Shown piece by piece: positions 1 to 64,000 of a stretch of DNA of 64,000 nucleotides. Numbering within the stretch: the first letter of the stretch is position 1; each line of letters opens with the position of its first letter. This DNA comes from Promethearchaeota archaeon (GTDB lineage: Archaea > Asgardarchaeota > Lokiarchaeia > Sigyniarchaeales > SOKP01). Under the pieces are notes generated by a model that saw nothing but the letters and a program-made list of their open reading frames with translations, was not told the origin of the DNA and ran no database searches. The stretch is from positions 139 to 64,138 of the forward strand of contig JBHLON010000010.1 of NCBI GenBank assembly GCA_048940445.1, written 5' to 3'. Made by a program: the position numbers and the translations under genes.

Positions 1-228
1 CTCTTTTCATTATCTTTTTCCATTATTTTCAATTTCTATTAATCCTTGAATTGCTTTCCCTTTTCTTTTAACAAAGGAGCTTTCAATAAATTTATGAATC
101 TGCCTTCTAAATTTCTGAATATAAATCTTAGATTTTTCCCTTAGGCATAAACAAAATCAATTAACCATTATTAAAAAATATGAACATTAAAAAAATGTAA
201 ATTATTTATAATCTCCTTACTTAAAGAT

Positions 229-444
229 ATGATAACAAATAAAGAGGGATCTGAATTTTCACCATCAAAAAAGAAATTAATAAAGAAGGTAGATGAAGCT
301 ATAGAAGTATTGGATAGCCAAATCAACAATGCTGAGGGGATCGATGAGAACAAGCTAAAAGAGTTAATCGAAATGAGAAAAAAACTCGAGAAGTCAAAAA
401 AGGATTTAAAAAGGAGATCATTTGATTTTTCATTTCCAGTATAA
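229..444 (+). CDS. hypothetical small K/E-rich coiled-coil protein (71 aa)
   Basis: ORF track only. Heptad-like charged sequence with no recognisable motif. The antisense ORF 171-353 looks like its shadow. Confidence 0.25.
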   Translation: MITNKEGSEFSPSKKKLIKKVDEAIEVLDSQINNAEGIDENKLKELIEMRKKLEKSKKDLKRRSFDFSFPV

Positions 445-473
445 TATTAGAAGGAAACAGCATCTATTAACTT

Positions 474-1727
474 TTATACTATCCGAACCAGAGTTGTATG
501 GCAAAATTCACATCTAATCGCCCCCTTCTTTGAATCTTTTTGAGTTAAAGACTCTTTGAGTTGAATACCGCAATATGGACAATTTAATTCATGAATTTTG
601 GCTCTTAATTTTTCAAACAGCCATAGTGGAATCTCATTTTTGAAGAACCAATTTGGTAAGTTGCTTAAAAAGTTGGAATTCTCGAACACAATGTCTAGTT
701 CTTCATCATTAAGGTAATTCAAATATCCTTGATTGATTAGATATAAAACAACAGAAGGATAGCCACTTTCTAAACGTAAGGCAATTTCTTCTTTGAATAC
801 TTTATTAGCAAGGGGATCTCCAGCCTTTACAAGAGCCTTTAATAACGGAAAAGCTAAATTTCTGTGTAACAAATTTGAAGAGTAATTGTTTTCATACCAC
901 GCCTGAATGTTAGAGCAATGTGCCCAAAATTCAACTTCGGGAGAGATACTAAATTTAGAAGCCCCTTGTTGTTCCATTGAGGTATCTAAGATTTCTGCAG
1001 CTTCATCTATTGACTCAATCTTATCATAGTCTCTGATTTTATCAAGTTGAAGATTTAGCAGTAGATATTTGCATTGTCGAAATAGAGAGCCTCCCACATA
1101 TATATTTGTTTTTTCATTTTCCAATCTAAGCTTTAAGTAATTATTAATTATGAATTCTTTTCTTATATATACAAAGGGGTTCTGCTCCCCATTGCAATAC
1201 TGAAATATCATGTTTACCAAAGTTTGAAAAGCTTGGTTAACATTTTGTTCATTTTCAAGAGGAATTTCTGCGAATGCTGAAAGGTGATAGCTTTCTGCCA
1301 ATGATCTTCCTTGTTCCCATGATACTTCTCTTGTTTTATCTTTTGAATTAACTGATGAACCTAAGAGCATGATTGGGATGTCTCTGGTTCTTTGTCTTAT
1401 TAATCTGATATGATCTGCTAAGCAATCTAAAGATCCCGAATTCATGATATCATATAAAAATATAGCACCTAAAGCTCCACAAGAATACATTGGTATAAGA
1501 GATCTGAAGCGTTCTTGTCCTCCTACTAACCAAATCTGTAATTTGATCATCTTACCAGATGATTCTACCGATTTAACATGAAATTCTACACCAATTGTCA
1601 TTTCATAGTCTTCTTTAAAGACGTTATGACAATAATTTGCTTCCAGAAATTGTTTGCCAACAACCTCATCACCCATGATCATTATTTTATAAAGATAATC
1701 ATACATTGGCATTTTATGAATTTCCAA
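474..1727 (-). CDS. Rab-like small GTPase-fold protein with degenerate nucleotide-binding motifs, C-terminal helical domain and zinc ribbon
   Basis: 417 aa. The first ~170 aa align by eye to the paralog at 8323-9117 (YDYLYKIMIMGD, MTIGVEFHVK, KLQIW..GGQERF, GALGAIFLYD). G1 is GDEVVGKQ (no Ser/Thr) and G3 is WLVGGQE (Asp lost). NKxD is replaced by GSSVNSKD and SAK by AEIP. The C-terminus ends in CPYCG-x17-CEFC. Confidence 0.75.
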   Translation of the reverse strand: MEIHKMPMYDYLYKIMIMGDEVVGKQFLEANYCHNVFKEDYEMTIGVEFHVKSVESSGKMIKLQIWLVGGQERFRSLIPMYSCGALGAIFLYDIMNSGSLDCLADHIRLIRQRTRDIPIMLLGSSVNSKDKTREVSWEQGRSLAESYHLSAFAEIPLENEQNVNQAFQTLVNMIFQYCNGEQNPFVYIRKEFIINNYLKLRLENEKTNIYVGGSLFRQCKYLLLNLQLDKIRDYDKIESIDEAAEILDTSMEQQGASKFSISPEVEFWAHCSNIQAWYENNYSSNLLHRNLAFPLLKALVKAGDPLANKVFKEEIALRLESGYPSVVLYLINQGYLNYLNDEELDIVFENSNFLSNLPNWFFKNEIPLWLFEKLRAKIHELNCPYCGIQLKESLTQKDSKKGAIRCEFCHTTLVRIV

Positions 1728-1780
1728 AAATGTTTTCTCTACTATTCATATAAAAAATTATAAATATAAATTTCACACTT

Positions 1781-4700
1781 TTATGAGTGTTCTGATAAGG
1801 GCAGAACAATTGATTTCTCAATAAGGGATTCAAGGGCTTTAATTACCAGATCTTTTTTCTTCTCATGAACCTGTTCGATTGCATCCTTTAAATAAAAGTC
1901 AGGCTTAACGTTGGTCATGGATATGATCACATTGAGAAGTCTTAGTTCCATTTTATTTAACTCTCCTTCTTGCTTTATTCGATTAATGTTTTTCATTGTA
2001 GTTAATTTAAAATATTCTTTATAATAGAGCTGTAAATGTTCATCTAAAAGCTGTGGCAATTTTTTATTAAATTCATCTAAGTCTCCATTAAAGGCTTCAA
2101 ATTTTTCTGAAAAGATTGAACTTATCGATAGTAGAAGTTCTGAGGTTTGAGCTTTTAGTCTTTCAGAAGCTTGTTTTTTTAGAATAAAAACAATTCTAAT
2201 ATCCTTATTTTCACATATGAATACATTAAAAAATCTAAAATCGAGACTCATCATTCTATCAATTCCACTTAGATTTTTTGGAGTCTCAATGGAATAGTCT
2301 TTAATGTGCTCATCCCCTACAATTCTTTCACCTAACATAGTAATTGCTTGAATAAAACCACCGAGCAAATCATCTTGAAATCTTTGTTCTGAGAAATAAC
2401 TTTTTGAATAAATCCCCAAACCGCTTCCTTCCATTGATAGCGTAATTGCTTCAATATTCATGACATCTCTATATTTTTGGGTTTTTGCGAGAAGCTCAGA
2501 TTCCTTTTTCCTTTTTCGAGGTAAAATAACATAACTTCTCAAGCCAATTATTCCAAATATCCCTATAATTCCAATTAATCCGAATACAACAAACCAAAGT
2601 GGAACATTAGATTGGGGTAATACTTCTTGTGTGATGACTATAACAAAGGAATATTCTTTAACCTCGTATAATGAATTTTCCTTCGAAATGGTTAAATTCA
2701 TTCGATAACTTCCTTGAATATTGACTGGAAGCCTCAATTCTAATTCATAAGTTCCAGAACCGAAGTAGTCAAAATAACCGTTACCAAATCTCCACGAGTA
2801 GAAAACTGTTGCATTTTCAATATAAATATGGGAATTGCTTTCAGTTAAGTTAACTTTAATTGTAATTACTTCTCCAACGAAAGCTTCAAGTGAGTCTTTA
2901 AAACCCATCGTATTTACAGTTATGGGTATATTATTAATGTTGACAATGATAGTTTTATAAATAGTAGTGTATCCTGCTTTTTGCAACTTAATTGTCGCTG
3001 CATAGGTCTTAACAGAAAGAGACGTTGTGTTTAAGCGCACTACAAATCCATATGAGTCGGTTATGACTTTATATGCGGCATCCCAGCTAACAGTACAATT
3101 TGCTCCAAGGATTAAGGTTCCTGAGCTTTCGACTGTGTAATTCACTCTAATATCATAAACTTCATTAAGATCCGCAAATATTGAAGTTCTATTTACATTG
3201 CCTTCCGCTTGGATTGGAAATATAGTCATAGCTATAAAACCTGTAGTCGCTTGATAGTTACTCTTATTAGCAAAAATTGTAATAGTATATGTCTCTATAA
3301 TTCCTTGTTTTGGCAAATCCCAAGTAGAGAAATTTAAGGAATACGTACCATTGTTATAATCTGTAATGAAATATGGGTTTTGCCAATTAGTACTTATATT
3401 TGCTTGCGAAATTAAGGTACCAGTAGAGGCTCCAGTTACATTTATCTGACAACTAATATAGTCATTTCCTAAACCACTAATCACTTTCTTTGGAGTCTCT
3501 AAAGCTAATGGTTGAGCTAAAATTTTTAGTTGAACTAAATTGATTGAGGTTTGATTCTCATAATAGCTTTTTGAGGCATTAAATGAAAAATAATAATTTC
3601 CAAGATCGAGAGAGTCTGTATTAATCTCACTGATATAAACGCCAGGTTGATAAGTCATCATTCCAAATGAATCGAATGTAGAACTATAGGTAATAGTCCC
3701 ATAAGCAATTGATGCATTTAGATCAGAATCGATAAATTTTACCTTTAGCAAAAAAGATTCTCCAGCAATCCGTTCTAAATAAGTATCTATTGCAATTAAA
3801 CTCGTTTTATGGATAACATTAAATTTCAACAATTTAATTCCAACTTGAGAGGCGTTTTGGTCGTGATCAGTCCATATAATCTGGGCAGAATATTTTCCAC
3901 ATGTTATATTTTCTACTCCAATAGTTATTTTCGAAAATTCGAATATTCCATCAGCGTCAACTAAAATCTTATCTTCTTGATACATCAAGGTTCCATTTGA
4001 ATAATAAATTTTTAAACTCGCGTTTGTTTCATCTAAATTTGGAATAGATGCTGTATTGATTGTTCCATTTACTTTCAAATCATCTAAGGCGTAGAAAGTA
4101 TTGTTCTGTGCCCAATAACTTCCCGTTCTCCTGTATATATTAGCTTCTTCAACATAATTTGGAGCATCCACTACTACCTTCCAAATTCCATTAGTTACAA
4201 TAGTATTAGGAATCTTTAAAGTTGAATTCCCATATCCAGCTGTCGCTAATACATCATTTATTTTATTAGCACCGTAAGGATTAATTAATTGAGTAACATT
4301 CCAATTAGTTGGTTTTGTTACATTCAAATAATAATCAGTAGAGTATGTACCGGGTATTATGATGGTAAAATACATAGTCCAAGTGGCTTTTGTGTTCGTA
4401 TCGACTTGAAATTCTGATCCTGTAAAACCTAATTGAGTTTTTGTTTGCTTTTGAGATGTGGCCTTTACAAAGAATTCAGTATTTAAGACTATTCTACCTG
4501 AAGAGTTAGAGCTGAAACCAAATAGGTGATATCTTCCATCAATATCACCTTCCCACATATTTTTAAGAGTGATGGTGCCTTCACCTGGACCGATATCGTT
4601 TATATTAGTCCAATCATCATTGGTGATATCATTGATATTGAGATTAATATCGGAAGGTTTTGGAAGGGTCGATAATGAAAGTGTAATATTATCATAAAAT

Positions 4701-5587
4701 AACTGTAAAAATCCAGATGGATTAATTCCAGAGTTTCCGAAATTCACTCCAAATTTTAAGGAAATTTTGCCTGGGAGAGCCATACCATATTGTTCTGGAG
4801 TGAACAATGGTATAGAATCTTGATGGATTTCATTATCGGCAATATTTGATAATTTCTCAGAAAAGGATTGTGAAATTCCATTAACATATAAAGAGAAAAA
4901 AACTTTAGCCCCCCCAAGCCCAGTCATCCAATTAATATCACTGTAAGATGCCCAATACTTAAAATTAATATCCCAATATTGATATGGAATTTGATATCTT
5001 GGTAAATTAAATGTATAATTTACATAAGAATTAAAATTGTTCCATGGTGTTCCTGGTTCATTAGCATCTTCAAATCTAATGTATATTGAGTCATTGTCTC
5101 CTTCTGGATTGTTATACCAACCAAAAGTGACATTCTGTGGGCGCTTAGTATAATTGCTCCAATGTGATAAATCTATACCTGTATTAAAGGTTTCATTTAC
5201 CCAAAGTGAATCATAATCATAAATGTTTGAAATATTACATATTACCTCATTAGCTTTCCAGTCTTCAGGAACAATTATAGATGCATTGTCATTATTGTTT
5301 AAATCTAATCCATTATTTGGAAAATCAGCAAAACCATATTCAGTTATATTTTGGGCTTTACCTATCCCAGAATATTGACTTATGGATATATCATTTAGTT
5401 TTAACTCTAAATCCATAGAAGGTGTATCTATTTGATTAAAATTGAAATCTTTCTTATAATTTTCCTCTGATTTCCATACAATTTGATTAGAGAGTAATAA
5501 AATTGATAAGTTTAAGGCAAGTAAAAAGATTACATTTATCCATTTCCTTGTTTTAAATTTCACTTTTTTCACAAGAATTAAGTACAA
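1781..5587 (-). CDS. large single-pass surface (glyco)protein with tandem beta-sandwich-type repeats and a cytoplasmic longin/roadblock-like tail
   Basis: 1268 aa. N-terminal signal anchor (WINVIFLLALNLSILLL). The ~950-aa N/T/Y-rich ectodomain has about 35 N-x-S/T sequons (hand count) and at least four ~98-aa repeats. One TM helix (LWFVVFGLIGIIGIFGIIGL) is followed by RKRKK and a 246-aa tail. The TTG start is uncertain by a few codons. Confidence 0.75.
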   Translation of the reverse strand: MYLILVKKVKFKTRKWINVIFLLALNLSILLLSNQIVWKSEENYKKDFNFNQIDTPSMDLELKLNDISISQYSGIGKAQNITEYGFADFPNNGLDLNNNDNASIIVPEDWKANEVICNISNIYDYDSLWVNETFNTGIDLSHWSNYTKRPQNVTFGWYNNPEGDNDSIYIRFEDANEPGTPWNNFNSYVNYTFNLPRYQIPYQYWDINFKYWASYSDINWMTGLGGAKVFFSLYVNGISQSFSEKLSNIADNEIHQDSIPLFTPEQYGMALPGKISLKFGVNFGNSGINPSGFLQLFYDNITLSLSTLPKPSDINLNINDITNDDWTNINDIGPGEGTITLKNMWEGDIDGRYHLFGFSSNSSGRIVLNTEFFVKATSQKQTKTQLGFTGSEFQVDTNTKATWTMYFTIIIPGTYSTDYYLNVTKPTNWNVTQLINPYGANKINDVLATAGYGNSTLKIPNTIVTNGIWKVVVDAPNYVEEANIYRRTGSYWAQNNTFYALDDLKVNGTINTASIPNLDETNASLKIYYSNGTLMYQEDKILVDADGIFEFSKITIGVENITCGKYSAQIIWTDHDQNASQVGIKLLKFNVIHKTSLIAIDTYLERIAGESFLLKVKFIDSDLNASIAYGTITYSSTFDSFGMMTYQPGVYISEINTDSLDLGNYYFSFNASKSYYENQTSINLVQLKILAQPLALETPKKVISGLGNDYISCQINVTGASTGTLISQANISTNWQNPYFITDYNNGTYSLNFSTWDLPKQGIIETYTITIFANKSNYQATTGFIAMTIFPIQAEGNVNRTSIFADLNEVYDIRVNYTVESSGTLILGANCTVSWDAAYKVITDSYGFVVRLNTTSLSVKTYAATIKLQKAGYTTIYKTIIVNINNIPITVNTMGFKDSLEAFVGEVITIKVNLTESNSHIYIENATVFYSWRFGNGYFDYFGSGTYELELRLPVNIQGSYRMNLTISKENSLYEVKEYSFVIVITQEVLPQSNVPLWFVVFGLIGIIGIFGIIGLRSYVILPRKRKKESELLAKTQKYRDVMNIEAITLSMEGSGLGIYSKSYFSEQRFQDDLLGGFIQAITMLGERIVGDEHIKDYSIETPKNLSGIDRMMSLDFRFFNVFICENKDIRIVFILKKQASERLKAQTSELLLSISSIFSEKFEAFNGDLDEFNKKLPQLLDEHLQLYYKEYFKLTTMKNINRIKQEGELNKMELRLLNVIISMTNVKPDFYLKDAIEQVHEKKKDLVIKALESLIEKSIVLPLSEHS

Positions 5588-5741
5588 TTGGGTAAAGATA
5601 AAAGTTATATTACTAATATCAAGAAAAATTGCATTTTTAAATCTATTCTGAATAAATTATTTTGACGACAATAACTAAAAGATTTACGAAATGAGAAATT
5701 TGAACCTTAAAAATTTATCAAGTGTTAGACAATAATATCGA

Positions 5742-5921
5742 TTATTCGTTCTCAAAGTTATATTGAATACTACAAATTGAAAATCCTAATATCTTATATG
5801 TATGAACAGCGGGATCATTCTCAACCCTTACCGTGATTAAATATTCTTCCTTTTCCTTAAAAATATCTTTTAAAACGGAGGAAATTAAAGAACTAGCTAA
5901 TCCTATGTTCCTATACTTGAT
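5742..5921 (-). pseudogene. truncated remnant of a GNAT acetyltransferase gene (paralog of 7472-8344)
   Basis: 5761-5915 aligns without gaps to 7491-7645 at 128 of 155 identities (hand count). The translation is IKYRNIGLASSLISSVLKDIFKEKEEYLITVRVENDPAVHTYKILGFSICSIQYNFENE-stop, against DYRNRGLASSLVSSVLKAVFKEKEECLITVRVENDAAVHTYKKLGFSICNIQNSFERE-stop in the intact gene. An in-frame TAA at 5922-5924 closes the frame and there is no start codon. Weaker, frameshifted similarity may extend to about 6030. Confidence 0.7.
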
Positions 5922-6138
5922 TTATTTTTTGGATTTTGCTCTTTCCCATAAATAAATCCAATTAACTACTATTAAAAAATCTAGAGAGATTAATCTATCG
6001 CAAAAGAATTTTTCATGCAAGTCTCTTTCATAGTAGTCAATTTGAAATATTTATCTTTATTTTTTGGTATAATTTTATATGCAATCGTGTTATTTATAAC
6101 ATTATTAAAATTTTAATTTCTTAATCTAATCCGATGTT

Positions 6139-6612
6139 ATGTTTCCACCACATTTGCCTGTGTTAATAATTGGTCTTTTAATTGCTGGTACTGTTGTTGT
6201 AGTAATTATAATTATATTGTTGATAATAGATTTATCTAAGAGGAGAAGGGTTTTAGCTTCTATTTCACAATCAAATTTAAATAATCTATTCGCATGTCCT
6301 AAATGTGGAACTATTGCTACTATTTATCTTATAAAAGTTGTCAGAGACTATATTTTAGTAAAGCAGAGATGCCCAATCCATGGAATAGGACATTCTCTAA
6401 TTCCAACAAGATTAAAAGATGATTCTATGCCCTATTTCCGAGATGCAATATTTCGATGTTTTAAATGTGGACAAAAAGCTAATTTATTTCACGAAAAATA
6501 CTCAGGACCCTGGGCTTTGATCTCAGTAGATTGCCCAACTCATGGAATAAAAACCTATAGAATATGGCACTCAGTTTATGAAGAAATTACAAAAGGTAAA
6601 ACCGATAATTAG
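6139..6612 (+). CDS. membrane-anchored protein with two tandem CxxCG...CPxHG zinc-ribbon-like modules
   Basis: 157 aa. N-terminal TM helix (LPVLIIGLLIAGTVVVVIIIILLII) followed by KRRR. It then carries CPKCG-x21-CPIHG and CFKCG-x22-CPTHG, an internal duplication. Confidence 0.55.
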   Translation: MFPPHLPVLIIGLLIAGTVVVVIIIILLIIDLSKRRRVLASISQSNLNNLFACPKCGTIATIYLIKVVRDYILVKQRCPIHGIGHSLIPTRLKDDSMPYFRDAIFRCFKCGQKANLFHEKYSGPWALISVDCPTHGIKTYRIWHSVYEEITKGKTDN

Positions 6613-6675
6613 CAATAATGTAGCAACTAGCTGGTGTAATTGTTGATACCCAAGCCTTTACCTTATTGGTAAAAA

Positions 6676-7368
6676 CTAAGATTTGTTAGCGGAGTTTATC
6701 TTTAACCTTCTTGCTCCATAGGCTTGAAAGAAAAAGCATGCCAACATCGTATAAATGACCACTTTTTGTCCTATTGCAAATCTAGGAGTGATGATTGGAG
6801 AATCCACATCTAAAAACATCATTATAATAAAAATGAATAACACCACTCCTAATAGCGCATAGATAATGGCATAAGTATTAGGATATTCTTTATTAATAAT
6901 AATAGCAACACTAAATAAAATCGTTAAGGGCAACCCAATAAAAAATGCAAACATACCAAATGTTAAATGGATATTCATCAATAGGTCTGCTGGTGTTACA
7001 CTTGCTCCTATCAACATTATGCTTAAAAAGAGTCCCGCTACAGATCCTGCGATGCAAAACCATCTCGATTCTTTCAGTCCCCTAAATAGATTAGGCACAG
7101 CTAGGAAATATGGGATTAATAGGGCACCCATAAAGAATAAAGAAATATTGTAAATAACACATGATATAAGATTAGACTGTCCAGAATAAGCATAAAGTCT
7201 TCCTAAATCGCTTAATATGTTTTCAAAGAAAGAATAACCTGGAGAAGAAGGATTGCTAATAGTACCTCCCGTATAGAAAAACATTGCAATTGTAGAAAAG
7301 ACAAGTGATTGTATTGAACCTATCATCGCTAAAATATATGCAATATTTCTCCAATTTTTGGTAGTCAT
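6676..7368 (-). CDS. multi-pass membrane protein (possibly DUF998-like)
   Basis: 230 aa with about six hydrophobic helices. The motif FENILSDLG after helix 1 resembles DUF998 as I remember it. The family call is weak. Confidence 0.55.
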   Translation of the reverse strand: MTTKNWRNIAYILAMIGSIQSLVFSTIAMFFYTGGTISNPSSPGYSFFENILSDLGRLYAYSGQSNLISCVIYNISLFFMGALLIPYFLAVPNLFRGLKESRWFCIAGSVAGLFLSIMLIGASVTPADLLMNIHLTFGMFAFFIGLPLTILFSVAIIINKEYPNTYAIIYALLGVVLFIFIIMMFLDVDSPIITPRFAIGQKVVIYTMLACFFFQAYGARRLKINSANKS

Positions 7369-7471
7369 AATAAATAACTAATGTTAGTATCTGAGTGGAT
7401 ATCAAATAAAAATAATTAATCAACCGAGAAATATAAGTTTATACTTAATAAGAAGCAATAAGAATAATGTT

Positions 7472-8344
7472 TTATTCTCTTTCAAAGGAATTTTGAATAT
7501 TACAAATTGAAAAGCCTAATTTCTTATATGTGTGAACAGCAGCATCATTCTCTACTCTTACCGTGATTAAGCACTCCTCTTTTTCTTTAAAAACAGCTTT
7601 CAATACAGAAGAGACTAATGAACTAGCTAATCCTCTATTTCTATAATCTGAATGTGTTCCAACGACCGTTATATATCCCACTTTTTGATACATCCATAAG
7701 CTAGTAATACATACCAACTTCTCTTTCTCAATAATGCCAAACCAAATATTATTTTCATCCATTAAGTTATCATCTAAACTATGATTACCCCAAAATATAG
7801 GATCTGCATTTCTCATGAACAAGACAATCTCTTCTTTATTGCTTTCCTTTAAAGTTTCATATGGATATTTTTCGTAATCCTTTTGTTCTCCTTTTTTCAT
7901 ATCCATACGGTACATTACAATTTCTTTTTTATAATTAGGAAAGAATTTTGCTATAATCGGCTTATGATGTTCAAAACCGGTTATTGAAATTGGGTTGTAA
8001 TTCTCCTCATTCAATAAAAATTCCAAACTTTCATTCGATCCTCTCAATTGAAGCCTGCGATCTTTCCACATTAGGGTCATTCCTTGAATCTTATCATTAA
8101 CATCTAATGCTAAGAAAATTTCAGTATCTTTAGGGTATTGAACATAATCAGCATGGAAGAAAAAATATTCCGCAAAGTTATCTTTAATGAAATCATAAAA
8201 TAATGGTTCATTAACTGGAGTTAGATGAACTGATCGTAATCTTTCATGTATCATATTTCCTCTTAAGAAATGAGATGCTAAAAGAATTTCGGATTTCTTA
8301 TTTATCAAAAATAAGCTAAATTCTATGCTGCCCTTTTTCTGCAA
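7472..8344 (-). CDS. GNAT family N-acetyltransferase
   Basis: 290 aa. The C-terminal acetyl-CoA motif A is VVGTHSDYRNRGLASSLVSSVL, followed by VENDAAVHTYKKLGF. The annotated ATG overlaps the upstream GTPase stop by 22 nt. An alternative Met lies 30 codons downstream. Confidence 0.8.
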   Translation of the reverse strand: MQKKGSIEFSLFLINKKSEILLASHFLRGNMIHERLRSVHLTPVNEPLFYDFIKDNFAEYFFFHADYVQYPKDTEIFLALDVNDKIQGMTLMWKDRRLQLRGSNESLEFLLNEENYNPISITGFEHHKPIIAKFFPNYKKEIVMYRMDMKKGEQKDYEKYPYETLKESNKEEIVLFMRNADPIFWGNHSLDDNLMDENNIWFGIIEKEKLVCITSLWMYQKVGYITVVGTHSDYRNRGLASSLVSSVLKAVFKEKEECLITVRVENDAAVHTYKKLGFSICNIQNSFERE

Positions 8345-9117
8345 TTATGCGTAAATCTTTCCGAGATCGTGAGTTCCTTACCGCAATATGGACAATAGTT
8401 TTTACTCTCTGGTTTATTTACATGTGTTTGTCTTTCAAGTTCTGAGCTCGGAGGCCTAAAGATAGAAGATAAAGAGTTTCTTTCATTAAGTGGCAGTCTG
8501 GGTTTAGATTCAATTGTAGATGGTTCTTTTAAAGTGATCCTTCCAGGACTAAATACAGTTTCATTAGCTATTAATTTGTCGGGTACGCCCTCCCCAATCA
8601 TAAGACAAGTCATGATATAAAAGCAATCTCCTACTCCATCGCCAGTTTTAGCCGAAGTTTCCATATAATAAAGGTTAGCATTCCTAGTAAAACGATTAAT
8701 TTCACTAATAGATACAGTTCTTTCGTCTGATAAATCACTTTTATTGCCTACGAGTAATAGAGGGATATTAGCGGCAGTGTTAGCCCGTATTTCTTGGATC
8801 CATCGAGGAAGATGCTCAAAACTAGCATAGTTAGTAAGATCAAAAACTAAAACAGCTCCTAGAGCTCCTCGATAATATATAGGCCTGATTGTACTAAATC
8901 TTTCTTGGCCTCCTGTATCCCATAGTTGCAGTTTGCATCTAATTACACCTTCATATGTGTCTATAGGAATTGTCTTAACATGAAAATCTACGCCAATTGT
9001 CATCTTATAGTCTTCAGTAAATAGGCCAGTTGAAAATCTTACGGTTAATGCTGTCTTACCGACTCCACCATCCCCTATAGCAATTGTCTTAAAAAGATAA
9101 TCATAATTGTCTGCCAT
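8323..9117 (-). CDS. Rab-like small GTPase with C-terminal zinc knuckle
   Basis: 264 aa. G1 GDGGVGKT, switch I TIGVDF, G3 KLQLWDTGGQERF, YYRGALGA, LVFDLT, G4 GNKSD, G5 TSAK. An ~80-aa S/P-rich linker leads to CPYCG-x11-HNC at the C-terminus. There is no CAAX or CC motif. Confidence 0.9.
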   Translation of the reverse strand: MADNYDYLFKTIAIGDGGVGKTALTVRFSTGLFTEDYKMTIGVDFHVKTIPIDTYEGVIRCKLQLWDTGGQERFSTIRPIYYRGALGAVLVFDLTNYASFEHLPRWIQEIRANTAANIPLLLVGNKSDLSDERTVSISEINRFTRNANLYYMETSAKTGDGVGDCFYIMTCLMIGEGVPDKLIANETVFSPGRITLKEPSTIESKPRLPLNERNSLSSIFRPPSSELERQTHVNKPESKNYCPYCGKELTISERFTHNCRKRAA

Positions 9118-9915
9118 TTTTCATCAATATTCTCTAAATGATTGATTCAAATCCTCCTAGAAACATAATATGACTATTGTAATAAATTATATCAAAATAT
9201 TACATATAAAATATTTTTTATATTTTTAAAGAACAAATAGAAATTTAAACTTGATTTTAAATGCAATATCGAAAGATTAAGTAATTCTTATTCTTTTTCC
9301 ACCTTACACTATCTCAAAGATTTCGTTGACTAAAAAACGTTTTCCTATTAATTAAAAGCCTTTAATTATAAATATCTATTTCCTATAATAGCAAAATTGA
9401 AATCTTTGAATTTTCTTGAAATATATGGAATTTTAATATTCTTATTAAGAATGGGATATTATGATAGAAGATAAATATAAAAGAGACAAAAAAAGAAACG
9501 AATATTTATATTATTATTGTGATAATATAAAAGAATGTATAGATAGGAATAGCTTTATCAAGGAAACTCGGAAAAAATTGAAAAAGAAAAAGCTAATTGA
9601 TGTTTACAATTTAATTGAAAAAATTTGATTTTATTACTCAAAATTAGCTAATAATGAAACAATAAACCGAATTTAACTCTCATTTTCTTTATCAAATTAG
9701 TATTATTCTGTCCTATTTTTTATAGTATAAATATCAAAAGAATAATTGAAATATTTATGATTTTCAAGGAATATAATTCATAATAAATATAAAGAAATTC
9801 AGTAAAATTCGTATTTAAAAATTCAAAAATTATAAATAAGTGATTTATTATTATGATTAAAAAGGTGTAGAGAAACAGACTCTTGCCAATATGATTATGA
9901 AATGTGATATAAAAA

Positions 9916-10314
9916 ATGGCAGTTTTTTGTAAAAGATGTGGGAGAGTTTTGAAATCAGCTAGAAGTATTAAATTAGGTTATGGACCCACATGTTATAGAA
10001 TAAAAACATTAAATGAAAATCCTGTTAATATTGAAGAGGAAATTAAATTCTTAAAAATAGAAGTAAAAATGGTAAAAAAAATACTTAAAGAATTAAGATC
10101 TTCTGAGTTTATACCTAACCAAACTTCTCCAATAATAAAGATAAAAAAAGATGAAAGCCTCCCTGAAAGAGAAAACAATAGGGGTCAAATGAGAGAAGTG
10201 ATTCAAGAATTAAAGACTTGTTTTCAAAACTGTAATGGAGATGTAAGAAACCTATTAAAACCAATCCAAATTGAAACAAATCTTAATGAAACGTCTCATT
10301 TGGCAATAGTATAA
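9916..10314 (+). CDS. small protein with N-terminal CxxCGR...GYGPTC motif (DUF6011-like) and coiled-coil region
   Basis: 132 aa. MAVFCKRCGRVLKSARSIKLGYGPTCYRIK matches the C-x2-C-G-R...S...G-x-G-P-x-C pattern I associate with phage-borne DUF6011. The rest of the protein is charged and helical. Confidence 0.5.
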   Translation: MAVFCKRCGRVLKSARSIKLGYGPTCYRIKTLNENPVNIEEEIKFLKIEVKMVKKILKELRSSEFIPNQTSPIIKIKKDESLPERENNRGQMREVIQELKTCFQNCNGDVRNLLKPIQIETNLNETSHLAIV

Positions 10315-10451
10315 TAATTTTTTTTATTATTTTTTTATTTATATTAAAATTAGCTTTTTAGAAATTTTAAATTTAAATATATTTTAATAAGATTACTCGA
10401 TTATTTAGTAAGAAAGCTAAGATTTATAATGATGAAGAAGGGTTATTATCT

Positions 10452-13400
10452 TTGAGAATTTTAGTATTAAGCCACCGGAATCCATTTTTTCCTCCCTATA
10501 TTTTTCAAAAAGTGCCAGAAACAATTGAACGGGACGACCTTAAACAAGTTCCAACATTAATAGAGCTTTATGAAGATGGATTTTTTATCCATATGTTTGG
10601 AACTTTTAAGACAGCTAATCTATTGTTTGATATTCCGAGTAAATATTCAAGAACAAAAAAGGAGCGCCTTTTAATATCAATTATAGTTGACAATAAGAGC
10701 AAAATTAAAGCCACATTAGCTCAAGAGCTTTTAGAGGGTTTCGTTGAAGAATTTAAAAAAATTAAAAAGGTTTACAAAGCATTTTATGTAGACTCTCAAG
10801 TGTATCAAGGAGATCCAGATAAATTAGAAAAAATCAAAACACTTTTAAATACTTTTAACGCAACTTTTCCGGAAGAACAAGTTATATTTGAACAAAAAGA
10901 AGCAAAAGTATTAATATTTGGGCTTTCGCTAGCAGGAAAAACGACTATCATTAGAACAAGAAGAAAAACGGTATCAAAAACGATATTTCCAACTATAAAT
11001 GTAGACATTTCTAGAATCTTAGTAAATAATGTATCGTTATTAACTTATGACACTCCAGGTCAGGTAAAATTTAAGGAAATATGGAAACCGTATTTGAAAG
11101 GGCAAGATGGTCTAATTTTCGTATTAGACGTTTCAGATAATTTAAAGTTTCCGGATGCCCGTAAATTGTTGCATGAAGTAGTAGGTATACCAGAGTTGAG
11201 TGAACTACCTCTTCTTATTCTATTTAATAAGATTGATTTAGAAGAACCAAACGTCAGTGATCTAGTAGAAGCTATGGGATTGGAAAAACTCGAAAAAATG
11301 CCAATGAAGTACTTTTTAACAAGTGGAGTTAATAACATAAATGTTGATGAAGCGTTTAATTGGCTTTCACTTAAAATAGCAGAAAGAGTTGAAACGTATA
11401 CTCCAAGAAGGGAGATAGGGATAATATTTTGTCGATGGGATGAGAATCTAGGAGTTAAGATTGAAGCTGTGTACCCTGAAGATGCTTTCGAGAATCCGGA
11501 ACTGATTTCTGTAAAAAGCTTTTCAATTTCACAATATGTTTTTGGAGGAGAGGAATTTAAGCGAGCCATGGTAATTTTACCTTTTCCTCATTTGAATTCA
11601 AATGCTGCGATTTATTTTGATTCAGTATCTGATGAGAGTATTAGAGGGGGTTTATTACCTTTATCATTAATAATTTATTACAATGATAGGATTCCTAAAA
11701 GCATTATTAACCAATTCAATCATTTCGTTCTCAAACAATTTGAAATTATAAAAAATAATTATTTAAATAATGTCCAGGTATTAGAACTTCTTAAAGAAAC
11801 TCATAGTACCATAATTCATCAAATTGATGCGTATAAACCCTCAATTGAAGCGCTCAAGATTGCAGAATTACGATATGAGGTTTTATTCAAAGCAGCTCGA
11901 GACGCGATTTTAATAATTGATAAAAAATCGGGGATTATAATAGATGCAAATAAGCAAGCAGAAGAATTATTCCAACGCCCTTTTGAGGATTGTATTGGAT
12001 ACCATTCAAGCCAATTATTAAGTGATATTATTAACATCGATTTTAATGAGGAAATATTTGATGAACTTAACAATCCATTTCCTTTAAGATTAGACGTTGT
12101 TGATAATTCAGGCAACCTTATTCCTGTTGAAATAAGTGTAAGTGAAGTCCAAATGGGAGGGCAAGTCTTTATTCAATACATAATTCGAGACATTAGTAAA
12201 AGAATGGAAGCTGAAATTAAATTAAAGAATTCTGAAATTAGGTATCGTCATCTTTTTAAAGATTCACCTTTCTTTATACTTTTAATTGATCCAAATGGTT
12301 CAATTGTTGATTGTAATCCTGCTTTAGAAAAAGCTTTAGGATATACAAGAGAAGAGTTAATGGGAAGAAAGTTTGTAGACCTTTCACTTATTCATCAAAA
12401 TTATCTTATAGAGGTTCTTAAAAGATTTAAAAAAGAAGAAAGAAGTAGAATTTTTCCACCATTAGAAATTCAACTTTTTCAAAAAGATGGGAATCTCATT
12501 TGGGTAAATATGCAATCGTCTTTTGTAGAGATTGGGAATGAAACGTTTTACCAAATTATTTGCCATGATGTAACAGAACAGAAAAGAACAGAACAGGATC
12601 TCAAGAAAATTTCTAAATTACAAGCTATAATTGCGAGAATTATTTCAAGATTTGTTGGTATAAAAGATTTCAATCAAGCTATTAATGATTCTCTTAGAGA
12701 ATTTGGAGAACTAATTAATGCAGCACGAGCTTATATTTACATTTTTAGTAATACGTATAATTTCATGAAGAGACATTATTTATGGTATGGTAAATTGCTT
12801 TATCCCCAAATTGAATTACCTCAATTTATATCAATCAACAACTTTCCATGGGTAATTGAGAAATTAGATACTTCTGAATATTTTTATGTTAATGATATTA
12901 CTATCCTTCCTGATCAGGCAAAAAATTTCAAAATATTTCTTGGAGATCAAAAAATTGAAAACTTTTTGCTATTTTCAATAAGAATTGATGACCATTTAGA
13001 AGGTATAATGTGTTTTGACAATCTTTCAGAAAAAGACTATTGGAATGAAGAAAATCTTGAAATATTGGGAATTTTTTCTGATATCCTTAAAAATGCAATA
13101 TTGCGTAAGTTAGCAGAAGACAATTTGCGTATTAGTGAAGAATCTTTTCATGATGAGTTTGATAGAGAATACTTTTATAAAGAGCTCTTTGTAAATGATA
13201 TGAATAATATCATTAGAAATCTTCAATCATCAATAGATGATTATATCAAACCAATTAATCAGATAGCTACAAAGCTACCAAATGAACTATTAGATAATGT
13301 GAAAAGTCAATGTATAAACGCACAACTCTTAATCTACATAATACAAAAATTAACGTTGCTTAACGAAACTAAAATTGTAATTGAAAAGGTAGATCTAAAT

Positions 13401-13823
13401 AGAGTGATTGATGATGTCATAGATTTCATTACCAGTACCTATACTAACAAAAAAATAAATATACTTGTTGAACATCCAAATGAGCATTTATACGTAAAGG
13501 CTGATAAGTTCCTAATAGATATTTTTGTTAATTTACTTATTAGCTCGATTAGATATAGCAAAAAACCTTCAATTGAATTTAAAATTGTTATCAATAGAAG
13601 TCAAGAAAATAACATAAATTATGTTAAAATTAAATTCATAGATTATAAGAAAGAGATATTAAATGTAGAGAAAAACTTGATTTTTAAGAAAGAAATAAAA
13701 TATGACAGCAAAATTAAAGAAATAATTTTAGGTTTTCTCTTAGTTGAACGCATCTTAAATAATTATAAAGGGAGAATATGGGTAGAGAACTACAATTTTG
13801 TCATTTCAATTCCTGAAGCATAA
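10452..13823 (+). CDS. multidomain Arf-like GTPase / PAS-PAS-GAF / degenerate histidine-kinase fusion protein
   Basis: 1123 aa with a TTG start. The Arf/Arl-type motifs are GLSLAGKTT, PTINV, YDTPGQ, FNKIDL and NWLSLKI (aa ~150-310). PAS-like segments start at LRYEVLFKAARDAILIID and IRYRHLFKDSPFFILLIDPNG. A GAF-like segment spans aa ~720-885. The C-terminal HK-like core has N-box VNLLISSIRYS but no H-box His and no DxGxG. Confidence 0.85.
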   Translation: MRILVLSHRNPFFPPYIFQKVPETIERDDLKQVPTLIELYEDGFFIHMFGTFKTANLLFDIPSKYSRTKKERLLISIIVDNKSKIKATLAQELLEGFVEEFKKIKKVYKAFYVDSQVYQGDPDKLEKIKTLLNTFNATFPEEQVIFEQKEAKVLIFGLSLAGKTTIIRTRRKTVSKTIFPTINVDISRILVNNVSLLTYDTPGQVKFKEIWKPYLKGQDGLIFVLDVSDNLKFPDARKLLHEVVGIPELSELPLLILFNKIDLEEPNVSDLVEAMGLEKLEKMPMKYFLTSGVNNINVDEAFNWLSLKIAERVETYTPRREIGIIFCRWDENLGVKIEAVYPEDAFENPELISVKSFSISQYVFGGEEFKRAMVILPFPHLNSNAAIYFDSVSDESIRGGLLPLSLIIYYNDRIPKSIINQFNHFVLKQFEIIKNNYLNNVQVLELLKETHSTIIHQIDAYKPSIEALKIAELRYEVLFKAARDAILIIDKKSGIIIDANKQAEELFQRPFEDCIGYHSSQLLSDIINIDFNEEIFDELNNPFPLRLDVVDNSGNLIPVEISVSEVQMGGQVFIQYIIRDISKRMEAEIKLKNSEIRYRHLFKDSPFFILLIDPNGSIVDCNPALEKALGYTREELMGRKFVDLSLIHQNYLIEVLKRFKKEERSRIFPPLEIQLFQKDGNLIWVNMQSSFVEIGNETFYQIICHDVTEQKRTEQDLKKISKLQAIIARIISRFVGIKDFNQAINDSLREFGELINAARAYIYIFSNTYNFMKRHYLWYGKLLYPQIELPQFISINNFPWVIEKLDTSEYFYVNDITILPDQAKNFKIFLGDQKIENFLLFSIRIDDHLEGIMCFDNLSEKDYWNEENLEILGIFSDILKNAILRKLAEDNLRISEESFHDEFDREYFYKELFVNDMNNIIRNLQSSIDDYIKPINQIATKLPNELLDNVKSQCINAQLLIYIIQKLTLLNETKIVIEKVDLNRVIDDVIDFITSTYTNKKINILVEHPNEHLYVKADKFLIDIFVNLLISSIRYSKKPSIEFKIVINRSQENNINYVKIKFIDYKKEILNVEKNLIFKKEIKYDSKIKEIILGFLLVERILNNYKGRIWVENYNFVISIPEA

Positions 13824-13897
13824 AAAATTAAAAAAGAATTAAAAAATTTTTTATGGATTAATTATTTTATTCGGAAGTTTAATTTAATTGTTAAAAT

Positions 13898-14728
13898 TTA
13901 TTCTTTCAAGAAATTCATGATAGCATCGTTTACTTCAGGTGTTCTAGTCATCGGAGCATAATGAGCTGCTTTCTCGATAACAATAAGAGAGCTACTAGGA
14001 ATTTTCTGGTTCATCTCTTCCATCGTTACCTTCGGAGTTAACCTATCATGAGAAGCTGCTATAAGAAGCGTTTGACTTTTTATATCTTTCAATCTGTTGT
14101 AAGTATTATGTGTTTTAAGTGCTTCCCCTTGATTTTTGATATCCTCAGTGGTAGCTGGATCTGTACTTAGGAATTTAATAAAATCTTCAGCTGACCAAAT
14201 TCCAAAAAATTTCTTTTTTGGATCTTTTTCCATCTCTTTTCTATAAGTGGAAAAGAAGTTAGTCCGTGCAGTTTCCCAGAATGCTTTCTCAGGCCCTACT
14301 TCCAGTTCATAGAGGCGCATTTTTTTATATATCTCTGGACCTTCTTCTGTTGGGTATCCTGGTACTGTACAAATGAGAACAAGCTTAGCCACTTTTTCTG
14401 GATATTTTAACACAAAATTTTGAGCAATCATTCCTCCAAGACTCCATCCAATAACATGAGTCTTGGATATCTTTAAATTATCGAGTAAATTTGCCGTATC
14501 ATCAGCAAAAATTTCCATAGTCGTTCCTGCTGGACGATTACTTTTTCCAGATCCTCTGTTATCAAATCTAATGACTTTAAAATGTTTAGATAATTCATCC
14601 ACTTGACACATCCATACTTCCTTCTTAACCCCAAATCCATGTATTAAGAGTACTGGATATGCATCTTCCTTTCCGAGGATTTCGTAGCATAGTTTAATAT
14701 TTCCAATTTGTGCATATTTTTCAGTCAT
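13898..14728 (-). CDS. alpha/beta-fold hydrolase
   Basis: 276 aa. HGFG oxyanion motif, nucleophile elbow GWSLGG, and a C-terminal AAHYAP His motif. Confidence 0.8.
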   Translation of the reverse strand: MTEKYAQIGNIKLCYEILGKEDAYPVLLIHGFGVKKEVWMCQVDELSKHFKVIRFDNRGSGKSNRPAGTTMEIFADDTANLLDNLKISKTHVIGWSLGGMIAQNFVLKYPEKVAKLVLICTVPGYPTEEGPEIYKKMRLYELEVGPEKAFWETARTNFFSTYRKEMEKDPKKKFFGIWSAEDFIKFLSTDPATTEDIKNQGEALKTHNTYNRLKDIKSQTLLIAASHDRLTPKVTMEEMNQKIPSSSLIVIEKAAHYAPMTRTPEVNDAIMNFLKE

Positions 14729-15007
14729 AAAATCAACTTAGAACTTATAATTTAAATAGATTTATTTTTTTTCACATTTACTTTTAGTGTTTTTAGTCTA
14801 ATTATTGAAATTTTAGATGTCGATAGAGTGTAGTGAATATTACTTTTCTCCCATCTAGTTGAAGAATATATCTTCATATCATTATTTCTTACTCTATTGA
14901 ATGTGAAGAAGATAAGATTAAGTAAGTATTTCATCTCTTTTTTGTACGACTTAGAGTGAACATGCATTTTTATCAACACCGATTTCTATACAATCTTGTG
15001 ATTCAAG

Positions 15008-15682
15008 ATGAATAAGTTAAATTTAGAAGATTTGGAAGAAACTATAAGAAATCAAAACGAATATCAGCAACTAAAGAAAAAAAATAAATTAATAGGCGGA
15101 ATTTTGGCTCCTCCGGTTTTGATGTTAGTCATGTATCTCATTTATAATGTATTTGGTATAATTTTTGGGCCAGAACTTGGTTGGTATTTAGGATTATTCG
15201 CCTATTGGATGCTTTGTGGATTAATCTATTCTACATGGCTTATTGGAATTGGAAAGATTAAGAAATTAATTACTCCGCGAAAAATCAAACTGAAAATAAT
15301 TCCTGCCATTACATTTCCAATAATAATGGCATTAATTTTCAGGGTTTTTTTGGGGGTTAAATTCAATAAAATTAGTATAGTTGGAGCAATCCTTTTAGTT
15401 ATAACTGCATTTGGAAATGGAACTTTTGAAGAAATTTTGTGGTGAGGCGTATACATGGAATTATATTCTAAAAATTATTTTTTAAGAATTATCTATCCCA
15501 CTATTTGGTATGCTGTGTTTCATTTTGCATCGGGTTCTATCTCTCCAAATTCTAATGTTTTGAGTTTAGTTATTGGATCAGCATTTTTTGGAATATATCT
15601 TGCTCTATTAGCTAAATGGTCTAATACAATTTGGTGGAGTATGCTTTCCCATATTCTAGGTGCTTTTGTCATGATCACATAA
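15008..15682 (+). pseudogene. CPBP (CAAX protease/Abi) family intramembrane protease gene interrupted by one in-frame TGA
   Basis: ORFs 15008-15445 and 15455-15682 are in the same frame. The read-through is FEEILW-TGA-GVY, where the family motif is EExxxRG. The downstream motifs FHFASG and SHILGAF are present. Confidence 0.6.
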
Positions 15683-15958
15683 ACTTTACTTTAAGAAGTC
15701 ATGACTAAATAAAAACCTAAATTTAGAATCTAATAAATCATTAGTACTAGATGAGCAAATTCGGGCTGATAATAAGAAAAAAATGATTTCATTTAATAAG
15801 AGGGCGTTTCTGTTTATGCAAAGTTCATTAAAGATCCTAAGGATAAATGTTTTGCAAATTCCGAAAACGGTAATAATACAGTATATACTCAAGTGATTAA
15901 TTTATAAAACAGTTTGAGATCTATAAATTTGTTATTTTAATCATTTTATTAAAAGTAT

Positions 15959-16549
15959 TTATTTATCTCGAACACCTATTTTTTCACCAATTGGACAAGT
16001 GTATTTTGCTTGGCAGTGTAAACATGCTATTTTAGGGAAAATAACAAAGAAACGAAATGCTAACAAGCCTAAAACTGTGAGAAACATTATCAGTAGGATG
16101 AAAGAGAAATTTATAATTAATGCAGGGATTGAGGCTACAATTGGGAAGAATAAAGTAGCCATATAAATATTATTGTAGCAAAATAATCCATCTGCTCTTT
16201 TCGGAAAATCTTCCGGATTTCCTTCCTTTGATAACTTTTTTGAGATTTTATTTAAACCAGACACACAACATGAATTTTCTATTCTGTAATATACACAGTT
16301 TGGGCATACCGTCAATGGCATTAGAATATACATCTGTAGAAAAGCAAAAATAATGTATATTACGCCAATTAAATATCCCAACCATAAAAATGCGTACCCG
16401 ATGATTAATCCAAGCCCTCCTATTATGAAATGTAAAATTGTCGAAGCCTCATAAATGAAAACTCTAAAGACGGAATATTTTTGATACAATTTCGCTTTTG
16501 GTTTTATCTCTTTAACTTTTAATAAAGTTTTATTACTTTTTTCTCTCAT
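15959..16549 (-). CDS. Cys-rich multi-pass membrane protein
   Basis: 196 aa with four or more hydrophobic helices. It carries the cysteine motifs CPNCVYY, CCVSG and CLHCQAKYTCP. I recognise no family. Confidence 0.5.
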   Translation of the reverse strand: MREKSNKTLLKVKEIKPKAKLYQKYSVFRVFIYEASTILHFIIGGLGLIIGYAFLWLGYLIGVIYIIFAFLQMYILMPLTVCPNCVYYRIENSCCVSGLNKISKKLSKEGNPEDFPKRADGLFCYNNIYMATLFFPIVASIPALIINFSFILLIMFLTVLGLLAFRFFVIFPKIACLHCQAKYTCPIGEKIGVRDK

Positions 16550-16681
16550 TTAATGATTCGACCTTTTCTATAGCGTTCAAATTTTCATTAAAGTATTATT
16601 ATTTTTAATTATAAGTGCTAAATTTGCATAGAATATCTTTAAAGAAGATGTTTCCGTTATAAGAGAAAAGAATATGCATTT

Positions 16682-17434
16682 TTATCGCTTTTCCTTCTTA
16701 CTTTCTTCAAGACTTTCTGGAGGCCAACCTCTTGGGGTTTTGTAATTCTTGATGAATCGAAAGTCACAGAGGTTAGCCCCATTTGCTATGGTTTTTGTTC
16801 TTTTAAATCCTACTCCAATAGCTTTCATTCTTGCATAGTCACATAAACATGCATATGGAGCAATATCCTCAACGCCCTCATTCTTTATGAGTTTAATCCA
16901 ACCACACTCAGTGAAGTTAAAACCATAATCAAACATTTTCCCATCACCATCGATAAATTCACCAACCCAATTTTCAGGATATTCTCGTTTTTGACTCTCC
17001 TTTAACCATATCTTCCAAGAGTTTTTCATCTTTTCAGAGAAAACAGCTCTCCTATATAACCATTTTTTAATTGAAGGAATAGATTTGGCAAATTTATCGG
17101 CTATTTCATAAATAAGCTTGCCAATTTCTCGATTAGATAACTTGAGAAGTCTAGTTGCCCTGTAAAGTGCAATTGTTTCCGCTGACTGTATCATAAAAGA
17201 AGTAAATGGCCCCTTATCACCGCCTACATAAGGAAGTTTTGAAAGAAGGCTTTCAAATTCTATACATGCGTTTTCTTCAATGGAATCAAGAATTGATGGA
17301 TTGTAAGTTTGTGAGAGAACGGATTTTGCTGCTTTCATTAATGAAATAAACTGTTTGAATATCGAATTTTTGTTTTTCATGTAATAATTCTCAACATAGA
17401 TAGAAATATCAATTCGTTCGTTCAGATTAAGCAA
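16682..17434 (-). CDS. L-2-amino-thiazoline-4-carboxylic acid hydrolase-like protein
   Basis: 250 aa. The C-terminal pattern PYACLCDYARMKAIGVGFKRTKTIANGANLCDFRF resembles the ATC hydrolase family as I recall it. Confidence 0.5.
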   Translation of the reverse strand: MLNLNERIDISIYVENYYMKNKNSIFKQFISLMKAAKSVLSQTYNPSILDSIEENACIEFESLLSKLPYVGGDKGPFTSFMIQSAETIALYRATRLLKLSNREIGKLIYEIADKFAKSIPSIKKWLYRRAVFSEKMKNSWKIWLKESQKREYPENWVGEFIDGDGKMFDYGFNFTECGWIKLIKNEGVEDIAPYACLCDYARMKAIGVGFKRTKTIANGANLCDFRFIKNYKTPRGWPPESLEESKKEKR

Positions 17435-17667
17435 CTCTAAATTAATTAAATTTGATCATAATTTAAGTACATTATTTTAAAAGTTTTATTAATCAGAAAA
17501 AGAAATTTTATAATCGGAAAATATTTTTAAATTAAAAATTAAGATTAGCTAGAATATGGTTTGAAATTATAATTATAAAGAAATAGATCTAATTTAATAC
17601 TATCTATCTTTTTATATAAAATATCCGCTACAAAAAATTAAAATTGAGAAGTATTGAGTAGATTTGT

Positions 17668-17922
17668 ATGAAAAAGTGGACAGCTTTTATTATTGGAATG
17701 ATTCTGATCATAATCTTCATAATAACAATGTTTGTGTTACCTCCATTATTCGGATGGTATTTCCCTAATATAACAAGTTGGGATGACTTTATAAATGCTA
17801 TTAGTACGCCAGAACGTTTTATAATTGGTATTATTACCCAGGTAATTCCAATTATATGCGTTACGATCGGAGCTATATTTCTAATAATTTTTCTAATTAA
17901 GTTAATTCGAGGAAAAGAATAA
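17668..17922 (+). CDS. small two-TM membrane protein
   Basis: 84 aa with two clear hydrophobic helices and a basic C-terminus. I prefer it over the overlapping antisense ORF 17628-17933. Confidence 0.4.
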   Translation: MKKWTAFIIGMILIIIFIITMFVLPPLFGWYFPNITSWDDFINAISTPERFIIGIITQVIPIICVTIGAIFLIIFLIKLIRGKE

Positions 17923-18221
17923 TTGCATAACAATTTTTAACTTTAGTTCCTTCTTTTTAAAAATGATTAAAATATAATAAAATTCAATATAGAATATTAA
18001 AATATAATATCTATATTACAAAAAATTGAAATTTCTTAGAAGCTACAAGAATTCCATTAATTTCCGTGAAAAAAGTGAAAAATTGAGTAGCTTTCTTGAA
18101 AAGATTTATATAAAAATATTACTTTTTAAAATTTTGCATAGTTCTTTTACATAATGTTATAATAATGAAAAGGAATCTAACAGGATTAGTTTTAAACGTA
18201 AAATGAAAACCGGCACTTAAA

Positions 18222-18776
18222 ATGTATGATGCAATCTTCAAAATTGTTGTTTTTGGTGATGTTGGGTGCGGGAAAACAACCTTAACTCAGCGTTTTTTAA
18301 CAAAAAACTTCATCCCAAATACCTTTAAAACAATTGGAGTCGACTTTAGTACCACGAGCTTCATGGTTGATAGATTTAACGTTAAGTTAATGATCTGGGA
18401 TTTTGGTGGAGAAGAGAGGTTTAGGTTCATCTTTCCTCAATATGTGCTTGGAGCAATGGGCGGAATTATGATGTATGATATAACAAATCAATCTTCACTC
18501 TATCATTTAAGTGATTGGTTATCGATCATTAGTGATACGAAGCAGATATTTCCAATCATTTTAGTTGGTGGAAAGTCTGATTTAGAGAGCAAGAGAGAAG
18601 TATTATTCAATAAAGGCAGGAAGAGCGCAAAATTAATGGGATTGGATGACTTTATAGAGTGTTCTAGCAAAACAGGGGTACATGTAGAGAATGTGTTTGT
18701 TAGTTTAACTAGATTAATGTTATGTAATATTAATATTAAGGGAATCCCTGGTTCATTTCTTATTCCCAATATATGA
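18222..18776 (+). CDS. Rab/Ras-like small GTPase (divergent G3 and G4)
   Basis: 184 aa. G1 GDVGCGKT, switch I TIGVDF, G3 WDFGGEE (Glu at the catalytic Gln position), G4 GGKSD (Asn to Gly), G5 SSK. There is no C-terminal Cys motif. Confidence 0.85.
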   Translation: MYDAIFKIVVFGDVGCGKTTLTQRFLTKNFIPNTFKTIGVDFSTTSFMVDRFNVKLMIWDFGGEERFRFIFPQYVLGAMGGIMMYDITNQSSLYHLSDWLSIISDTKQIFPIILVGGKSDLESKREVLFNKGRKSAKLMGLDDFIECSSKTGVHVENVFVSLTRLMLCNINIKGIPGSFLIPNI

Positions 18777-18850
18777 ACTTTTTTTTAGAGAATTATTTTT
18801 ATGCATAAACTTCTAATTGTCGTGCCGTAATATATTCGAAACTATTTAAT

Positions 18851-20716
18851 TTAATAAATCGGCAAATTGATGATAAATTTACTTCCTTTATTTCTTCCAG
18901 ACGATTCAACGCTTATTTTACCATGATGTAATTCAATTATTTCTTTTGATATGAACAATCCAAGTCCCGAACCTTGGATATCAATATACTCTAAACCTTC
19001 TCCATATCTTTCTATTTTTCCAAATCTGGAAAATAATTTTTCTCTCTCTTCTTGCGTTAGGCCCACTCCCGTATCGTTGACAGAAACTGTTGCCCATTCT
19101 TCATTTTTTGATGCATTAACATTTATCAATCCATAAGGAGGAGTATTTTTTATTGAATTTGAAAGTAGATTTAATATGACTTGTTCAATTCTAATTTTAT
19201 CGATTTTGACGATTAATTCTTCCGGAAGGTATAGTTCTATCTTTAAATTTCGAATTTTAATTAAATACATGACTTCTTTTACACAATCTTTAATTAGTTT
19301 AATTAAATCTACAGATTCCCATTTTAATTCGAGTTTCTTATATTCTATTTTTGTTATATCAAGTAAATTATCAATTAAATGTTTTAATCTTGTTCCTCCT
19401 TTTTCGATCACTTCTAATAGATCTAATTCTTCTTTTTCAAACTTATTTTTAAATAGGGTCATTAGTAGTTCAGTTCCTCCACATATAGAGACAAGTGGTG
19501 TTTTTAACTCATGTGAGACTCTAATGATTAAATCTTTTCTAATTTGGTCTAATTCTTTTAATTTTTTAACTTCTTGTTCTATAATGCGAATTGCTTTTTT
19601 ACGATCTGAAATTTCTCGTACGAATATTGCTACACGATCCTTAGAGAAATAAAGATGGCGAGCTTCAAAATCTCGAGTTTTATCACCTATTTGAAGTTCA
19701 TATTCCATCATTTGTGGTTGTTGGGATTTTATTGTACTTCTTACAGCATTTAAGGACAATGATCCTACTTTTTCTGGCATAATCTCTGATAACTTTTTTC
19801 CAAGGAACTCCTCAGGAGGTAAATATAAGTTTTCCATTTTTCCTTTGTAATCTAAGATGGTGGTTTCCCCATCAACAAGGAAAAACAAATCTGGGATTGA
19901 TTCAAAAATTCTACGAAATTTACTTTCTGATTCTTTTAGTTTCTGTTCAACTATTTTGCTATCTGTGATATCTGTAATGTAAGCAAAAGAGCCCTTAAAA
20001 TTTCCATTTTCACCCAAAATAGGAGCCGCATTAACTCTTGTATTTAATATTGTTCCATTTTTTTTAATAAAATCAAGTTCATAAGTATCTTTTAAACCAT
20101 TTTTCCTCCGTTCTGTATAGCTATTGACCAAGGTACTCATTTCTTCATTAAAAAAATTATGTAGATTTGTGCCAATCATCTCATTTTTTGTATATCCGAG
20201 CATTTCACAAAGTTTCGGATTAACAAATATAGTATCATCGTTTTCATCTACAGCCCACACGCCTTCATGAGCATTTTCTATTAAATTCTTGTAATTCTCT
20301 TCAGACTCTTTTAATTTCTCATTTAATTGCTTCCATTTGTTTATATCTTCAACAATACCTTGGATACCGATTATACGATTTGAACGATCTTTGGTCGAAT
20401 TTAGATATAATCTGCAATATAAATCTTTCCCCCATTTTGATCTGTAGAAGAATTCATTCACGCTTGATTCTCCAGTTTCAATACAAAGTTCAATTGTTTT
20501 TGAAATCCCAGCGGCTTTTAATGATGGGAATGTTAAAAGATTTATCTCTTTTGTGGCTTCTATAGATGGTGAACCAAGTATTTTTAATAATGAATCATTA
20601 ACTAACTTGATATTTCCATCATGATCGGCTAGAAATATACCTAAAGGGGAATGCTGTATCAATAATTTATATTCCTCTGAAGGTTTCCACTCTACCTTTT
20701 TTCCTTCTCTTTTCAA
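18851..20716 (-). CDS. multi-PAS sensor histidine kinase
   Basis: 621 aa with three PAS-like segments. H-box SHELKTPL, N-box NLLSNSIKNT, G1 DTGVGL, G2 GSGLGLFISKEI. Confidence 0.9.
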   Translation of the reverse strand: MKREGKKVEWKPSEEYKLLIQHSPLGIFLADHDGNIKLVNDSLLKILGSPSIEATKEINLLTFPSLKAAGISKTIELCIETGESSVNEFFYRSKWGKDLYCRLYLNSTKDRSNRIIGIQGIVEDINKWKQLNEKLKESEENYKNLIENAHEGVWAVDENDDTIFVNPKLCEMLGYTKNEMIGTNLHNFFNEEMSTLVNSYTERRKNGLKDTYELDFIKKNGTILNTRVNAAPILGENGNFKGSFAYITDITDSKIVEQKLKESESKFRRIFESIPDLFFLVDGETTILDYKGKMENLYLPPEEFLGKKLSEIMPEKVGSLSLNAVRSTIKSQQPQMMEYELQIGDKTRDFEARHLYFSKDRVAIFVREISDRKKAIRIIEQEVKKLKELDQIRKDLIIRVSHELKTPLVSICGGTELLMTLFKNKFEKEELDLLEVIEKGGTRLKHLIDNLLDITKIEYKKLELKWESVDLIKLIKDCVKEVMYLIKIRNLKIELYLPEELIVKIDKIRIEQVILNLLSNSIKNTPPYGLINVNASKNEEWATVSVNDTGVGLTQEEREKLFSRFGKIERYGEGLEYIDIQGSGLGLFISKEIIELHHGKISVESSGRNKGSKFIINLPIY

Positions 20717-20859
20717 ATCTAGCTTTGTAATATACTTTTTGGGTTTAAAATTTATAACAAAATATTTACAGATTTAAAGCCTTTATACGAATATTTAAAT
20801 ATTTTTTTTTCAAAAAGTTAGTATGGAATGTACGAATTAGATTTTTTTCTTTTTCCACG

Positions 20860-21669
20860 TCATTCAATCCCAATTTGGAAGCATCTCATTGAGATAGTCC
20901 CGTGTTGAAATCCTTCGTATACAAATTTTACTGAATCGTGTTCATCTTGGAGCGCAAGAATATAAATCATAGGAAGGTAGTGGTCCCAAGTGGGAATTCC
21001 TAACCTTCCATTCGGTCCTAACTTTTCAATATGAATCAAACTATCATGACCTTTATCTATAATTCTTTGTTTAATTTCAGCATCGAGTCTTTTTGCCCAC
21101 TCTATTGTAGGGGCGTCAATATCATAATCAATCATCCTAAGGTTGTGCACAATATTTCCACTTCCAATTATAAGAATCCCTTCTTTCCTTAGAAATGCTA
21201 AATTTTTAGCTAATTGATAATGATATTCGATTGGTTTGGTTCGCCAATCATTAAAACCATAATCTAAGCTTAATTCAATCATAGGGATATCTGCTTTGGG
21301 ATAAATATGTTTTAAAATAGCCCAAGAAGCATGATCATATCCCCAATTGTAATCACATTCAACATTATGAGAAATAAGATTTTTGCTAATTTTTACTGCC
21401 AATTCAGGATACCCAGGACTTGAATACTTAAGTCTATAAAGTTGTTCTGGGAATCCATAAAAATCATATATAGTTTTTGGGTGAGCATTACATAGTACCC
21501 TCGTTCCAGGTGTTAACCAATGAGCAGATATAACTAATATAGCTTCTGGTTTAGGTAAGTTTTCTCCTAAATTTTTCAAACTGCGGGTAAAAGCGTTATC
21601 AGAGATAATATTCATGGGTGAACCATGCCCGATAAAAAGAATAGGCATTTTTTCTACCATAATAATCAT
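20860..21669 (-). CDS. 4,5-DOPA dioxygenase extradiol-like (LigB/YgiD family)
   Basis: MPILFIGHGSPMN, VISAHW, YDFYGFPEQLY and YDHASW match the YgiD-type class III extradiol dioxygenase pattern. Confidence 0.8.
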   Translation of the reverse strand: MIIMVEKMPILFIGHGSPMNIISDNAFTRSLKNLGENLPKPEAILVISAHWLTPGTRVLCNAHPKTIYDFYGFPEQLYRLKYSSPGYPELAVKISKNLISHNVECDYNWGYDHASWAILKHIYPKADIPMIELSLDYGFNDWRTKPIEYHYQLAKNLAFLRKEGILIIGSGNIVHNLRMIDYDIDAPTIEWAKRLDAEIKQRIIDKGHDSLIHIEKLGPNGRLGIPTWDHYLPMIYILALQDEHDSVKFVYEGFQHGTISMRCFQIGIE

Positions 21670-21830
21670 GAACTTAAATAACTGGTGATAAAAAAAGCCA
21701 ATCCTTTTAATTTATTAGAAATTTTCTTTTCTTTTTAGAAATTTAAAAGTCTTATAAATAACATAGAATTTACAATTACTGGGCTATTCAAAGTTAATAT
21801 TTAAACCTTCTTTTACTTACTCATATAATT

Positions 21831-22313
21831 TTGAAAATTTTTGTGACTATCATGAAGAAAGTATGGATGATTCACAACTCTTTGTATGGAAATTCTGAGA
21901 AAATTACAAACCAGATTGCTGAAATATTAAAAATCGATTACGATATTCGAGTTAATCATATTAAAAATGTTAATCTTGAGGATATTGTGGATGAGGAGCT
22001 CTATGGTTTGATTATTGCTGTAAGAATTGTCGCTTTTTCATCTGATCGTGAGATGAAAGCATTTCTCAAAAAACTAGACAAAGTCATAACCCACCCAGTT
22101 TCGAAAGTTGCCTATTTTTCTACTCATGCTTTGAAATGGAGAAAATTCTTTATCAGAGGAATCAAAAAGACTCTTAAAAAAATTGGATGTGTAGGAGATG
22201 TTTGCCCTGAATTTCTTGAAATAAGAATGCAAACTGCAGAAGGTCCAGTTGAAGAAGGCTCTGATATAAAAATCCAGCACTATATATCTACATTACAACA
22301 ATTTCTGAAATAA
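21831..22313 (+). CDS. flavodoxin-like fold protein (weak)
   Basis: MIHNSLYGNSEKITNQIAE resembles a flavodoxin N-terminal phosphate loop. The true start is probably the ATG at MKKVWMIH. Confidence 0.35.
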   Translation: MKIFVTIMKKVWMIHNSLYGNSEKITNQIAEILKIDYDIRVNHIKNVNLEDIVDEELYGLIIAVRIVAFSSDREMKAFLKKLDKVITHPVSKVAYFSTHALKWRKFFIRGIKKTLKKIGCVGDVCPEFLEIRMQTAEGPVEEGSDIKIQHYISTLQQFLK

Positions 22314-22340
22314 AAAATCTAGAAATTTATTTATTACTCC

Positions 22341-22757
22341 TCATTTTTTTTGTATTTTTTCAACTTTAAAAATTGAAAACGTTCCATAAGCTTTTGCAAC
22401 AAGAAGACCTTCTTTTTTAATCTCTGATTCAAGAGATCCTATCGATTTTCCTTTATGGATCACTTTGGTATCACACAGAATTGTTCCTTCTTTTACAGAT
22501 TTAAAATAGCTTATTTTGATTTCAACAGTTGCACATAGCTCATCATTTTCTAATAGAGAATACAATGCTGCACCCATACCTGTATCTGCCATTGAATATA
22601 GTACTCCGCCATGTACAACTTTATGGGGATTAAAATGATTTTCATTTATTCTTAAGGCACACTGGGAATAACCTTCTTCAAATTTAGTAAATTCGATGCC
22701 TAACAAATCCCCAAATTTATGAAATCCTTTCAAATTCATAGGAAATGGTTTGGGCAT
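22341..22757 (-). CDS. PaaI-type hotdog-fold thioesterase
   Basis: 138 aa. The HGGVLYSMADTGMGAA motif is typical of PaaI/YdiI thioesterases. Confidence 0.75.
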   Translation of the reverse strand: MPKPFPMNLKGFHKFGDLLGIEFTKFEEGYSQCALRINENHFNPHKVVHGGVLYSMADTGMGAALYSLLENDELCATVEIKISYFKSVKEGTILCDTKVIHKGKSIGSLESEIKKEGLLVAKAYGTFSIFKVEKIQKK

Positions 22758-22928
22758 AATTACTAAAATTCGCTATTATTATAAATAAATTTTTATCGAA
22801 ATTTAAAAGGATAATATTATTATGTTATAAAAATGGAGTAATCTTTTGATTGAGAGTCATGAAAGAAATAAGAAAAACAATTCAATAAATAATAAAAGAA
22901 AAGAATAAATAAATTTTAAAAATGCAAA

Positions 22929-23567
22929 TTATACTATCTTAGATTCTTCTTCGATGTTTATAGCTTCAGCTTTTTGTTTGACATTTGAGACTGCAGTTAG
23001 TATCTTTTCATGGTATACTTTTTCAATTTCTACCATATTACGGAGAACTTTCTGTATTGTTTCTAATTTTATCTTATTAAATTCTTCCGCGGCAGTTTTC
23101 GCTTCATTTTCTTCCTTTTCTGCTTTTTGTTTTGCGGTCTTTAAGACAGTCTCAGCATTTTCTAATTCCCCAGGTTTTAATTTTTCCTTTGGTTTATTTT
23201 GAGCTTTATTAAGATTTTTCTCAGCTTTTTCAACTTCTTTAACTGCTTTTGATGCTTCGTCTTGCTCGGATTGTAATGTTTTCAAATGTGTAATCAAATT
23301 ATTCAAAGGAGCAATATATTGCTCTCTTAACTTTGTTACTTTTTCTTTGCGTTCATTTTCAATGATTTCAAAAGTTTTGGCTAACGAACTCATTGCTTCT
23401 CCTAATGAAGGAGTTTCTGTTTCAGCATAACTTTTTAATGCTGTTACAGTTTTGCTTATATCTTTTGTTACATCTTCCTCTGCCTTTATGTAATGATTGC
23501 TCTCTTTAACCAGATCAGTGATCTTATCACTTGTCAATCCTAAAGCATCCATAAATTTCTTAAACAA
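22929..23567 (-). CDS. all-helical K/E-rich protein, BAR-domain-like (tentative)
   Basis: 212 aa. A TTG start is preceded by GGTGA 5 nt upstream. The N-terminus MFKKFMDALGL is amphipathic. YIAPLNNL and EKVYHEKIL resemble BAR helix 2 and helix 3 signatures. Confidence 0.6.
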   Translation of the reverse strand: MFKKFMDALGLTSDKITDLVKESNHYIKAEEDVTKDISKTVTALKSYAETETPSLGEAMSSLAKTFEIIENERKEKVTKLREQYIAPLNNLITHLKTLQSEQDEASKAVKEVEKAEKNLNKAQNKPKEKLKPGELENAETVLKTAKQKAEKEENEAKTAAEEFNKIKLETIQKVLRNMVEIEKVYHEKILTAVSNVKQKAEAINIEEESKIV

Positions 23568-23698
23568 TCAATTCACCTATGAAAAAAAATGCAAAAATTC
23601 TATTTAAAAATTACCTCAATAACTTAAAGATTAATTTTGAGAGGAAGAACATAACTGCTAACAAAAGTAAAGAAAATAAAAAAAAAAGAATATATTCA

Positions 23699-24499
23699 CT
23701 ATTTTTTTAAAGACTCTTCTCTTACCGATAATTTTATCTTCCATACAATTAAAATAATTAAAGCAAAGATAGTAATCATTATGGTTAAATAGATCTGTAG
23801 TTCTCCGATATTAAAGAGCCAAACAAGGTTATTCGTAATATGGAAAAGAATGGTTACAAAAGCACTCCCTCCGGAGCTATTAAAGAGGAATGTAAGTATT
23901 ATAGAACCCATAAATAAACTATATAGCCATCCAAATAACATATCAACAGAAAAGTGATATAAAAACATAGGAAAATGCCAAAATGCCCATCCTATTGTGA
24001 GAATAATGGTGGCGATTAATGGATTATATTTTTCTTGCAATTTAGGTAATGCATACCCTCTCCATCCAATTTCTTCAAACAAACCATAGGAAATGGCTCC
24101 AACCCAAATCCATAAAAAAACTGAAAGCGGATTAGAAATTCCATTGTCAACAAGGTATCCAATTAGGTTAATTAAGTTTCCTGTAAAGAGGAAGTTAAGT
24201 AAAATACTTAATAATAAGAAAAATGGCATTATTAAAGCTGAAAATAGAATCCAAAAAGGGCCTACTCTCCACTTAAAACTCGTTTTTCCTAATTCCTTAA
24301 GTCCTCTTTTTTTAGCAGAAATATAAGCTACTATAATAGCTGAAATAGTTGGTCCAAGTGCCCCTAAAAAATGCCAATTCATATTTACTGATAAAAGCCC
24401 AAAATTTGCTAAAATTAATGGCAAGACTAAAATCCACGTTGATATCCAAGCTATAGTAAAATAGCTTGCTATAGGATGTTTTTTAATCACATTCATCAT
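23699..24499 (-). CDS. CPBP family intramembrane glutamic endopeptidase
   Basis: 266 aa, multi-pass. It has FEEIGWRG, FWHFP and FHITNN, the three CPBP motifs. Confidence 0.8.
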   Translation of the reverse strand: MMNVIKKHPIASYFTIAWISTWILVLPLILANFGLLSVNMNWHFLGALGPTISAIIVAYISAKKRGLKELGKTSFKWRVGPFWILFSALIMPFFLLLSILLNFLFTGNLINLIGYLVDNGISNPLSVFLWIWVGAISYGLFEEIGWRGYALPKLQEKYNPLIATIILTIGWAFWHFPMFLYHFSVDMLFGWLYSLFMGSIILTFLFNSSGGSAFVTILFHITNNLVWLFNIGELQIYLTIMITIFALIILIVWKIKLSVREESLKK

Positions 24500-24519
24500 G
24501 TTAACACCATTTATTTTAA

Positions 24520-24939
24520 TTAAGTATCAGGAACTATTTCTAGGTAAACTCGTTCATCAATTTTCTTTTTATCATTTGATGAACTTAACTTTGAGAGGAA
24601 ATCTCCTAATCTAAAACGAAAATAGCGTTTTCTCAATGCTTTATACGCAATATCCTGTTCGGAAGATCCTAAAATTCTTGCTTTTCCTTTGATAATTGAC
24701 CCATTAACTTTCCCTCTCATTGTACAAGCACTAAATTGCACATCGGGATTGTTGATGATCCGTTTTACTTTATATCTCGAAGCTCGAGTTTCAACGTATA
24801 ATCTATTATTTACTTCTGCAAACATAACAGGTGTTGGAACACCCTCTCCATTTGCTCTATAGGTTGTCAAATTTATGTATTTACTCTTTAATACCCCATT
24901 TAGCATATCCTTTGTTATACTTTCAGACATATTTTTCAC
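24520..24939 (-). CDS. PPOX-class (pyridoxamine 5'-phosphate oxidase-like, possibly F420-dependent) protein
   Basis: 139 aa. INLTTYRANGEGVPTPVMF and RLYVETRASRYKVKRI resemble a split-barrel flavin-binding fold. Confidence 0.6.
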   Translation of the reverse strand: MKNMSESITKDMLNGVLKSKYINLTTYRANGEGVPTPVMFAEVNNRLYVETRASRYKVKRIINNPDVQFSACTMRGKVNGSIIKGKARILGSSEQDIAYKALRKRYFRFRLGDFLSKLSSSNDKKKIDERVYLEIVPDT

Positions 24940-24963
24940 CTCATATTTTTAAACATTTAATTT

Positions 24964-25653
24964 TCATCTAGGTTTTAAACCCTCAGCAATCCATTCAAAT
25001 ACTAACGATATTATATCCTCTTCATGAATTTTTAGATTCTTCAAGAAATTCCTGTTTTTTGTTAGTTCGTCAATTAATCCACCAGTTATCATACTCAAAG
25101 TCAAGGCAAGCAAATTTGGATTGAGGTCTTTTCGAATAGAGTTACTCTTTATCCCTTTAGTAATGATTTGAATAAACAATAATCTATATTGGTTAACAAT
25201 TTCATTTAATTCCTTAAATTCACGTGAGTTAATAAGTGAATCTTTTTTTTCTATGATAGCTTTGGATAAATTCGTCTTGGAATCATAATTATGAACTACT
25301 TTTGCATAATTCGGATATTCTCTTGAGAATGTGTAAAATGCTTTTCCAAATGCATTTAACTTATTTATTCCGACTTTTAATCCTTCAATTGACTTTTGGG
25401 TGTATTCTAAAAGTTTTTGGTAAGTAATACTAGCAATTGCTAAATAAAGTTGCTCCTTTGAATCAAAATAATTATATACGGTCCCTTTACTCAAAGAAGC
25501 TTCATAGGCAACTTCTTCAATCTTAGTGTCATTATATCCTTTAGTAAGGAATAATTTTTCTGCTGCCTTCACTATTTGATTCCGTCTCAATTCTCTTTCT
25601 TTTTCTCTTCTTTGTTTGATTCTATTTTTTTTAATATCTTCATTCTTACTCAT
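24964..25653 (-). CDS. TetR/AcrR family transcriptional regulator
   Basis: HTH region IVKAAEKLFLTKGYNDTKIEEVAYEASLSKGTVYNYFDSKEQLY. Confidence 0.85.
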   Translation of the reverse strand: MSKNEDIKKNRIKQRREKERELRRNQIVKAAEKLFLTKGYNDTKIEEVAYEASLSKGTVYNYFDSKEQLYLAIASITYQKLLEYTQKSIEGLKVGINKLNAFGKAFYTFSREYPNYAKVVHNYDSKTNLSKAIIEKKDSLINSREFKELNEIVNQYRLLFIQIITKGIKSNSIRKDLNPNLLALTLSMITGGLIDELTKNRNFLKNLKIHEEDIISLVFEWIAEGLKPR

Positions 25654-25692
25654 AATAATCCTTCTTTTTTATTAATTGACCGAGGGTTTTTT

Positions 25693-25707
25693 ACTGACCA
25701 TCAGTCA
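25693..25707. promoter_or_regulatory. candidate TetR operator half (overlapping palindromes ACTGA-CCA-TCAGT and TGAC-N5-GTCA)
   Basis: Perfect inverted repeats read directly from the sequence, in the divergent intergenic region between the TetR gene and the permease gene. Confidence 0.4.
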
Positions 25708-25745
25708 TTAATATATATAAAATTATGATTATATTTAAACCTTTG

Positions 25746-25758
25746 GTCACTAAGTGAC
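25746..25758. promoter_or_regulatory. candidate TetR operator (GTCAC-TAA-GTGAC)
   Basis: Perfect 5-3-5 palindrome that shares the GTCA core with the site at 25693-25707. Confidence 0.4.
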
Positions 25759-25821
25759 TGAAGGTTCAATATTAAATTTAATAACCTATTTTTTATATTA
25801 GAAACCCCTTCTATTTATTTA

Positions 25822-27114
25822 ATGAACTTTTCCGCAATAATACTAAATTTAATTCTATTTGCCATTTTAATGGCATTTTACTCTCAGAGCAAGATCGATT
25901 ATTTTCCAGTTGCTTTAATTATCGGAACCATTGCAGTGGTTTCAATGCTCATGATCGGGATTCAGGAGGGAGAAATTCTCGGATTTATTAATTTCAGTAC
26001 ACTAATCTTTATATTTGGTATGCAGATAATAGTCTATTTCGCCATTAATGATAGAGTTTTAGAATATCTAGCAATTAAATTGATTCACATTACGAAAGGG
26101 AATAATAGGACGTTCTTTTACATGATATGTCTATTTACAAGTATAATGGTCGCATTTATCGAGGATTTAACCCTCTCATTAATATTAGTTCCATTGATCT
26201 ATAGAACATGCAGAATTTTAGACATTCCTGCAGGGACGTATATGATGGGAATGACTATTACCATTAATATTGGAGCCGTGCTTACACCTGTCTCGAGTCT
26301 AAAAAACTTAATAATTAGTAAGCAGTTTGGGTGGGGTTTTGGAGAATTTTTCGCTAATTTGGGCATTCTGTTTGTAATAGTGTTAATTATTACGATCTTT
26401 TTGATTGACAGGCTCATATTGAGAAAAGAAGAAAAACCAACTGAAAAGAATAAAACAATATTATTATCAATGCTTAAACCAGGAATCGTCATTAGAGACA
26501 GAAAATATTTTTTTTTAACTACTATAACTCTCTTAGGTACTTTTGGGTTTATGATTATAGGATTCGAACCTGGGCTCGTTGCTATCACATCTGCAGCAAT
26601 TCTTCTCCTTCTTCATTATAAAACTTCTGAATTTTCAGACGTGAAAAGCGAAATTGAATGGAAACTTATTATAGTATTTGCGATTATGTTCATTATTTCT
26701 AATTCTTTGGCTCAATTAGGATTTTCTGAACTTATTTCTGTAGGGCTGTCAAACTTGGTAAATAATAATATATATTTTGCTGTGTTGATCACCTTAGGGC
26801 TCTCTTCTTTCTTATCTGCTTTCCTTGCTGGTACACCAGTCACCATCATTCTTCTCCCCATTTTTTCAACTATCGCTGCCGGATTCTCATTTCCTAATCC
26901 AATAATTATTGCATTCATAAGTGGTGTAAATATGGCAGGCAACTTTTTACCACAAGGTTCTGCATGTGATTTACTTACTTTGTCTTTAGCAAAAAAGTAT
27001 AAAGTAGCGAATTTAAATTATAGACGACTCCTAAAAAATGGTGCTTTTTTCGCAACAATTCATTTCCTCATCATTTTGGGATACACAATGCTTTATACTG
27101 TTATAATAGGTTGA
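25822..27114 (+). CDS. ArsB/NhaD-superfamily (CitMHS-like) permease
   Basis: 430 aa with about 11-12 TM helices and a central charged loop. The pattern is typical of ion-transporter superfamily permeases. Substrate unknown. Confidence 0.55.
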   Translation: MNFSAIILNLILFAILMAFYSQSKIDYFPVALIIGTIAVVSMLMIGIQEGEILGFINFSTLIFIFGMQIIVYFAINDRVLEYLAIKLIHITKGNNRTFFYMICLFTSIMVAFIEDLTLSLILVPLIYRTCRILDIPAGTYMMGMTITINIGAVLTPVSSLKNLIISKQFGWGFGEFFANLGILFVIVLIITIFLIDRLILRKEEKPTEKNKTILLSMLKPGIVIRDRKYFFLTTITLLGTFGFMIIGFEPGLVAITSAAILLLLHYKTSEFSDVKSEIEWKLIIVFAIMFIISNSLAQLGFSELISVGLSNLVNNNIYFAVLITLGLSSFLSAFLAGTPVTIILLPIFSTIAAGFSFPNPIIIAFISGVNMAGNFLPQGSACDLLTLSLAKKYKVANLNYRRLLKNGAFFATIHFLIILGYTMLYTVIIG

Positions 27115-27219
27115 CAAAATCCTTTTTGAACGGTCTCGAAATATTAATTATAAAATATTAAAATAGATTTTTAATACTACGGCTTGCTAAGTTTAATAAA
27201 AAAAAGGAAGGTGAAAAAT

Positions 27220-27651
27220 TTGGTTAAAGTTAATCCTTTTTTATTGGTAAAGAACGGAAAAGCTGCTATCGAGTTATATAAAGAATTATTTGGAGCAAAA
27301 TTGATAGATCATATGCCATTTACAAAAGAAATGGCTAAGGAATCTGGATTCCCTAAAGACTTTGATTATCAAAATTCTACGATGCATGCAGTACTAGACA
27401 TAGGAGGCGCTGAAATAATGCTTGCTGATAATACTATGGGGCTCTCTACGGGTGGAAATGTAGAAGTCGTTTTACATTTAGATACTAAGAAACAAATTGA
27501 AACAATCTATAAAAAAGCGAAAGCCAAAAATTTTAAAATAAAAATGGAGCTTCAACAGACATTTTGGGGAGCTTGGTATACTAGATTTGAAGATTCAGAA
27601 GGTGTGGGATGGCAATTAAATTATCAAGAGCAAACTCCTGAAAAATCCTAA
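27220..27651 (+). CDS. VOC/glyoxalase-fold protein (PhnB-like)
   Basis: VKVNPFLLVKNGKAAIELYKELFGA and FWGAWYTRFEDSEGVGWQLN. I place the start at TTG 27220, preceded by GGAAGGTGA with 5-nt spacing, rather than the track start at 27184. Confidence 0.7.
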   Translation: MVKVNPFLLVKNGKAAIELYKELFGAKLIDHMPFTKEMAKESGFPKDFDYQNSTMHAVLDIGGAEIMLADNTMGLSTGGNVEVVLHLDTKKQIETIYKKAKAKNFKIKMELQQTFWGAWYTRFEDSEGVGWQLNYQEQTPEKS

Positions 27652-27689
27652 TTCCTTATCTCAAACAAACAAATAAAAATCTAATTCTT

Positions 27690-28505
27690 ATGAGCGAAAA
27701 AATAATTCTGATTACTGGTTCTACGGATGGGATAGGATATCAAACAGCAATTGAATTAGTTAAATCAGAATTTCAAGTTATTGTTCATGGCAGGGATCAA
27801 GAAAAGGCTGACTTAACATTAAATCGGATCGCAAGGATAACCCAGAGGAAAAATATTAGTGCCGTTTATGCGGATTTACGTTCTTTTAATCAAATAAAGG
27901 AGATGGTCAATAAAATTAAAAGTAAATTTGATAGATTAGACGTGCTTATTAATAATGCAGGTGTATATAAGCCAGAGCGATCTATAACTGAAGAAGGATT
28001 TGAAACAACATTTGCAGTAAATTATATGGCTCCTTTTCTCCTCACCAAATTATTGATGGATATGTTGAAAAAAAGTGAATCGGGAAGGATTGTCAATGTG
28101 GTATCAAGAGTCCATTCTAATCATTTTGATTTTAAAAACTTACAGTTAGAGAGGGGATATACGGGTGTTAAAGCGTATGCCAACTCGAAAACTGCACTGA
28201 TTTTGTTCACGTATTTTCTTGCTGATAAATTAAAAAGTGCAAATATTACAGTTAATTGCCTTCATCCTGGGGTAATAAATACAAAATTACTGAATTCTGC
28301 TTATGGATCATATGGAGCACCAGTAATAGAGGGTGCTAAAACTTTAATTTTTGCAGCTACATCACCAAAGTTAGAAAATATATCTGGAAAGTATCTTGTA
28401 TATAACCATCCAAAACCCTCAAAAGATATCACCTATAATAAAGAACTACAGAAAATGCTTTGGGATAAAACTGAAGAACTCATTGGTATAAAAATTGATC
28501 TTTGA
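27690..28505 (+). CDS. short-chain dehydrogenase/reductase (retinol-dehydrogenase-like)
   Basis: TGSTDGIG, NNAG and YANSK motifs. Confidence 0.85.
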   Translation: MSEKIILITGSTDGIGYQTAIELVKSEFQVIVHGRDQEKADLTLNRIARITQRKNISAVYADLRSFNQIKEMVNKIKSKFDRLDVLINNAGVYKPERSITEEGFETTFAVNYMAPFLLTKLLMDMLKKSESGRIVNVVSRVHSNHFDFKNLQLERGYTGVKAYANSKTALILFTYFLADKLKSANITVNCLHPGVINTKLLNSAYGSYGAPVIEGAKTLIFAATSPKLENISGKYLVYNHPKPSKDITYNKELQKMLWDKTEELIGIKIDL

Positions 28506-28510
28506 TGAGT

Positions 28511-28867
28511 TTAAGATTTTTGATAAGATTCATTTTGGAATAATTCATTGATTTTTGCGGCCAAAATGAAATCATTAAGATGTAGTCCTTTAATTGCATG
28601 AGTGTGTAGTTCCAAAATAACTTGGTTATAATAAATAAATATATCGGGATGATGACCCTCATCTTCTGCAAGCTCTGCTACTTGATTCACAAATTTCATC
28701 GCTTCTTTAAAATCCTCGAAACTAAATTCTCTATTAATTCTGTGAATTCCTTCTTTAATTAGTGACCATCCTTTTACTTGGTTTATATATTCTTTTTCTT
28801 TTTCCTTAGAAAACGGGGGGATACCTCCTTCACAGGGTACACATTTTTTTTCTAATAAATCGGCCAC
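28511..28867 (-). CDS. pterin-4a-carbinolamine dehydratase
   Basis: EGHHPDI and the H-T-H motif (LELHTHAI). GTG start with GGTGA 6 nt upstream. Confidence 0.85.
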   Translation of the reverse strand: MADLLEKKCVPCEGGIPPFSKEKEKEYINQVKGWSLIKEGIHRINREFSFEDFKEAMKFVNQVAELAEDEGHHPDIFIYYNQVILELHTHAIKGLHLNDFILAAKINELFQNESYQKS

Positions 28868-29000
28868 TTTTTTTCACCTATTCTTTATACATTTGATTCT
28901 ATTAATAAACACTTTTAATATAAAATATAATTATATTTCCATAAAAAGTATAAATTTTACTATTACTAGACAAAACCTTTAACTAATATTCTAACCATTT

Positions 29001-30488
29001 ATGTATAATATGACAATTATAGATCTCAAGTTGGGAAAACTAGAAGGGTATACCGAGAATGGTTTATCTATATTTAAAGGAATACCTTATGCTGAACCTC
29101 CGATTGGGGATTTACGATTCTATCCCCCAGTCGCAAAAAAACCTTGGGATGGAGTATTAAATGCAAAAGAATTTGGTTCTTGTGCATTCCAAGGATATAG
29201 TGAACTAGAAAAATTGGTAGGTAAACTAGAACCCGAAAGTGAAGATTGTTTAACCCTTAACATCTGGACTCCTGGTATTGATAATGAAAAACGTCCAGTA
29301 ATGTTCTGGATACATGGTGGAGCATTCATCTTTAATGGAAGTAAAAGTCCAGCTTATGATAGTGCAGAATTAGCTCATCGAGGTAATTTAGTTGTGGTAA
29401 CAATTAATTATCGATTAGGAGCTTTGGGTTTTTTATATGTTCCTGGTGTTACTGTTAATGCTGGAATACTTGATCAAACAATGGCCTTAAAATGGGTGCA
29501 TGACAATATTGCGTCATTTGGAGGTGATCCTGATAATATTACAATTTTTGGAGAATCTGCGGGAGGTTATTCTGTTATAGCCCTTGCTGCCATGCCATTG
29601 GCAAAAGGACTTTTCCATCGAATTATTGGTCAGAGTGCACCAACTATTGATCCAAAACTAGATCAAAAACCTACCAAAACGTTAATGCGTTCATTAGGCT
29701 TAAAGAGTGGGGATATTGATGGTTTAAGGAAAATTTCTCCAGAAAAAATTATAGAAGCCCAAAATAAAATTACTAATAAGGAGTTATTGGCTTTTAGACC
29801 TTTAATTGATGGGGAAATAATCCCTATTCATCCATTACACGAATTCATGAAAGGAAATTGTAAAAACATTGATTTATTGATTGGAACCAATCTAAATGAA
29901 GCAAAACTTTTCACTTCGTTGGATCCTAACATAAGCAAAATAGATGATGAAAAGTTTATTTTTGGATCTTTAGCAATGATGGGAATAAATCTTGATAAAG
30001 CCAAATTGATTGTCAATACCTATAAAAACGCTCGTGAAGGAAAATATTCAAATGAACCTAAAGAATTACTTGACGCTATTATGACAGATATGTTGTTCCG
30101 AATTTCAACTACACGTCTGCTTGAAGCTCAATCAGTACATCAGCATAACACTTATAATTATTTATTCGCGTGGCAAACCCCCTTTTTCAATGGAAACTTA
30201 GGTGCTTGCCATGCACTTGAAATTCCATTCGTTTTCAATAGTTTTGATGATCCTGCAATGAGAGAATTTGTTGGCAGCAAATCAAATGTTGAGTCTCTAT
30301 GTAATCAAATGATGGATGCTTGGATTTCTTTTGCCCATACTGGAGATCCCAATCACAATGGAATTCCCCACTGGCCTCCATATGATAAAGATAAGAGAGC
30401 CACTTTTATATTTGATGAAGAATGCAGAATAGAAAATGCTGTATTTGAAAAAGAGAGGAAAATATGGGACGGAATAACGGAGATATAA
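29001..30488 (+). CDS. type-B carboxylesterase (para-nitrobenzyl esterase-like)
   Basis: EDCLTLNIWTP, HGGAF and the nucleophile elbow GESAGG. Confidence 0.9.
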   Translation: MYNMTIIDLKLGKLEGYTENGLSIFKGIPYAEPPIGDLRFYPPVAKKPWDGVLNAKEFGSCAFQGYSELEKLVGKLEPESEDCLTLNIWTPGIDNEKRPVMFWIHGGAFIFNGSKSPAYDSAELAHRGNLVVVTINYRLGALGFLYVPGVTVNAGILDQTMALKWVHDNIASFGGDPDNITIFGESAGGYSVIALAAMPLAKGLFHRIIGQSAPTIDPKLDQKPTKTLMRSLGLKSGDIDGLRKISPEKIIEAQNKITNKELLAFRPLIDGEIIPIHPLHEFMKGNCKNIDLLIGTNLNEAKLFTSLDPNISKIDDEKFIFGSLAMMGINLDKAKLIVNTYKNAREGKYSNEPKELLDAIMTDMLFRISTTRLLEAQSVHQHNTYNYLFAWQTPFFNGNLGACHALEIPFVFNSFDDPAMREFVGSKSNVESLCNQMMDAWISFAHTGDPNHNGIPHWPPYDKDKRATFIFDEECRIENAVFEKERKIWDGITEI

Positions 30489-30520
30489 ATCAATTTCCCT
30501 AGACATTCTTTTTATTTCAA

Positions 30521-31540
30521 TTATATTTGAAATACTGACAATTTTAAGGTAGTATATATAATATAAAAACTAATTAATAATCCTCCTTCCCATCTTCTTA
30601 ATGTTTTTTCACTCCATAGAAAATATAGCCCAAGAGCCAATACTAAGAACAATACCGGGATATCAAAGACTAAAATGATCATTGGAACCTTAAAATTAAT
30701 AATTAAAGTCCCTGATCCTGTTGCTAATAAAAGATCACAAATATTAGAGCCTAATATATCTCCTATTGCGAGTCCATAGGATTCTCTTCTTATTGCCGTT
30801 AAATCCGCAACTAATTCTGGCAAACTTGTACCAAGGCCAACTATCAGAATTCCAATTACATTTTCTGGAATAAAGAAAACTTTAGCTATATCATGAGCAG
30901 ACAACAATGTAATTTCTGCTGTGAAAAGTAGGATGGTAAGACCAAGTAAGAAAATTGCAATATCTTTGATTATTGAGGAAGTTTTACGTGTTATTTCTAC
31001 TGGTTCGATATATACAGGATCCATTCGTTCCTTTTCAAGGTATTTAGGCTCACATTTTGATCTTATTAGGCGTTTCTCACTCCAAATAACTAAGGAGAGA
31101 TAAAAAATATAAACGAGTATCATTATTAAGCCTTCAAACTGAGAAAGGATTCCATCAAGAGAAAAGATAAGAAAAATTAATGCAGAAATCACAAGCATAG
31201 GACCTTCTCTTCTTAATTCCCACTTACTCACAAAAATAGGTTGGCTCACTGCTAAAATTCCAATTATTAGAGTAAAATTACTCAAAAATGATCCTATTTT
31301 ATTCCCAATTACTATCCCATCAATATTTGGATCAATCCCTAAGAATTTATCAAAACCACCAATTACACTAACTGCAATTTCAGGCAAACTAGTCCCAATG
31401 GCTAATATCGTCAAACCTACCATTATGTGACTAACTTTTAAGCGAGCTGAAATGTTTTCTAATCCAATGATTACTAATTTCGCACCAAAATATAATCCGA
31501 TAAAGCCGCTTAATAGAAGAACAAACGATATTAGGACCAT
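30521..31540 (-). CDS. Ca2+/cation antiporter (CaCA, YrbG-like)
   Basis: Two alpha-repeat motifs: GTSLPEIAVSV...GNKIGS and GTSLPELVADL...GDILGSNI. Confidence 0.85.
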   Translation of the reverse strand: MVLISFVLLLSGFIGLYFGAKLVIIGLENISARLKVSHIMVGLTILAIGTSLPEIAVSVIGGFDKFLGIDPNIDGIVIGNKIGSFLSNFTLIIGILAVSQPIFVSKWELRREGPMLVISALIFLIFSLDGILSQFEGLIMILVYIFYLSLVIWSEKRLIRSKCEPKYLEKERMDPVYIEPVEITRKTSSIIKDIAIFLLGLTILLFTAEITLLSAHDIAKVFFIPENVIGILIVGLGTSLPELVADLTAIRRESYGLAIGDILGSNICDLLLATGSGTLIINFKVPMIILVFDIPVLFLVLALGLYFLWSEKTLRRWEGGLLISFYIIYTTLKLSVFQI

Positions 31541-31753
31541 GGCTAGTTATTAAAAAAAAGTTCGAATATAAATTTTTCTTACGATAAAAATAGACTTCCA
31601 CGTTATTAACGAGGTGATTTCTAAAAAATATTAAAAGAAATGATGATCTAATCATTTGATCTCCCTTTAATAAGTTTTTTTAAAAAAAAATGCCCTTTTA
31701 AATAAAAAATGAATATAGTTAAATTTAATATTTAAAAATAGAATTATATTTGC

Positions 31754-32386
31754 ATGAGATTCAAAAAGAGAAAGAAACTTAAAAATAGATTAAAGGAAGA
31801 AGAACCTCATTTTGAAATACAACCTTTAATCGAGCATAAAGATAAAGAAAAGCATCGTTTTGAGCCTCACTTTTCATTCAAAGTCTTATTAGTAGGGCAT
31901 AATGATTCAGGAAAGATAAGTTATCTAGAAGACTTTGGAAATTCATGGTTTAAGGCTAATACAAAGTTATCAATTGGAATTAGTTTTGAAATAAAAGAGA
32001 TCAAAATAGAAGACGTTAATATAAAGTTGCAAATCTGGGACTTAGCTATAGAAGAACGTTGGAGAGATTTAGTTCCACTTTACTGTAGAGGTGCATTGGG
32101 AGCTATTTTAATGTTTGAAATGTCAAAACCAGAAACATTGTATAAATTACCAAAGTGGATTCGGATCATAAAGGATAATACTGCAAATATTCCTTTGATC
32201 TTAATGGGGAATATTGATCTCCCAAATAACCTAAATCAAGTTTCTAAAGAGCAAGCTTTAGATTTTGTTAGATCTGAACAATTAAATGGGTATTTCGAAT
32301 GTAATGTTCTTACGGGCAAGAATTTAAATAATGCATTTGAAAGTTTAACGAGACTAATAATTAAAAATTATGAAAACAAGACATAA
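31754..32386 (+). CDS. Rab-like GTPase-fold protein with lost catalytic motifs (pseudo-GTPase) and basic N-terminal extension
   Basis: 210 aa. G1 GHNDSGKI, G3 WDLAIEE, G4 GNIDL, G5 region NVLTGK. It retains the family core KLQIWD..RGALGAILMFE. The 40-aa N-terminal extension is K/R/E-rich with EPHF twice. Confidence 0.7.
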   Translation: MRFKKRKKLKNRLKEEEPHFEIQPLIEHKDKEKHRFEPHFSFKVLLVGHNDSGKISYLEDFGNSWFKANTKLSIGISFEIKEIKIEDVNIKLQIWDLAIEERWRDLVPLYCRGALGAILMFEMSKPETLYKLPKWIRIIKDNTANIPLILMGNIDLPNNLNQVSKEQALDFVRSEQLNGYFECNVLTGKNLNNAFESLTRLIIKNYENKT

Positions 32387-32505
32387 ATTCTTCTAATTTT
32401 ATAAAGGAGCCTAAAGTTGCATATTTCGATGACCCATTAAACTTTTTTAAATTTTAACAACTATATTCAGAGTATAATAAAAATATTTTATTTTTACGCA
32501 TATTT

Positions 32506-33702
32506 ATGTCAAAGCTTTTCGAACCTATGAAAATAGGTAAAATGGAGGTACGAAATCGATTTGTGCGATCTGCTACTAGTGAAAATATGGCGACCGAGAC
32601 TGGCAAAATTACTGCTGATTTTATCAAAATGTATAAGACTCTTTCCAAAGGACAAATTGGTTTAATCATTTTAGGATACATGTATATTCATCCTTATGGA
32701 AGAGCTTTCAAGTATCAGACTGGTATTTATAGTGACAAACATATTTCTGGTATTAAAAAGGTGGTAGACGTTATACATAAAGAAAAAGGAAAGGTTGCTG
32801 TACAACTAGTGCATGCAGGACCCCAAACCTATCCGCAAATTATAAAAACAAAACCTTTTGGTCCCTCTAAAAAAATATTGAATCCGTTCACATTTGCTAT
32901 GCCAAGAGAAATGAATGAAACCGAGATTCAGGACACTATTACCTTTTTTATTGATGCCGCAAAGAGAGCTGTAAGAGCTGGAGTAGATGCAATAGAAATT
33001 CACGCAGCACATGGTTACCTTATCAACCAATTCCTTTCTCCTTACTTCAATCATAGAAAAGATGACTGGGGTGGCTCGGATGAAAATCGATTTCGATATC
33101 TTAAAGAAATATATATTCAAATTAAGGTGGCTATTCCAAATGAAATTCCTGTCTTTATAAAATTGAATGCTCATGATCATACACCTAAAGAAGGAATAAC
33201 TCCTCCTTTAGCAGCAAAATATGCAAGATGGTTAGTTAAGCTTGGAATTGATGCTATTGAAATTAGTGGTGGAACTAATCATTATTCTCTTTTTGATGTA
33301 ATCCGGGGAGATATCCCTTCAGATGAAATGGTTATGTGGATCCCCAAAAACGTTAGAGAATCAGCAAAAAAAGTATTTCAGGAAATGGAAGGTAAGTATA
33401 CGTTGGAAGAAGGTTACAATTTAGAAGCCGCAAAAACTTTAAAGCCGGAAATGGGAAAAACGCCTTTAATATTAGTAGGAGGATTTAGATCTTTAACATT
33501 TATGGAAGAGGTTATAGAAAGAAATTATGCAGACTTCATTTCAATGTGCAGACCTTTCATTAGAGAACCTCATCTTATTAAACAAATTTATAAAGGTAGA
33601 AAGGATATGTCATCGTGTTCTTCATGTAATCGTTGTGTAGCTGCGTTACCCAATAATTTACCCGTTCACTGTTATGAAAAGAGTTTTCCGAAAATTATAT
33701 AA
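32506..33702 (+). CDS. Old Yellow Enzyme-family NADH:flavin oxidoreductase
   Basis: FEPMKIGKMEVRNRFVRSA, HAAHGYLINQFLSP and WGGSDENRFRYLKEI. A C-terminal Cys cluster (CSSCNRC) is present. Confidence 0.85.
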   Translation: MSKLFEPMKIGKMEVRNRFVRSATSENMATETGKITADFIKMYKTLSKGQIGLIILGYMYIHPYGRAFKYQTGIYSDKHISGIKKVVDVIHKEKGKVAVQLVHAGPQTYPQIIKTKPFGPSKKILNPFTFAMPREMNETEIQDTITFFIDAAKRAVRAGVDAIEIHAAHGYLINQFLSPYFNHRKDDWGGSDENRFRYLKEIYIQIKVAIPNEIPVFIKLNAHDHTPKEGITPPLAAKYARWLVKLGIDAIEISGGTNHYSLFDVIRGDIPSDEMVMWIPKNVRESAKKVFQEMEGKYTLEEGYNLEAAKTLKPEMGKTPLILVGGFRSLTFMEEVIERNYADFISMCRPFIREPHLIKQIYKGRKDMSSCSSCNRCVAALPNNLPVHCYEKSFPKII

Positions 33703-33741
33703 TCTTCACTTTAATTAAAATAAAACTATTAGAAGATTAAC

Positions 33742-33930
33742 TTATTTCAACTTATCATAACAATTTTGACAAAAAAATATTCTTCGATTTTTTGAGGCGT
33801 TTTGAACCATAAATCCTGCTGTATTCTTGGACTCACAACCCCAACACATCTTATTAACAGCAGTATCAACAAAATAAGCATCTTTTTTGTTGAAAATATC
33901 ATCTTTAATAATTTCTTGATAACTTTTCAT
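33742..33930 (-). CDS. small zinc-ribbon protein (62 aa)
   Basis: CWGC...CQNC pairs. There is no other signal. Confidence 0.35.
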   Translation of the reverse strand: MKSYQEIIKDDIFNKKDAYFVDTAVNKMCWGCESKNTAGFMVQNASKNRRIFFCQNCYDKLK

Positions 33931-34182
33931 TTTCTTTCTTTTGTGGATTATTATTCGAATATATATTCGCTATAACAGATTGTTTAATTAATATTTTTGA
34001 ACGTATTTAAGCATTATGTATACTTTTAAGAACAAAAGCAAGCTTAAAAGCAGATTTATTGTAATCATTATGGGAATTAGATAAAATTAAACAGAATGAA
34101 GTCAATTATAAATCAGATCTTAAGAGGATCATCTGGTGTTTCGCACAGATAAATTGATTAATTACAATTCGATTTTTCAGTT

Positions 34183-34695
34183 TTATTCTTCCCATAATTG
34201 AATCATAAGATTGAAGATAAATTTATTTTCATCCTTTTTTACAAACGTATGGTACCAATTAAGGTGTTCTTCATAACCTAATTCAAATCCATTTACTCCT
34301 TTTGTTTCACCAATATATTTATATTCACTTTCATTGACCCATTTCCATAAATTGCCCCAACATTCTCCCAATTTTTCTATCCCTTCACATCTTAATAATG
34401 CATATAAGCCACCAGGTATGATTCTTATGAAAATATTCTTTTCAATTTTTGTTTCAGGAGTTAATGCTATAAAGAAACCATACCCATGTGGTTCTGGGTT
34501 TTCAGTTGGGTAAGTATTTCTACCAAAAATCCGAATATTAGAGTTCTCCTTTAAGAAACCCTTGTTCTTTGCCCAAAGTTCTAACATTTTCCATGCATCT
34601 TCTTCAGGGGTATTTGAGAATGCATGGAAATATGCCGAACGAATGGCTCTCATATTGATAAGTTCAACATTCATAAATTCTATACCTTTTTTCAT
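34183..34695 (-). CDS. GyrI-like small-molecule-binding domain protein
   Basis: 170 aa. The pattern is typical of the AraC-effector/GyrI-like fold (AIRSAYFHAF, GYGFFIAL, IPGGLYALLRCEG). Confidence 0.6.
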   Translation of the reverse strand: MKKGIEFMNVELINMRAIRSAYFHAFSNTPEEDAWKMLELWAKNKGFLKENSNIRIFGRNTYPTENPEPHGYGFFIALTPETKIEKNIFIRIIPGGLYALLRCEGIEKLGECWGNLWKWVNESEYKYIGETKGVNGFELGYEEHLNWYHTFVKKDENKFIFNLMIQLWEE

Positions 34696-34801
34696 TAAAT
34701 TCTCTCATGAAAAAAATCTAATTCCTTCTGATATAACAAAATTAGATATATATTTAATTTTTAGCTTAAGTAAGGATGTTTCTATAAATAAACTATATTG
34801 A

Positions 34802-36034
34802 CTATTTATGAATGAATGCTGGAATTAAGTGTAAACTATTCAAAAAACCTAGATGTTTCATAAGTTTCCATTTTCTAGACATCATAATCTTCCAGATTTG
34901 TTTCCTAGTTTGAGAACCAGAAAACATTGCAGTAAGTGATTCCATCATTTCACTATCTTTCTGAGCTATTTCATAGGCTGCATCAATTATATTTCCCAAT
35001 AATCCACTATGAAATAGAAGGCGATGGATTTTATATGTATATTGCAATTCTTTTTCATAAAGATGTTTTAATAATAGATTTTGATATTGAGCTAGATATG
35101 TTTCTCGAAAATCGCCATGTTCAAGAGCTTCACAAAAAACTGTTGCGGCTAATTTTCCTGATAGCCGTGCCTGATAAATACCTTCATATAAAATAGGATC
35201 TGCTGTACCGCATGCATCTCCAATTACCATTATCTGATCACAAAATGGTTTTGAAATCAGACAATCAGGGATTGGTGCTGCCCATATTTTATGCCCTCCA
35301 TGCTCTATCATTTTTCTATTTGATATTTTCTCTCTTATAAATGGGTTTTTGAGAAATATGTTCAAATCCGTTATTTTGGGATTTTTACCCAAAATTCCTA
35401 TACTCACAGCTGCAAGCTTAGGAAATGCCCAAGCGAGGCCATGATCTAATTGGATAATGTCGAAAAACTCCCACACACAGTTGCCAAATTCTTCATCAAT
35501 AATTGATTCTGGTACTGCAAATTCTGCTTGTATGGCATTTATCATGCTTGGAACTTCTATACCAATTTGGCGCTGGAGTTTTGCTCCTCCAAGTCCGGTG
35601 GCAATAATCACACATCTAGCTCGATATTCTTTAGGTCCTCTAAGAATTACTGTTTCATCTTTTTTTCTCTCAATTGATTTTACATAAAAGTTATAATTAA
35701 TTTGAGAACCTGCATCACAAGCAAGATCGATAAGAAATTTGTCAAAATCAGTTCGAAACATGCAATAACCTTTATTCCTTTCTCCAGTAGCTTTAAATTC
35801 CATCATGCCATTTTTGGGAGTAACTAAGACTCCTCCCGTAATTTCTCGTTCACCAATGCCATGAGGAATTTCACTAAAAACCTCATTACTCACTGGGATA
35901 CCTCCAGCACAACATTTGTATCGTCCTTCTTTAGCTGCTTCAAGTAATAACACATTAGCACCGAATTCTGCAGCTATTCTTGCAGCTGTAGCACCACCCG
36001 GACCAGCACCTATAACTATAAGATCATAGACCAA
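34802..36034 (-). CDS. geranylgeranyl reductase-family FAD-dependent oxidoreductase
   Basis: YDLIVIGAGPGGATAARIAAEFGANVLLLE and a CCAGG motif. TTG start with GAGG 8 nt upstream. Confidence 0.75.
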   Translation of the reverse strand: MVYDLIVIGAGPGGATAARIAAEFGANVLLLEAAKEGRYKCCAGGIPVSNEVFSEIPHGIGEREITGGVLVTPKNGMMEFKATGERNKGYCMFRTDFDKFLIDLACDAGSQINYNFYVKSIERKKDETVILRGPKEYRARCVIIATGLGGAKLQRQIGIEVPSMINAIQAEFAVPESIIDEEFGNCVWEFFDIIQLDHGLAWAFPKLAAVSIGILGKNPKITDLNIFLKNPFIREKISNRKMIEHGGHKIWAAPIPDCLISKPFCDQIMVIGDACGTADPILYEGIYQARLSGKLAATVFCEALEHGDFRETYLAQYQNLLLKHLYEKELQYTYKIHRLLFHSGLLGNIIDAAYEIAQKDSEMMESLTAMFSGSQTRKQIWKIMMSRKWKLMKHLGFLNSLHLIPAFIHK

Positions 36035-36284
36035 GTATAAAGCCTCATGTTAAAAATTTTTTTGAATATGTATTATATCAATCCAAATACATAAATAGTT
36101 TAATAAGAGAAAGATTCCATCTCTAATTATTTATTAAAGAATGGCTTTAATTTGCAAATAGCTTGCTGATATTACTTATAGGCTATAAAATACGTTATTA
36201 AGGGATTAAATTAGTTAACGATGCAATTAAAAACTACCGCTCATACCTAAACATAACATTTTACGCAAAATTAGGTTTAAAATT

Positions 36285-37205
36285 ATGTTAGAGACGGCAG
36301 GAATCAAGATAAAGAAGATAACATGCCCAATGTGCGGAAAAAAATATGTTCCTAAATTTTTTCATCGTGAAAAAATGAATTATGAACTTGAAGCTCCGAT
36401 TTATAGATTTAAAATCCCTAAATTTAAAAAATCAAACAATCATGCTCGCCCGAATAGTATTATTCGGCGTTCTTGGGTAACTTATTGCCCTAAATGTAAA
36501 TATATTATCAAGTTTGCGGCAGAAGTAGGAAAAAAAGAATTATTAGCAGATTTCAGCTCACTTTTCCATCTTAAGGAATTTAAAGAGAATGGGAATATTT
36601 ATGAGTATAGCTTTTACAATTATGAACAACCTTATACTGATGCTTTATTTTATAATAAAAAACTCCTTAAATTTCTGGAAAATAGTATTTATAATGCTCT
36701 TGAAGATTTAAAGTTGGCACATTGGGGAAAATTGTACAAGATGTGGAAGAAGGAACAAACTATTGATTCATTTAAATTTCTAATTAGGTTCTATTCATAT
36801 CTATTGAACAAAAATCATGTTCATGATGCTAAAATAAGTAATGAAAAATTTTTAGACACAATTCAAGGATTAGAGATTTCAGATGATTTAAAGAAAGACT
36901 TGTTAGAAATTAAAACAATAAGAAACAAGATAATTTATGAATATTATGAGTTGAATAAAGATGATGAAAAATTCATCCATAACACTTTCACTAATTTAGT
37001 GTTTGAATTAGCTTTCAATAAATTGAAACTTTTAGGTTTAGACGGGATCTATAATAAAAAAGACGCAGATACAATAGATAGACAATTCCTTTACTCTGAA
37101 TTAAAAAATGTGTTTTCCCATTATTTTGAAGATCAGATTGGACTTTCAGAGTTTCTTAATGAATTTGTGATTTCTTTACTTAATAAGTTAGAAATAACTC
37201 TATAA
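36285..37205 (+). CDS. zinc-ribbon protein with C-terminal helical (HEPN/DUF4145-like?) domain
   Basis: 306 aa. CPMCG...CPKCKY at the N-terminus. The helical C-terminal region contains LLEIKTIRNKIIYEY. Confidence 0.5.
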   Translation: MLETAGIKIKKITCPMCGKKYVPKFFHREKMNYELEAPIYRFKIPKFKKSNNHARPNSIIRRSWVTYCPKCKYIIKFAAEVGKKELLADFSSLFHLKEFKENGNIYEYSFYNYEQPYTDALFYNKKLLKFLENSIYNALEDLKLAHWGKLYKMWKKEQTIDSFKFLIRFYSYLLNKNHVHDAKISNEKFLDTIQGLEISDDLKKDLLEIKTIRNKIIYEYYELNKDDEKFIHNTFTNLVFELAFNKLKLLGLDGIYNKKDADTIDRQFLYSELKNVFSHYFEDQIGLSEFLNEFVISLLNKLEITL

Positions 37206-37219
37206 AGAGATATCTTGCA

Positions 37220-38464
37220 TTATTCAGATAAAATCTGATTAATGTCAAAATCTTCCTTTAATATTTCAGTCTTGTATTTACTTATATTTGATTTATTAAA
37301 AATTGCTTTCTTAATTAGTGGTTTTAATTCTTTCTTATTAATATTTTTTCCCAGAATTAATGCCCCAACTAAGCTATCATCATCAAGTACAAACTTCCTG
37401 CAAAAATTATTTTGAAATGAAACCCATGAAATTTCATCAAAACTCTTTTTAGAATGAGTAATACCTGCCGCAATTGCTTGAAAATCAAAACCTTTAATTG
37501 TTTGGATGGGTATAGTTCCTTTATATTCATTAAGATTGCCAGTCATATTTTCTGCAGCAATTTTACCTTGTTTTTTAGCATTTCCCCATGTAGGGTGAAG
37601 GATAGGCTTTTGATAAAGAGGGTCTCTAATTTGGGCTACATCCCCTGCAGCAAATATATTAGGAATATTAGTTCTTAAATGCTTATCAACAATGATCCCT
37701 TTATCTACTTTAATATTTGTATCTTTTATAAATTCAATATTAGGACGTATTCCTATCGTTACTACAACTAGATCGCAAGGAATCTCCCGAGAGCTCTTTA
37801 AAGTAACTGATTCGACATTCCCATTCTTGCCATTAAATTTTACAACTTCGTCATTAAAGTAAAGATCAACTCCCCGATCAATGAATTCCCTCTCAAAAAT
37901 TCTTGAAATTTTTCGATCAAAACCAATAGGCCACAAATGTGAGCTTTTTTCAACAATTGACACTTTCAAACCTACTTTTATAAAATTCTTTACCAATTTT
38001 ATTGCTATAGAACCTCCCCCTATGATTACCACATTTTTGGCATCACAGGCGCTTTTCGCGACTTCTTTTGCATCCTTTAGCGTATATAGAGTTGATATTC
38101 CTTTAAGATTAACTCCGTTCCATGGTAAAAGTAAAGGACTTCCACCAGAGGCTATTAAAAGGAAATCGTAATTTAATATTGAATTATCATCTAATGATAG
38201 TTGATTCTTGTCTGGAATAACTTTGGTAACATGTCCATGGTAAAAATCAATCTTTAATTTTTCATACAAATCTTTACCCTTTAGAAAAAGTTCTTCTTCT
38301 GTGCAACTTTCTGATATTAAATTAATTATTTTGCTACGCTTGTAGTATGCATAATTTTCATCAGATATAAGAGTTATTTTAGCCAAAGGTTCAAGCTTTC
38401 TTAACTTTTCAGCAGCGTTTGCACCTGCTGGTCCACCACCTATAATTACATATTTTTTTGGAAT
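37220..38464 (-). CDS. FAD-dependent pyridine nucleotide-disulfide oxidoreductase (Nox/CoADR-like)
   Basis: Second Rossmann motif VVIIGGGSIAIKLV and AAGDVAQ. The first Rossmann motif, KKYVIIGGGPAGANAAEKL, is encoded in-frame upstream of the track start (TTG 38386). I extended the gene to the ATT at 38464, which follows GGAGTGGT. Confidence 0.75.
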   Translation of the reverse strand: MPKKYVIIGGGPAGANAAEKLRKLEPLAKITLISDENYAYYKRSKIINLISESCTEEELFLKGKDLYEKLKIDFYHGHVTKVIPDKNQLSLDDNSILNYDFLLIASGGSPLLLPWNGVNLKGISTLYTLKDAKEVAKSACDAKNVVIIGGGSIAIKLVKNFIKVGLKVSIVEKSSHLWPIGFDRKISRIFEREFIDRGVDLYFNDEVVKFNGKNGNVESVTLKSSREIPCDLVVVTIGIRPNIEFIKDTNIKVDKGIIVDKHLRTNIPNIFAAGDVAQIRDPLYQKPILHPTWGNAKKQGKIAAENMTGNLNEYKGTIPIQTIKGFDFQAIAAGITHSKKSFDEISWVSFQNNFCRKFVLDDDSLVGALILGKNINKKELKPLIKKAIFNKSNISKYKTEILKEDFDINQILSE

Positions 38465-38704
38465 AGAAATACCACTCCAGTTAATTATAAATTATTTTTT
38501 TCGGAATTTTTAATTTAAGATCTAATCTTATTAATAGACCAGAATAAATAGGAAATTTAATTCTAAGGCTTAAGGATTATAAATATTGTGTGAACACTAT
38601 ATTTTGAAGTAAATCCAAAAGGTATAAAGAGATAATAAAATATAAATTGAAAAAAACTAAAATTCAAAAAAGCTACTAAATTTTAAATTTTTATTTTTAA
38701 GTAA

Positions 38705-39445
38705 TTAGATTTCTCCATTTAGAAATTTCCTTACAAATTGTAGCACAAATTTTGTTATCATTTCAGTAGTTATATCGACTCGTGATATTAGTGACCGCCT
38801 TAATTCAATTTGATCCAGTAACCCAAATAAAGTCATTATAATTATAAAATTGAGGTGATGAATATTTTTTGGAGATTTAATAGATCCATCTTTCTTTCCT
38901 AGTTCAATGGCATCGAGCCATATTTGTCTGTATTTAATATATTGCTTTAACAGATCATAATATATTTTATATTGTGTTCCAGATACAGATTTAAATTGAA
39001 AATTCTTTTTTTCAATTAGATTAGTATAAAAAATATTTTCAATTGGTATGTTTAATTCTTTACTTCTATCAAAAAATCTCCTTAGCAAATTAATATAAAT
39101 TGGGAATTCTAAAAGATCCTTAACTAGATTTTCAGTTAAGAATAATATTTTATGTTCACCAGAAAATTTAGCAGAATCTACATGCTTAAACCGTTTAATC
39201 CATTCCTTAATTTTTAATAATCCGATATTTAAATAAATTTCTTCCTTAGTATCGAAATAATTGTATAAAGTAGCTCTACTAAGCGCTGCTGAATCAGCGA
39301 TATCATCCATTGTATTCATATCAAAACTTTTTTTTGAAAATAATTCTTTTGCGGCATCCAGAATGATATTTTTAGTTCTTAAAATTTTTCGTTCTTTTTT
39401 AGATAAATCTTCTTTATTTTTTTCTCTTATCTTATAATTTTTCAT
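38705..39445 (-). CDS. TetR/AcrR family transcriptional regulator
   Basis: ILDAAKELFSKKSFDMNTMDDIADSAALSRATLYNYFDTKEEIY. Confidence 0.8.
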   Translation of the reverse strand: MKNYKIREKNKEDLSKKERKILRTKNIILDAAKELFSKKSFDMNTMDDIADSAALSRATLYNYFDTKEEIYLNIGLLKIKEWIKRFKHVDSAKFSGEHKILFLTENLVKDLLEFPIYINLLRRFFDRSKELNIPIENIFYTNLIEKKNFQFKSVSGTQYKIYYDLLKQYIKYRQIWLDAIELGKKDGSIKSPKNIHHLNFIIIMTLFGLLDQIELRRSLISRVDITTEMITKFVLQFVRKFLNGEI

Positions 39446-39655
39446 TATTAGAAAGATATACTTGACGTCTAATAAATATATTGTGAATCTAAAAATTTAA
39501 TAAGAACCAAAAATTTTTAAAATTAGACTTAGGATTTAAAAAAAAGACTTCCAATCTATTTTTTATCTTAATGTAAATTAACTAAAAATTGCAACTAATT
39601 GAGTAATTTCACGATTTTGAACAATATTCAATATAATATCATCGAAAAATTAACC

Positions 39656-40039
39656 ATGGAAAAAAAGAAAATTAAGATCTTCATAATTGAAGATGAACAG
39701 ACAATTTTAGATTTGTATTCAAAATTTTTTTCTCTTAAAGGATTTGATGTAGTGGGTACTGCAAAAAATGGAATAGAAGCTTTAAAACAGCTAAAAAATT
39801 CGACTCTCAGACCAGATATTTTCCTGATAGATTATCATATGCCATATCTAAATGGAATTGAGATTTCAAAACTCATTTTAAATATCGATAGCTCTTTTAA
39901 AATTATAATGATGAGTGGAAATACTTCCATTAAGAAAAAAGCACTCTCAATTGGTATTTTAGATTTTTTTGATAAGTCTCTTGATCTTACTAAATTATAT
40001 ATCAAAGTTAAAGAAATCTTTGACTTAAGTAAGAACTAA
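39656..40039 (+). CDS. stand-alone response-regulator receiver domain protein
   Basis: IIEDE, phosphoacceptor context FLIDYHMP, MMSGN and FFDKS. I chose the ATG at 39656 over the track TTG at 39599. Confidence 0.8.
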   Translation: MEKKKIKIFIIEDEQTILDLYSKFFSLKGFDVVGTAKNGIEALKQLKNSTLRPDIFLIDYHMPYLNGIEISKLILNIDSSFKIIMMSGNTSIKKKALSIGILDFFDKSLDLTKLYIKVKEIFDLSKN

Positions 40040-40156
40040 ATACTTATTGATCTAATTCCAAAATCATAAATACATTATAATCTACTTTAATAGGATCATT
40101 TATTTCTATAATGACTAAACTTTTTAATCATACAAAAAGATTATACTAAATTAACA

Positions 40157-41008
40157 ATGGTGAATCACGTTAATAATATGAAAGGAAAAGTTTGTATAAT
40201 TACTGGGGCAAATTCTGGAATAGGGAAAGCCACTGCTATTGGGTTAGCAAAAATGGGGGCTACCATAGTAATGGTTTGTCGTAATAAAGAACGTGGAGAA
40301 CGAGCTCAAAAGGAGATTATTCAATCCATAGGGAATAGGAATGTAGATCTGTTATTATGCGACTTATCGTCTCAAGATCAAATTCGCAATCTTGTTAATG
40401 ATTTTAAGCAAAATTATCAAAAATTGCATGTGTTAATCAATAATGCCGGATTAATGTTGTCCAAACGCCAATTATCCGTTGATGGGATAGAAATGAATTT
40501 TGCAGTTAATTATCTCGCTCCTTTTTTACTAACAAATTTACTGCTTGATATGCTAAAAATGAGCGCTCCAAGTAGAATAATTAATATGAGTTCAGGTTAT
40601 CATAAAAGAGCAGCTCTAGATTTTAATGATCTTCAAGGTGAAAATAAAAAATATGGTCTCGTTAAAGCATATGGTATCTCAAAATTAGCCTTAACGATGT
40701 TTACTTATGAACTTAGCAGAAGATTAGAAGGAACAGGAGTAACCGTGAATGCAGTTCATCCTGGTGTAGTAAATACAAATCTGGGGCGCGATCAATCAAA
40801 ATTTTCTCAAGCCATTGCCACAGTTTTTTTTAAAAAGCCAAGTAAGGGCGCAGAAACCTCAATATATCTTGCTTCCTCACGTGAGGTTGAAGGTGTAACT
40901 GGAAAATATTTTGTGAATAAACAGCCTAAAGAATCTTCGGAAGCGTCCTACAACAAGGATTATGCTAAAAAGTTATGGGAAATGAGTGTTAAAATGACAA
41001 ATTTATGA
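40157..41008 (+). CDS. short-chain dehydrogenase/reductase (paralog of 27690-28505)
   Basis: TGANSGIG, NNAG and YGISK. Confidence 0.85.
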   Translation: MVNHVNNMKGKVCIITGANSGIGKATAIGLAKMGATIVMVCRNKERGERAQKEIIQSIGNRNVDLLLCDLSSQDQIRNLVNDFKQNYQKLHVLINNAGLMLSKRQLSVDGIEMNFAVNYLAPFLLTNLLLDMLKMSAPSRIINMSSGYHKRAALDFNDLQGENKKYGLVKAYGISKLALTMFTYELSRRLEGTGVTVNAVHPGVVNTNLGRDQSKFSQAIATVFFKKPSKGAETSIYLASSREVEGVTGKYFVNKQPKESSEASYNKDYAKKLWEMSVKMTNL

Positions 41009-41191
41009 ACCTGGGGTTTTTATTTAATTATAATTATAATTTGGATCTTCTTTCCAAAAGAAAATTATAAACAACATTTCAGAGAATTAAGTAAAGAAAT
41101 AAAGAATATTGGAAAAAAAAAGCAATTATTTTTATTTCTAATAAGATAAGACATCATATTGTAATGATTTTGAAAAATAGGATTAAATATT

Positions 41192-41668
41192 ATGCCTTAT
41201 ACTGAAATCCCTTACAATAAAAAAATGGATAATCCGATTCAACAATATACCAGAGTAGGATCGAGCACTATTCATGGCTTAGGATTATTTGCCAAGAAAT
41301 TAATACCAAAAGGAACAATTTGGTGGCATGCACGCCCTCAGGACGTCTTTATTATTTCCAAAAAGCAGTTTTTAACACTAGATACATCTCAAAAGTCATT
41401 GAAAATGGATGACTATATAAAAACATTGCTTACCTACTCTTATTATGAAAGAGAACTTGATGCTTTAATTTTTTGTTTGGATAATTCTCGTTATGTTAAT
41501 CATTCCTTTAATGCGAACTCTGGTGCTTCTGAAGACGAAAATGGATTCTGTTCCGTTTCTCTAAAAGATATTCAAGAAGGAGAAGAAATCACTGAAGATT
41601 ATACAAAATATACGATTTGTCCTTGGATACAAAAATATAAAAAGTATTTTGATCCTTGTTGTTGGTAA
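41192..41668 (+). CDS. SET-domain protein (putative lysine methyltransferase)
   Basis: GLGLFAKKLIPKGT, RYVNHSFNAN and EGEEITEDY, with C-terminal Cys residues (CPW..CCW). Confidence 0.75.
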   Translation: MPYTEIPYNKKMDNPIQQYTRVGSSTIHGLGLFAKKLIPKGTIWWHARPQDVFIISKKQFLTLDTSQKSLKMDDYIKTLLTYSYYERELDALIFCLDNSRYVNHSFNANSGASEDENGFCSVSLKDIQEGEEITEDYTKYTICPWIQKYKKYFDPCCW

Positions 41669-41694
41669 GAAAGCTCGAAATAAAAAATTCAAAT

Positions 41695-42849
41695 CTATTT
41701 AATTAATGTGTTTATCCCATAACGAGCAGCTGTCTTTTTCGTGATTTTAGATATATCTGCAAGTTCCTGTTTAGAAAAATCTGGCTTATAATATGTAGGC
41801 GTGTGCAAGTGACTAATATAGTATCTTTTTACTTTTTCAAACTTTTCACTAGATAGTTTAGTATGTTCAAGTATTTTATCTATGATTTTTGCGGGACTTG
41901 CACAAAGTTCATCATAATTAACCACTAATGTGGCTTCTCTAAATTTTTTATTCGCTTCAAGATTATCTGCAAGATATTCATAAATAGAATTCCAGTAATA
42001 CGCCCAACCTTTTACATAGGTTTTTTTGTTTGTCCACAACTTATGAATTTTATGGATAAGTTCTGTATTATCTAAATTTATACAAATTTGATGATAACCA
42101 AACTCATAGTGTCCGACTAACCTAAGCCAATCCTGTATTAAAGGTGCTTTACGTTCAATTTTCATAAATAACTTTGTTTGTTTGATCAATGAAGCAATTT
42201 GATTAACAGGATTTCTAACGATTAATAAAAATCTCACCTTTGGAAAAAGTTTAAGTAAATAATCGAACCTTGAAACGTGATAATTATTTTTGGCTACATA
42301 ACGAGGTCTATTTTGGTCTATTAAAATTTTCCGAATATGATTTTTATAAAAAGTTTCAAATTTAGGATTAGAGGTTTTCCTATCAAGAATATTTGATGTA
42401 TTCTCGTTGTGAAGATTATTAAAAAATTTTTGCCAAAATATTTCTTCCACAGCCTCCGGACTATCATGAGTAATTAATATCCCATCCATATGTATTCGTT
42501 CAAAAGGTCTTGTATAAATGTTTAAACTTTCTATAAGTAAACTAATCCAATGAGGAAGATAAGGCATAAGAAGGTGTTTATACCTATGAGAGCTTAAATC
42601 TGGATGTTTACTTAACATTTCCAAAGTGATAGTAGTTCCAGCACGAGCAAGACCTGTGATATAAATAGGTCTTTCGATAATAACATTCTCCAGATCTATT
42701 CTTAAATACATAGATTCAAATTTATCGAGTAAAAATGAAAAAGATTGAAAGGAATCGAAAAATTTAGTCACACCATACCCGATATATCCAAGAAGGGGAA
42801 ACTTAAATGAATCATTGTTTTTTGATTTCATTTTAATTCTAAGCATCAT
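41695..42849 (-). CDS. sulfotransferase-family protein
   Basis: 5'-PSB-like loop GLARAGTTITLEML and 3'-PB-like LLIVRNPVNQIAS. Confidence 0.65.
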   Translation of the reverse strand: MMLRIKMKSKNNDSFKFPLLGYIGYGVTKFFDSFQSFSFLLDKFESMYLRIDLENVIIERPIYITGLARAGTTITLEMLSKHPDLSSHRYKHLLMPYLPHWISLLIESLNIYTRPFERIHMDGILITHDSPEAVEEIFWQKFFNNLHNENTSNILDRKTSNPKFETFYKNHIRKILIDQNRPRYVAKNNYHVSRFDYLLKLFPKVRFLLIVRNPVNQIASLIKQTKLFMKIERKAPLIQDWLRLVGHYEFGYHQICINLDNTELIHKIHKLWTNKKTYVKGWAYYWNSIYEYLADNLEANKKFREATLVVNYDELCASPAKIIDKILEHTKLSSEKFEKVKRYYISHLHTPTYYKPDFSKQELADISKITKKTAARYGINTLIK

Positions 42850-43006
42850 ATATCCCCGTAATCAAATGAAAGAGCTATCTTTATTTATTTAACATTTTAT
42901 TTTAGCTTATTTATATTAGCTTATCAATTTCAAAATATCCATTAAAAGATCTAATTTTATAATCTAGGGAGAATCATTATATTTATTAAAAAAATAATGA
43001 TCGAAA

Positions 43007-43885
43007 ATGTCTGAAATAAAATCTAAATCTTGGCTAAAAAATCTCTTCATCCTGTTAATTTTTATTGGAATAATAATTGTAACTGCTGAAGTAGATTGGG
43101 TAGCTGAACATTCTGATGTAGGATTAACTGTACGCCTTATATGGTTGATTTTATTATTAAGTTTAGGTTTAATCCTTCCAATTACATTCATGTACCTTGC
43201 AGGTAATAGAGATGTTGAAAGAAACAATAGAGCCAAAAAATGGTTCATTATTGCTATAATTCTATTTTTAATAGCTAATGGAATACCTATTATATTCTAT
43301 GTAGTAATAGGGATTTCACCTGGATTTTTTTTATATCTGCAGCTAGTATTATTTGGTTTGATACCAGCTTTTTTTCTACAACCAGAATCGATTAAAATGC
43401 GAATTCTGATCTTGATTATTCTTTTTACGTTCATAATTATTCCTATTGGAATTCTTGTCAATTTTACAATTGATGATATTTGGATAAAATTAGGATTAGG
43501 CTTTACTTCTTCTGAAATTGATAAAACGATGTATTACTTAACATTCTGGGGATTATTAATGACTTTTTTCTATCTCATAATAGCGATTGGCTGGAAACTA
43601 GGTGGTGGTTCAAAGCGACAAAGCTGGAATATATTTGTAGCAGGAACACTCTTACAATTTAGTACTTTAGAAGACTTTCTTTATTACTTTTTAAATGGAC
43701 AACCTCTTCCTGGACCACCTGATTACTGGTCCTGGATGGAAAATTTTGTCATTAATTTGAAGGCTTTATTTGGACATAACCCTACAAGTTTAGATCTACT
43801 TATATTTTGCATAATTATTTCCGCGATTGCCATTTTGATTTTATTTGATATCCATGGTTATATCTGGAAGAAAATAAAAAAATAA
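43007..43885 (+). CDS. multi-pass membrane protein
   Basis: 292 aa with about 8 hydrophobic helices. I recognise no family. Confidence 0.5.
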   Translation: MSEIKSKSWLKNLFILLIFIGIIIVTAEVDWVAEHSDVGLTVRLIWLILLLSLGLILPITFMYLAGNRDVERNNRAKKWFIIAIILFLIANGIPIIFYVVIGISPGFFLYLQLVLFGLIPAFFLQPESIKMRILILIILFTFIIIPIGILVNFTIDDIWIKLGLGFTSSEIDKTMYYLTFWGLLMTFFYLIIAIGWKLGGGSKRQSWNIFVAGTLLQFSTLEDFLYYFLNGQPLPGPPDYWSWMENFVINLKALFGHNPTSLDLLIFCIIISAIAILILFDIHGYIWKKIKK

Positions 43886-43958
43886 TCCCTTCTAATTTTT
43901 CACTTTTTTTTGTTAAGTGTAAATTTTTTAAGTTTACTTCTCTCCTATTATTTAAATT

Positions 43959-44888
43959 ATGAGCAAAGAATCTAAAATCATCGAAGAATTTCATAAGGGA
44001 TTAAGTGCTATTGATTGCAAAGGGAAGGTTGTTTCTGGAATTCATATTGCTGATATTAATGAGGAGATTCAAAGTCATAAAAACAAACAACTTATCAATT
44101 TAAAATTTTATGAAGAATATAGAAATTATTTTGAAATTAAGCCTAATGTGAAGTTTCCTAAGATTAATTCCATTTTTATAATAGCATATCCAGACCCTTC
44201 AACTAAAGTTATTTTTCAATACAAAGAGAAAGAACTTTCTTTGCTTATTCCTCCCCAATATTTGCAAGGTCAAAAAATAATTGATAGATTACAGGAATTT
44301 CTAATCTCTATCTTGTCTCTAGAAGGTTATAATGTAGAATATGCAAGGATACCTATGAAGACTCTATCAGCTCATAGTGGTTTGACTCAATATGGGAAGA
44401 ACAACATTACATACATTAATGGCATAGGAAGTTTTTATCGTCTTGCTGCATATTATTCTGATTTTCCAATAGAACAGGATAGTTGGGGTGAGCATAAGAT
44501 GATGGATCTATGTAAAAATTGTTCAGCTTGCGTTCGTAATTGCCCAACTGGTGCGATTCCAACAGACAGATTTCTCCTACGTGCAGAAAAATGTCTTACT
44601 TATCATAATGAACATCCTCCTGAAATCCCCTTTCCAAACTGGATTGATCCTAGCTGGCATAATTGTTTAGTTGGGTGCCTCCATTGCCAAAGAGTATGTC
44701 CTGCAAATAAAAAAGTAGTTAATTGGATTAGAATTGGTCCTAAATTTTCTGAGGAAGAAACCAAATTAATCCTTCAGGGAAAGAAATTGGATCAACTTCC
44801 TGAACCAACAATAAAAAAATTAAAGAGTTATGATCTAAAAGAATATTTAGAATTGTTTCCTCGAAATTTAGGGGTTTATCTTCATTAA
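43959..44888 (+). CDS. epoxyqueuosine reductase (QueG)-like 4Fe-4S protein
   Basis: CKNCSACVRNCPTGAI, CLTYHNE and GCLHCQRVCPANK fit the QueG/reductive-dehalogenase ferredoxin pattern. Confidence 0.6.
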   Translation: MSKESKIIEEFHKGLSAIDCKGKVVSGIHIADINEEIQSHKNKQLINLKFYEEYRNYFEIKPNVKFPKINSIFIIAYPDPSTKVIFQYKEKELSLLIPPQYLQGQKIIDRLQEFLISILSLEGYNVEYARIPMKTLSAHSGLTQYGKNNITYINGIGSFYRLAAYYSDFPIEQDSWGEHKMMDLCKNCSACVRNCPTGAIPTDRFLLRAEKCLTYHNEHPPEIPFPNWIDPSWHNCLVGCLHCQRVCPANKKVVNWIRIGPKFSEEETKLILQGKKLDQLPEPTIKKLKSYDLKEYLELFPRNLGVYLH

Positions 44889-45022
44889 TTCTTATTTTAA
44901 TTTAGTCTCAAAACTAAAATAGGTTCATTATTGGATAAAATAGTTCTCTTTTATGTAAAAAAATCATTGAATTTTTAAAATCAGATCTAGAAAGAAGATC
45001 AAGAAAAATTACTTATAAAAAG

Positions 45023-45856
45023 ATGTATATGTGGTCTCAATACGTTAGGTTTAGAAACTTTAAGATTTCCATTTTAAGCATCTCTCTTCTCTTATTAGGA
45101 ATCTTTTCGGGATTATACTGGCTTTTTTGGGATATAATTTCTTATGTAGTTGTTGTAAATGATCTGCTCTTAGGTATTTTAATTTATCCTATAAAGATTT
45201 TAATCTTAGCAATGATGAGTCTCTTTTTATATAGAAAATGGTTTAGGCAAGAAGCAATTTACATAACAGATGCCTATTTTTGCTTTGGGACATTTTTCGG
45301 AATTTGGGTATTTGGTAAAATATTCGATGTACTTCTAAATTTACTCTGGTTAAGCGGAACGTATGACAATCTGAGATTATTTTTAATGAAAATTCGATAC
45401 ACAGTCATCGTAATCAATATTTTACCAATTCTCTATATAGGATTAGAAGCATTATTGGTGTTCATAGAATTAAGATCCAAAACCAAGGAATCTAAATCGG
45501 AGGCAAACAAAATTAGATATTCTTTTATGGGAGGTTATGTTTTCATTTTACTAATTTTGATATGGTTTGCAAACAATGTTAACTTACTAGTTAATTTACT
45601 TCCTATAGCAACCTTTATTATCTATCTGCTCTTGATGATAATGTTTTTCTTTATGTATCGCAATAAGAGATTGTCTCAAGCTAATTCGTTGATAATAGGA
45701 ATAGCATTTCTGCTTTTAATTCTTTCAAATATCATCCGAGCTATTTTTACAGCATCATATGAATCATGGAGTATTATCCTTTCTGAAGTAATAGATACAA
45801 TAATAATTGGGGTTCTCTTTACAGGATTTATCACAAAACCAAAATATGCGAAATAA
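45023..45856 (+). CDS. multi-pass membrane protein
   Basis: 277 aa with about 7 hydrophobic helices. I recognise no family. Confidence 0.5.
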   Translation: MYMWSQYVRFRNFKISILSISLLLLGIFSGLYWLFWDIISYVVVVNDLLLGILIYPIKILILAMMSLFLYRKWFRQEAIYITDAYFCFGTFFGIWVFGKIFDVLLNLLWLSGTYDNLRLFLMKIRYTVIVINILPILYIGLEALLVFIELRSKTKESKSEANKIRYSFMGGYVFILLILIWFANNVNLLVNLLPIATFIIYLLLMIMFFFMYRNKRLSQANSLIIGIAFLLLILSNIIRAIFTASYESWSIILSEVIDTIIIGVLFTGFITKPKYAK

Positions 45857-45983
45857 AAACATAATTTCTTTATTTTATTTATTTTTTAATTTTTTAAAAT
45901 AATTCCACTTAAATTTTTTAATAAAGAATATGTAAGTTAATTGTAATAATATAATAATTTTCGCTTTAAGTGAGAACTTTATT

Positions 45984-47219
45984 ATGAGTAAGGATTTAAA
46001 AGATTTGATTGATAAGGCTGAAGAAGATCAACAAAGTAAAGCATATTTAGAAAAGACCATCGAGAAATTACAGCTTGAAGTTGATAAGTTAAAAAGCAAA
46101 TTAGATAACGAAAAAATTACATTTAAACCTACGCCTATTAAGCATACTGATGATCTAAGTGACACTCAAGAAATCTTGGAATTAAAGGATATCGTTTTAT
46201 CCCTTAGCAATAAATTAGAAAATAAGGAGCAAGAAAAAGAGATTTTACAAACTAAAGTTAAAGATTTAACAATAGAGTTAGAAGAAGTACAAAAAAAATT
46301 GTTGGATCCATTAAAAGATGAAATGTTTTCTAGAACACAAAATTCATTAAATACACTAATTCAGGATTATGGGCGATTGGAACAAGAAAATAAAAATTTA
46401 AAGAATAAAGTGTTTGAATTATCAAAAGAAATTGAAATTGCAGACGAGACCGTAACATCATACAAGTCTGAAAGTACAATAAATAAACAATTGAATAATG
46501 AAATCGCAACCCTAAGGCAGACTATTTCCAACCTAGAGAGAGCAAATAATTCTCTCTCAACAAATTTGAATTTAATTAAAACTAAACAAGTTTCTGCTGA
46601 AGAACTAGATAGACTTGTTGAATCTCTAAAAAGAAATAATTTACAATTAAAAGAAGAAAATCTAATGCTTAATGAAAAATTAGAAGTTTTAAAGCGAGAA
46701 AAGATTAAAATTGTAAAACTAGAATCTCAAATTGCAAACTTAAATGAAAAGATTGAAGATTTAGAACAAAAAAATAAAGTACTTCGTGAAAAAGACACAA
46801 TTTTATTAGCGAAAACAATAACAGCGCTTCAACCCCATGATAAAAAGGAAATTTCAAAGCCTGAATCTAGCATTTTTAATTTAAAAGGATGGTCAAGCGA
46901 ATCAATTATCGAGGAAGAGAAAAAAACGATCGCCAAGGTCAAAGAATTGTCAACCAATATTACTAATAATGTAATTAAGCCTTATATTTCTGATCCAATA
47001 GTAGAATCGAGAAAATTAACAGAAGAAAAAGCATCAGAAAATGAAAATCTCGAAGAAGAAGATGAGGATATAATACGAAAATGGCAATGCCCTAGATGTG
47101 CAAATTCCAATAAAGCATATATAAGAGAAATAGATGATAAAACACGATTAATTTATGCTTATCCAAAGATATATGCAAAAAAATATAAATGCGGTCAATG
47201 TGGAGCAGAATGGAAATAA
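45984..47219 (+). CDS. long coiled-coil protein with C-terminal zinc ribbon
   Basis: 411 aa. The first ~290 aa are heptad-rich. The C-terminus is WQCPRCANSNKAYIREIDDKTRLIYAYPKIYAKKYKCGQCGAEW. Confidence 0.6.
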   Translation: MSKDLKDLIDKAEEDQQSKAYLEKTIEKLQLEVDKLKSKLDNEKITFKPTPIKHTDDLSDTQEILELKDIVLSLSNKLENKEQEKEILQTKVKDLTIELEEVQKKLLDPLKDEMFSRTQNSLNTLIQDYGRLEQENKNLKNKVFELSKEIEIADETVTSYKSESTINKQLNNEIATLRQTISNLERANNSLSTNLNLIKTKQVSAEELDRLVESLKRNNLQLKEENLMLNEKLEVLKREKIKIVKLESQIANLNEKIEDLEQKNKVLREKDTILLAKTITALQPHDKKEISKPESSIFNLKGWSSESIIEEEKKTIAKVKELSTNITNNVIKPYISDPIVESRKLTEEKASENENLEEEDEDIIRKWQCPRCANSNKAYIREIDDKTRLIYAYPKIYAKKYKCGQCGAEWK

Positions 47220-47281
47220 TTGACAGATATTTGTCTACAAATATATATTATATAAAATAAAGAAATAATTACTTTAGGTAA

Positions 47282-47686
47282 TTATCGTTTTTCTTCTCTC
47301 GAATAAAAGATAACATCAATTACTGCTATTACAATGATTATGATATTATCTATCCAATGATACATTAGATTTACTGGTGAACGAGGTAGATATAATGCAG
47401 TAGTGATGTTAATCACAAAAGTAACAAAAAGAAAGCAGATAGCAAAAAGAAACAGCAATTTAAAATAGGACCAATCTCCTTTCACTAATCCAAATATAGC
47501 AACTATTCCAAGCGTCATGCATACACCTCCCCAAAGTCGCCAGAAATGGGGATCAAAATTGGGTGCTTCATTTATAGCATAAATTATTTCTGGTAAAAAG
47601 AGGTACATAATCCCATAGATTAAAGCGACTATAATATTTATCACTAATAAAATTTTCAATTCTTTTGACATTTCTGCCATAGGCAA
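47282..47686 (-). CDS. small four-TM membrane protein
   Basis: 134 aa, hydrophobic helices only. Confidence 0.5.
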   Translation of the reverse strand: MPMAEMSKELKILLVINIIVALIYGIMYLFLPEIIYAINEAPNFDPHFWRLWGGVCMTLGIVAIFGLVKGDWSYFKLLFLFAICFLFVTFVINITTALYLPRSPVNLMYHWIDNIIIIVIAVIDVIFYSREEKR

Positions 47687-47837
47687 ACATCTTATTTTAT
47701 ATTTTCAGTTGAAAAATTAAATATGAATAGGAAGAGCAACCATAAAAGGTTTTACATAAGTGTAAGTTCTTAATTAAGTTAGTGTTTAAATCATAATAAA
47801 AGTTATATACTGTATTTAGATTAAAAAAAGATTAAAC

Positions 47838-48638
47838 ATGTCTATTGTTGGAATAGATTATAATAAATGCAATAGTTGTAAAATTTGTTTAAGCACATGT
47901 ATTCTTTTCAGATTTAATCAAGAATCTGAAAAGGTAGAATATATTGATTCAAAAGATTTCTGTAATTTATGTGGTCAATGTATCGCACGATGCCCAGAGA
48001 ACGCAATTTTATATAAAAATTTAGGAGTTACTAATGAATTTCAAGGAGTTAGTAAACCAGAAGAAATAATTACATATGAAATACTTTATGATTTTTTAAG
48101 AGCCCATCGCTCAATTCGGCGTTTTCGACAAAGAAAAGTTCCTAATGAACTTCTTCGGAAAGTATTTAATGCTATGAGTTATGCTCCTACAGGGGATAAT
48201 ATGAGATCTGAAAAATTTTCTATAATCTCTAATCAAGATCAGATTAAGCAACTTAATGATGCCGTTATTCAAGAATTAATAAAAGATACTTACATGAAAG
48301 AACGGTATGGAAAGCTATTTCATCTCCTGGGAAAAGCATTTCGCAGTCCTATTTATTTTGACGCTCCACATATCATTTTTGTTACTTCTTTTCAAAGAGG
48401 AGCTGTTGAGCAGAATAATATTGGAATTATTATTACATATGGACGATTAGCAGCGCAATCACTGGGATTAGGAACTTGCTGGAATGGATGGACTCAAATT
48501 GCGATGAAAATTAATCCTGAAATAAAAAAATTAGTGAATATTGAGGGTGAGAACATAGGAATATTTATCATTGGCTATCCTGCAGTAAAATTTCATCGTA
48601 CATCTCCTCGGACATTAAAAAATGTTGATGGTCTTTAA
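47838..48638 (+). CDS. nitroreductase-family protein with N-terminal 2x[4Fe-4S] ferredoxin domain
   Basis: CNSCKICLSTC and CNLCGQCIARCPENAI, followed by RSIRRFRQRKVP and a nitroreductase-like core. Confidence 0.8.
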   Translation: MSIVGIDYNKCNSCKICLSTCILFRFNQESEKVEYIDSKDFCNLCGQCIARCPENAILYKNLGVTNEFQGVSKPEEIITYEILYDFLRAHRSIRRFRQRKVPNELLRKVFNAMSYAPTGDNMRSEKFSIISNQDQIKQLNDAVIQELIKDTYMKERYGKLFHLLGKAFRSPIYFDAPHIIFVTSFQRGAVEQNNIGIIITYGRLAAQSLGLGTCWNGWTQIAMKINPEIKKLVNIEGENIGIFIIGYPAVKFHRTSPRTLKNVDGL

Positions 48639-48864
48639 AAATTCATAAAATAATTTTTCAATTTATAACATAAAACAAATTTAAATTCTGAACTTCATAC
48701 CAAATTTAATCTTAATATGAAGTTAAACCTACTATGAATTACTTTCCAAAAGTATAATTAAAAAAAATTGGAAATCCCATGAAATGATAAATACCTCATA
48801 TTTACTGGCTTTACTTTTTCTGAAATTCCCTTTTAGTTTACTTCACTTTATTAATTAGATCTAA

Positions 48865-49119
48865 TTAATAACGCTTTCTTCTAGGTTTAAAACTCGGGCG
48901 ATCAGCCTTTTCGGTAACTTTTAAATTACTAGCTTGAGGCCCTTTAGATCCATCGACTATATCAAATTCTACCTTATCACCCTCATAAATTGCTTTAAAC
49001 TCATTATCCTTATCTTCAATCGCAGAAAAATGAACGAATACATCAGCTGCTCCGTCGTCTCGAGTAATAAAACCATAGCCTTTACGGCGATCAAACCATT
49101 TTACTGTTCCTTTTACCAT
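48865..49119 (-). CDS. csp: cold-shock domain protein with basic C-terminal tail
   Basis: [15 protein letters not shown] (RNP1) and VFVHFS (RNP2). The tail is [13 protein letters not shown]. Confidence 0.9.
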
Positions 49120-49141
49120 TGAAAAAACCCAATGCGCAAAT

Positions 49142-49168
49142 TGAGTACGTACTTAATTAACGTACTCA
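49142..49168 (-). promoter_or_regulatory. 9-bp stem / 9-nt loop hairpin in the putative csp 5' leader
   Basis: TGAGTACGT-acttaatta-ACGTACTCA read directly from the sequence, 23-49 nt upstream of the csp ATG. Confidence 0.35.
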
Positions 49169-49238
49169 CAAATAAGTAAAAAGTAACCATTCCAAATAAA
49201 TTTATTACTAAACTGCGGGAATATCGAGTTTATAAACT

Positions 49239-49754
49239 CTAGAATTCATAGAAGCATTTGGTACAGACTCTTTTTTTAGCATAAATTCTTCGAGGAACAT
49301 AGCTTAGTAATCTAGATTTATCTTCAACTTCCTTTATTGCAAAACCAGATGCGCCACATTTGGGACACTCTCTTTTATGTGTGGAAGTATCTGCACTCGT
49401 GGTCACAATTGGATTTTCTGTTTGTCGAATTACTGGACCTTCTACTGTTTGCTGACTATAATAAGGAGTTTGTGTTTGTTGTTGCTCATATTGTTCATAC
49501 TGTGTTCGTTCATAATTCTGATATTGAGGAGAACTCGGGATTGAAGGCTTAACCTTTTGTTGAGCATAGTAGGGAGATTGTATATTTTCTATCTGAGCTT
49601 TTAATTTTAGATTTTCATTATAAATTTGATATAATTGTTCATCTTTCTCCTTAATAAGCATTTGAAGTTGATTTACGTGATTCTGTAATTCTGAAATTTG
49701 ATAATTAAGTTCATTAATTCTTCTCTCATAATCTTCTATATTTGAAAACATCAT
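49239..49754 (-). CDS. coiled-coil / Q-Y-rich low-complexity / zinc-ribbon protein (C-terminal paralog of 45984-47219)
   Basis: 171 aa. N-terminal heptads, a central region PYYAQQ...QYQNYERTQYEQYEQQQTQTPYYSQQ, and the C-terminus ECPKCGASGFAIKEVEDKSRLLSYVPRRIYAKKRVCTKC. Confidence 0.6.
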   Translation of the reverse strand: MMFSNIEDYERRINELNYQISELQNHVNQLQMLIKEKDEQLYQIYNENLKLKAQIENIQSPYYAQQKVKPSIPSSPQYQNYERTQYEQYEQQQTQTPYYSQQTVEGPVIRQTENPIVTTSADTSTHKRECPKCGASGFAIKEVEDKSRLLSYVPRRIYAKKRVCTKCFYEF

Positions 49755-49908
49755 TCTTTATTCGCACCTTTCATAAAAATATACTTAAATTATTAATCGA
49801 CAAATAAATACTAGACTTGATTATTATTTAAAAATTCTTAAATGTCGGATTTTTTATTTTATTTTTAGGAAGAATATTAATTAAGTCTATGGATTTTATT
49901 TAATAAGC

Positions 49909-51426
49909 ATGACTACAATCACTATTTACGATGGAGCGAACACGATTGGCGGGAACAAAATTTATTTAAAAGAAGGCAAAAATGGCTTATTTCTTGATTT
50001 TGGAATGAACTTTAAAAAGTATAATAATTATTTTCAAGAATATTTAACAGAGCGTTCTTCCAGAGGAATCTTTGATCTTCTTCACCTCAAATTAATTCCC
50101 AAGTTAAATATATATCGAAAGGATCTAATTACTTCGGATATAGATCTGTCAACATTCCCTTCATTAAAAATTGATGCAGTGCTATTAAGTCATGCTCATA
50201 TGGATCATTTTGGAAATATCTCTTTACTTGATGAATCGATTCCAGTTATAGCATCTCCCACGACTATTACATTATTGAAATCTATTCGAGATAGTTCGAT
50301 CGCAAGTCTAAATAACGAAGTCGCATATTTTACCAAAAAGATTGCAACTGAAGATGAGAGAATCTTAAAAAGTGATAAAGCAGCTATTTATTGCAGACAA
50401 TTTATCAGTACGATTAGATTTCCTGATACACTTGAAGATTTTTTAACCGTTCGTTTTAGAAAAAAAGATTATGTAAAGGGTGAGCTATGCATGTTAAATG
50501 ATTTCTACACACCGTTTCAAATTAAAGCATTTGAGGTCGATCATTCGATATACGGTGCTACAGCTTTTCTCATTCAAGGAGAAAATACTGTTGCATATAC
50601 AGGGGATTTACGCCTTCATGGAAAAAAATCAAATTCAAGTAAAGAGTTTATAGCCAACTCAAAAGAGGCTTCTATTTTAATAATTGAGGGGACAAGAGCG
50701 AAGAGAAAAGATTTTAATGAACCTGAAGAAATTGTTTATCAGAATTGCCTTAAGCTGGTTGAAATATCTAAAGGTTTAGTTATTGCAGACTTTACTGCTA
50801 GAAATTTTGAAAGATTAGAAACATTTCATACTATTGCAAAAAAGGTGGGTAGAAAGTTAGTTATTACCTCAAAAGATGCTTATTTGCTAAAAGCGATTGA
50901 AAAAGTCGATGGTATTAACCGAACTAAGGATATGTTAATCTATAAGATGTTGAAAGTAAAACCATTAAGCTGGGAAAATTATCTTCTCAAAAGTGAGGCA
51001 GATATACAATTAATCGATCCTCTTGAGATCTCGAAAAATCCTGAAGATTATTTACTTTGTTTTTCTTTTTTTGACGTAAAAAATTTATTAGATATTAATC
51101 CAACTAAAGGTACATACATTTACTCTTCAAGTGAAGCGTTCGCAGAAGAATCAGAATTTGACTTCATTAGGTTAAATAACTGGCTTAGGCATTTTGGATT
51201 TGAGATATATGGTTTTGAAATAATTGAAAAACAAAATAGGTTAAAACCTGAATTTGTGAGAGGATTTCACGCATCTGGGCATTTATCTCAAAGTGAAATT
51301 AGATGGGTCATTGAAAGGATTGATCCTGATATTATTATTCCAGTCCACACTGATAATCCAAAATGGTTTAAAGAAAATTATGACAATGTAATACTTTTAC
51401 AAGATGGACAAAGTTTTTCCAAATAA
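49909..51426 (+). CDS. MBL-fold beta-CASP ribonuclease (RNase J-like)
   Basis: SHAHMDHFG, VDHSIYG, YTGDLRLHG, HASGH and PVHTD match the MBL and beta-CASP motifs in RNase J order. Confidence 0.65.
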   Translation: MTTITIYDGANTIGGNKIYLKEGKNGLFLDFGMNFKKYNNYFQEYLTERSSRGIFDLLHLKLIPKLNIYRKDLITSDIDLSTFPSLKIDAVLLSHAHMDHFGNISLLDESIPVIASPTTITLLKSIRDSSIASLNNEVAYFTKKIATEDERILKSDKAAIYCRQFISTIRFPDTLEDFLTVRFRKKDYVKGELCMLNDFYTPFQIKAFEVDHSIYGATAFLIQGENTVAYTGDLRLHGKKSNSSKEFIANSKEASILIIEGTRAKRKDFNEPEEIVYQNCLKLVEISKGLVIADFTARNFERLETFHTIAKKVGRKLVITSKDAYLLKAIEKVDGINRTKDMLIYKMLKVKPLSWENYLLKSEADIQLIDPLEISKNPEDYLLCFSFFDVKNLLDINPTKGTYIYSSSEAFAEESEFDFIRLNNWLRHFGFEIYGFEIIEKQNRLKPEFVRGFHASGHLSQSEIRWVIERIDPDIIIPVHTDNPKWFKENYDNVILLQDGQSFSK

Positions 51427-51688
51427 TTTTTATTTCACTGTACACATATATCGGAAGGATTACATTTTAAAAAGAAAAAAAATAGAGTAAATTATATTAT
51501 TAAACTTTTTAGTTATAAAATATTATTAAAATATCACAATTATCTGTTAGTAAAACCAAGATAGATAATTTTATCTATAAAATAGTTATAATAATCCTTT
51601 ATGAGAGGGTTGGAGGTTATCTTCCTAAAAAAGGCTCATCTTGGATTCTAAGTAAAAGTCTAAAGACAAGAAATATTTATCTGATAAT

Positions 51689-52408
51689 ATGAAAATTGAG
51701 CAAATTTGGCAAAATGATGAATGGACAGGAGAGGCAAGAAGATTAATTTCAGGATTAACTCAATTTCCGAGTGACTCAAAGATAATCATAATTCTTCGTC
51801 ATTCTCATAGAAAACACTCAGATGATCCTTGGCGAGTCTCAAAACTCAAACTTACTTCACTTGGACATGAGATTGCTAGAATTTTTGGAGAGAATTTACC
51901 ATTAGAAAGAGAGTTACGATTATTTTATAGTTTTTTAGATCGTTGTAAGGAAACTGCTGAGGATATTTTGAGGGGCTTCAAAAGTAAAGGCGGGATTGGA
52001 TTTCTAATGAATAATCTTGATGTATTAGTTGATATTGGGATGGAACCAGATACTTTTTTTACTGAAATTACAAATCATTCTTTAATAAATTTCTTTTTCC
52101 GTTGGATCGCGGGATTATATCCTCCAGAGATTCTTACTCCATTTAATATATTTTGTCAACAAGCTGCATATACTATTTGGGAGAAAATTGAGCATGCTCC
52201 TAACAAAGGGATTGATATCCATGTTTCTCATGATCTTATTATCTTAAGTTATAAATTTGGGTGGTTTGGATTACTCCCAAATAATTATTGGCCTTCATTT
52301 TTAGGAGGTTTTGCATTTACTTTTAATAAAGAAACTATTTTACTTCTTGACAATAATGGTTTTACTTCGATTGAAATACCATATTGGTGGAAAAATTACT
52401 TGAGGTAG
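51689..52408 (+). CDS. histidine-phosphatase-superfamily protein (copy 1)
   Basis: ILRHSHR (RHG-type motif) and IHVSHD. It is paralogous to 53419-54129. Confidence 0.6.
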   Translation: MKIEQIWQNDEWTGEARRLISGLTQFPSDSKIIIILRHSHRKHSDDPWRVSKLKLTSLGHEIARIFGENLPLERELRLFYSFLDRCKETAEDILRGFKSKGGIGFLMNNLDVLVDIGMEPDTFFTEITNHSLINFFFRWIAGLYPPEILTPFNIFCQQAAYTIWEKIEHAPNKGIDIHVSHDLIILSYKFGWFGLLPNNYWPSFLGGFAFTFNKETILLLDNNGFTSIEIPYWWKNYLR

Positions 52409-52416
52409 GGATGGAT

Positions 52417-53352
52417 TTATAGGCTCATAGTTTTCATTTTGTGTTCAAGTAATTCAAATCCTGCCTTAATCATTTCTGGAATCTCATTGTCTAAACCAAA
52501 TGTGATATAAGGCAAGCTACTTCGACCATATATGAATTTCATTCGATTTTTAAAGTTAATGTCTAATTTATGTTGATAGGATGAGATTATATGGTCCAAG
52601 AAGAGATCTCCCTCTTTAAAAAATAAAAAATCAGCAGCGGGATCATAAATTCGTGAGTCCTCAAAATCAATTATTCCTGTAATTTTAAAGGTTTTTGGAT
52701 CTATTAGAATGTTAGAAGTGTCAAAATCTCCATGTATCAAGGTTGGCTTAAAACGAAAATTTTCTTTCTCATCTAAGAATTTCTTGAAGAGTTTATTTAA
52801 CCATTCCTTTTGTTTAGAATTAAGCAATGTAAATATCTTCTTTTGAATCGTGTTGTAATATTCATACCATTCTTTTTCATATTGCTTTGATGAATAATTT
52901 TCACCCATATCATTTGAGACAACGTCTCGAAGGGTATCTGAATGTAAATGCGATAAAAATTGTCCAATTTGCTCAGCAATTTTGATTTTTTGGCTTTTTG
53001 AGGTTTTATGAAAGCATTGAGATAGAGAGATCCCATCAATTTTATCATAACCAATTAATGGGTAATTCAATTCAACTGAGACATAAATCGGGTCAGGAAT
53101 AGTGAACGGGACATATTTTTCTATTAGATTTAATATTTTAAGTTCTCTTTTAATTAAGTTTACCCCCTTGATGTTTCTTAAATGTATATCAGGAAAACGA
53201 AAAATATATTTCTTTTTTACTTCAAAAACGTTATATGTTCCATGGTAAAGAAACTTAATGTCTGGCTTCTCGATATCATGAAAAAAAACATACAATGCAT
53301 CAATTAATTCTGATAAGGAGATGTCTGCTTTTCTACTCTCTTCATAAAACAT
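52417..53352 (-). CDS. aminoglycoside-phosphotransferase (APH)/choline-kinase-fold small-molecule kinase
   Basis: LIHGDFDTSNILID (HxDxxxxN) and IIDFEDS. Confidence 0.8.
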   Translation of the reverse strand: MFYEESRKADISLSELIDALYVFFHDIEKPDIKFLYHGTYNVFEVKKKYIFRFPDIHLRNIKGVNLIKRELKILNLIEKYVPFTIPDPIYVSVELNYPLIGYDKIDGISLSQCFHKTSKSQKIKIAEQIGQFLSHLHSDTLRDVVSNDMGENYSSKQYEKEWYEYYNTIQKKIFTLLNSKQKEWLNKLFKKFLDEKENFRFKPTLIHGDFDTSNILIDPKTFKITGIIDFEDSRIYDPAADFLFFKEGDLFLDHIISSYQHKLDINFKNRMKFIYGRSSLPYITFGLDNEIPEMIKAGFELLEHKMKTMSL

Positions 53353-53418
53353 AATTGAAAATAGCTTTAATGTGATTTTAAGTGTAAATTATGTAAATAA
53401 TGATTTATTTATTATGGT

Positions 53419-54129
53419 ATGGAAGATGAACCTTTATGGGAAATAGAAAGTTGGACCCTTCAAGTTCGTCAACTCATAAAAAAACTCTCAAAATTCTCTG
53501 AAAAATCCAAATTAATTCTAATTTTAAGGCATTCTGAAAGACTTGAGCCAAAAGAAATCGGGGATGGAATAGAATTGCATTTAACTGAAAAAGGACATAA
53601 AATGGCCCATCTTTTTGGTCTTAAATTGCCTAAAGAACGACAAATTAGAATATATCACAGTGTTGCAGCACGATGCAAAGAAACAGCAGTTGATATTTTA
53701 AAAGGCTTTGAAAGTAACGGTGGCAATGGAAATATAGAGGGGAATCTAGAACCTTTACATGTGCTAGGAGTCGATCGTGAATTTTTCATTAAGGAACTTA
53801 AGAAAAGACCGACAGCTGAATTTTTTAGGAGATGGATGGCAGTATTGTATCCTCCGCATAAAATAAGTAGACTTTCTACTTACTGCCAGAATGCTGCAAA
53901 AGTAATATGGAATCGTTTTTCTACTCTTCCAGAAGGAGGAATAGATCTCCATGTGACCCATGAAATTCTTATTATGGCTTTAAGGTTAGGATGGTTTGGT
54001 TTACCACCTAATGATTATTGGGTTAACTTTCTTGGAGGATATGCTTTTACATTTAAAAATGACAAGATTTTACTCTTAGACAATAACCAGTTTTTAGAAG
54101 TTGATTACCCATACTGGTGGAGATTATGA
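53419..54129 (+). CDS. histidine-phosphatase-superfamily protein (copy 2)
   Basis: ILRHSER and LHVTHE. It shares RCKETA, LYPP, GWFGL, FLGG.AFTF, ILLLDNN and PYWW with copy 1. Confidence 0.6.
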   Translation: MEDEPLWEIESWTLQVRQLIKKLSKFSEKSKLILILRHSERLEPKEIGDGIELHLTEKGHKMAHLFGLKLPKERQIRIYHSVAARCKETAVDILKGFESNGGNGNIEGNLEPLHVLGVDREFFIKELKKRPTAEFFRRWMAVLYPPHKISRLSTYCQNAAKVIWNRFSTLPEGGIDLHVTHEILIMALRLGWFGLPPNDYWVNFLGGYAFTFKNDKILLLDNNQFLEVDYPYWWRL

Positions 54130-54138
54130 TAAGAACCC

Positions 54139-55161
54139 TTATTTTAATCTAACTCTTGGATCAAGTGCACTATTAATAAGATCAGCTATAAGATTTAATA
54201 TAATCACTGAAATTGAAAAAACAAAAACAATAGCTATAATCAGAGAATAATCTGAAACTCTAACAGCTAATCGAAACAGGAAACCCAGCCCAGGGAAATT
54301 GTAAATTATTTCAACGGCAATCATTCCACCAAATACTAATGGAAATCCCATAGCTGATACTGTAATAACTGGTGGTAAAGCATTCTTAACAGCATGTTTC
54401 TTTACAATTTGCTTTTTCGAACATCCTTTTGCTTCTGCAGTTCTGATATAATCGTTTTGTAAAACATCCAAGAGACTAGATCTTGTATGCCTAATAACAG
54501 CAACCATTTGAATAATCGTCATCGCTGAAATAGGGACTATGAGATGCCAAATGTAATCTACAAATATGTATATTTGGCCAGATAAGAGAGAATCTATTAA
54601 ACGCGACCCAGTGATTATTGGTGGTTCGGGATATCTAAGATTTTTATATCCAAACATAGGTAATATTTTTAACGGTGTGTAAATATATAATTGCCAAAAA
54701 AATATTACTATGACAAAAGCTGGAATTGAAATAAAGAAATAAGTAAAAATTCTGATAATTTTATCTCTTAAAGAATTCTTATGGGAAGCAGCAATTCTCC
54801 CTAATAAAAATCCAAAAAACATAGCAATTAATAAGCTTATTATCGTAACTTCTAAAGTTTTTGGTAAATGAGTATTAATTAAGTCCCAAATGGGATAATC
54901 TGGTTGTACTGAAAGTGAAACACCCCAATTTCCTGTCAGTATATCTCCCATATAAACAAAAAATTGAACGATGATAGGTTCATCTAATCCTAACCTTGCC
55001 CTTTCTTTGTAATAGTCTTCCAGAGTAGCTTTGGCTGGAAGCCGGTGCCACACAGGATCTCCTGGAATCATCCTCGATAAGAAAAAAGTAATAACTATTA
55101 TCGCAAATATCGTAACGAGTGATAATAATATCCTTTTAATAAGATATTTTAAAAATTTCAT
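54139..55161 (-). CDS. ABC transporter permease (Opp/DppB-type)
   Basis: N-terminal IKRILLSLVTIFAIIVITFFL..IPGDPV and the EAA-loop region YIRTAEAKGCSKKQIVKKHAVKNAL. Confidence 0.85.
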   Translation of the reverse strand: MKFLKYLIKRILLSLVTIFAIIVITFFLSRMIPGDPVWHRLPAKATLEDYYKERARLGLDEPIIVQFFVYMGDILTGNWGVSLSVQPDYPIWDLINTHLPKTLEVTIISLLIAMFFGFLLGRIAASHKNSLRDKIIRIFTYFFISIPAFVIVIFFWQLYIYTPLKILPMFGYKNLRYPEPPIITGSRLIDSLLSGQIYIFVDYIWHLIVPISAMTIIQMVAVIRHTRSSLLDVLQNDYIRTAEAKGCSKKQIVKKHAVKNALPPVITVSAMGFPLVFGGMIAVEIIYNFPGLGFLFRLAVRVSDYSLIIAIVFVFSISVIILNLIADLINSALDPRVRLK

Positions 55162-55494
55162 ATCAAATTCACTCTACTAATCTTTTTATCACGAAGAATG
55201 GAAATAATTCTCTTTGCAAATTTCTTTCAAATATATAAATTTCAGTATCTTATTTAATTTAATTAAATATTATCATTTAATATTAACATTAGAGTACATT
55301 TTCATTTCGATTCAATGACTATAATAGATGTAAAAAGAGAAATACAAGCAGAAAGTAATACAAGTAATATAATAAATATTGAATTCTTTAGAGTTCTTAA
55401 GAATGTTAAATTCTTCTTTTTTTTAGATCATATCGATAGGGAAATTAAAGATATTCAATTATACTCAGATATAAAAAGGTCAAACGGAAGAACC

Positions 55495-56322
55495 ATGAAA
55501 TCCTTAAAATCATTTTTATTTATTATTGGATTAACTATAGTTTTTTGTCTTGTTAATATAGCTATTTTTCAAGATTGGTTTTCATATCGTACAAAAGCAT
55601 CAGGATTTGGACTCGGTTGGTTATCTAATAAAGCTTTTTCACCTCCATCGCCTCAACATCCCTTAGGGACAACATTTAGTGGTTTTGATGTTTTAGCCAG
55701 ACTTATTTTTGGCACTCGGTATACATTAATTGTTATTTTAGTTTCTACACTCATTAGTGTATTCGCAGGAATTATAATAGGATTAATTTCTGCATTTTAT
55801 GGAGGTTGGCTTGATATGATTGTAATGAGGATTATGGATATTTTGATGTCCTTCCCAGGAGTTGTTTTCGCTATTCTTTTTCTTTTAATTTTGGGTCGAA
55901 CTTACGAATTGACTATTATTGCTTTTGGGATAATTGGACTTCCTTACTTCTCTAGAGTTGTTCGAAGTTGTGTTCTGAAAGAAAAAGAATTACCTTATAT
56001 CCAAGCTGCGAAAGTAATTGGAGCAAAAAAGATGAGAATAATGTTTCTACATATTTTACCAAACTGTTATCAATCCATTTTAGTTTCAACAGCCTTTAAT
56101 GTTGGAAAGGTTTTGTTAGGTTTAACAGTTCTAGCTTTTTTAGGATTTAACAGAATTCCATTCTTCTGGGGACAGGATATCATAAGTGTCATGAATTATG
56201 TATATACAGCACCGTGGGCTATTTTTTGGCCAGTTGTTATGATAATTATAACTATAATGGGTTTCTTATTACTTGGTGATGGCCTACGAGAAACTTTTTC
56301 ATTAAAGACTGAGCAAATATAA
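55495..56322 (+). CDS. ABC transporter permease (Opp/DppC-type)
   Basis: HPLGTTFSGFDVLARLIFG and YIQAAKVIGAKKMRIMFLHILPN. I chose the ATG at 55495 (MKSLKSF, just before TM1) over the track start at 55315. Confidence 0.85.
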   Translation: MKSLKSFLFIIGLTIVFCLVNIAIFQDWFSYRTKASGFGLGWLSNKAFSPPSPQHPLGTTFSGFDVLARLIFGTRYTLIVILVSTLISVFAGIIIGLISAFYGGWLDMIVMRIMDILMSFPGVVFAILFLLILGRTYELTIIAFGIIGLPYFSRVVRSCVLKEKELPYIQAAKVIGAKKMRIMFLHILPNCYQSILVSTAFNVGKVLLGLTVLAFLGFNRIPFFWGQDIISVMNYVYTAPWAIFWPVVMIIITIMGFLLLGDGLRETFSLKTEQI

Positions 56323-56449
56323 TTAGTAATTTTTGATGCTTTATTTAGATATTAGATTAATTCTTATATTAATTGTTTTAAACCTTAAAATTTATAAGTA
56401 AAGATCGATTAGTTCTATATAGTACAATCCCATATAAAAATAAAATGAA

Positions 56450-56920
56450 GTGAACTATATGAATAATGAACAAGTGAAAAAAGAATGTTTAGAGTTAATG
56501 GAACGGTCTAAAGCAGCATATCTCACTACAATAGACCATGAAGGAAAACCTATCACAAGAGCTATGTTCAATTTAAGAAATAAACAGCAATTTCCAGACC
56601 TTTCTAAGTTATTCTTAAACCAAAAAAATCAATTTTTAATCTACATCTCCACAAACACATCTTCATCTAAAATATCCCACATTAAAAAAAATTCCGCAAT
56701 TAATGTTTATTTCTGCGATCCAGATGACTTTAAAGGGGTGATGTTAGGTGGAGATGCGGAGATAATTGAGGATATGAAGATAAAGCAACATGTCTGGTTA
56801 GATTGGTGGACGAGATACTACCCTGAAGGCCTTAATGATCCAGATTATACTCTGTTACGTTTAAATCCTAAAACTCTAAGATATTATTATAGATTAGATC
56901 AAATTAAGTTGAATTTGTGA
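56450..56920 (+). CDS. pyridoxamine 5'-phosphate oxidase-family (general stress protein 26-like) protein
   Basis: AAYLTTIDHEGKPITRAMF and GDAEIIEDMKIKQHVW. Confidence 0.65.
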   Translation: MNYMNNEQVKKECLELMERSKAAYLTTIDHEGKPITRAMFNLRNKQQFPDLSKLFLNQKNQFLIYISTNTSSSKISHIKKNSAINVYFCDPDDFKGVMLGGDAEIIEDMKIKQHVWLDWWTRYYPEGLNDPDYTLLRLNPKTLRYYYRLDQIKLNL

Positions 56921-56923
56921 AGT

Positions 56924-57376
56924 TTGATGGAATCTCAAAAGAGAGGTGGATTTTTAGTTGCTAAAGTACATCAACTTTCTCAGAGGATTTTCACTAAAAT
57001 TCTTAGAAAAGCGAATGTAACCGAATTAAACCCTGCTCAAGGAAGAATCATGTTTGTTTTATGGCGTGAAGATAATATTTCAATCCATGAACTATCAAAA
57101 AGAACTCTTTTGAGTAAATCAACTTTAACTTCAATGCTTGATCGCCTGGAGAAATCGGGATTTATAAAGCGAGTACCATCAAAAACAGATAGAAGGAAAA
57201 TCTTAATCCAATTAATAAATAAAGATGAGAGCTTTCAAACGAAATATATTAATGTCTCCAAAGATATGACAAGAGTTTATTACAATAATTTCACAGAGCA
57301 AGAAATTAATGAATTTGAAAAATATTTAGAACGAATTTTAAATAATCTTTTAAAATATAATAAGAAAAATAAATAA
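56924..57376 (+). CDS. MarR family transcriptional regulator
   Basis: LNPAQGRIMFVLWREDNISIHELSKRTLLSKSTLTSMLDRLEKSGFIKRVPSKTDRRK. Confidence 0.85.
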   Translation: MMESQKRGGFLVAKVHQLSQRIFTKILRKANVTELNPAQGRIMFVLWREDNISIHELSKRTLLSKSTLTSMLDRLEKSGFIKRVPSKTDRRKILIQLINKDESFQTKYINVSKDMTRVYYNNFTEQEINEFEKYLERILNNLLKYNKKNK

Positions 57377-57402
57377 TTCCAATTCTTTATTTCCTCTCTT
57401 TT

Positions 57403-58350
57403 TTATAAATGAGAATTTAACCAGCTTATTACATCATTATAAACTTCATCACGGTTAACTTCATTGAAGATTTCATGGCGAGCTCCTTCATAAAACTTGG
57501 ATGTAATCTCTTTAACACCGTATTTTTTAAGTCTCTCTATCATTGCTATAACTCCTTTTGTTTTATTTCCGACAGGACATAAGGATCCAGATATGAAATA
57601 GATGGGTAAATCTTTAGGAATTTTTTGTTCATTTTTTTCATCATATATCTTTTCCATTCCATGAATAAATTCTAGCCATAAGGTAGCTGGTGAAATAAAT
57701 CCACACCAAGGGTCATCAATATATTTCTGAACTTCTATTTTGTCTCGGCTAAGCCATTCAAACCCTGTAGCACCTTCATCCTTTTGCCAATCATGATTAT
57801 ATGAAGCAAAATTCATATCATGCATTTTCTGACTTGGTGCTGTAGGTTCTAACTTCTTAATCTCATTTTTTACAATTAATTTCCCAGCTTTCAATACCAT
57901 CTTTCTTACTTTACCATTAGTGCCACTTAAGATACATCCCTTTATTTCATTACCCCATTCTTGAATATAATCTTGCGTCAACATTGCACCCCAGGAATGT
58001 CCAATTAAGAATAAAGGGAGATTAGGATTTTCTTTCTTAATAATCATCGATAATTCATGAAGATCATTAACTACACCTTGCCATCCATTTGGTCCCAAAA
58101 CTCCAGCCTTTCCCTCTAATGTAGCCTCAGTTAAATCACCAGCAGTTAATCCATGCCCACGAGCATCGTTTGCATAACAAATAAAGCCTTCTTTACAAAG
58201 AGCTTCTGCTACTCTTGTGTATCTGGACGCATGTTCTGCTAACCCATGAACGAATTGAACAGCAGCTTTAGGATCTGTTTCGGGGGACCATTTATATACA
58301 AAAATCTCAATATCATCTTGATCCTTAAATGTAAAGGTATTAATTTTCAT
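57403..58350 (-). CDS. alpha/beta hydrolase, lysophospholipase/monoacylglycerol-lipase-like
   Basis: VHGLAEHASRY, nucleophile elbow GHSWGA and C-terminal ARHEIFNE. Confidence 0.8.
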   Translation of the reverse strand: MKINTFTFKDQDDIEIFVYKWSPETDPKAAVQFVHGLAEHASRYTRVAEALCKEGFICYANDARGHGLTAGDLTEATLEGKAGVLGPNGWQGVVNDLHELSMIIKKENPNLPLFLIGHSWGAMLTQDYIQEWGNEIKGCILSGTNGKVRKMVLKAGKLIVKNEIKKLEPTAPSQKMHDMNFASYNHDWQKDEGATGFEWLSRDKIEVQKYIDDPWCGFISPATLWLEFIHGMEKIYDEKNEQKIPKDLPIYFISGSLCPVGNKTKGVIAMIERLKKYGVKEITSKFYEGARHEIFNEVNRDEVYNDVISWLNSHL

Positions 58351-58700
58351 TTTTTTATCACATTCTTGTTTTTTAGTATTTTTTAATTCGAATAAAAAAC
58401 GAAAGTCTTATTTTTATTCCGTTAAGTATTCAAACATCATCCGTAATTTATTGATTTTAATAGATCTCTACAATTTTTAAATTTTTTCATTTATTGGGGA
58501 AGGTATAAAAATCTCGGAAAATATGGGAGCTAAATAAAATTTCATAAAATAAGTTGGTTCATTAAAAATGAGGAGATCTTTCCGTAGTATGAATATTTAA
58601 TATAATACTAGCAAAGAGATTTATGAATTTAGGGCCAGTAGAGTTTAAATAGAAGTAATAAGGAATCATATTGACAGAAAAGTAAATTCAGAATCTGATT

Positions 58701-59258
58701 TTAATGAATCACGCAATCTACCAAATTAACATCCTTTAACTGAATGCAAGCAAGTTCAACTTCATATCCATGTACACTAGAAACCTTAGCTTTATATATA
58801 GCATATTTCGCCAATTTGATTGCATTTTTATGCATAGGACTCAACCTTTTGATTTGATTAATTTTTTTAGCTTCTTGTTTGAATTGCTTGTATATTTTAT
58901 ATACTAGATCGATATAACAACGAGGATTTTCGTAATCTACATGGACAGCTTTTTTACCCACGTGGAGATGTGTTCCTTTTGGTTTATTATTTTTAATTTT
59001 TTCAAATAACTCTTTTTTCATTATATTCGGATCTTTATCTTTAGATGTAGTGTAAATTATGTCCACATCACTTGTACGGATATCAGTTTGCTTGCCTCCT
59101 GATCCTCCTTTTTTTACAGCTGCAATTTTAAATCCTGAAGTTTTGCGTAGGAAATTCATCATATGGTTCACTTTTGAGTTATATCTTTCTCGAGTTTTAG
59201 GATCGGTATTGATTTGATGCAAATGTTCTATTAATTTCTCCATAGTGAGTTTAATCAT
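58701..59258 (-). CDS. compact Pol-beta-superfamily nucleotidyltransferase, OAS/CD-NTase-like
   Basis: 185 aa. VKKGGSGGKQTDIRTSDVDIIY fits hG[GS]-x10-DxD. The third acidic residue is in CYIDLVY. The downstream helices AIKLAKYAIY...GYEVELACIQL resemble the start of the OAS1 C-terminal region. Confidence 0.55.
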   Translation of the reverse strand: MIKLTMEKLIEHLHQINTDPKTRERYNSKVNHMMNFLRKTSGFKIAAVKKGGSGGKQTDIRTSDVDIIYTTSKDKDPNIMKKELFEKIKNNKPKGTHLHVGKKAVHVDYENPRCYIDLVYKIYKQFKQEAKKINQIKRLSPMHKNAIKLAKYAIYKAKVSSVHGYEVELACIQLKDVNLVDCVIH

Positions 59259-59322
59259 CTATATTTCGCCTAAAGATAATCATCAACAATATTAACATAA
59301 TAAATTAAATAAAAAAACAAAT

Positions 59323-60756
59323 TTAGATATCTAAATTAGTAGTTATTGATTTTTGTTTCATTTTACCATATATTATTACAAATATTATAAATAAAGATGC
59401 AATAATCAATTGTATGCATGCAATTAAAAAAATTGATTTAAATGCAAATTGAGTGGAATATATATTATTATTTGCATTAGTTAGAAAAAATCCTCCAATT
59501 AAGGGTGTGAAAAGACCTCCAATTCCTTTAAATGTATTAAGGATTGCACCACTACTCCCTTTTTCTTCTTTTGGTGTGATCGAAAAGATTGTTACTTGAT
59601 ATGCTCCCGTTGCAGATCCCCAACCTATTGCTACGATTATAAGAAAAATTATAAGCCCTATTAAATTTTTGACAAAGATAGCCATAATAAAGAAACCAAA
59701 ACAGGCAATTAGCAAACCAATTAATAATATTAATTTAGATCCAAATTTATCAATAATCAATCCTCCTAATATTACCATAAGAAACATAATACCGGTGTAA
59801 ATAGTAAGTATATTACCACTGTTTGTAATATTAAAGTGTAATACCAATTGAGCGTATGTTGGTATAAATAAAGCAGTACATGTAGTTGCGGCGAAGGTTA
59901 GCATAAAAGCTAGATTTAGTCCCAAAACCTCTCTTTTTTTCAATATAGATATATTGATTATTGGTTCGGTTGTATTCCGTTCCTTTAAATATAATAATAA
60001 AAACAAAAATAATGAAACGATAAACAGTGAGAATACTGTTGGTTCTATAAAATTTACAGTTTCAACCCTTACTAATCCTAACAACATCATGATTAGAGCA
60101 CCAATCAATAAACAGGATCCAAGATAATCAATATTATGCTTTTTTTTGTAATTACTCTCTTTGATTTTAAAAGTTAATAAAATTGAAGTGATTCCTATCG
60201 GAACATTAAGATAAAATATGCTACGCCAACCAATATGCTGAATAAGAAATCCTCCAATATTCGGACCGATTATAGTTGCGAGTATACCCATAGATGATAA
60301 TATACTGATAGTCCTCCCTTGTTTATTTGCAGACGCAGCAGAACTCATTGCAGCTAACGCTGAGGGTAAAATAAGACCTCCCCCAACTGCTTGGATTGCT
60401 CTAAAACTCACTAATGAAAAAATATTCCATGATAAACCACAAGCGAGAGATCCAATTATGAATATTGTGACACCATATATATAGATTCGTTTCTTGCCAT
60501 ACACATCCGCAAATTTTCCCGCTAAAGGCAATATTGATGTCGAAATTAAGAGGTAAATTATAACGGTCCAAGATACCCAATTATAGGATGTATTAAAGTA
60601 TTTTACTATTGTTGGTAATGCAGGTGAAAAGATATAAGAATCTAGCCCTAGCATAAAAACACCCAAAGCTAATATCCCCATTACAAAATAAGGTGAAATT
60701 GATTTATGCCTAATGAAGTTCGAATCTTTTTTTTCCGTTGAATCTTTTTCATTCAT
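59323..60756 (-). CDS. MFS transporter, DHA2 (EmrB/QacA-like, 14-TM) family
   Basis: About 14 hydrophobic helices and motif A-like GKFADVYGKKRIY. I chose the ATG at 60756 because the track TTG at 60798 lies inside an intergenic palindrome. Confidence 0.85.
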   Translation of the reverse strand: MNEKDSTEKKDSNFIRHKSISPYFVMGILALGVFMLGLDSYIFSPALPTIVKYFNTSYNWVSWTVIIYLLISTSILPLAGKFADVYGKKRIYIYGVTIFIIGSLACGLSWNIFSLVSFRAIQAVGGGLILPSALAAMSSAASANKQGRTISILSSMGILATIIGPNIGGFLIQHIGWRSIFYLNVPIGITSILLTFKIKESNYKKKHNIDYLGSCLLIGALIMMLLGLVRVETVNFIEPTVFSLFIVSLFLFLLLYLKERNTTEPIINISILKKREVLGLNLAFMLTFAATTCTALFIPTYAQLVLHFNITNSGNILTIYTGIMFLMVILGGLIIDKFGSKLILLIGLLIACFGFFIMAIFVKNLIGLIIFLIIVAIGWGSATGAYQVTIFSITPKEEKGSSGAILNTFKGIGGLFTPLIGGFFLTNANNNIYSTQFAFKSIFLIACIQLIIASLFIIFVIIYGKMKQKSITTNLDI

Positions 60757-60796
60757 TTTTAATTCCCCTGTTTTTAATAAAAATTTAATTTTCTTC

Positions 60797-60820
60797 AATA
60801 AGATACTGAAGTATCTTATT
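60797..60820. promoter_or_regulatory. candidate TetR operator: perfect 10-bp inverted repeat AATAAGATAC-TGAA-GTATCTTATT
   Basis: Read directly from the sequence. It lies between the divergent MFS and TetR genes. Confidence 0.45.
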
Positions 60821-60870
60821 TAATATAGGAAAAGAAAGATTATTTAAGAAACTTTCGTTTCTTATTATTG

Positions 60871-61476
60871 ATGACAGAAAAACAAGATCAAAAAAAAGAT
60901 AAAAAATCTTCAGATAATTCTAAACAAACTCGTCGAAGAGGAGAAAAACTTGAAGATGCTATACTTCAAGCGACTTGGGATGAATTAGAAAGGATAGGAT
61001 ATAAAAATTTGACAATGGATAATGTTGCATCAAAAGCTCACACAAGTAAATCGGTAATTTATCGTCGATGGACCGGTCGTGCAGATTTAGTTCTTGCATC
61101 TCTGCGAAATAGGATGGGATCGGTTGAAAATCATATACCTGATACAGGAAATCTACGTGAAGATGTATTACAATTATTAAATCAAGAAAAAGGTAAATTT
61201 CTACAAATTCCAAAAAAAATTAGAGAAGAAATTATAACAGAGTTCTTACCTTTAGAAAAATCAGGTGTTTTTAGAGTATTACCAGATCTAATGAATGTTA
61301 TATTGGAACGTGCCAAAAACAGGGGTGAGATACCTAAAAAACCTATACCTTTTCGAATAATTAGACTCCCATTTGATCTTGTTCGTCATGAATTGATATT
61401 TAATCAAAAACTTATAAAAGATTCAGATTTGGAAGAAATTATAGATATCATTTTCCTCCCTTTAGTTTTAAAGTAA
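60871..61476 (+). CDS. TetR/AcrR family transcriptional regulator
   Basis: ILQATWDELERIGYKNLTMDNVASKAHTSKSVIYRRWTGRADLV. The ATG at 60871 follows the track TTG directly. Confidence 0.85.
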   Translation: MTEKQDQKKDKKSSDNSKQTRRRGEKLEDAILQATWDELERIGYKNLTMDNVASKAHTSKSVIYRRWTGRADLVLASLRNRMGSVENHIPDTGNLREDVLQLLNQEKGKFLQIPKKIREEIITEFLPLEKSGVFRVLPDLMNVILERAKNRGEIPKKPIPFRIIRLPFDLVRHELIFNQKLIKDSDLEEIIDIIFLPLVLK

Positions 61477-61721
61477 TAAATCAAAATCCTTTTTCTTATA
61501 TAATTACTTATTCCTTATTTTTTGAGGGGGAGATGGGAGATAGGTTTTATGAGTTTAATAAAAAATTGTTTTCTATAAGATTAATAATAAAAGATTCTTT
61601 AAAAGAATACTTTTGGGTTCCACTACCCATTTATGTATATATAATTAAATGAAAGATATGGTTTGATGGGATTAGATTACTTGAAACTATAAAAAGAACT
61701 TATTATTTTAATTTATTCTTA

Positions 61722-61979
61722 CTATCCATAAATTTCCAATAGGATAGGTTGGTTATCAGACAGGAATAAATTAATATCATTCGTGGTGATATCTTTTGGA
61801 TTGTATTTATTAATGATAGTAAAGAACTTATCTAAAATCGACAAATTATAAATCTGAGTAGCTTCTGAATTGGTTTCTAATTCTGATAAAGTAAATTTTT
61901 CAAAATTTCCGAATTGTGTTATTATTTTCTCTTTTCTTTGTTCTATCGAAGCGTTCATAATAGAAAATAATTTGACCAC
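61722..61979 (-). CDS. hypothetical protein (85 aa)
   Basis: ORF track only, with no convincing motif. Confidence 0.25.
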   Translation of the reverse strand: MVKLFSIMNASIEQRKEKIITQFGNFEKFTLSELETNSEATQIYNLSILDKFFTIINKYNPKDITTNDINLFLSDNQPILLEIYG

Positions 61980-62078
61980 GAATTTAAATGTTTAGTAAAA
62001 ATAAGACTTCAAAATTTTAATTCGAATAAAATCTAATTATTCTTATACTTTTTTGAAATAAAAAAAAAATTTGAAAAA

Positions 62079-62540
62079 ATGGTGATTAATTTGGATATTC
62101 ATTATTTTATTGATTTTAGTCAATTTATTATCATTAATGTATTTAATCTAATTGTATTTGCACTTTTTTTGGCTCGTGTAAGAAAACCTAAAATATCTAA
62201 AAAGATTGGAATACTCTCTTTAGTACTTGGAATTCCAACATTAGTAATAGCAATTTTAAATCTTTTATTACTGAGAGCTTGGTGGTATTGGGCTTTTCCT
62301 TTACTACTTGTAGCTTTTATTATCTTCACTCTAATTGTAGACTATATATGGAAGATTGAATTTCGAAATCCACGTAGATTGTCAATTCTGATTCCATTTC
62401 TTATTTTGTTTTATGTAAGTATAATTTTAATGTGGGGATTAACCTGGATTTTAGGAGTTGCGTATGGAGTTATAACGGGAATCACTTATTTTATACAATT
62501 ATTTGGTGCTTATTATGCCGGTAAACATGGAGTAGGTTAA
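62079..62540 (+). CDS. four-TM membrane protein
   Basis: 153 aa, hydrophobic helices only. Confidence 0.5.
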   Translation: MVINLDIHYFIDFSQFIIINVFNLIVFALFLARVRKPKISKKIGILSLVLGIPTLVIAILNLLLLRAWWYWAFPLLLVAFIIFTLIVDYIWKIEFRNPRRLSILIPFLILFYVSIILMWGLTWILGVAYGVITGITYFIQLFGAYYAGKHGVG

Positions 62541-62677
62541 CATTATCTAAAAAGAATTAACCGATTTTAAGAAATAATTTATGCATATAATCCTTAAATC
62601 CGAATTTTTTCCAAAAGAAAGCCGCTTCTGGATTTTTTGGAACAATACTGAGCTCTACTCTTGTTAAGAGAATATAA

Positions 62678-63691
62678 TCAAGATTTAATTTCTTGACCGC
62701 AAAAAGGACAAATTAATACAGCTGCATCAAGCAAATTATTACAAAAAGGACATGTTATTTTTACAATATGGTCATCATCCTTTAGACTTAAAAGAAACTC
62801 ATTAATATTTTCATGGGTAACAATCAAATATTCTCCATCAATCACAAAATTAAATTTTTTCGCCCATTTAAATATTTTATCCGCAAATGATTTTTCATCC
62901 ATTTCCAAGGCATTTCTCATCATATCAAGCTTTATCCTATTAGAAACTTTAATCATCGATTTTATTTTTTCAGTACGTCTTTTTTCCAGTTCCATTAAAC
63001 GAATTTTTTCAGAATCCTTATAAGTAAGCACCTGGTTTAATAATTCCAGAAATTTAACTGTCTTGATCTTATCCCTTATTAAATGATTTAAACGTTTTTT
63101 AATGAATAAAAGAGAAAAAGCGCGATTATTCTTAGTTACAATTTTAATAAATAGATCTGCACTTTTAGATTGCCCTATTATTTCTTTAACTTCCAAAATA
63201 TTAATTTGTTTTAAGTAATCTTCCTTAAATGGCTTAAAAGACACGAAATTTTCAGTTAATAAAATTATTCCCTTGTTCAAGGTAGATTTCCAGTCATTCA
63301 TATTCGGAATACCCTCCCAAAAAGCTCCTTTGGATTCAAAAAGTATAGGCAATTCATTTTTTGCGTACAATCGTGTAATATGCCTAAATAAATCTTCTGA
63401 CAATCTCCTTGAATTTGAATGATAACTATCTCTATTTAAAAGTGGAAAAAATGCATAACAATTATCTTTAATATCTATTAGTTCAATTACTGGAATTCTA
63501 TTTCTACTCTTAATATAAAATCCTTTAATATTTGATAATTTTACCTCATACCTTATTTTATCAATATCAGATTGAAAAGATATTTTACTTTCATTTAATT
63601 GAATAGTCACTCTTGCTCTTTTGGATATAAGAGCTCTATAGGATGGAATTCCAGAGGTAAAATTACCAGATGATTCAAAGTGGATGACCAT
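62678..63691 (-). CDS. protein with internally duplicated N-terminal (PH/GRAM-like?) domains and C-terminal zinc ribbon
   Basis: 337 aa. VIHFESSGNFTSGIP...ISFQ repeats as ILFESKGAFWEGIP...VSFK. The C-terminus is CPFCNNLLDAAVLICPFCG. Confidence 0.55.
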   Translation of the reverse strand: MVIHFESSGNFTSGIPSYRALISKRARVTIQLNESKISFQSDIDKIRYEVKLSNIKGFYIKSRNRIPVIELIDIKDNCYAFFPLLNRDSYHSNSRRLSEDLFRHITRLYAKNELPILFESKGAFWEGIPNMNDWKSTLNKGIILLTENFVSFKPFKEDYLKQINILEVKEIIGQSKSADLFIKIVTKNNRAFSLLFIKKRLNHLIRDKIKTVKFLELLNQVLTYKDSEKIRLMELEKRRTEKIKSMIKVSNRIKLDMMRNALEMDEKSFADKIFKWAKKFNFVIDGEYLIVTHENINEFLLSLKDDDHIVKITCPFCNNLLDAAVLICPFCGQEIKS

Positions 63692-63823
63692 TCTATGTTG
63701 AAAAGTAATAATTTAGGAATTTATAATTTTACATTATGATTTTAAAAATATTGTTACTATTGCAGTTTAAGAAGTAAAGGATATTGTATATTTTGGATAT
63801 ATTATTTAGAGAGGGAGTGAATT

Positions 63824-63895
63824 ATGGATATGAATGATCTTACAGACCTAATTTTTATATTAGTTGGAATTTTAACAGTTATTACTTCTATCTAA
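63824..63895 (+). CDS. candidate 23-aa single-TM micropeptide
   Basis: GGGAGTGA lies 3 nt upstream of the ATG. The peptide is MDMNDLTDLIFILVGILTVITSI. It is too short for any further support. Confidence 0.2.
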   Translation: MDMNDLTDLIFILVGILTVITSI

Positions 63896-64000
63896 ACTTT
63901 ACAAAATTCCGAGTCATTAGTTGATATAAGTTGCAATGTTGATTCAATAATATTATATTTTTCATTCAAATAATTATTAATCTTAGAAATTAAACTTCCT

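Follow-up and report, generated by a model that had tools for sequence, protein, structure and literature searches.

Characterised longin and roadblock domains are typically dimeric docking platforms. Roadblock platforms such as MglB-MglA, Ragulator (LAMTOR2-5)-Rag and Asgard Roadblock2 (PDB 9jq8) are small soluble proteins, Ragulator being lipid-anchored via LAMTOR1. Among longin domains, those of COPI zeta, AP2 sigma, the TRAPP components Bet5, Trs23 and sedlin, and Mon1-Ccz1 have the order beta-beta-alpha-beta-beta-beta-alpha. The longin SNAREs VAMP7, Sec22b and Ykt6 hold a longin domain at the cytosolic membrane face through a single transmembrane (TM) helix of the same polypeptide; these small proteins are tail-anchored, carry a SNARE motif and lack an ectodomain. 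Nprl2 and Nprl3 of GATOR1, which are soluble, carry an N-terminal longin domain followed by small C-terminal domains of the winged-helix type. Actinobacterial conservons (CvnA-D) are conserved operons in which the four components are encoded separately, the sensor being a histidine-kinase-like protein.

Asgard archaea possess roughly a hundred small GTPases (109 of 5381 genes in the Lokiarchaeum composite genome) and dozens of longin/roadblock domains, and they lack the lipid-modification machinery that brings eukaryotic GTPases to membranes; whether and how their GTPase switches act at membranes is a standing question (PMC4917890). NPRL2-like longin domains are also known to occur in many shuffled architectures in Asgard genomes (bioRxiv 10.1101/2020.10.19.343400); where fusions are reported, the partners are two-component signalling domains and not a TM-anchored glycoprotein. 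The locus described here lies in a 64-kb stretch of Promethearchaeota DNA (the window). Its modelled longin/roadblock-fold domain forms part of the tail of a predicted surface glycoprotein, a few residues under the membrane, and is a testable candidate for a docking site and for outside-in coupling. No description of this combination of surface protein and longin/roadblock tail was found in the Asgard literature searched.

With the roadblock platforms, which are among its best structural matches, the tail shares a modelled alpha/beta sandwich and an N-terminal helix that leads into strand 1. In contrast to them, the domain is covalently part of a single-pass giant glycoprotein and gives no Pfam Robl_LC7 signal, and its dimerisation and GTPase binding are predicted by analogy. 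The tail has the element order of the longin complexes but neither a SNARE, adaptor or TRAPP context nor a tri-longin array. Single-TM tethering of a cytosolic longin-type domain is common to the longin SNAREs and the present 1268-aa protein; the latter, however, is predicted to be type I, with an ectodomain of ~950 aa and no SNARE or coiled-coil heptad region. An N-terminal longin-type domain followed by small C-terminal domains recalls Nprl2/3, although no sequence relation to the tail was detected. Whereas conservons are split over several genes, a roadblock-like domain is here fused to a membrane protein that has no kinase domain, no DUF742 signal and no GTPase gene conserved nearby. Membership in the conservon (actinobacterial G-protein) system was therefore rejected, the resemblance being one of logic only.

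Architecture of the predicted surface glycoprotein

The 1268-aa protein has no match in Pfam or NCBIfam. Hydropathy marks residues 17-38 and 997-1016 as hydrophobic, and bears out the topology proposed in a first-pass annotation of this DNA, namely a signal anchor and a ~950-aa ectodomain followed by a single TM helix and a cytoplasmic tail, here about 252 aa long (Table 1). Equivalent N-terminal segments occur in relatives (L002, L006, L008 and L009). The same annotation had described the ectodomain as rich in sequons, and it is: 34 N-X-S/T sites were counted, against 16.5 +/- 3.6 (maximum 26) in 1000 composition-preserving shuffles, with a single site in the tail. Sequon density is 3.6 per 100 aa, compared with a median of 0.4 in the other window proteins. 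These features support a predicted type-I glycoprotein.

Table 1. Features of the locus, in window coordinates
Feature	Position	Strand	Remarks
Whole gene, predicted type-I surface protein, 1268 aa	1781..5587	(-)	ORF; Asgard-wide family with conserved cytoplasmic tail
N-terminal hydrophobic segment INVIFLLALNLSILLLSNQIVW	5474..5539	(-)	Signal anchor or signal peptide; Kyte-Doolittle peak, translation checked
Ectodomain, ~950 aa (about 952)	2600..5473	(-)	Rich in N-glycosylation sequons
Single TM helix LWFVVFGLIGIIGIFGIIGL	2540..2599	(-)	Hydropathy maximum 2.55; translation checked; aligned in all family members
Basic juxtamembrane helix RKRKKESELLAKTQKYRDVMN	2456..2518	(-)	Conserved; continuous with TM helix, runs directly into strand 1; model helix 7-27
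Longin/roadblock-fold alpha/beta domain (modelled)	2096..2455	(-)	AlphaFold2 and Foldseek; variable low-confidence insert after first helix
Helical linker with one short strand	1967..2095	(-)	Family-conserved W/F149, F176; H154-168, H170-173, E175-178, H181-189; pLDDT about 90
C-terminal winged-helix-like domain (H-S-H-H-S)	1799..1954	(-)	Modelled topology, pLDDT about 90
Intergenic gap	1728..1780	(-)	GAAA-TTTATATT, BRE/TATA-like, at 1763-1774, then T6 run; read from sequence
Rab-like neighbour, 417 aa	474..1727	(-)	Pfam Ras; outside the conserved module
Degenerate Rab-like domain	1206-1688	(-)	G1, G3, G4, G5 altered
Helical C-domain	669-1166	(-)	Family of >1417 proteins
CPYC...CEFC zinc ribbon	501-581	(-)	In 417-aa protein

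Part of the ectodomain profile gives matches to solved arrays of the invasin/intimin Big_1 adhesins. The family profile matches 5ldy_A ('Ig domain protein group 1', E 1e-4) at profile positions 559-723, as well as the putative invasin 5n40_A (E 0.028), and the ectodomain may thus contain putative Ig-like (Big_1/invasin-type) beta-sandwich modules. Pfam matches to Big_1, MG4, MG2, Invasin_D3 and PKD are weak, scattered and under curated cut-offs in the relatives, and the window protein has none; BLAST self-comparison found no internal repeats in the ectodomain. Invasin and intimin are bacterial outer-membrane inverse autotransporters, whereas this is an archaeal single-pass protein, most of whose ectodomain falls in no known family.

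Fold of the cytoplasmic tail

Homology to full-length relatives spans residues ~250-1268, and conservation is highest in the tail: in 24 full-length members, all 16 invariant columns lie in the tail or beside the TM helix. The conserved tail, about 250 aa long, was modelled with AlphaFold2 (mean pLDDT 81.6, pTM 0.77) and searched by Foldseek against the PDB. The model runs from a helix through a beta-beta-alpha-beta-beta-beta-alpha domain and further helices to a winged-helix-like end. Its N-terminal part comprises H7-27, E28-35, E41-46, H55-74, (E81-84), E94-99, E104-110, E113-119 and H125-147, and its C-terminal part H195-210, a short strand, H216-222, H228-240 and E244-246; each strand and helix read earlier from the sequence is present. 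In the family alignment, P6, T19, Q20, K23, D24 and N27 of the juxtamembrane helix are nearly invariant, and the invariant residues of the domain that follows are G39, G60, F61, I62, A64, L98, D99, F103, R114, L119 and S124. The most conserved tail helix (GFIQAI) is modelled with a pLDDT of just 57-65.

A longin/roadblock-type fold was defined as an alpha/beta sandwich, its sheet antiparallel and its elements running beta-beta-alpha-beta-beta-beta-alpha in longin or alpha-beta-beta-alpha-beta-beta-beta in roadblock domains, and the tail model has this topology. All 50 of the PDB matches listed by Foldseek are longin or roadblock domains (E 6e-4 to 5e-3, probability 0.96-1.00), with target-normalised TM-scores of 0.23-0.58; both the E-values and the TM-scores are modest and were obtained with a predicted model as query. 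The matches listed include CopZ1 (top), LAMTOR/Ragulator, the MglB-MglA complex, AP2 sigma, TRAPP and Asgard Roadblock2, together with MON1A-CCZ1-RAB7A, in which MON1A has the highest identity listed (17%). The structure prediction thus supports a longin/roadblock-type fold for the membrane-proximal domain, as had been proposed from sequence. Sequence searches gave no family placement: Pfam returned no Robl_LC7, Longin, Fuz_longin or similar match at E<=1 for the window protein and 24 family members, and NCBIfam, PDB phmmer and PDB profile searches did not place the tail either. The only PDB sequence matches, mS79 and the de novo helical bundle WA20, had E near 1 and were rejected as chance.

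The more specific likeness to longin domain 1 (LD1) of Mon1/Fuzzy/HPS1, also put forward earlier, did not hold. The SG-P-YS...G-xx-A motif of the tail is similar to Mon1 LD1, but profile comparison was not significant: hhalign gave a probability of 0.3 and an E of 0.19 against a thin Mon1 LD1 profile (three sequences, from three solved structures), aligning 30 columns and only this motif. The tail has one such domain, not three. A tri-longin Rab GEF was rejected on the same ground, the remainder of the tail being helical and winged-helix-like.

For the tail end, the modelled topology agrees with the earlier suggestion of a winged helix. Modelled separately, the C-terminal domain forms H46-61, E64-66, H67-73, H79-91 and E95-97 (pLDDT about 90), the H-S-H-H-S order of winged helices, yet its best Foldseek match is not significant (E 0.73, probability <=0.3). 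The weak matches are mostly winged helices (cullin WHB, SarA, DnaD-N, LexA, Fur, Rio2 and RiPP recognition elements), and Pfam DnaD_N matches weakly in 3 of 24 family members (best E 6e-4).

The tail family and the neighbouring pseudo-GTPase

By sequence, the 1268-aa protein belongs to a large family, uncharacterised so far, of single-pass, adhesin-like, predicted N-glycosylated surface proteins. There are 23 close tail homologues; species-representative genomes hold 115 tail stretches, with 80 of the 80 retained coming from Asgard or 'uncultured archaeon' MAGs; and at E<=1e-3 the tail family forms 829 clusters at 50% identity, the source names seen all being Asgard. The tail is nearly always C-terminal, in proteins of 700-2300 aa. 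The family is unnamed, and its members are annotated 'hypothetical protein' save one 'roadblock/LC7 domain-containing' and one 'DUF1682 domain-containing'; the 'roadblock/LC7' label, on a distant member, has no supporting match in Pfam or NCBIfam.

Two old paralogue clades make up the tail family, and the copy in the window belongs to the second. The other, main clade shows conserved synteny, lying 30-46 nt upstream of a gene for a CxxCxxCC protein, a neighbour conserved in 65 of 81 family loci. Main-clade members are single-copy genes, syntenic with housekeeping-type genes such as those for an L13e-like protein and a methyltransferase. The conserved neighbours of 104 aa (upstream), 543 aa and 165 aa have no Pfam match, and no GTPase or known regulator was found among the main clade's conserved neighbours. 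Neither a second tail-family member nor a CxxCxxCC gene was found inside the window.

The first-pass annotation had paired the surface protein with a degenerate Rab-like GTPase, and the two ORFs are present as described, co-directional and 53 nt apart. The GTPase start is likelier ATG 1712 or 1706 (MPMYDY...), which matches the starts of relatives, so that the gap becomes 68-74 nt. An own promoter for the GTPase gene is plausible because the gap contains a BRE/TATA-like motif followed by a T6 run. A motif scan of both window strands found [AG]AAA-N0-2-TTTATAWW just 7 times; three of the other sites lie 38-123 nt 5' of a co-oriented ORF start.

The 417-aa product matches Pfam Ras (E 2e-34, residues 14-174) and TIGR00231 (E 8e-15). 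Alignment of its motifs agrees with the earlier reading of degeneracy: G1 is GDEVVGKQ (S/T to Q), G3 is LVGGQ (D to L), SSVN stands for NKxD in G4 and IPLEN for SAK in G5, leaving the switch-I Thr as the only one of the five G motifs kept. Judged by these motifs, the protein is a pseudo-GTPase. Of eight relatives read, those whose G domain is complete carry G[ST]K where NKxD is expected. The C-domain of the 417-aa protein places it in a separate, very abundant Lokiarchaeial family of >1417 proteins, mostly of 379-406 aa and named 'Rab family GTPase'.

Conservation of the gene pair was checked in 81 family loci, with flanks totalling 787 kb, or ~88 related loci with the closest relatives. In related genomes the two genes do not lie side by side, an outcome that the first-pass annotation had itself named as refuting its reading, and the functional pairing is not supported. 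Within 2.5 kb of a family member a GTPase gene was found at 0 of 81 loci, and directly downstream at 0 of 81; none adjoins a family member in the ~88 related loci, including those of the closest relatives (P0001 and P0002, with 62% and 59% tail identity, and P0076 and P0077, with 46% and 44% identity over the full length). Reciprocally, 0 of 13 loci of the GTPase's own family contain a tail-family gene, and a pattern scan that included the GTPase found no identical locus among species-representative genomes. Residual links do occur. At L002, a gene sharing the pseudo-GTPase C-domain lies 2.9 kb upstream of a family member, and orthologues of another Rab-like gene of the window (18222-18776) lie 2.5 kb (L005) and 5.3 kb (L004) from one; the latter link was rejected as functional evidence because distance and orientation vary. 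Five of the 64 ORFs >=100 aa in the window encode GTPase domains, and with small GTPases at ~8% of ORFs adjacency is unremarkable. The apparent gene-pair argument fails, and the locus alone cannot reveal a partner. The pseudo-GTPase is probably not a dedicated partner, its position reflecting chance or lineage-specific rearrangement in a GTPase-rich stretch.

Proposed role of the tail

We consider it probable that these proteins form an Asgard surface-protein family whose longin/roadblock tail docks a cytosolic partner at the membrane, the neighbouring pseudo-GTPase being incidental. The tail is expected to dimerise because characterised domains of this fold typically do so, and by analogy it would pair with itself or with the other paralogue. 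Such a dimer would keep a partner from the cytosol at the membrane. One of the numerous non-prenylated small GTPases of Asgard archaea, or a regulator of GTPases, is the most plausible candidate, and the state or clustering of the ectodomain would in this way be coupled to intracellular events. The winged-helix-like end would offer a second protein-protein interface rather than bind DNA. We infer this docking and dimerising role from the known platforms. Genome context lends a GTPase partner no positive support, because no conserved neighbour of the main clade is a GTPase or known regulator. A bolder and distinctly unlikely proposal is that the family consists of single-pass Asgard receptors that use the tethered longin/roadblock and winged-helix tail to recruit small GTPases to the cell membrane or to regulate them there. 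If true, it would establish a prokaryotic receptor-tethered GTPase platform and answer directly how Asgard small GTPases without prenylation signals arrive at the membrane.

The protein could instead be a purely structural surface-coat component or adhesin, with a tail that only oligomerises and anchors, or spaces the protein on membrane or cytoskeleton, and involves no GTPase or signalling. We regard this account as credible but unlikely. It fits the large, glycosylated, Ig-like ectodomain that is predicted, the single-copy main clade with its housekeeping-type synteny and the lack of a conserved regulator nearby; moreover, roadblock/LC7 proteins also serve as plain dimeric adaptors, as in dynein. 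Against it, the tail is the most conserved region, with the invariant columns in or near it, and its three distinct modules exceed the needs of simple anchoring. Characterised prokaryotic roadblock proteins such as MglB and CvnB also act on GTPases (PMC4316618, PMC13343842).

It is very improbable that the receptor and the adjacent Rab-like protein constitute a dedicated, co-transcribed outside-in module in which the longin-type domain binds the pseudo-GTPase. Shared direction, a gap of just 53-74 nt, a tail fold known from GTPase platforms and the C-domain gene at L002 speak for such a module, but the pairing is absent from the ~88 related loci, closest relatives included, and from the 13 GTPase-family loci; the abundance of GTPase genes in the window and the promoter-like element and T6 run in the gap argue in the same direction. 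A lineage-specific functional link between the two proteins in this one genome is possible. A membrane-tethered transcription regulator, ToxR/CadC-like or proteolytically released, whose C-terminal winged helix binds DNA, has hardly any likelihood. The topology of the tail end and weak Foldseek matches to the DNA-binding SarA, LexA, Fur and DnaD-N would suit it; however, none of these is significant, winged helices that bind proteins (cullin WHB, RiPP recognition elements) are among the weak matches too, and the predicted recognition helix carries the conserved, acidic/hydrophobic sequence AIESLI where DNA contact usually calls for basic/polar residues.

The existence of two clades also bears on the bolder proposal of a receptor-tethered GTPase platform. 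One copy of each clade is common per genome, and under that proposal the two co-occurring paralogues might, by analogy with Mon1-Ccz1, Nprl2-Nprl3 and LAMTOR2-LAMTOR3, form a heterodimeric platform.

Architecture and fold of the large protein

The genes for the large protein and the neighbouring GTPase are co-directional and, as listed, 53 nt apart, just as the first-pass annotation had placed them. Relatives of the GTPase start with MYD... or M..YDY..., so its true start is probably the ATG at 1712 or 1706, which would give a gap of 68-74 nt. The G+C content is ~30% throughout the window. The large protein contains two hydrophobic segments (residues 17-38 and 997-1016), with ~952 aa between them and a tail of ~252 aa, residues 1017-1268, C-terminal of the second. 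Its middle part holds 34 N-X-S/T sequons, compared with 16.5 +/- 3.6 (maximum 26) in 1000 composition-preserving shuffles, and the tail holds one; sequon density is 3.6 per 100 aa, against a median of 0.4 in other window proteins. These segments and counts point to a type-I, glycoprotein-like architecture, as originally read, and from them we infer glycosylation itself. A profile built from 24 full-length members of the tail family matches 5ldy_A, a Big_1 Ig-like array of solved structure, at E 1e-4, and a putative invasin at E 0.028, and relatives show scattered weak matches to Big_1, MG2/MG4, Invasin_D3 and PKD. Because of these matches, the ectodomain appears to be, at least in part, Ig-like and adhesin-type. 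Divergent from the large gene lies the gene for a membrane-anchored protein, in which several CxxC pairs resemble zinc ribbons, and a DUF6011 protein is encoded farther along.

Coordinates of the features discussed (window positions unless a locus or tail residues are named)
Feature	Location	Strand	Remark
Large protein ORF	1781-5587	-	1268 aa
Neighbouring GTPase ORF	474-1727	-	417 aa
C-domain of neighbouring GTPase	474-1172	-	
Juxtamembrane helix	tail residues 7-27		AlphaFold2
Strands	tail residues 28-35, 41-46		AlphaFold2
Helix	tail residues 55-74		AlphaFold2; variable low-confidence insert after it
Strands	tail residues 94-99, 104-110, 113-119		AlphaFold2
Helix	tail residues 125-147		AlphaFold2
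Membrane-anchored CxxC protein	6139-6612	+	
GNAT acetyltransferase gene	7472-8344	-	
Rab-like GTPase	8323-9117	-	
DUF6011 protein	9916-10314	+	
Arf/PAS/GAF/kinase protein	10452-13823	+	1123 aa
Rab-like orthologues	18222-18776; L005:941-1483; L004:8048-8617	+ (window)	180-189 aa
Further match to L005	22929-23567; L005:8837-9472		
Large-clade example locus	L001:6507-6821, 10871-11482, 11472-13103		conserved synteny
Split family gene	L001:7281-10807		
Split family gene	L004:3-2783		
Tandem family members	L096:1-11937		
GTPase/roadblock cluster	L100:126-4371		

The tail is unrecognised by Pfam, NCBIfam or PDB sequence searches. An AlphaFold2 model built from a 24-sequence alignment (pLDDT 81.6, pTM 0.77) agrees strand for strand with the secondary structure predicted earlier; after the last helix in the table, it continues with helices and a compact H-S-H-H-S end. 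In a Foldseek search of this model against the PDB, all 50 matches listed are longin or roadblock proteins, including COPI zeta-1, LAMTOR subunits, MglB with and without MglA, AP2 sigma, TRAPP subunits, sedlin, an Asgard archaeon Roadblock2, Gse1 and MON1A-CCZ1-RAB7A. The scores of the matches listed are modest (E 6e-4 to 5e-3, probability 0.96-1.00, target-normalised TM-scores 0.23-0.58), and it carries more weight that the list is unanimous; the first domain of the modelled tail is accepted as longin/roadblock at the fold-superfamily level, the type of fold that had been proposed. The helix entering strand 1 is roadblock-like, and the order of strands and helices after it is compatible with both longin and roadblock.

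A narrower likeness of the tail, to Mon1/Fuzzy/HPS1, had also been proposed, and longin domain 1 (LD1) of Mon1, taken from three solved structures and aligned, was compared profile against profile with the tail family in hhalign. The resulting match (probability 0.3, E 0.19, 30 columns) and the presence of one longin-type domain per tail, not three, do not support membership in that group. The aligned stretch, SG-P-YS...G-xx-A, is exactly the motif pointed out beforehand, and this apparent resemblance to LD1 is a lead only. The tail end had been called winged-helix-like; its topology bears this out, and it is a candidate winged-helix domain. Modelled separately, the last 102 aa again adopt H-S-H-H-S (pLDDT about 90), and a Foldseek search with this C-terminal domain alone returned no significant match (best E 0.73). 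The weak matches are mostly winged helices (cullin WHB, SarA, DnaD-N, LexA, Rio2 and RiPP recognition elements), and Pfam DnaD_N gives weak matches in three tail-family members.

Two clades of the tail family and their gene neighbourhoods

Homologues of the tail include 23 proteins (E 4e-91 to 2e-29), for which all source names given are Asgard. In species-representative genomes, 115 stretches match; the 80 kept are Promethearchaeota, Hod-, Hermod-, Thor- or Odin-labelled, or come from 'uncultured archaeon' MAGs. A profile search covering 1.84 billion representatives yielded 829 clusters at E<=1e-3, of which 456 reach E<=1e-10. Matches are C-terminal almost without exception, in proteins of 700-2300 aa, and at all loci with a complete gene the tail closes a protein of 900-1837 aa. 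Family homology extends into the ectodomain from ~residue 250 on, and the source name of almost every member is 'hypothetical protein'. In L001 and L004 the family gene is divided in two, with one ORF for the ectodomain (858 and 736 aa, respectively) and another for the tail (268 and 186 aa); a frameshift, a misassembly or pseudogene status could be the cause. Elsewhere, two distant members of ~1979 aa stand in tandem (L096), adjoining two ABC transporter genes and the gene for a 1661-aa Laminin_G_3 protein.

In a neighbour-joining tree of tails, drawn without L004, the family forms two clades. In the large clade, a CxxCxxCC (PF03692) protein of ~200 aa is encoded on the same strand (65 of 81 loci), 17-46 nt downstream of the family gene in the loci listed. 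A 104-aa protein is encoded upstream, and beyond the CxxCxxCC gene come genes for a 543-aa protein, a methyltransferase, a 165-aa protein and an L13e-like/HHH protein; the example in the table shares this strongly conserved synteny with 64 other loci. The large-clade member may form an operon with its candidate partner, the CxxCxxCC protein, and the large-clade neighbours yielded no functional clue. The smaller clade comprises the window's copy and those of L002, L003, L005-L009, L012, L026 and L070, with no CxxCxxCC neighbour and varied surroundings. Seven assemblies in the tree contain one locus of each clade, and an eighth (L004 and L066) is consistent by tail identity. The window's gene is thus one of a pair of old paralogues that exist side by side, namely the second.

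The GTPase gene is not a conserved neighbour of either clade. A small-GTPase HMM run over the 81 tail-family loci (787 kb of flanks) detected 11 GTPase ORFs, the nearest at least 2.5 kb away, and none directly downstream of a family gene. The closest relatives are followed by an unrelated gene (P0001, 62% tail identity) or, convergently, by the 3' end of a histidine kinase gene homologous to window 10452-13823 (P0002, 59%); in L083, the convergent homologue is 78% identical. P0076 and P0077 (46% and 44% identity, full length) have no GTPase within 6 kb, and distant members adjoin either one another, in tandem, or unrelated genes. Reciprocally, no tail-family gene was found in 13 loci of the GTPase's family, so the gene pair envisaged earlier is not maintained in related genomes. 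The window itself is unusually GTPase-rich, with five GTPase-domain genes (474, 8323, 10452, 18222 and 31754-32386) among 64 ORFs of at least 100 aa, or ~0.8 per 10 kb versus 0.14 per 10 kb in the flanks of the 81 loci. The Lokiarchaeum composite genome encodes 109 GTPases among 5381 genes (PMC4917890). Against such numbers a single adjacency is unremarkable, and the GTPase beside the large gene is incidental.

In the intergenic gap a BRE/TATA-like element, GAAA-TTTATATT, with its TATA-like part at 1763-1770, precedes a T6 run. Its pattern is found at only 7 sites on both window strands, and at three of the others an ORF in the same orientation starts 38-123 nt downstream. From this pattern, an independent promoter for the GTPase gene is plausible, and co-transcription of the two genes is unproven either way. 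Orthologous Rab-like genes (56-60% identity) occur in three loci, all of the window's clade, at 2.5, 5.3 and 12.6 kb from a family member. They are read as probable residual synteny, because orientation and distance vary and 22929-23567 also matches L005 (65%).

A proposed docking platform and its alternatives

Characterised longin and roadblock domains typically serve as dimeric platforms, most often for small GTPases or for proteins that regulate these, and such platforms include MglB, Ragulator, Mon1-Ccz1, TRAPP and the conservon protein CvnB (PMC3747258, PMC4316618, PMC13343842). The analysis establishes the large protein's architecture, its family, the fold class, the two paralogue clades and the absence of a conserved GTPase neighbour. 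By analogy with the platforms, the tail would most likely dimerise, possibly as a heterodimer of the two paralogues, and the dimer would keep a cytosolic partner on the membrane's inner side. The adhesin-like ectodomain would thereby be coupled to intracellular events, and the winged-helix-like end would form a second protein interface. As a whole, this explanation, which joins family, fold, a dimerising docking tail and a chance GTPase neighbour, is one we consider more probable than not. That the partner is a small GTPase and the family are receptors is a joint idea, also drawn by analogy, which is rather unlikely to hold in full.

The main rival assigns the large protein a purely structural role, as a coat or adhesin, and carries a minor yet appreciable probability. 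The first-pass annotation instead saw the large protein and the adjacent GTPase as a dedicated pair. This is improbable, since their adjacency is absent from the 81 family loci, the closest relatives and the 13 reciprocal loci, and arises in a window where GTPase genes abound. The winged-helix-like end could also suggest a membrane-tethered transcription factor; the conserved face of its putative recognition helix, AIESLI, is acidic and hydrophobic, which speaks against DNA binding and leaves this role highly improbable.

Shuffling of longin/roadblock domains is well documented in Asgard archaea, where an earlier survey counted 130 asCOGs of the superfamily, some fused to GTPases and two-component domains (bioRxiv 10.1101/2020.10.19.343400, PMC10933270). 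The window's Arf/PAS/GAF/kinase protein is a related kind of fusion. Full-text literature searches, Asgard papers included, found no description of a giant single-pass glycoprotein whose cytoplasmic tail bears such a domain. Among prokaryotic systems, the actinobacterial conservon comes closest in logic; unlike the tail family, it is encoded by separate genes, its sensor is kinase-like and its GTPase is conserved. It is the tail family that is worth testing, rather than the chance GTPase neighbour that singled out this locus.

The neighbouring GTPase and its relatives

The neighbouring GTPase scores as a Ras-family protein (Pfam E 2e-34) and is degenerate, as first described, which makes it a putative pseudo-GTPase. 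Read from an alignment with intact relatives, its motifs depart from the canonical ones at G1 (GDEVVGKQ for GxxxxGK[ST]), G3 (LVGGQ for DxxG), G4 (SSVN for NKxD) and G5 (IPLEN for SAK). The C-terminal 230 aa form a helical domain with a CPYC...CEFC zinc ribbon. This C-domain (proteins P0174-P0293) defines a very abundant Asgard family of >1417 proteins, mostly of 379-406 aa and named 'Rab family GTPase' by their sources. It is duplicated in P0174 and likewise heads proteins of 188-1267 aa that are unrelated, an LRR protein among them. Among eight relatives read, those with a complete G domain carry G[ST]K where NKxD is canonical, and GK[ST] and DxxG are retained in most; the replacement hints at altered nucleotide specificity. 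At least one of the eight, P0181, is likewise degenerate. In L100, a full-length member with both GTPase and C-domain adjoins two Robl_LC7 genes and an Arf/RagA-like GTPase gene; genuine clusters of GTPase and roadblock genes thus occur elsewhere in these genomes, without a tail-family gene.

In the Rab-like GTPase at 8323-9117 the G motifs are intact, and a CPYC...C zinc ribbon lies at the C-terminus. Its gene overlaps the start of the GNAT acetyltransferase gene by 22 nt, and this overlap makes an operon of the two genes probable. The two Rab-like proteins close to the large gene both end in zinc ribbons, with no prenylation motifs there. In the product of 10452-13823, an unassigned N-terminal region of ~145 aa precedes an Arf-like GTPase domain (residues 146-307), which is followed by two PAS domains, a GAF domain and an HATPase_c sensor-kinase end.

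Follow-up and report, generated by a model that had tools for sequence, protein, structure and literature searches.

A Rab-like G domain joined to a conserved module and a zinc ribbon

The stretch of DNA analysed here (the window; 64,000 nucleotides, G+C ~30%) has its best protein matches in Asgard MAGs labelled Promethearchaeota, Lokiarchaeia, Hodarchaeota, Thorarchaeota and Hermodarchaeota. Near one end of it, an open reading frame on the reverse strand (474-1727) encodes a fusion protein that consists of a Rab-like G domain, an unnamed module and a C-terminal zinc ribbon (Table 1). The frame is unbroken over 417 codons and its upstream limit is a TTG at 1727. The ATG at 1712 (MPMYDYLYK) is the likely start of the protein, because the N-termini of its homologues read M-x-x-YDY; residue numbers nevertheless count from the TTG at 1727 throughout. 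The upstream neighbour on the same strand, separated by a gap of 53-68 nt, encodes a receptor-like protein.

Table 1. Features of the locus, in window coordinates
Feature	Position	Strand	Remarks
Receptor-like protein	1781..5587	-	single-pass, 1268 aa; upstream neighbour of the fusion gene
Fusion-protein CDS	474..1712	-	412 aa from ATG 1712; stop 474-476
Rab-like G domain	1194..1703	-	residues 9-178; Pfam Ras, Foldseek and family profile
G1/P-loop GDEVVGKQ	1650..1673	-	Gln (Q26) replaces Mg-binding Ser/Thr; departs from GxxxxGK[ST]
Switch I/RabF1 DYEMTIGVEF	1581..1610	-	kept across the family
G3 WLVGGQE	1512..1532	-	Leu (L67) replaces the DxxG Asp, Gln retained; departs from DxxG
G4 equivalent GSSVN	1347..1361	-	in register with G-[NS]-K-x-D; Lys and Asp both absent
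G5 equivalent EIPLE	1254..1268	-	in register with E-T/L-S-A/S-K; SAK positions are P-L-E, with E158 at the Lys
Conserved unnamed module	648..1157	-	residues 191-360; beta-meander, helices with EFW(A/G)HCSN, HEAT-like helical unit
C-terminal helix and C4 zinc ribbon	477..647	-	CPYC-x19-CEFC at 501-581

We compared the gene with Logan contigs from other samples and studies, which cover its G-domain part. Two contigs of run X3, a mangrove metagenome from a different study, span 1273-1800 and 996-1296 without a single difference, and a contig of run X2 spans 882-1800 with one difference, the synonymous change 1230 A>G. For the eroded motifs, an assembly or sequencing error is ruled out by these independent contigs.

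The assignment of the N-terminal half to the Rab-like GTPases is supported by several searches. Residues 14-174 match Pfam Ras (PF00071) at E 2.1e-34, with a further match to Roc at E 1.9e-19, and BLASTP aligns residues 9-136 with the canonical paralogue at 8323-9117 of the window at 44% identity (E 4e-31). In Foldseek searches the G domain was matched by Rab11a, Rab8a and Rab1 at E ~1e-15 and 34-38% identity, with a TM score on the target of 0.83-0.87 for Rab11a and Rab8a. A profile of the protein family matches Rab11B and Rab43 at E 1e-44, and when the alignment of the family was searched against PDB profiles, the 60 matches listed were all Rab G domains. The RabF features as defined in PMC4915359 are present in the forms TIGVEF, KLQIW, ERFRSL, MYSCGA and LYDI. 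As a weak hint on the side, the AF2 model fits nucleotide-free Rab11-GEF best, with an rmsd of 2.0-2.1 Å versus ~3.8-3.9 Å for most nucleotide-bound Rab8 and Rab1 entries.

Loss of the nucleotide-contacting motifs

In Ras-superfamily GTPases the Ser/Thr of the P-loop binds Mg, and guanine is recognised by the [NT]KxD of G4 and the SAK of G5. The register of these motifs in the fusion protein was set by alignment with 45 Ras-superfamily paralogues of the same genome and, for G4 and G5, also by 120 stand-alone relatives, which place S124-S125-V126-N127 at the NKxD position and P-L-E at the SAK position. Only 4 of 11 canonical residues are kept and 7 of 11 are lost, the mode of the family being 5-6 kept; the protein has neither Mg ligand (Q26, L67) and none of the G4 and G5 contacts. 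The loss is more than would be expected by chance, because GK[ST], DxxG, KxD and S[AS]K are retained by nearly all of the ~47 Ras-superfamily G domains of the genome.

An earlier note on this DNA, made from the letters alone, had described all four motifs as eroded. Its reading of G1 and G3 is borne out at exactly the positions given in Table 1. The losses of NKxD and SAK stand as well, with corrected registers: the quoted 'NSKD' lies three residues out of register, the true equivalent being S-S-V-N within GSSVN, and the counterpart of ETSAK is E-I-P-L-E rather than AEIP.

In this copy the G domain also evolves faster than in the nearest relative, the sister protein P0004, whereas the module is preserved: the terminal branch is 0.54 versus 0.087 for P0004, and identity to P0004 is 57% over the G domain but 84% over the module. 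This copy is among the more eroded members of its family.

Pocket erosion and surface conservation across the fused family

A search of 5.8 billion proteins gave more than 2,000 matches, the best 120 of which are almost all 380-527 aa long and have the architecture of the fusion protein. The same order of G domain, ~170-aa module and C4 zinc ribbon is common to more than 100 Asgard MAG homologues. At least 16 of 81 sampled genomes of the class contain the fused form, the matches listed (E<=1e-75) belonging to two genera of one family. For the analysis of conservation we used the 116 members that have both the G domain and the module.

The motif positions vary in this set. The Gly before the P-loop Lys (G24 in the window's copy) is Gly in 69 proteins, Glu in 15, Asp in 11 and Ala in 8, and the P-loop Ser/Thr (Q26) is Thr in 57, Ala in 22, Gln in 13 and Ser in 12, as opposed to Thr in all 120 members of the stand-alone group. 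At the G3 Asp the counts are D80 and E24, with Leu in one protein of the 116, so that D67L is unique to the window's copy. The G4 Asn position (S124) reads S57, T24, F21 and N9, the G4 Asp position (N127) H54, D27, Y15 and N10, and the G5 Lys position (E158) K48, E33 and Q19. The catalytic Gln (position 71) is Glu in 92 of 116 and Gln in 3. GK[ST] and DxxG occur together in 18 of the 116; GK[ST], DxxG and KxD are found together in none.

The difference from functional-looking relatives is most evident in the entropy of the 13 nucleotide-contact positions. In the 45 paralogues of the genome these positions average 0.52 bits against 2.32 bits for the rest of the G domain, and in the 120 stand-alone relatives 0.04 bits against 0.39 bits for the whole domain. 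In the fused family the corresponding values are 1.61 and 1.57 bits: contact entropy equals background, so that conservation in the pocket does not exceed that of the remaining positions. By this comparative measure, selection no longer acts on the residues that contact the phosphates, Mg2+ and guanine in the fused family, and this relaxation of constraint is old and family-wide. The suggestion of the earlier note that the gene encodes a probable pseudo-GTPase with an added domain thus gains support at the level of the family, from 116 homologues whose contact positions are as variable as the remainder. The alignment with orthologues that it proposed gave neither of the outcomes it had named, conserved substitutions or canonical orthologues: the substitutions of the window's copy are not conserved (D67L in 1/116, Q71 in 3/116), and the orthologues are not canonical.

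The switch face is retained. Residues kept in at least 90% of homologues comprise T44, I45, G46 and F49 of switch I/RabF1, K62 and W66 of the interswitch/RabF2, and R73, F74, L77 and Y81 of switch II/RabF3-4; T44 is found in 113 of 116 proteins, and G46 and F49 in all 116. The hydrophobic triad F49/W66/Y81 is preserved, with F49 and W66 invariant and Y81 at or above the 90% level. On the phosphate side, G19 (112/116) and the P-loop Lys K25 (106/116) are conserved, and D67 (80/116) and G70 (77/116) are majority states.

A conserved stand-alone GTPase as the closest relative of the fused G domain

In a G-domain tree from a quick search with midpoint rooting, the fused family groups with a clade of small GTPases of the genome that carry Glu in place of the catalytic Gln (the Q-to-E clade; SH-aLRT 84-93). 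One member of this clade, a stand-alone protein of 184 aa (C107:4996-5550), branches among the fused proteins. Its orthologue group comprises 120 clusters of 80-97% identity with the invariant motifs GDASVGKT, TIGVDF, WDFGGEE, GSKxD and LSSK. A gap-free alignment with the G domain of C99 (515 aa), the second fused paralogue in the genome, gives 77% identity, and the changes from the stand-alone to the fused protein include G to N and T to A in the P-loop, D to H in G4 and K to E in G5.

The nearest relative of the fused G domain is therefore a highly conserved Asgard Rab-like GTPase of the stand-alone type, from which the fused domain was, on these comparisons, probably derived. The tree is compatible with two positions of the stand-alone form, as sister to the fused family or nested within it, and slow evolution of that form could have attracted it to the fused branch that has diverged least.

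This relationship separates two kinds of deviation. A Ser in place of the NKxD Asn and a Glu in place of the catalytic Gln are ancestral rather than eroded, and both are invariant in the functional-looking stand-alone group; the window's copy has the ancestral-type Ser, but Gln rather than Glu at the catalytic position. Erosion in the strict sense is confined to GK[ST], KxD and SxK, whose residues the fused forms have lost.

The C-terminal module

The module is the most conserved part of the fusion protein, with the lowest entropy (1.03 bits, versus 1.59 bits for the G domain). Its motifs are L-x-L-E-x-x-x-T-N-I-Y, Q-C-K-Y-L-L-L-N, S-I-D-E-A-A, E-F-W-x-H-C-S-N-x-Q-A-W and L-H-R-N-L-x-F-P-L-L, and the fusion protein belongs to this ~165-170-aa family, which we refer to by its 'EFWGHCSN' motif; the motif residues are conserved in each of three alignments. 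Across all module architectures there is little or no variation at C219, H270, C271 and H288, which may serve as metal ligands or as a catalytic pair. In the ribbon, C383, C386, C406 and C409 are each kept in at least 90% of 75 homologues.

AF2 models were made of the full-length protein (pLDDT 78.8, pTM 0.53, a value at which the placement of the domains relative to each other is uncertain) and of the C-terminal 237 aa (pLDDT 77.3, pTM 0.70). In these models short beta strands (~186-219) are followed by a helical stretch of low prediction quality, by HEAT-like helices predicted with confidence (263-361), by a further helix and by the zinc ribbon. The ~230-aa helical extension and the CPYC/CEFC ribbon that had been described from the sequence are present, except that the extension is not helical throughout, the ~170-aa module combining a beta-meander with helical repeats.

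Searches for known relatives of the module gave little. Pfam has no match in the last ~240 residues, and the module is not represented in NCBIfam; a search of the ESM Atlas with the C-terminal 237 aa produced nothing usable, and there was no PDB sequence match for the module. The best matches of the C-terminal model in Foldseek against the PDB (E 1.3) and in a wide VIA-align search (Z 3.1) are both at noise level, with generic alpha-solenoid rows such as CNOT9, importin and HOPS, and imply neither a new fold nor an absence of relatives.

The module itself is abundant. A phmmer search with residues 181-417 against 1.84 billion representatives gave 2553 matches at E<=1e-3 and 1388 at E<=1e-30, in which the module usually starts at residue 2. 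Among 96 sampled module proteins the partner domains are LRR in 29, TPR in 10 and Ras in 8. The genome has five module genes, one of which encodes a TM-module-LRR protein and one a TM-module-zinc-ribbon protein.

Gene neighbourhood and competing explanations

We consider it probable that the gene encodes an Asgard-specific, Rab-derived pseudo-GTPase joined to the ~170-aa module and the C4 ribbon, and that the protein works as a fixed binding module, not as a switch. Its G fold is retained, as are Rab-type sequences in switch I, the interswitch and switch II, while the pocket has eroded; the fused G domain would no longer bind or hydrolyse GTP in a regulated fashion, much as in class i pseudoGTPases. 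It would instead mimic the parent GTPase as a constant surface for protein binding, and may engage that GTPase's partners or its own module. The mainly selected function, for example in scaffolding or localisation, would be carried by the module and the zinc ribbon.

The main rival, which we regard as rather unlikely, is a nucleotide-dependent switch with altered chemistry that would hold its nucleotide by the P-loop Lys and the switch I Thr, use another base (ATP, XTP or another ligand) or dispense with Mg2+, and cycle via partner proteins. Some family members may indeed still bind phosphate or nucleotide, because at least 90% of the family keep each of G19, K25 and T44 and most members have D67 and G70; GK[ST] with DxxG persists in a minority. 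The His and Tyr at the G4 Asp position, 69 of 116 proteins taken together, are non-random and could mean a changed ligand rather than none. A new specificity would, however, require one fixed pattern of replacement, and none is fixed: the Gly before the P-loop Lys is replaced in 47 of 116 proteins by Glu, Asp, Ala, Pro or other residues, and the Ser/Thr likewise in 47. The window's copy, stripped of Mg ligands and of G4 and G5 contacts, fits such a switch poorly. That the gene is instead a dying paralogue or an artefact of assembly or sequencing, without function, is very improbable. The fast branch of its G domain and unique changes such as D67L are what lineage-specific decay would leave, but the frame is intact, the module stays close to that of the nearest homologue, none of the four ribbon cysteines is missing, the sequence recurs unchanged in independent metagenomes, and the erosion extends to the whole family.

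The earlier note had also proposed that the protein is a scaffold or a locked switch for the upstream receptor, which would make the two genes a dedicated signalling unit. Their close spacing on one strand is compatible with this, as is the genomic context of the receptor's cytoplasmic tail, which has 10 paralogues in the genome, one of them (C96:13670-14293) adjoining a small GTPase of the related Q-to-E clade. Roadblock/LC7 genes flank a family gene in ~4 distinct loci, and in one locus the flanking gene is a gelsolin-zinc-ribbon gene. Against this, conservation lends the proposal no support: a receptor homologue was found near family members in 0 of 42 related loci (7 genome and 35 metagenome loci), the same loci in which no other conserved neighbour was found. 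The receptor tail has no detectable similarity to the Roadblock neighbours (BLASTP E 0.64, hhalign probability 0.2%) and no match in Pfam or PDB profile searches. The gap between the genes contains an AT-rich, TATA-like stretch, so the fusion gene may have its own promoter. A single system of receptor and fusion protein is not established, and we think a two-gene unit quite improbable.

The favoured reading, a fixed binding module, leaves room for a more specific proposal. By Rosetta-stone logic the fusion suggests that the module and the stand-alone GTPase interact; the module may then be an effector or docking domain of the stand-alone WDFGGEE GTPase, and the fused pseudo-G domain a nucleotide-independent mimic that engages or auto-inhibits it, a proposal that we put forward as speculative and unlikely in this exact form. 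In an auto-inhibited variant, the pseudo-G domain would block the module until the GTP-bound stand-alone GTPase displaces it; in the other, it would hold the module permanently 'engaged'. Gene neighbourhoods do not add to the case for such an interaction: Ras-type genes are not enriched near module-only genes, with 3 observed versus 3.07 expected in 237.6 kb.

Relation to known systems

The fused family has its G fold in common with the Asgard Rab-like GTPases (Surkont & Pereira-Leal 2016, PMC4915359; Tran et al. 2024, PMC10933270), as well as the RabF-type motifs (IGV[DE]F, KLQIW, RFR, Y..GA, YDI) and the lack of a C-terminal prenylation cysteine. The described proteins are single-domain or fused to longin or Roadblock domains and keep their nucleotide motifs (PMC4915359, PMC10933270), whereas the fused family has lost motif constraint and gained an unnamed module and a zinc ribbon. 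Neither paper mentions an eroded fused Rab form, and a literature search of partial coverage found no paper on an Asgard pseudoGTPase or on an EFWGHCSN-type module.

Among pseudoGTPases, the closest likeness is to class i, represented by the N-terminal domain of AAGAB (PMC12490416) and the pG domains of p190RhoGAP (PMC5593906), which combine a G fold with degenerate motifs, as here. Such domains sit inside larger proteins and serve protein-protein contacts (PMC12490416, PMC5593906). AAGAB uses a non-switch interface (PMC12490416), whereas in the fused family the switch-region sequences of the parent are almost unchanged. The class i feature of a G fold with degenerate G motifs is found here, on the residue counts and contact entropy given above; the eukaryotic examples are lineages unrelated to the fused family, whose likeness to class i is one of sequence.

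A G domain followed by a conserved non-catalytic domain also recalls the Roc-COR arrangement of ROCO proteins (LRRK2, Chlorobium tepidum Roco; PMC6337361), in which a Ras/Roc-like G domain likewise precedes such a domain and binds GTP (PMC6337361). The module is elsewhere joined to leucine-rich repeats, as in the ROCO layout, while the fusion protein itself has neither LRR nor kinase. COR was not matched by Pfam in the C-terminal 237 aa at E<=5, nor did it occur among the Foldseek and VIA rows, all of which are weak.

Asgard archaea encode dozens of Ras-superfamily GTPases, which are used in arguments on the origin of eukaryotic membrane and cytoskeleton regulation; to our knowledge, almost nothing is known about their binding partners. 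Pseudo-GTPases are known mainly from eukaryotes, and the fused family would place them in the closest archaeal relatives of eukaryotes. It amounts to a natural experiment, in which an offshoot of a conserved Rab-like GTPase keeps the switch face, drops conservation of the pocket and is permanently joined to an abundant, undescribed domain, and the fusion points to that domain as a candidate partner of an archaeal Rab-like GTPase. If the fused G domain does act as a mimic, the ~2,500 module-bearing clusters, many of which have LRR or TPR scaffolds, would constitute the first effector family to be identified for such a GTPase. In public annotation the family proteins are called 'Rab family GTPase' or 'GTP-binding protein', labels that probably overstate the activity of the fused proteins.

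Contig C107 of G000, the genome to which the window belongs, encodes a stand-alone Rab-like GTPase that is very well conserved in Asgard archaea even though its catalytic residue is non-canonical. It shows 80-97% identity across 120 protein clusters; Glu invariably replaces the catalytic Gln (WDFGGEE), and Ser the NKxD Asn (GSKxD). A further small-GTPase paralogue of the window, also with degraded motifs, is placed in the tree at the base of the Q-to-E clade, the small GTPases of G000 with Glu at that catalytic position. Its motifs read GHNDSGKI, WDLAIEE, GN-IDL and ECNVLT. In the Ras-like protein of C117, the P-loop is altered to GETGVGKK and G3 carries an insertion (WNFTGANIE).

The long forms of the fused family (eroded Rab-like G domain, unnamed module and zinc ribbon), namely the C99 paralogue and homologues of 500-527 aa, contain a tandem duplication of the module's ~90-aa helical unit (LAFPLLKAL..GDPLAK..SGYPS..). 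Side-by-side Roadblock/LC7 and fused family genes recur in a few metagenome loci (Pfam E 2.5e-10 at L026) and are not a general arrangement. The zinc tail of the gelsolin-repeat protein at L023 is of the same kind as the C-terminal tail of the window's Rab-like proteins.

Counting the receptor-like protein's own cytoplasmic tail, G000 holds 10 paralogues of this tail region, the other nine being elsewhere in the genome. C-terminal to the TM helix, the paralogues have a conserved block in common, D-x-x-N-I...L-I-S-G-F-L-Q-A-I; neither Pfam nor a PDB profile search yielded a match. One paralogue, on C96, adjoins a small GTPase gene.

Coordinates of the genes and domains described
Feature	Location	Strand	Remark
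Roadblock/LC7-domain genes	L026:203-670, L029:1698-2516, L044:1476-1868, L054:1732-2517		directly adjoin fused family members
Gelsolin repeat + C-terminal zinc ribbon protein	L023:1081-1500	-	139 aa; adjoins 527-aa fused family member
Long fused family form	L002:1504-3051 (C99)
Receptor cytoplasmic tail	window 1781-2650	-	receptor-like protein of 1268 aa
Receptor-tail paralogues (examples)	C47:5405-6217, C19:13152-13991, C96:13670-14293
Small GTPase gene	C96:14461-14985
Stand-alone Rab-like GTPase	C107:4996-5550 (L006:1495-2049)	+	184 aa; outside window
Small-GTPase paralogue, degraded motifs	window 31754-32386 (C98:31892-32524)	+
Multidomain Ras-like protein	C117:304-1605	-	433 aa; altered motifs

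Follow-up and report, generated by a model that had tools for sequence, protein, structure and literature searches.

A Rab-like GTPase of a Lokiarchaeia-type archaeon ends in a predicted zinc-ribbon tail, a candidate docking module shared with other proteins of the lineage

Archaeal Rab-like proteins with all five RabF motifs were described by Surkont & Pereira-Leal in 2016 (PMC4915359). They were reported without any C-terminal membrane signal (PMC4915359, PMC10933270), homologues of REP and RabGGT were not reported in Asgard archaea (Tran et al. 2024, PMC10933270) and a REP, GDI or RabGGTase system is not known there (PMC10933270). A second described system is the C-terminal Zn domain of Akil et al. 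2022 (PMC9433394), found only in Loki-type archaea, where it is attached to 2DGels and to “unrelated multi-domain proteins” (PMC9433394); published examples are KKK44901.1 and TFG08877.1. This Zn domain also occurs stand-alone and did not bind F-actin; the binding target suggested for it was some cellular feature or complex (PMC9433394).

The DNA analysed here, called the window, is a stretch of 64 kb from a Promethearchaeota (Lokiarchaeia-type) archaeon. One of its genes encodes what is by sequence a Rab-like small GTPase, predicted to be catalytically intact (Table 1). As in other members of the Ras superfamily, a Ras fold and the motifs G1 to G5 were found: G1 (GDGGVGKT, aa 15-22), G2 (T40), G3 (DTGGQ, aa 67-71), G4 (GNKSD, aa 124-128) and G5 (TSAK, aa 154-157). 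The RabF1-RabF5 set that marks the Rab family in the eukaryotic sense is complete, with IGVDF (aa 41-45), KLQLWDTGGQE (62-72), RFSTIR (73-78), YYRGA (81-85) and LVFDLT (90-95), each falling in the same alignment columns as in Rab8A. A previous inspection of this DNA, referred to below as the sequence-only reading, had reported a 264-aa product with G1-G5 and the five RabF motifs, and both statements were confirmed.

The top PDB match of the GTPase was Rab8A (E=9e-44), and the best eukaryotic matches were Rab8, Rab1 and Ypt1, with 41-44% identity across the G domain. An AF2 model (pLDDT 80.9) retrieved Rab8a, Rab1b and Ypt32 with Foldseek at TM 0.84-0.88, a search of the full model that is driven by the G domain and does not assess the tail. 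In the homologue list the closest proteins were all from Asgard archaea (56-83% identity), while eukaryotic Rabs and multi-G-domain proteins showed 38-47% identity. The Rab motifs are a matter of homology rather than chance. They are not new, since all five have already been published for archaeal Rab-like proteins (PMC4915359).

The C-terminus, ...YCPYCGKELTISERFTHNCRKRAA with the final letters THNCRKRAA, was checked for prenylatable cysteines of the CC, CXC, CCXX and CAAX types and none was found, in agreement with the sequence-only reading. The last cysteine lies five residues before the end and is part of a predicted metal site. With the archaeal Rab-like GTPases (PMC4915359; PMC10933270) the protein shares its archaeal origin, the RabF motifs, the lack of a prenylatable cysteine and an intact G domain nearest to Rab8, Rab1 and Rab11. 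The published family, however, has no extended C-terminus or polybasic stretch, whereas a 90-aa extension with a zinc ribbon and a basic end follows the G domain here; judged by its predicted features, the GTPase corresponds to the archaeal Rab-like definition in all but the short C-terminus. Compared with eukaryotic Rab8, Rab1 and Ypt1, the fold, the RabF motifs and the use of a C-terminal extension as the site for a targeting device are alike. It differs from them by four residues inserted into the beta2-beta3 hairpin and by having a predicted zinc-binding peptide module in place of a lipid carried on CC, CxC or CAAX. For Asgard archaea, the combination of RabF motifs and missing prenyl cysteines is not new. 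The tail is the notable part of this GTPase.

Table 1. Features of the GTPase locus and its downstream neighbours (positions in the window).
Feature	Position	Strand	Description
DUF998-like polytopic membrane protein	6676..7368	(-)	230 aa; position conserved only in locus L040
Tandem-GNAT acetyltransferase	7472..8254	(-)	260 aa; Pfam Acetyltransf_1/FR47
Intergenic gap, GTPase stop to GNAT start	8255..8322	(-)	68 nt; T-rich stretch, AGAGGA before ATG
Rab-like small GTPase gene	8323..9117	(-)	ORF, 264 aa + stop; Pfam Ras E=9e-52
G domain with G1-G5 and RabF1-F5	8593..9117	(-)	aa 1-175; motif positions, Rab8A alignment, pLDDT mostly >90
Low-complexity linker	8395..8592	(-)	aa 176-241; composition; pLDDT <50 at aa 215-237
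Tail-motif remnant SIFRPP	8449-8466	(-)	aa 218-223; IF.PP aligned with the module's invariant IF/PP columns
Predicted C2HC zinc-ribbon variant and basic end RKRAA	8326..8394	(-)	ligands C242, C245, H257, C259

The extension starts with a linker in which Ser and Pro make up 26% of aa 176-240, as expected from its earlier description as S/P-rich. It holds VFSPGRITL, the conserved end of the G-domain family. AF2 was of low confidence at aa 215-237 and folded the ribbon as a hairpin with a short helix at pLDDT 85-88. The spacing of the ligands is C-x2-C-x11-H-x-C, or CPYCG-x10-HNC; the sequence-only reading had identified the Cys and His ligands and was one residue off in its count (CPYCG-x11-HNC). 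It had also called the site a zinc knuckle. A zinc site is indeed predicted, but it aligns with the C-x2-C-x10-C-x2-C zinc ribbons of homologous tails and is therefore a zinc-ribbon variant and not a retroviral-type knuckle. The ligand columns are invariant in the tail alignments A3 and A5, and a local tail HMM matched aa 212-264 of the GTPase with 59 bits.

The homologous tails define a module of about 60 aa. It opens with an acidic run, followed by the motif FP[YF]PYIFKPPxPP[DG]D and a spacer of 25-30 aa, and closes with a zinc ribbon of the C4 or C2HC type, after which comes a short basic end. In a search of 1.84 billion representatives, tail profile A3 found 175 clusters (115 at E<=1e-10), with the match at the extreme C-terminus in every case. 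Ligands of the C2HC type were present in 86/172 carriers and of the C4 type in 79/172, and the distance from motif to Cys was 25-30 aa in 138 of the 172. After the last ligand a median of five residues follows (net charge about +2 over the 172 carriers), with a basic end in 72% of carriers. The end of the GTPase extension is a diverged copy of this lineage-specific, portable C-terminal module. Its last ligand is five residues from the end, which equals the family median. The acidic run and PYPY are missing, the spacer measures 18 aa against about 28 usually, and of the FP[YF]PYIFKPPxPPDD motif only the fragment SSIFRPP is kept.

The carriers are of several kinds, the module terminating Ras/Arf/Rag-type GTPases, Roadblock/LC7/LAMTOR-like proteins, receiver domains, gelsolins and a profilin. 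Among 108 carriers scanned, the domains were Robl_LC7 (18), Ras (15), Response_reg (7) and Gelsolin (5), and more rarely LAMTOR5 (3), Gtr1_RagA (2), MAPKK1_Int (1) and Profilin (1). No TM-like segment was found in 111/118 carriers. Tail-only genes also exist and are real. The tail-bearing GTPases are polyphyletic, from which it follows that the module was gained and lost. In the window and 34 loci, the tail HMM picked up two tail-bearing ORFs, the GTPase itself and a 179-aa Roadblock protein of locus L001, from a close relative. This Roadblock protein has the full module, and its gene is two places downstream from that of the GTPase orthologue. Clusters of tail genes with genes for GTPases or Roadblock proteins were seen at L041/42, L043 and L044; at L035, one of six contexts, there was no such clustering. 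Part of this clustering could be chance, GTPase genes being dense in these genomes.

Judged by the description in the paper and by the five gelsolin-bearing carriers, the module is very probably the “Zn domain” of Akil et al. 2022. Like that of Loki2DGel and MKD1-2DGel (PMC9433394), it is about 60 aa long and exclusively C-terminal, occurs on gelsolins, on multi-domain proteins and stand-alone, has a predicted zinc site built from CxxC pairs and is restricted to Loki-type archaea. The published site is (CxxC)2, whereas that of the window GTPase and of about half of the carriers is C2HC. Akil et al. 2022 do not spell out the attachment to Rab-like, Arf and Rag GTPases, Roadblock/LAMTOR-like proteins and receivers, nor do they set out the conserved FPYPYIFKPP motif or its fixed spacing. 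Other Asgard Rab-like proteins (P0058-P0063, P0103) resemble the window GTPase in having a small C-terminal C-x2-C-x10-C-x2-C ribbon, matched by Zn_Ribbon_1, after a long disordered tail. Their tails differ from the module in being 250-300 aa long, with APPVPEP repeats and without FPYPYIFKPP.

No Pfam family could be assigned to the GTPase tail above its cut-off, the matches being Zn_Ribbon_1 (PF13240; 16.8 bits, cut-off 25), zf-BED (16.6 bits, sub-threshold) and zf_UBZ (11.4 bits, cut-off 25.6). Among the 108 scanned carriers, Zn_Ribbon_1 was matched by 43 at E<=0.001. The weak matches to zf-BED and zf_UBZ, together with the C-x2-C...H-x-C pattern of the tail, which we take to resemble C2HC ubiquitin-binding fingers, could be read as a UBZ-like or BED-like ribbon that binds nucleic acid or ubiquitin-like proteins and links the GTPase to other pathways. 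We consider this very improbable: curated cut-offs are not reached by any match, UBZ4 has H-x3-C where the tail has H-x-C, a plain C4 ribbon is present in half of the family, and the tail is carried by proteins of the cytoskeleton and of signalling instead of DNA or RNA proteins.

The nearest orthologue of the GTPase, at locus L040, retains CPYCG...HNC with a spacer of about 10 aa, against 25-30 aa elsewhere. In the syntenic orthologue of L001 the zinc site is absent, and no zinc-ribbon remnant was seen in the sequence past its stop codon. Conservation of the Cys and His residues, proposed in the sequence-only reading as a check, thus holds for L040 and the module family and fails in L001. The nearest relatives by G domain (79-83% identity) are without the zinc site, and homologues of 196 aa end directly after VFSPGxITL. 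The module in this orthogroup may be decaying.

Taken further, these relatives, the shortened spacers of the window and L040, the loss of PYPY and the acidic run and the missing ribbon in L001 would make the tail an eroding remnant of little or no function, and the GTPase would work as do the 196-aa proteins of its subfamily that have no tail. Such a reading is unlikely in view of what has been kept. While the tails of the window and L040 have otherwise diverged, the four ligands, the pattern CxYCG..L...E.F.H.C and the basic end are common to both; IF.PP is retained in all three orthologues (window, L040 and L001), and the ribbon is still folded by AF2 with the confidence given above.

Our overall reading, to which a probability of about 0.55 is given, is that GTPase modules may have in the tail a common tag for docking or localisation. 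Such a role in docking or targeting fits because the module is portable, lies at the position of the Rab lipid anchor and is also found on Roadblock-type regulators and on soluble signalling and cytoskeletal proteins. The tag would be bipartite: a single receptor, common to the carriers, would recognise both the zinc ribbon and the aromatic-proline motif. This receptor would most likely be a protein or protein complex with a defined position in the cell. Switches, Roadblock-type regulators and actin regulators would in this way be gathered in one place, and the tail would be a functional stand-in for the prenylated hypervariable tail of eukaryotic Rabs. In the orthogroup of the window, where the module is shortened and partly eroded, the tail may have a changed affinity or role. 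The proposal of the sequence-only reading that the zinc module replaces lipid anchoring by docking is thereby supported in spirit, the module being real, conserved, portable and placed where the lipid anchor would be.

Direct binding of the tail to the membrane has also been considered. The aromatics of FPYPYIF and the zinc-stabilised basic end would then form an amphitropic anchor that replaces the prenyl group and polybasic region, which is consistent with the frequent basic end (72% of carriers), the conserved aromatic-rich motif, the position of the Rab/Ras hypervariable region and carriers that are otherwise nearly all soluble. The acidic run and the acidic residues of spacer and ribbon (KEEQ/EEE) nevertheless disfavour anionic lipid, the near-invariant prolines and fixed spacing resemble protein recognition and not lipid binding, and most aromatics are gone from the window's copy. 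In eukaryotic cells the Asgard proteins tested missed the membranes, a set in which tail-bearing GTPases were not included (PMC10933270). Direct membrane binding is rated as rather unlikely.

A docking tag shared by a switch and its regulator has a parallel in MglA/MglB and in Rag/Ragulator, where a small GTPase and a Roadblock/LC7 protein also occur together. In L001 and L044 the two are found together and carry the same tail, which suggests that a switch-regulator pair is brought to one site. Unlike in these systems, a gene for an MglB-type partner does not adjoin the GTPase in the window.

The gene downstream of the GTPase had been read as a GNAT acetyltransferase, and this proved right: Acetyltransf_1 (E=2.8e-13) and FR47 (E=5e-13) were matched and the acetyl-CoA-binding GNAT core is present. 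A degenerate GNAT-like half at the N-terminus and a catalytic C-terminal half are predicted. The AF2 model (pLDDT 89) retrieved VipF (1e-14), MAB_4324 and MshD with Foldseek. In the PDB, RimI, archaeal Nat, Naa50 and Naa20 were closest (E 1e-7 to 1e-5), with coverage of the core only; the RimI/Ard1/Naa-type identity was not obtained with TIGR01575 rimI (46 bits; cut-off 86.4). There are 98 homologues, mostly of 260 aa, and those labelled by source are all from Asgard MAGs.

An overlap of 22 nt between the GTPase stop and the GNAT gene, as claimed in the sequence-only reading, needs the upstream start TTG 8344. In alignment A1, 21/27 homologues begin at the column of M31, which is ATG 8254, three more begin five residues further in, and the extensions of three longer ones are not conserved. 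AGAGGA lies 5 nt upstream of this ATG. Since the homologue N-termini put the GNAT start at ATG 8254, the two genes are separated by the gap listed in Table 1, and overlap with translational coupling was rejected. The protein encoded after the GNAT, described earlier as DUF998-like, does match Pfam DUF998 (PF06197), though weakly (27 bits, E=4e-6) and under the cut-off of 30 bits.

Gene order was surveyed in 34 genome loci and four metagenome contigs. Promethearchaeota keep the GNAT family throughout, with neighbours that are essentially unconserved. Of about 38 loci, only three (the window, L040 and L001) have the GTPase upstream of the GNAT. The DUF998 gene follows the GNAT in the window and in L040, where a fragment almost identical to the window's protein was found, and is missing from the other GNAT loci. 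The order GTPase-GNAT-membrane protein, which the sequence-only reading had put up for checking, is thus kept in L040, in part in L001 and not at about 30 other GNAT loci, whose neighbours are unrelated, and a conserved operon of the three genes was ruled out. The partners it had suggested, 6139-6612 and 6676-7368, were rejected as well; save for DUF998 in L040, they lie beside the GNAT or GTPase in no other locus, L001 included. A search for the stretch in RNA runs found none, the DNA runs containing it being mangrove and sediment metagenomes. Scanning the window for bacterial promoters and terminators gave counts equal to those of shuffled sequence, such bacterial models being uninformative for an archaeon.

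The three genes could still form a functional unit in which the GNAT acetylates the GTPase, for instance at its N-terminus, or a partner, and so controls targeting. They share a strand with short gaps of 68 and 103 nt in the window, the GTPase precedes the GNAT in three related genomes, other GTPase paralogues adjoin the GNAT in L037 and Promethearchaeum, and the catalytic core is nearest in sequence to RimI, archaeal Nat, Naa50 and Naa20. The adjoining GTPases are, however, different paralogues in different orientations. With small-GTPase genes as dense as five in the 64 kb of the window, roughly 10-16% of cases should show such adjacency by chance, and the observed frequency of about 3/30 lineages matches this. 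With no overlap, unrelated neighbours at most GNAT loci, DUF998 lost already in L001 and a tandem-GNAT class (VipF, MshD, MAB_4324) of diverse substrates, a functional unit is improbable. The GNAT and DUF998-like genes are separate from the GTPase, and their closeness is probably recent and local. Of the sequence-only reading, the Rab-like GTPase with its zinc tail stands, while the overlap with the GNAT does not, and coupling to it is not supported, the neighbours being unconserved and the adjacency at chance level. This corrects the idea of a GTPase-acetyltransferase operon, which would otherwise misdirect experiments.

Asgard small GTPases are without prenylation signals and the matching machinery, and a tail that they share with probable Roadblock and actin regulators offers a handle on their cellular placement. 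The tail is small and easily expressed, and can be used as bait for a receptor and as a location tag. More tentatively, Lokiarchaeia-type archaea might use a portable, zinc-stabilised peptide “zip code” that recruits proteins to one cellular site. If true, the recruits would be Rab/Arf/Rag-like switches, Roadblock/LAMTOR-like regulators, receiver domains, gelsolin and profilin, tail-only proteins would be competitors or adaptors, and the lipid-anchor-based membrane identity of eukaryotes would have in the zip code a protein-based analogue or forerunner.

The Rab-like GTPase of the window, where the G+C content is about 30%, contains a Ras family domain at residues 10-169 (Pfam, E=9e-52). Its closest solved structures are the eukaryotic Rab8A, Rab30, Rab1A/B, Rab43, Ypt1 and Rab11 (E ~1e-43). 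The AlphaFold2 model had a mean pLDDT of 80.9, with most of the G domain above 90, and matched Rab8a, Rab1b and Ypt32 with a target-normalised TM of 0.84-0.88 at 41-44% identity. G1 to G5 and the five RabF motifs were located where the sequence-only reading had placed them and match Rab8A column for column. MAGs of Asgard archaea (with the labels Promethearchaeota, Hod-, Hermod-, Thor- or Heimdallarchaeota) were the source of all the nearest database relatives. Based on these motifs, the Rab structural matches and the Asgard-only closest relatives, the protein is an Asgard "Rab-like" GTPase and, judged by its sequence, an intact Rab-like switch. The Rab-motif part of the earlier observation is correct and already known: archaeal Rab-like proteins with all RabF motifs and without prenylatable cysteines were published in 2016 (PMC4915359) and confirmed structurally in 2024 (PMC10933270). 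According to both papers, these proteins lack any C-terminal extension or signal for membrane association.

The mechanical ORF of the adjacent GNAT acetyltransferase (7472..8344) begins at a TTG 22 nt inside the GTPase gene, which had been read as an overlap of the two genes. A total of 98 acetyltransferase homologues were found, mostly of 260 aa, all source-labelled ones being from Asgard MAGs. In an alignment of 27 sequences, 21 start in the column of the window Met31 (ATG 8254), three begin five residues downstream of it and three are longer, with unrelated extensions. The sequence AGAGGA lies 5 nt upstream of ATG 8254. Since the homologue starts point to this ATG, the real arrangement is a 68-nt gap. 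The AlphaFold2 model of the GNAT (pLDDT 89) has a tandem-GNAT fold, as in Legionella VipF, Mycobacterium MAB_4324 and mycothiol synthase MshD. Sequence likeness to RimI, archaeal Nat, Naa50 and Naa20 was weak (E 1e-7 to 1e-5) and limited to the C-terminal catalytic core, and the rimI equivalog model scored far under its cut-off.

When the GNAT alignment was used to scan genomes, one for each species, 34 loci were returned; these were joined by the four metagenome contigs with the closest GNATs, and all were compared by tblastn and ORF clustering. The window order of GTPase C-terminus, GNAT and DUF998-like protein is kept in locus L040 (GNAT 83% identical). In locus L001 (GNAT 70%), where the neighbouring Arf-PAS-kinase gene is 85% identical to window 10452-13823, the orthologous GTPase lies upstream of the GNAT and a Roadblock protein replaces DUF998 downstream. 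In locus L037 (76%), the gene upstream encodes a transmembrane protein, and directly downstream lies a different GTPase, the 412-aa orthologue of the window 474-1727 gene. In the three Promethearchaeum loci, the GNAT is distant (36-38%) and a different small GTPase is transcribed divergently from it; in the roughly 30 remaining loci the GNAT neighbours are unrelated. With five small-GTPase genes in the 64-kb window, a GTPase is expected to adjoin any given gene by chance in about 1 in 7 to 10 cases, close to the observed frequency. The GTPase-GNAT-DUF998 order is concluded to be a recent local arrangement, and the proposed link between GNAT and GTPase was not supported.

Some further layouts were recorded. 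In Promethearchaeum syntrophicum MK-D1 (L026 5129-6744), the distant GNAT homologue is present in two tandem copies with a divergent 153-aa small GTPase upstream; L023 and L025 share this layout with a single GNAT copy. The window DUF6011 gene (9916-10314, +, E=9.4e-11) has an orthologue at L011 5052-5450, which is the divergent neighbour of the GNAT; no GTPase gene separates the two, which looks like an insertion or loss of the GTPase gene at this point. The gene 6139-6612 (+), convergent with that of the DUF998-like protein, encodes 157 aa that include an N-terminal TM helix and two CxxCG...CPxHG units; no related locus yielded a counterpart.

The C-terminus of the window GTPase reads ...NSLSSIFRPPSSELERQTHVNKPESKNYCPYCGKELTISERFTHNCRKRAA, with the ligand pattern C-x2-C-x11-H-x-C. 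The Cys/His motif of the sequence-only reading is thus present, its spacing having been miscounted by one, and the ribbon was folded by AF2 at pLDDT 85-88. Apart from this miscount and the gene overlap, most of what that reading observed holds. Three more distant homologues (P0043, P0074 and P0075) end in CQYCG[KR][EK]LTK[ED][ED]Q.[ST]HSCK[KE]KP, preceded by FPYPYIF.PPKPPDDFAMA. The syntenic L001 orthologue P0002 (240 aa) has kept FPSIFKPP and lost the ribbon. Within the window's orthogroup, the module has lost PYPY and the acidic run, and its spacer is shortened, to 18 aa in the window and about 10 aa in L040, both of which retain the basic end and the four ligands. Because of these losses and the shortened spacer, the window's own copy may be weakened or re-purposed.

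The full module is present in the L001 Roadblock protein, where the domain is followed by DDFPYPYIFKPPGPGD...YCQYCGKEILKEEQFHHNCRKKPK; its gene lies two positions downstream of that of P0002. A profile of the tail searched against 1.84 billion representative proteins matched 175 clusters, 115 at E<=1e-10, and every match reaches the C-terminus or ends within a few residues of it. The C2HC form occurs in 86 of 172 carriers and the C-x2-C-x10-C-x2-C form in 79. As both forms occur in one tail family, the site previously called a zinc knuckle is, by its ligand pattern, a zinc-ribbon variant. Proline motif and first Cys are 25-30 residues apart in 138 of the 172, and the last ligand is followed by a median of five residues with a net charge of about +2. 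A Pfam census covered 108 carriers.

Genes and Pfam domains associated with the tail module
Feature	Position	Strand	Description	Carriers (Pfam, 108 scanned)
Rab-like GTPase gene	window 8323..9117	-	ORF, 264 aa	
Roadblock/LC7 protein with full tail module	L001 6868-7407	+	179 aa, Pfam E=4.3e-15	
Roadblock/LC7				18
Ras-type GTPase				15
Receiver domain (Response_reg)				7
Gelsolin				5
LAMTOR5				3
RagA (Gtr1_RagA)				2
LAMTOR3 (MAPKK1_Int)				1
Profilin				1
RING				1
HisKA				1

A TM-like segment is absent from 111 of 118 carriers. Genes encoding the tail alone are genuine (L035), and GTPase or Roadblock genes cluster with tail genes in L041/42, L043 and L044. Tail-bearing GTPases are interspersed among close relatives without the tail; this distribution argues that the module is gained and lost repeatedly.

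In L041 2831-5219, the gene of a Ras-family GTPase stands directly between a tail-only ORF and the gene of a 315-aa tail-bearing protein. In L043 3688-4650, a tail-only gene precedes that of an Arf-like GTPase, whose truncated C-terminus shows the start of the same tail. In L044 334-2823, a Roadblock/LAMTOR3-like gene comes after that of a tail-bearing GTPase. In the 513-aa metagenome protein P0245, the tail module shares one polypeptide with a Ras-family fragment and a gelsolin repeat, suggesting a GTPase-gelsolin fusion. Rab-like paralogues P0004-P0021 and P0058-P0063 have tails of 150-300 aa with EFEAPPVPEP repeat units and conserved YKPKT[IV]PF[ST]S, PAPAPEGFQ and DSL[VM]DYMP before a lysine-rich end; some terminate in a C4 zinc ribbon.

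Other window genes were also noted. In the 417-aa product of 474-1727 (-), the Rab-like G domain is degenerate (P-loop GDEVVGKQ, WLVGGQE) and is followed by a helical middle part; a CPYCG...CEFC zinc ribbon forms the C-terminus. Gene 10452-13823 (+) encodes 1123 aa: after an N-terminal region whose fold is unknown come an Arf-like G domain (E=1.9e-33), two PAS domains, a GAF domain and a histidine-kinase ATPase domain. Small-GTPase genes 18222-18776 (+) and 31754-32386 (+) complete the five; in the product of the latter, the P-loop is degenerate (GHNDSGKI) and the N-terminus carries a basic extension. The 1268-aa product of 1781-5587 (-), without Pfam match, has a large, probably extracellular part rich in N-glycosylation motifs, a single TM helix at about aa 985-1010 and, in the cytoplasm, a C-terminal domain.

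A potential zinc-binding domain, (Cys-X-X-Cys)2, ends Loki2DGel and MKD1-2DGel (Akil et al. 2022, PMC9433394); it occurs exclusively at C-termini, also in small stand-alone proteins, and none was found outside Loki (PMC9433394). Compared by description only, the tail module agrees with it in every described property. A literature search found no paper tying this domain to Rab-like GTPases or Roadblock proteins.

The GTPase extension ends in a conserved, portable and probably zinc-binding module, which the window GTPase shares with likely regulators and with actin regulators. A common receptor would read the tail as a docking tag and gather otherwise soluble tail-bearing proteins at one site. 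In this role, the prenylated hypervariable tail of Rabs and the zinc tail would be functional analogues. A protein receptor is favoured over direct lipid binding, because the proline motif hardly varies, the spacing is fixed and the surroundings are acidic. The zinc tail is a portable Loki-specific module noted so far only in passing, for gelsolins; the valuable lead is that it is associated with GTPase and Roadblock modules.

Follow-up and report, generated by a model that had tools for sequence, protein, structure and literature searches.

In the window (the whole 64,000-nucleotide stretch of Promethearchaeota archaeon DNA that was analysed), one 1123-aa reading frame encodes an Arf-family G domain placed between two longin domains and followed by a PAS-PAS-GAF array and a C-terminus derived from a histidine kinase (Table 1). 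The segment boundaries agree within a few residues with those in an earlier note made from the letters alone. That note also called the frame uninterrupted, which an independent assembly and orthologs of nearly equal length bear out. Several orthologs have ATG at the position of the TTG start, and upstream of it a stop is reached after only 0-30 in-frame codons.

Table 1. Features of the 1123-aa protein gene, in window coordinates.
Feature	Position	Strand	Residues	Basis
1123-aa ORF	10452..13823	+		TTG start
N-terminal longin	10452..10871	+	1-140	AF2 model, topology
Arf-family G domain	10887..11387	+	146-312	Pfam Arf, phmmer, Foldseek
C-terminal longin	11409..11831	+	320-460	AF2 model, Foldseek
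PAS 1	11868..12206	+	~473-585	Pfam PAS_9/PAS, TIGR00229
PAS 2	12240..12587	+	597-712	Pfam PAS_9 608-709, PAS 597-690
GAF, marginal	12672..13100	+	741-883	Pfam GAF
DHp-like helical hairpin	13164..13406	+	~905-985	paralog alignment
Degenerate CA (HATPase_c-like)	13449..13820	+	~1000-1123	phmmer, family alignment

A chimeric assembly or a frameshift could in principle have joined the genes of a GTPase and a sensor kinase, a risk that the earlier note raised and for which only the prior plausibility of such errors in metagenome assemblies speaks. We regard it as negligible. Logan contig SRR34261206 (32.9 kb), an independent contig, encodes the identical protein, with strain-level SNPs (8 of 9372 bases differ from the window). 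Complete ORFs of 1119-1124 aa occur at 24 of the 39 GTDB loci with the 1-470 module and come from different MAGs, one of them from CP070805.1, a 2.27 Mb sequence titled 'chromosome'; at least 24 species-level Asgard MAGs carry a full-length ortholog. In addition, every domain junction is spanned by many partial database proteins (P0001-P0006, P0009, P0010, P0022, P0023 and P0028). Misassembly and frameshift were excluded on the independent contig and the 24 full-length orthologs. A search for the same architecture elsewhere found Lokiarchaeial orthologs and paralogs. The longin-Arf-longin-sensor architecture is thus not unique to this protein but marks a family that is conserved in Lokiarchaeia and includes paralogs.

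The central domain belongs to the Arf family, as first proposed from its motifs. Pfam Arf (PF00025) matches residues 146-307 with 115.8 bits (cut-off 22.3; E 1.9e-33), and phmmer relates the domain to Arf1 structures at E 2e-23. The segment models as a G domain; in Foldseek it superposes on Arf1, Arl2 and Arl3 with target-normalised TM of 0.92-0.94 and rmsd of 1.3-1.6 Å, and on the GTP-bound Asgard ArfR structures 8ouk and 8oum with TM of 0.88-0.90. All the motifs quoted in the earlier note are present: G1 at G157-T165 (GLSLAGKTT, the P-loop), G2 at T181 (PTINVD), G3 at D200-Q204 (DTPGQ, in YDTPGQ, with D200, G203 and Q204), G4 at N259-D262 (NKID, in FNKIDL) and AFNWLSLKI; G5 lies at T290-S291-G292 (TSG). 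K163, T181, D200, G203, N259 and D262 are invariant in all 40 family members. The domain resembles Asgard ArfR and Arf, Arl and Sar1 in sequence and fold, in G1-G5 and in the C-terminal (D/E)AFxWL, but unlike Arf it has Y199 in place of the interswitch Trp and DTPGQ rather than DVGGQ in switch II. The Arf N-terminal amphipathic helix is absent and a 140-residue longin precedes the G domain (start ~146), which makes Arf-like insertion into membranes unlikely. Gly2, the myristoylation site, is not present in the protein. No transmembrane segment is predicted, the highest 19-residue mean hydropathy being at most 1.36.

The AF2 models of both flanking segments show the topology ββ-α-βββ-αα, in the N-terminal longin with β1 3-9, β2 16-21, α1 28-39, β3 43-49, β4 52-62, β5 70-80, α2 87-101 and α3 122-138 (block pLDDT mostly 79-92) and in the C-terminal longin from a model of residues 313-470 (pLDDT 85.3, pTM 0.83). 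The N-terminal domain, whose family comprises 524 clusters at 50% identity, has no Pfam match, and in sequence comparisons its matches to FLCN and NPRL2 do not rise above noise; it was tied to longin folds by its AF2 topology and by hhalign to the C-terminal longin, the individual fold search having covered the latter. The best PDB match of the C-terminal longin in Foldseek is the Lokiarchaeota longin 8yqg_B (E 9.4e-5, TM 0.58). GATOR1/SEAC chains, with lengths that fit NPRL2, match it at E 1e-4 to 8e-4, FLCN-FNIP2 chains 6ulg_L/N follow (6ulg_L at E 1.9e-3), as does the Lst4 longin 4zy8 (E 2e-3), and further matches are DENND10 (8p0v_M) and 7mge_C from the C9orf72:SMCR8:WDR41-ARF1 entry. As modelled, the C-terminal domain has a GAP-type longin fold and not a roadblock fold.

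The observation that the two flanks resemble each other was strengthened by profile-profile comparison. With shallow alignments hhalign gave P 0.004, and with deeper profiles (152 N-domain and 40 C-domain sequences) it gave E 6.7e-5 over 117 collinear columns, placing [F/W]D-x3-G(P) opposite WD-x3-G and A-R-G opposite R-G-G. On this profile evidence the two longins are mutually homologous. Their reading as uDENN/longin-type modules holds for the longin fold at both flanks, with Foldseek support for the C-terminal one. The DENN part does not: Pfam finds no DENN core after either longin; the G domain comes after the N-terminal one and PAS after the C-terminal one. Membership of the DENN family (uDENN-cDENN-dDENN) was rejected for lack of that core, and uDENN applies only as the shared longin fold.

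In eukaryotes, paired longins of this type build a platform around an Arf or Rag GTPase and supply it with an arginine finger; longin pairs can also be GEFs or passive platforms. Among the longin GAPs, C9orf72-SMCR8 targets ARF, FLCN-FNIP/Lst7-Lst4 targets RagC/Gtr2 and GATOR1 NPRL2-NPRL3 targets RagA. Like these complexes, the protein described here associates a longin pair with an Arf/Rag-type GTPase, and their members are among the best PDB fold matches of its C-terminal longin. The [F/W]D-x3-G(P) of the β1-β2 turn and the Arg-Gly conserved in the β4-β5 loop are candidate equivalents of the WD motif, GP motif and arginine finger described for longin GAPs (PMC12290439, PMC8213707), and GAP activity towards ARF1 needs SMCR8 Arg147 and C9orf72 W33/D34 (PMC8213707). 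In the C-terminal longin, W329-D330-x3-G334 occupies the β1-β2 turn and R398-G399-G400 the β4-β5 loop, with R398 present in 39 of 40 family members and the GG in all 40. R67 and R398, both in the β4-β5 loop, are candidate counterparts of the arginine fingers SMCR8 R147, FLCN R164 and NPRL2 R78. Unlike in eukaryotic longin GAPs, longins and GTPase lie in one polypeptide and no DENN domain follows the longins; the GP motif has been lost from the N-terminal longin of the ortholog group, and the C-terminal longin has G-V (G334-V335) instead of G-P. The sequence similarity of the longins to eukaryotic GAP proteins is not significant.

Arg67 lies in the β4-β5 loop of the N-terminal longin and is invariant in a diverse alignment of 47 N-domain sequences. 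Within the 1123-aa ortholog group, however, most members have replaced it; this protein and the orthologs closest to it still have the Arg. Across 39 family members, its state pairs with that of Gln204 as R+Q in 18, non-R+K in 19, R+K in two and non-R+Q in none. Such co-variation would be expected of an Arg finger and Gln paired in cis, although it is confounded by phylogeny and the change from Gln to Lys may be a single event. The N-terminal longin of this ortholog group has lost both the GP motif (degenerate here as F12-F13-P14-P15) and the F-D pair, and its case for a canonical GAP role is thereby weaker. Paralogs L031-L040 and P0009-P0021 keep G-P.

These features bear on two other accounts of the longins. 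In the first, they would mainly dimerise or dock, like the C-terminal roadblocks of RagA/C or Gtr1/2; the protein's own G domain would be unregulated by them and left to GAPs and GEFs acting in trans, and the sensors would control localisation or choice of partner. The model of residues 1-470, in which the mutual placement of the three domains is not confident (pTM 0.42), aligns over 306-313 columns with the G domain and next domain of the Lokiarchaeal RagA-like GTPase 8yl2 (Foldseek), and LokiRagM is among the weaker matches of the C-terminal longin (ranks 36 and 42). Some relatives have weak Gtr1_RagA Pfam matches, and MK-D1 GTPases between longin and roadblock domains were called Rag-like by Tran et al. 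(PMC10933270). However, this protein has its high Arf score and no Gtr1_RagA match at E<=1, GAP-type longins match its C-terminal domain far better than Rag C-terminal domains do, and both the Arg and the WD motif are retained at what would be the catalytic positions of eukaryotic longin GAPs. We consider this account rather unlikely. Membership of the Rag/Gtr family itself was rejected on the missing Gtr1_RagA match and on the longin, non-roadblock topology of the C-domain.

In the second account, which we find doubtful, the longin pair would stabilise the nucleotide-free or GTP-bound G domain without stimulating hydrolysis, as modelled by the GEFs Mon1-Ccz1, TRAPP and DENN or by SRX of SR-alpha binding SR-beta-GTP. 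Matches to the Pfam model of SR-beta occur in relatives (SRPRB, 38.9 bits for P0041), and the DxPGQ of switch II, which we take to resemble the DxPGH of SR-beta, was counted in its favour. Of the longin platforms that have been characterised, most are GEFs (PMC3747258; summarised in PMC10933270), and the ortholog group is without the GP motif, which has been tied to GAP rather than GEF function (PMC12290439). Against this, the leading fold matches are GAP-type longins and not TRAPP, Mon1-Ccz1 or SRX, and the state of the conserved Arg varies together with that of the catalytic Gln.

A long helix (residues 440-469) joins the C-terminal longin to the first PAS domain. Two stretches each are matched by PAS_9 (97.8 bits) and TIGR00229 (127.7 bits), the latter sensory_box model covering residues 593-717 over PAS 2 at E 2.8e-37, and paralogs P0039 and P0050 have an equivalent PAS_9 at 483-584. 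The GAF match passes its cut-off narrowly (23.5 bits against 22.4; E 8.7e-5), and clear GAF matches occur in the longer paralog P0041. The PAS-PAS-GAF order proposed earlier is thus recovered by Pfam above cut-off, with GAF marginal. No ligand or cofactor motif was found in the PAS or GAF domains.

The protein follows PAS-GAF histidine kinases such as HK853 in its order PAS-PAS-GAF-DHp-CA and in C-terminal homology, but unlike HK853 it has lost the catalytic and phospho-acceptor residues. With phmmer the C-terminus matches HK853 (2c2a, 3dge, 4jas) at E 1e-4 over fragment residues 56-227, with the boxes substituted. In the H-box the acceptor His is replaced by Asn (LFVNDMNNII; paralogs have LF(A/T)HD(M/I)NNIL), and the sole His between residues 880 and 1000, H900, lies outside it. 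The N-box (NLLISSIRY) has Ser for Asn, the G1 box reads DYKKE in place of DxGxG, and the G2 box reads EIILGFLL (IILGF) in place of GxGLxL. These losses are common to all aligned 1123-aa orthologs, whereas the four elements are intact in paralogs P0039, P0077 and P0087. There is no HisKA Pfam match in the protein, and HATPase_c (residues 1020-1113) scores 19.0 bits, under the cut-off of 26.4. These substitutions mark the DHp/CA module as a pseudokinase, both here and in the 1123-aa orthologs.

A working two-component sensor kinase, the reading implied by the earlier note, with PAS/GAF-regulated autophosphorylation and phosphotransfer and the GTPase as an extra input, would be in keeping with the homology to DHp-CA kinases and with the intact HisKA and HATPase_c of paralogs P0039, P0041, P0077 and P0087, which have the same N-terminal module. 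The substituted boxes and the HATPase_c score argue against it, as does the lack of a response regulator among the annotated neighbouring genes (part of the window ORFs was scanned). Because the catalytic and acceptor residues are lost, the protein should not be a functional sensor kinase, and we rate this account as highly improbable. The histidine-kinase-like core of the earlier note therefore stands as to its descent and not as to its activity. Likewise, the proposed hybrid of GTPase and sensor holds as a GTPase switch with regulator-like domains in cis, without a two-component output.

The most likely reading, to which we give a probability of roughly 0.5, is that of a soluble GTPase switch that is modulated by signals and carries its longin regulators in the same chain. 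In this Loki-type Asgard archaeon it would act in signalling, probably as a dimer, having at its core an Arf-family switch with full GTP-binding and hydrolysis motifs between two longins of the FLCN/NPRL2/Lst4/C9orf72 type. The longins may pair within one chain (or by dimer swapping) as a pseudo-heterodimer, on which the protein's own G domain would dock and which would control its nucleotide state, and the likeliest control would be GAP-like, through Arg67 with the essentially invariant Arg398. The PAS-PAS-GAF array would sense a small molecule or a redox signal, which could reach the longin-GTPase module through the long connecting helix; such ligand- or redox-gating of the GTPase is plausible. 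Since the kinase catalytic residues are lost, the GTPase is the likely output: the signal would be carried by whether the Arf-like domain has GTP or GDP bound and by its partner binding, not by phosphotransfer, and the pseudokinase would serve in dimerisation or scaffolding only.

More tentatively, the family may be a single-chain unit of a signal-gated longin GAP and its client GTPase, an archaeal Rosetta-stone fusion in which Arg67 and/or Arg398 would serve as an arginine finger in cis, controlled by PAS/GAF. If so, longin pairs of the FLCN/NPRL2/SMCR8/C9orf72 type were dedicated to Arf/Rag-type GTPases before eukaryogenesis, and their wiring to small-molecule or redox sensors would make them a prokaryotic precursor of the FLCN, GATOR1 and C9orf72 GAP systems that sense nutrients.

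The earlier note knew of no described protein with this architecture, a claim that has to be narrowed given the paralogs and the Asgard longin-GTPase and longin-GTPase-roadblock fusions that AlphaFold surveys have reported (PMC10933270, PMC11914678). N-terminal longins were noted earlier on Asgard Arf proteins, and both longin-GTPase fusions and stand-alone FLCN/SMCR8-type longins are described from Asgard archaea (PMC10933270; Zhu et al. 2025, PMC11914678; PMC12290439). For MK-D1, AlphaFold gave L-G, G-R and L-G-R architectures (Tran et al. 2024, PMC10933270). The present protein shares with these fusions its lineage and the general idea, and its top fold match is the crystal structure of a Lokiarchaeal longin (8yqg), but where L-G-R proteins have a roadblock after the G domain, it carries another longin, homologous to the N-terminal one. 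The combination of a longin pair with a PAS-PAS-GAF/(pseudo)kinase module was not found in the searched literature.

The protein resembles a single-chain version not only of longin-GAP/GTPase pairs but also of actinobacterial conservons. Like conservons and MglA-MglB, it combines a histidine-kinase-type sensor, a regulator of the roadblock/longin superfamily and a small Ras-superfamily GTPase without a response regulator. Conservons consist of separate operon proteins, CvnA (histidine kinase), CvnB (roadblock), CvnC (DUF742) and CvnD (MglA-type GTPase), whereas the present protein is a single chain with an Arf-type GTPase, longins as regulators and no homolog of CvnC. For CvnA8, ATPase and autophosphorylation activity can be measured, in contrast to the apparently dead kinase of the 1123-aa protein, and we treat the resemblance as functional analogy only. 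For conservons, with their kinase-like, roadblock and small GTPase components, the GTPase has likewise been proposed as the output (PMC4316618, PMC12236503).

We identified a single uninterrupted ORF of 1123 aa that encodes a longin-Arf-longin-PAS-PAS-GAF-HK-like protein, here called the main protein, and all the motifs quoted from it in the earlier note were found at their places. The G+C content of the window is ~30% throughout. A chimeric origin through misassembly was rejected and the reading frame can be taken as genuine: an independent Logan contig of 32.9 kb (run SRR34261206), with 8 differences from the window in 9372 bases, encodes an identical protein, and when one genome was scanned for each GTDB species, the whole longin-Arf-longin module (residues 1-470) was recovered at 39 loci with 44-90% identity, 24 of them with a complete reading frame of 1119-1124 aa. 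In several orthologs ATG replaces the TTG start at the equivalent position. Nearly all MAGs that host the 39 loci are labelled as Promethearchaeota or as another Asgard phylum; one locus lies on a 2.27-Mb record titled 'chromosome'. Residues 1-145 and 313-470, which flank the G domain, gave zero Pfam or NCBIfam matches.

Domains of the main protein (residue numbers) and genes of the window (nucleotide positions)
Feature	Position	Strand	Evidence or remark
Main ORF, 1123 aa	10452..13823	+	TTG start
Arf domain of main protein	res 146-307	+	Pfam, E 1.9e-33, 115.8 bits
Two PAS domains of main protein	res ~473-585, ~597-712	+	Pfam and NCBIfam
GAF of main protein, marginal	res 741-883	+	Pfam
HATPase_c of main protein, sub-threshold	res 1020-1113	+	Pfam
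Ras-like GTPase, 417 aa	474..1727	-	C-terminal extension of ~240 aa
ORF, 1268 aa	1781..5587	-	Beside the 417-aa GTPase; no Pfam match at E<=1e-5
GNAT acetyltransferase gene	7472..8344	opposite	Upstream of main ORF
Rab/Ras-like GTPase, 264 aa	8323..9117	-	Upstream of main ORF; Pfam Ras, E 9e-52
Small protein, 132 aa	9916..10314	+	Directly upstream of main ORF, same strand; N-terminal DUF6011 Cys motif, E 9e-11
Alpha/beta hydrolase gene			Annotated neighbour of main ORF
CPBP/Rce1-like intramembrane protease gene	15008..15682	+	Annotated neighbour
Small G-domain ORF, ~189 aa	18207..18773	+	36.9 bits to family G-domain profile
Intact PAS-PAS-HisKA-HATPase_c histidine kinase	18851..20716	-	HATPase_c, 80.7 bits

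The central segment does model as a G domain with an Arf fold, as had been claimed. In phmmer searches it matched structures of Arf1, Arf6, Sar1 and Arl8 (E 1e-23 to 1e-18) as well as the Asgard ArfR structures 8oun and 8oum. Within an AlphaFold2 model of residues 1-470 (mean pLDDT 77.8, pTM 0.42), the G domain superposed on Arf1, Arl2 and Arl3 with a target-normalised TM of 0.92-0.94, and on GTP-bound HodArfR1 (8ouk) and GerdArfR1 (8oum) with a TM of 0.88-0.90. The GTPase motifs are intact (G1 GLSLAGKTT, T181, DTPGQ, NKID and TSG), and K163, T181, D200, G203, N259 and D262 are unchanged throughout 40 family members. Compared with canonical Arfs, the main protein has a longin domain where those have an amphipathic N-terminal helix, Tyr199 at the position of the interswitch Trp, and DTPGQ as switch II.

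The segments on either side of the G domain are the N-domain (residues 1-140) and the C-domain (residues 320-460). The N-domain was modelled as β(3-9) β(16-21) α(28-39) β(43-49) β(52-62) β(70-80) α(87-101) α(122-138), with block pLDDT mostly 79-92, and the C-domain, modelled alone as residues 313-470, as β-β-α-β-β-β-α-α (pLDDT 85.3, pTM 0.83). Because both begin with two strands and the roadblock fold starts with a helix, the models point to longin rather than roadblock topology. Foldseek of the whole 1-470 model was dominated by Arf matches and uninformative on the longins. When the C-domain model was compared with the PDB, the top match was 8yqg_B (E 9.4e-5, TM 0.58), the longin part of a roadblock-longin protein from Lokiarchaeota. 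Behind it, at E 1e-4 to 8e-4, stood chains from the GATOR1 and yeast SEA complexes; by length these fit NPRL2, which is listed for entries 9v0j, 7t3a, 7t3b, 9o5a and 9o5d in a PDB sequence search. Then came two FLCN-FNIP2-Rag-Ragulator chains (6ulg_L, 6ulg_N), the Lst4 longin (4zy8), the active FLCN GAP complex (8dhb_J) and DENND10 (8p0v_M) and, lower in the list, 7mge_C, a chain of the C9orf72:SMCR8:WDR41-ARF1 entry. Rag-type C-terminal domains appeared only at ranks 36 and 42, and a roadblock identity of the C-domain was rejected on this ranking and on its order of strands and helices. Since these matches stand above the Rag-type domains, the description of the flanks as longin/uDENN-like holds for the C-domain at the level of fold, and the model supports its placement, more specifically, in the GAP-type longin group; for the N-domain the description relies on modelled topology and on homology to the C-domain.

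The mutual resemblance of the flanks, also claimed in the earlier note, was confirmed with deep profiles. Shallow profiles of the two segments gave P 0.004 in hhalign, and a 152-sequence N-profile aligned to a 40-sequence C-profile with E 6.7e-5, a probability of 64% and 117 collinear columns, in which 'SyFD-x3-GP' (N) stands opposite 'rWDEnlG' (C) and 'A-R-G' (N) opposite 'R-G-G' (C). In family members, moreover, the N-domain HMM repeatedly matched a second time at residues 385-439, weakly but in register. By these profile comparisons, the N- and C-segments are homologous to each other. No significant sequence link of either domain to eukaryotic longins emerged from profile and Pfam searches. 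Flanking-domain profiles searched against the PDB (shallow profiles A2 and A3, and the 47-sequence profile A5) gave no significant match, with NPRL2 appearing only at E 0.93 over the β1-GP-β2 stretch. The C-domain gave no Pfam signal and its profile retrieved just 5 fragments in a word-indexed homolog search. The Pfam model Folliculin matched 4 of 18 N-domain members at E 0.05, but a more diverse set of 47 yielded only 2 such matches, and the signal was treated as noise.

Catalytic longins of C9orf72-SMCR8, FLCN and NPRL2 are marked by a GP motif at the start of β2, by an arginine finger, and by the C9orf72 WD motif (WD-x3-GP, made up of W33-D34 and G38-P39), and some stand-alone Asgard longins carry these features according to a 2025 survey (PMC12290439). 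SMCR8 Arg147 points toward the ARF1 nucleotide, and C9orf72 W33G/D34K abolishes ARF1 GAP activity (PMC8213707). We found W329-D330-x3-G334 and R398-G-G in the C-domain, with Arg398 in 39 of 40 family sequences and GG in all 40. The family consensus of the N-domain is F-D-x3-G-P plus A-R-G, and its Arg (R67 in main-protein numbering) is invariant among 47 diverse sequences. Judged by its residues, the ortholog group of the main protein is derived, having R9-N10 for F-D and P14-P15 for G-P. Within this group R67 is retained only in the sub-clade, including the main protein, that also retains catalytic Gln204. Most 1123-aa orthologs (loci L008-L026, L028 and L030) read DIPGK, with the catalytic Gln replaced by Lys, and have K, N, G, S or A at the R67 position in the β4-β5 loop. 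The counts (R with Q, 18; non-R with K, 19; R with K, 2; non-R with Q, 0) are as expected if R67 were functionally coupled to the hydrolytic Gln of the G domain, but may go back to a single evolutionary event or a few.

When the N-domain profile was used for an exhaustive HMMER search, 524 clusters (50% identity) were obtained at E<=1e-3, of which 71 reached E<=1e-30. In 163 representatives whose N-domain is clear, the order N-domain then G domain was found in 46, N-domain-G domain-C-domain with or without a tail in 34, and N-domain-C-domain with or without a tail in two; 39 continued for >150 aa without a G domain, and 42 had the N-domain alone, some of these being fragments. Tails include PAS-GAF-HK arrays, which reach 2317 aa in P0041, where HATPase_c scores well. 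The 833-aa relative P0039, one cluster member of which is annotated as coming from a Lokiarchaeota MAG, joins all three N-terminal domains to PAS-HisKA-HATPase_c. In P0076 the N-domain is fused straight to 13 PAS domains, the family maximum, and in P0077 and P0087 it precedes PAS arrays ending in intact histidine kinases; these three proteins have no G domain, which suggests trans-acting versions of the longin module. Since PAS/GAF/HK tails recur across the family architectures, coupling of the longin module, with or without Arf, to two-component-type sensors is a recurrent theme and not an isolated case. Database annotation calls the relatives merely 'ADP-ribosylation factor-like protein' or 'PAS domain S-box protein'. 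Longin-Arf-longin paralogs of 620-640 aa (P0012-P0016) have a conserved Cys-rich end (C-x2-C ... C-x2-C) and not PAS/GAF/HK.

The histidine-kinase function attributed to the C-terminus was not upheld. The last 237 residues of the main protein match the histidine kinase HK853 (phmmer E 1e-4), but the catalytic boxes and phospho-acceptor His are lost: DYKKEI stands for DNGIGI of HK853 in the G1 box, EIILGFLL for GTGLGLAI in G2 and NLLISSIRY for NLLNNGVKY in the N-box. In the family alignment the H-box, with Asn at the His position, reads LFVNDMNNII against LF(A/T)HD(M/I)NNIL in P0039, P0077 and P0087, which also retain NA(I/V)x(Y/H), DNGxG and GxGLSL; residues 901-1000 of the main protein contain no His. 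A functional histidine kinase was rejected on these grounds. Intermediates exist, with the His kept and degenerate CA boxes (P0042, P0049) or with Gln at the H-box His position (P0050). The dead state is maintained rather than decaying, because it is common to all aligned 1123-aa orthologs. We conclude from these alignments that the C-terminal module is a predicted pseudokinase kept for structure, most probably for dimerisation via the DHp-like hairpin.

From the parts of the main protein and their conservation, which are observed, we infer the following mechanism. On the analogy of every solved complex between a longin pair and a GTPase, the two longins would associate and dock the G domain to which they are covalently joined, and the WD and RGG motifs of the C-domain, regarded as invariant, would hold the switch region. 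In members with Gln204 and Arg67, including the main protein, the longins would stimulate hydrolysis or control the nucleotide state in another way. The PAS-PAS-GAF array, joined to the C-domain by a long helix (440-469) in the 1-470 model, would transmit a ligand or redox signal, and the pseudokinase would supply the dimer. The output would be the GTPase state, a logic like that proposed for actinobacterial conservons, in which a histidine kinase works with a roadblock protein and a small GTPase and no response regulator takes part (PMC4316618, PMC12236503). Alternatively, the protein may be a Rag-like scaffold or a GEF or effector platform, or its pseudokinase may modulate an intact paralogous kinase; these alternatives stand because inter-domain geometry in the model is of low confidence (pTM 0.42).

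In eukaryotes, mTORC1 nutrient signalling and Arf traffic are under the control of the longin-domain GAP complexes FLCN-FNIP, GATOR1 and C9orf72-SMCR8, which are encoded by disease genes. Whether Asgard longins partner with ArfR or Rag GTPases has been raised as a question (PMC12290439). The conserved fusion of two longins with an Arf-type G domain offers direct genomic evidence for an Arf-family partner of putative GAP-type Asgard longins, a Rosetta-stone link between the two in these archaea. Longin-GTPase and longin-GTPase-roadblock fusions of MK-D1 (PMC10933270), Asgard Arfs with N-terminal longins (PMC11914678) and FLCN/SMCR8-type Asgard longins (PMC12290439) have been published. In the literature searched we found no Arf domain with homologous GAP-type longins on both sides, no fusion of longin-Arf-longin to PAS/GAF/HK arrays, and no description of kinase and GTPase catalytic residues being lost by degrees. 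The paralog series, which begins with an intact kinase, passes through forms that retain the His although their CA domain is dead, and ends in a fully dead kinase, is together with the Gln-to-Lys variants of the G domain a natural experiment in the rewiring of a two-component sensor, with the GTPase becoming the output. Such rewiring would parallel the bacterial conservons and bears on the origin of eukaryote-style GTPase signalling.

The main protein is predicted to be soluble, since mean hydropathy stays at or below 1.36 in every 19-residue stretch, and a transmembrane receptor was rejected on this maximum. It offers a compact and probably self-contained soluble system for dissecting the longin/GTPase mechanism. 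There is no response regulator among the annotated neighbour genes, and in the ortholog neighbourhoods the Rab-like gene alone is retained, its presence being confined to the four closest genomes (L003, L005, L006 and L007). Given this weak conservation, operon-level inference was rejected and the main gene looks autonomous. The Rab/Ras-like GTPase is extended at its C-terminus, where the last part is a zinc-ribbon-like CxxC...C motif, and its gene overlaps the start of the GNAT gene by 22 nt. The CPBP/Rce1-like gene contains an in-frame TAA at 15443-15445 where the near-identical Logan contig, differing by two substitutions in this codon, reads CAG and has a gene call of 224 aa; the gene may be a strain-specific pseudogene or reflect a sequencing or assembly difference. 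The 417-aa Ras-like GTPase and the adjacent 1268-aa ORF lie near the start of the window. Finally, the small G-domain ORF and the intact histidine kinase, which lacks the N-domain, are convergent, a second juxtaposition of GTPase and sensor kinase, here as separate genes.
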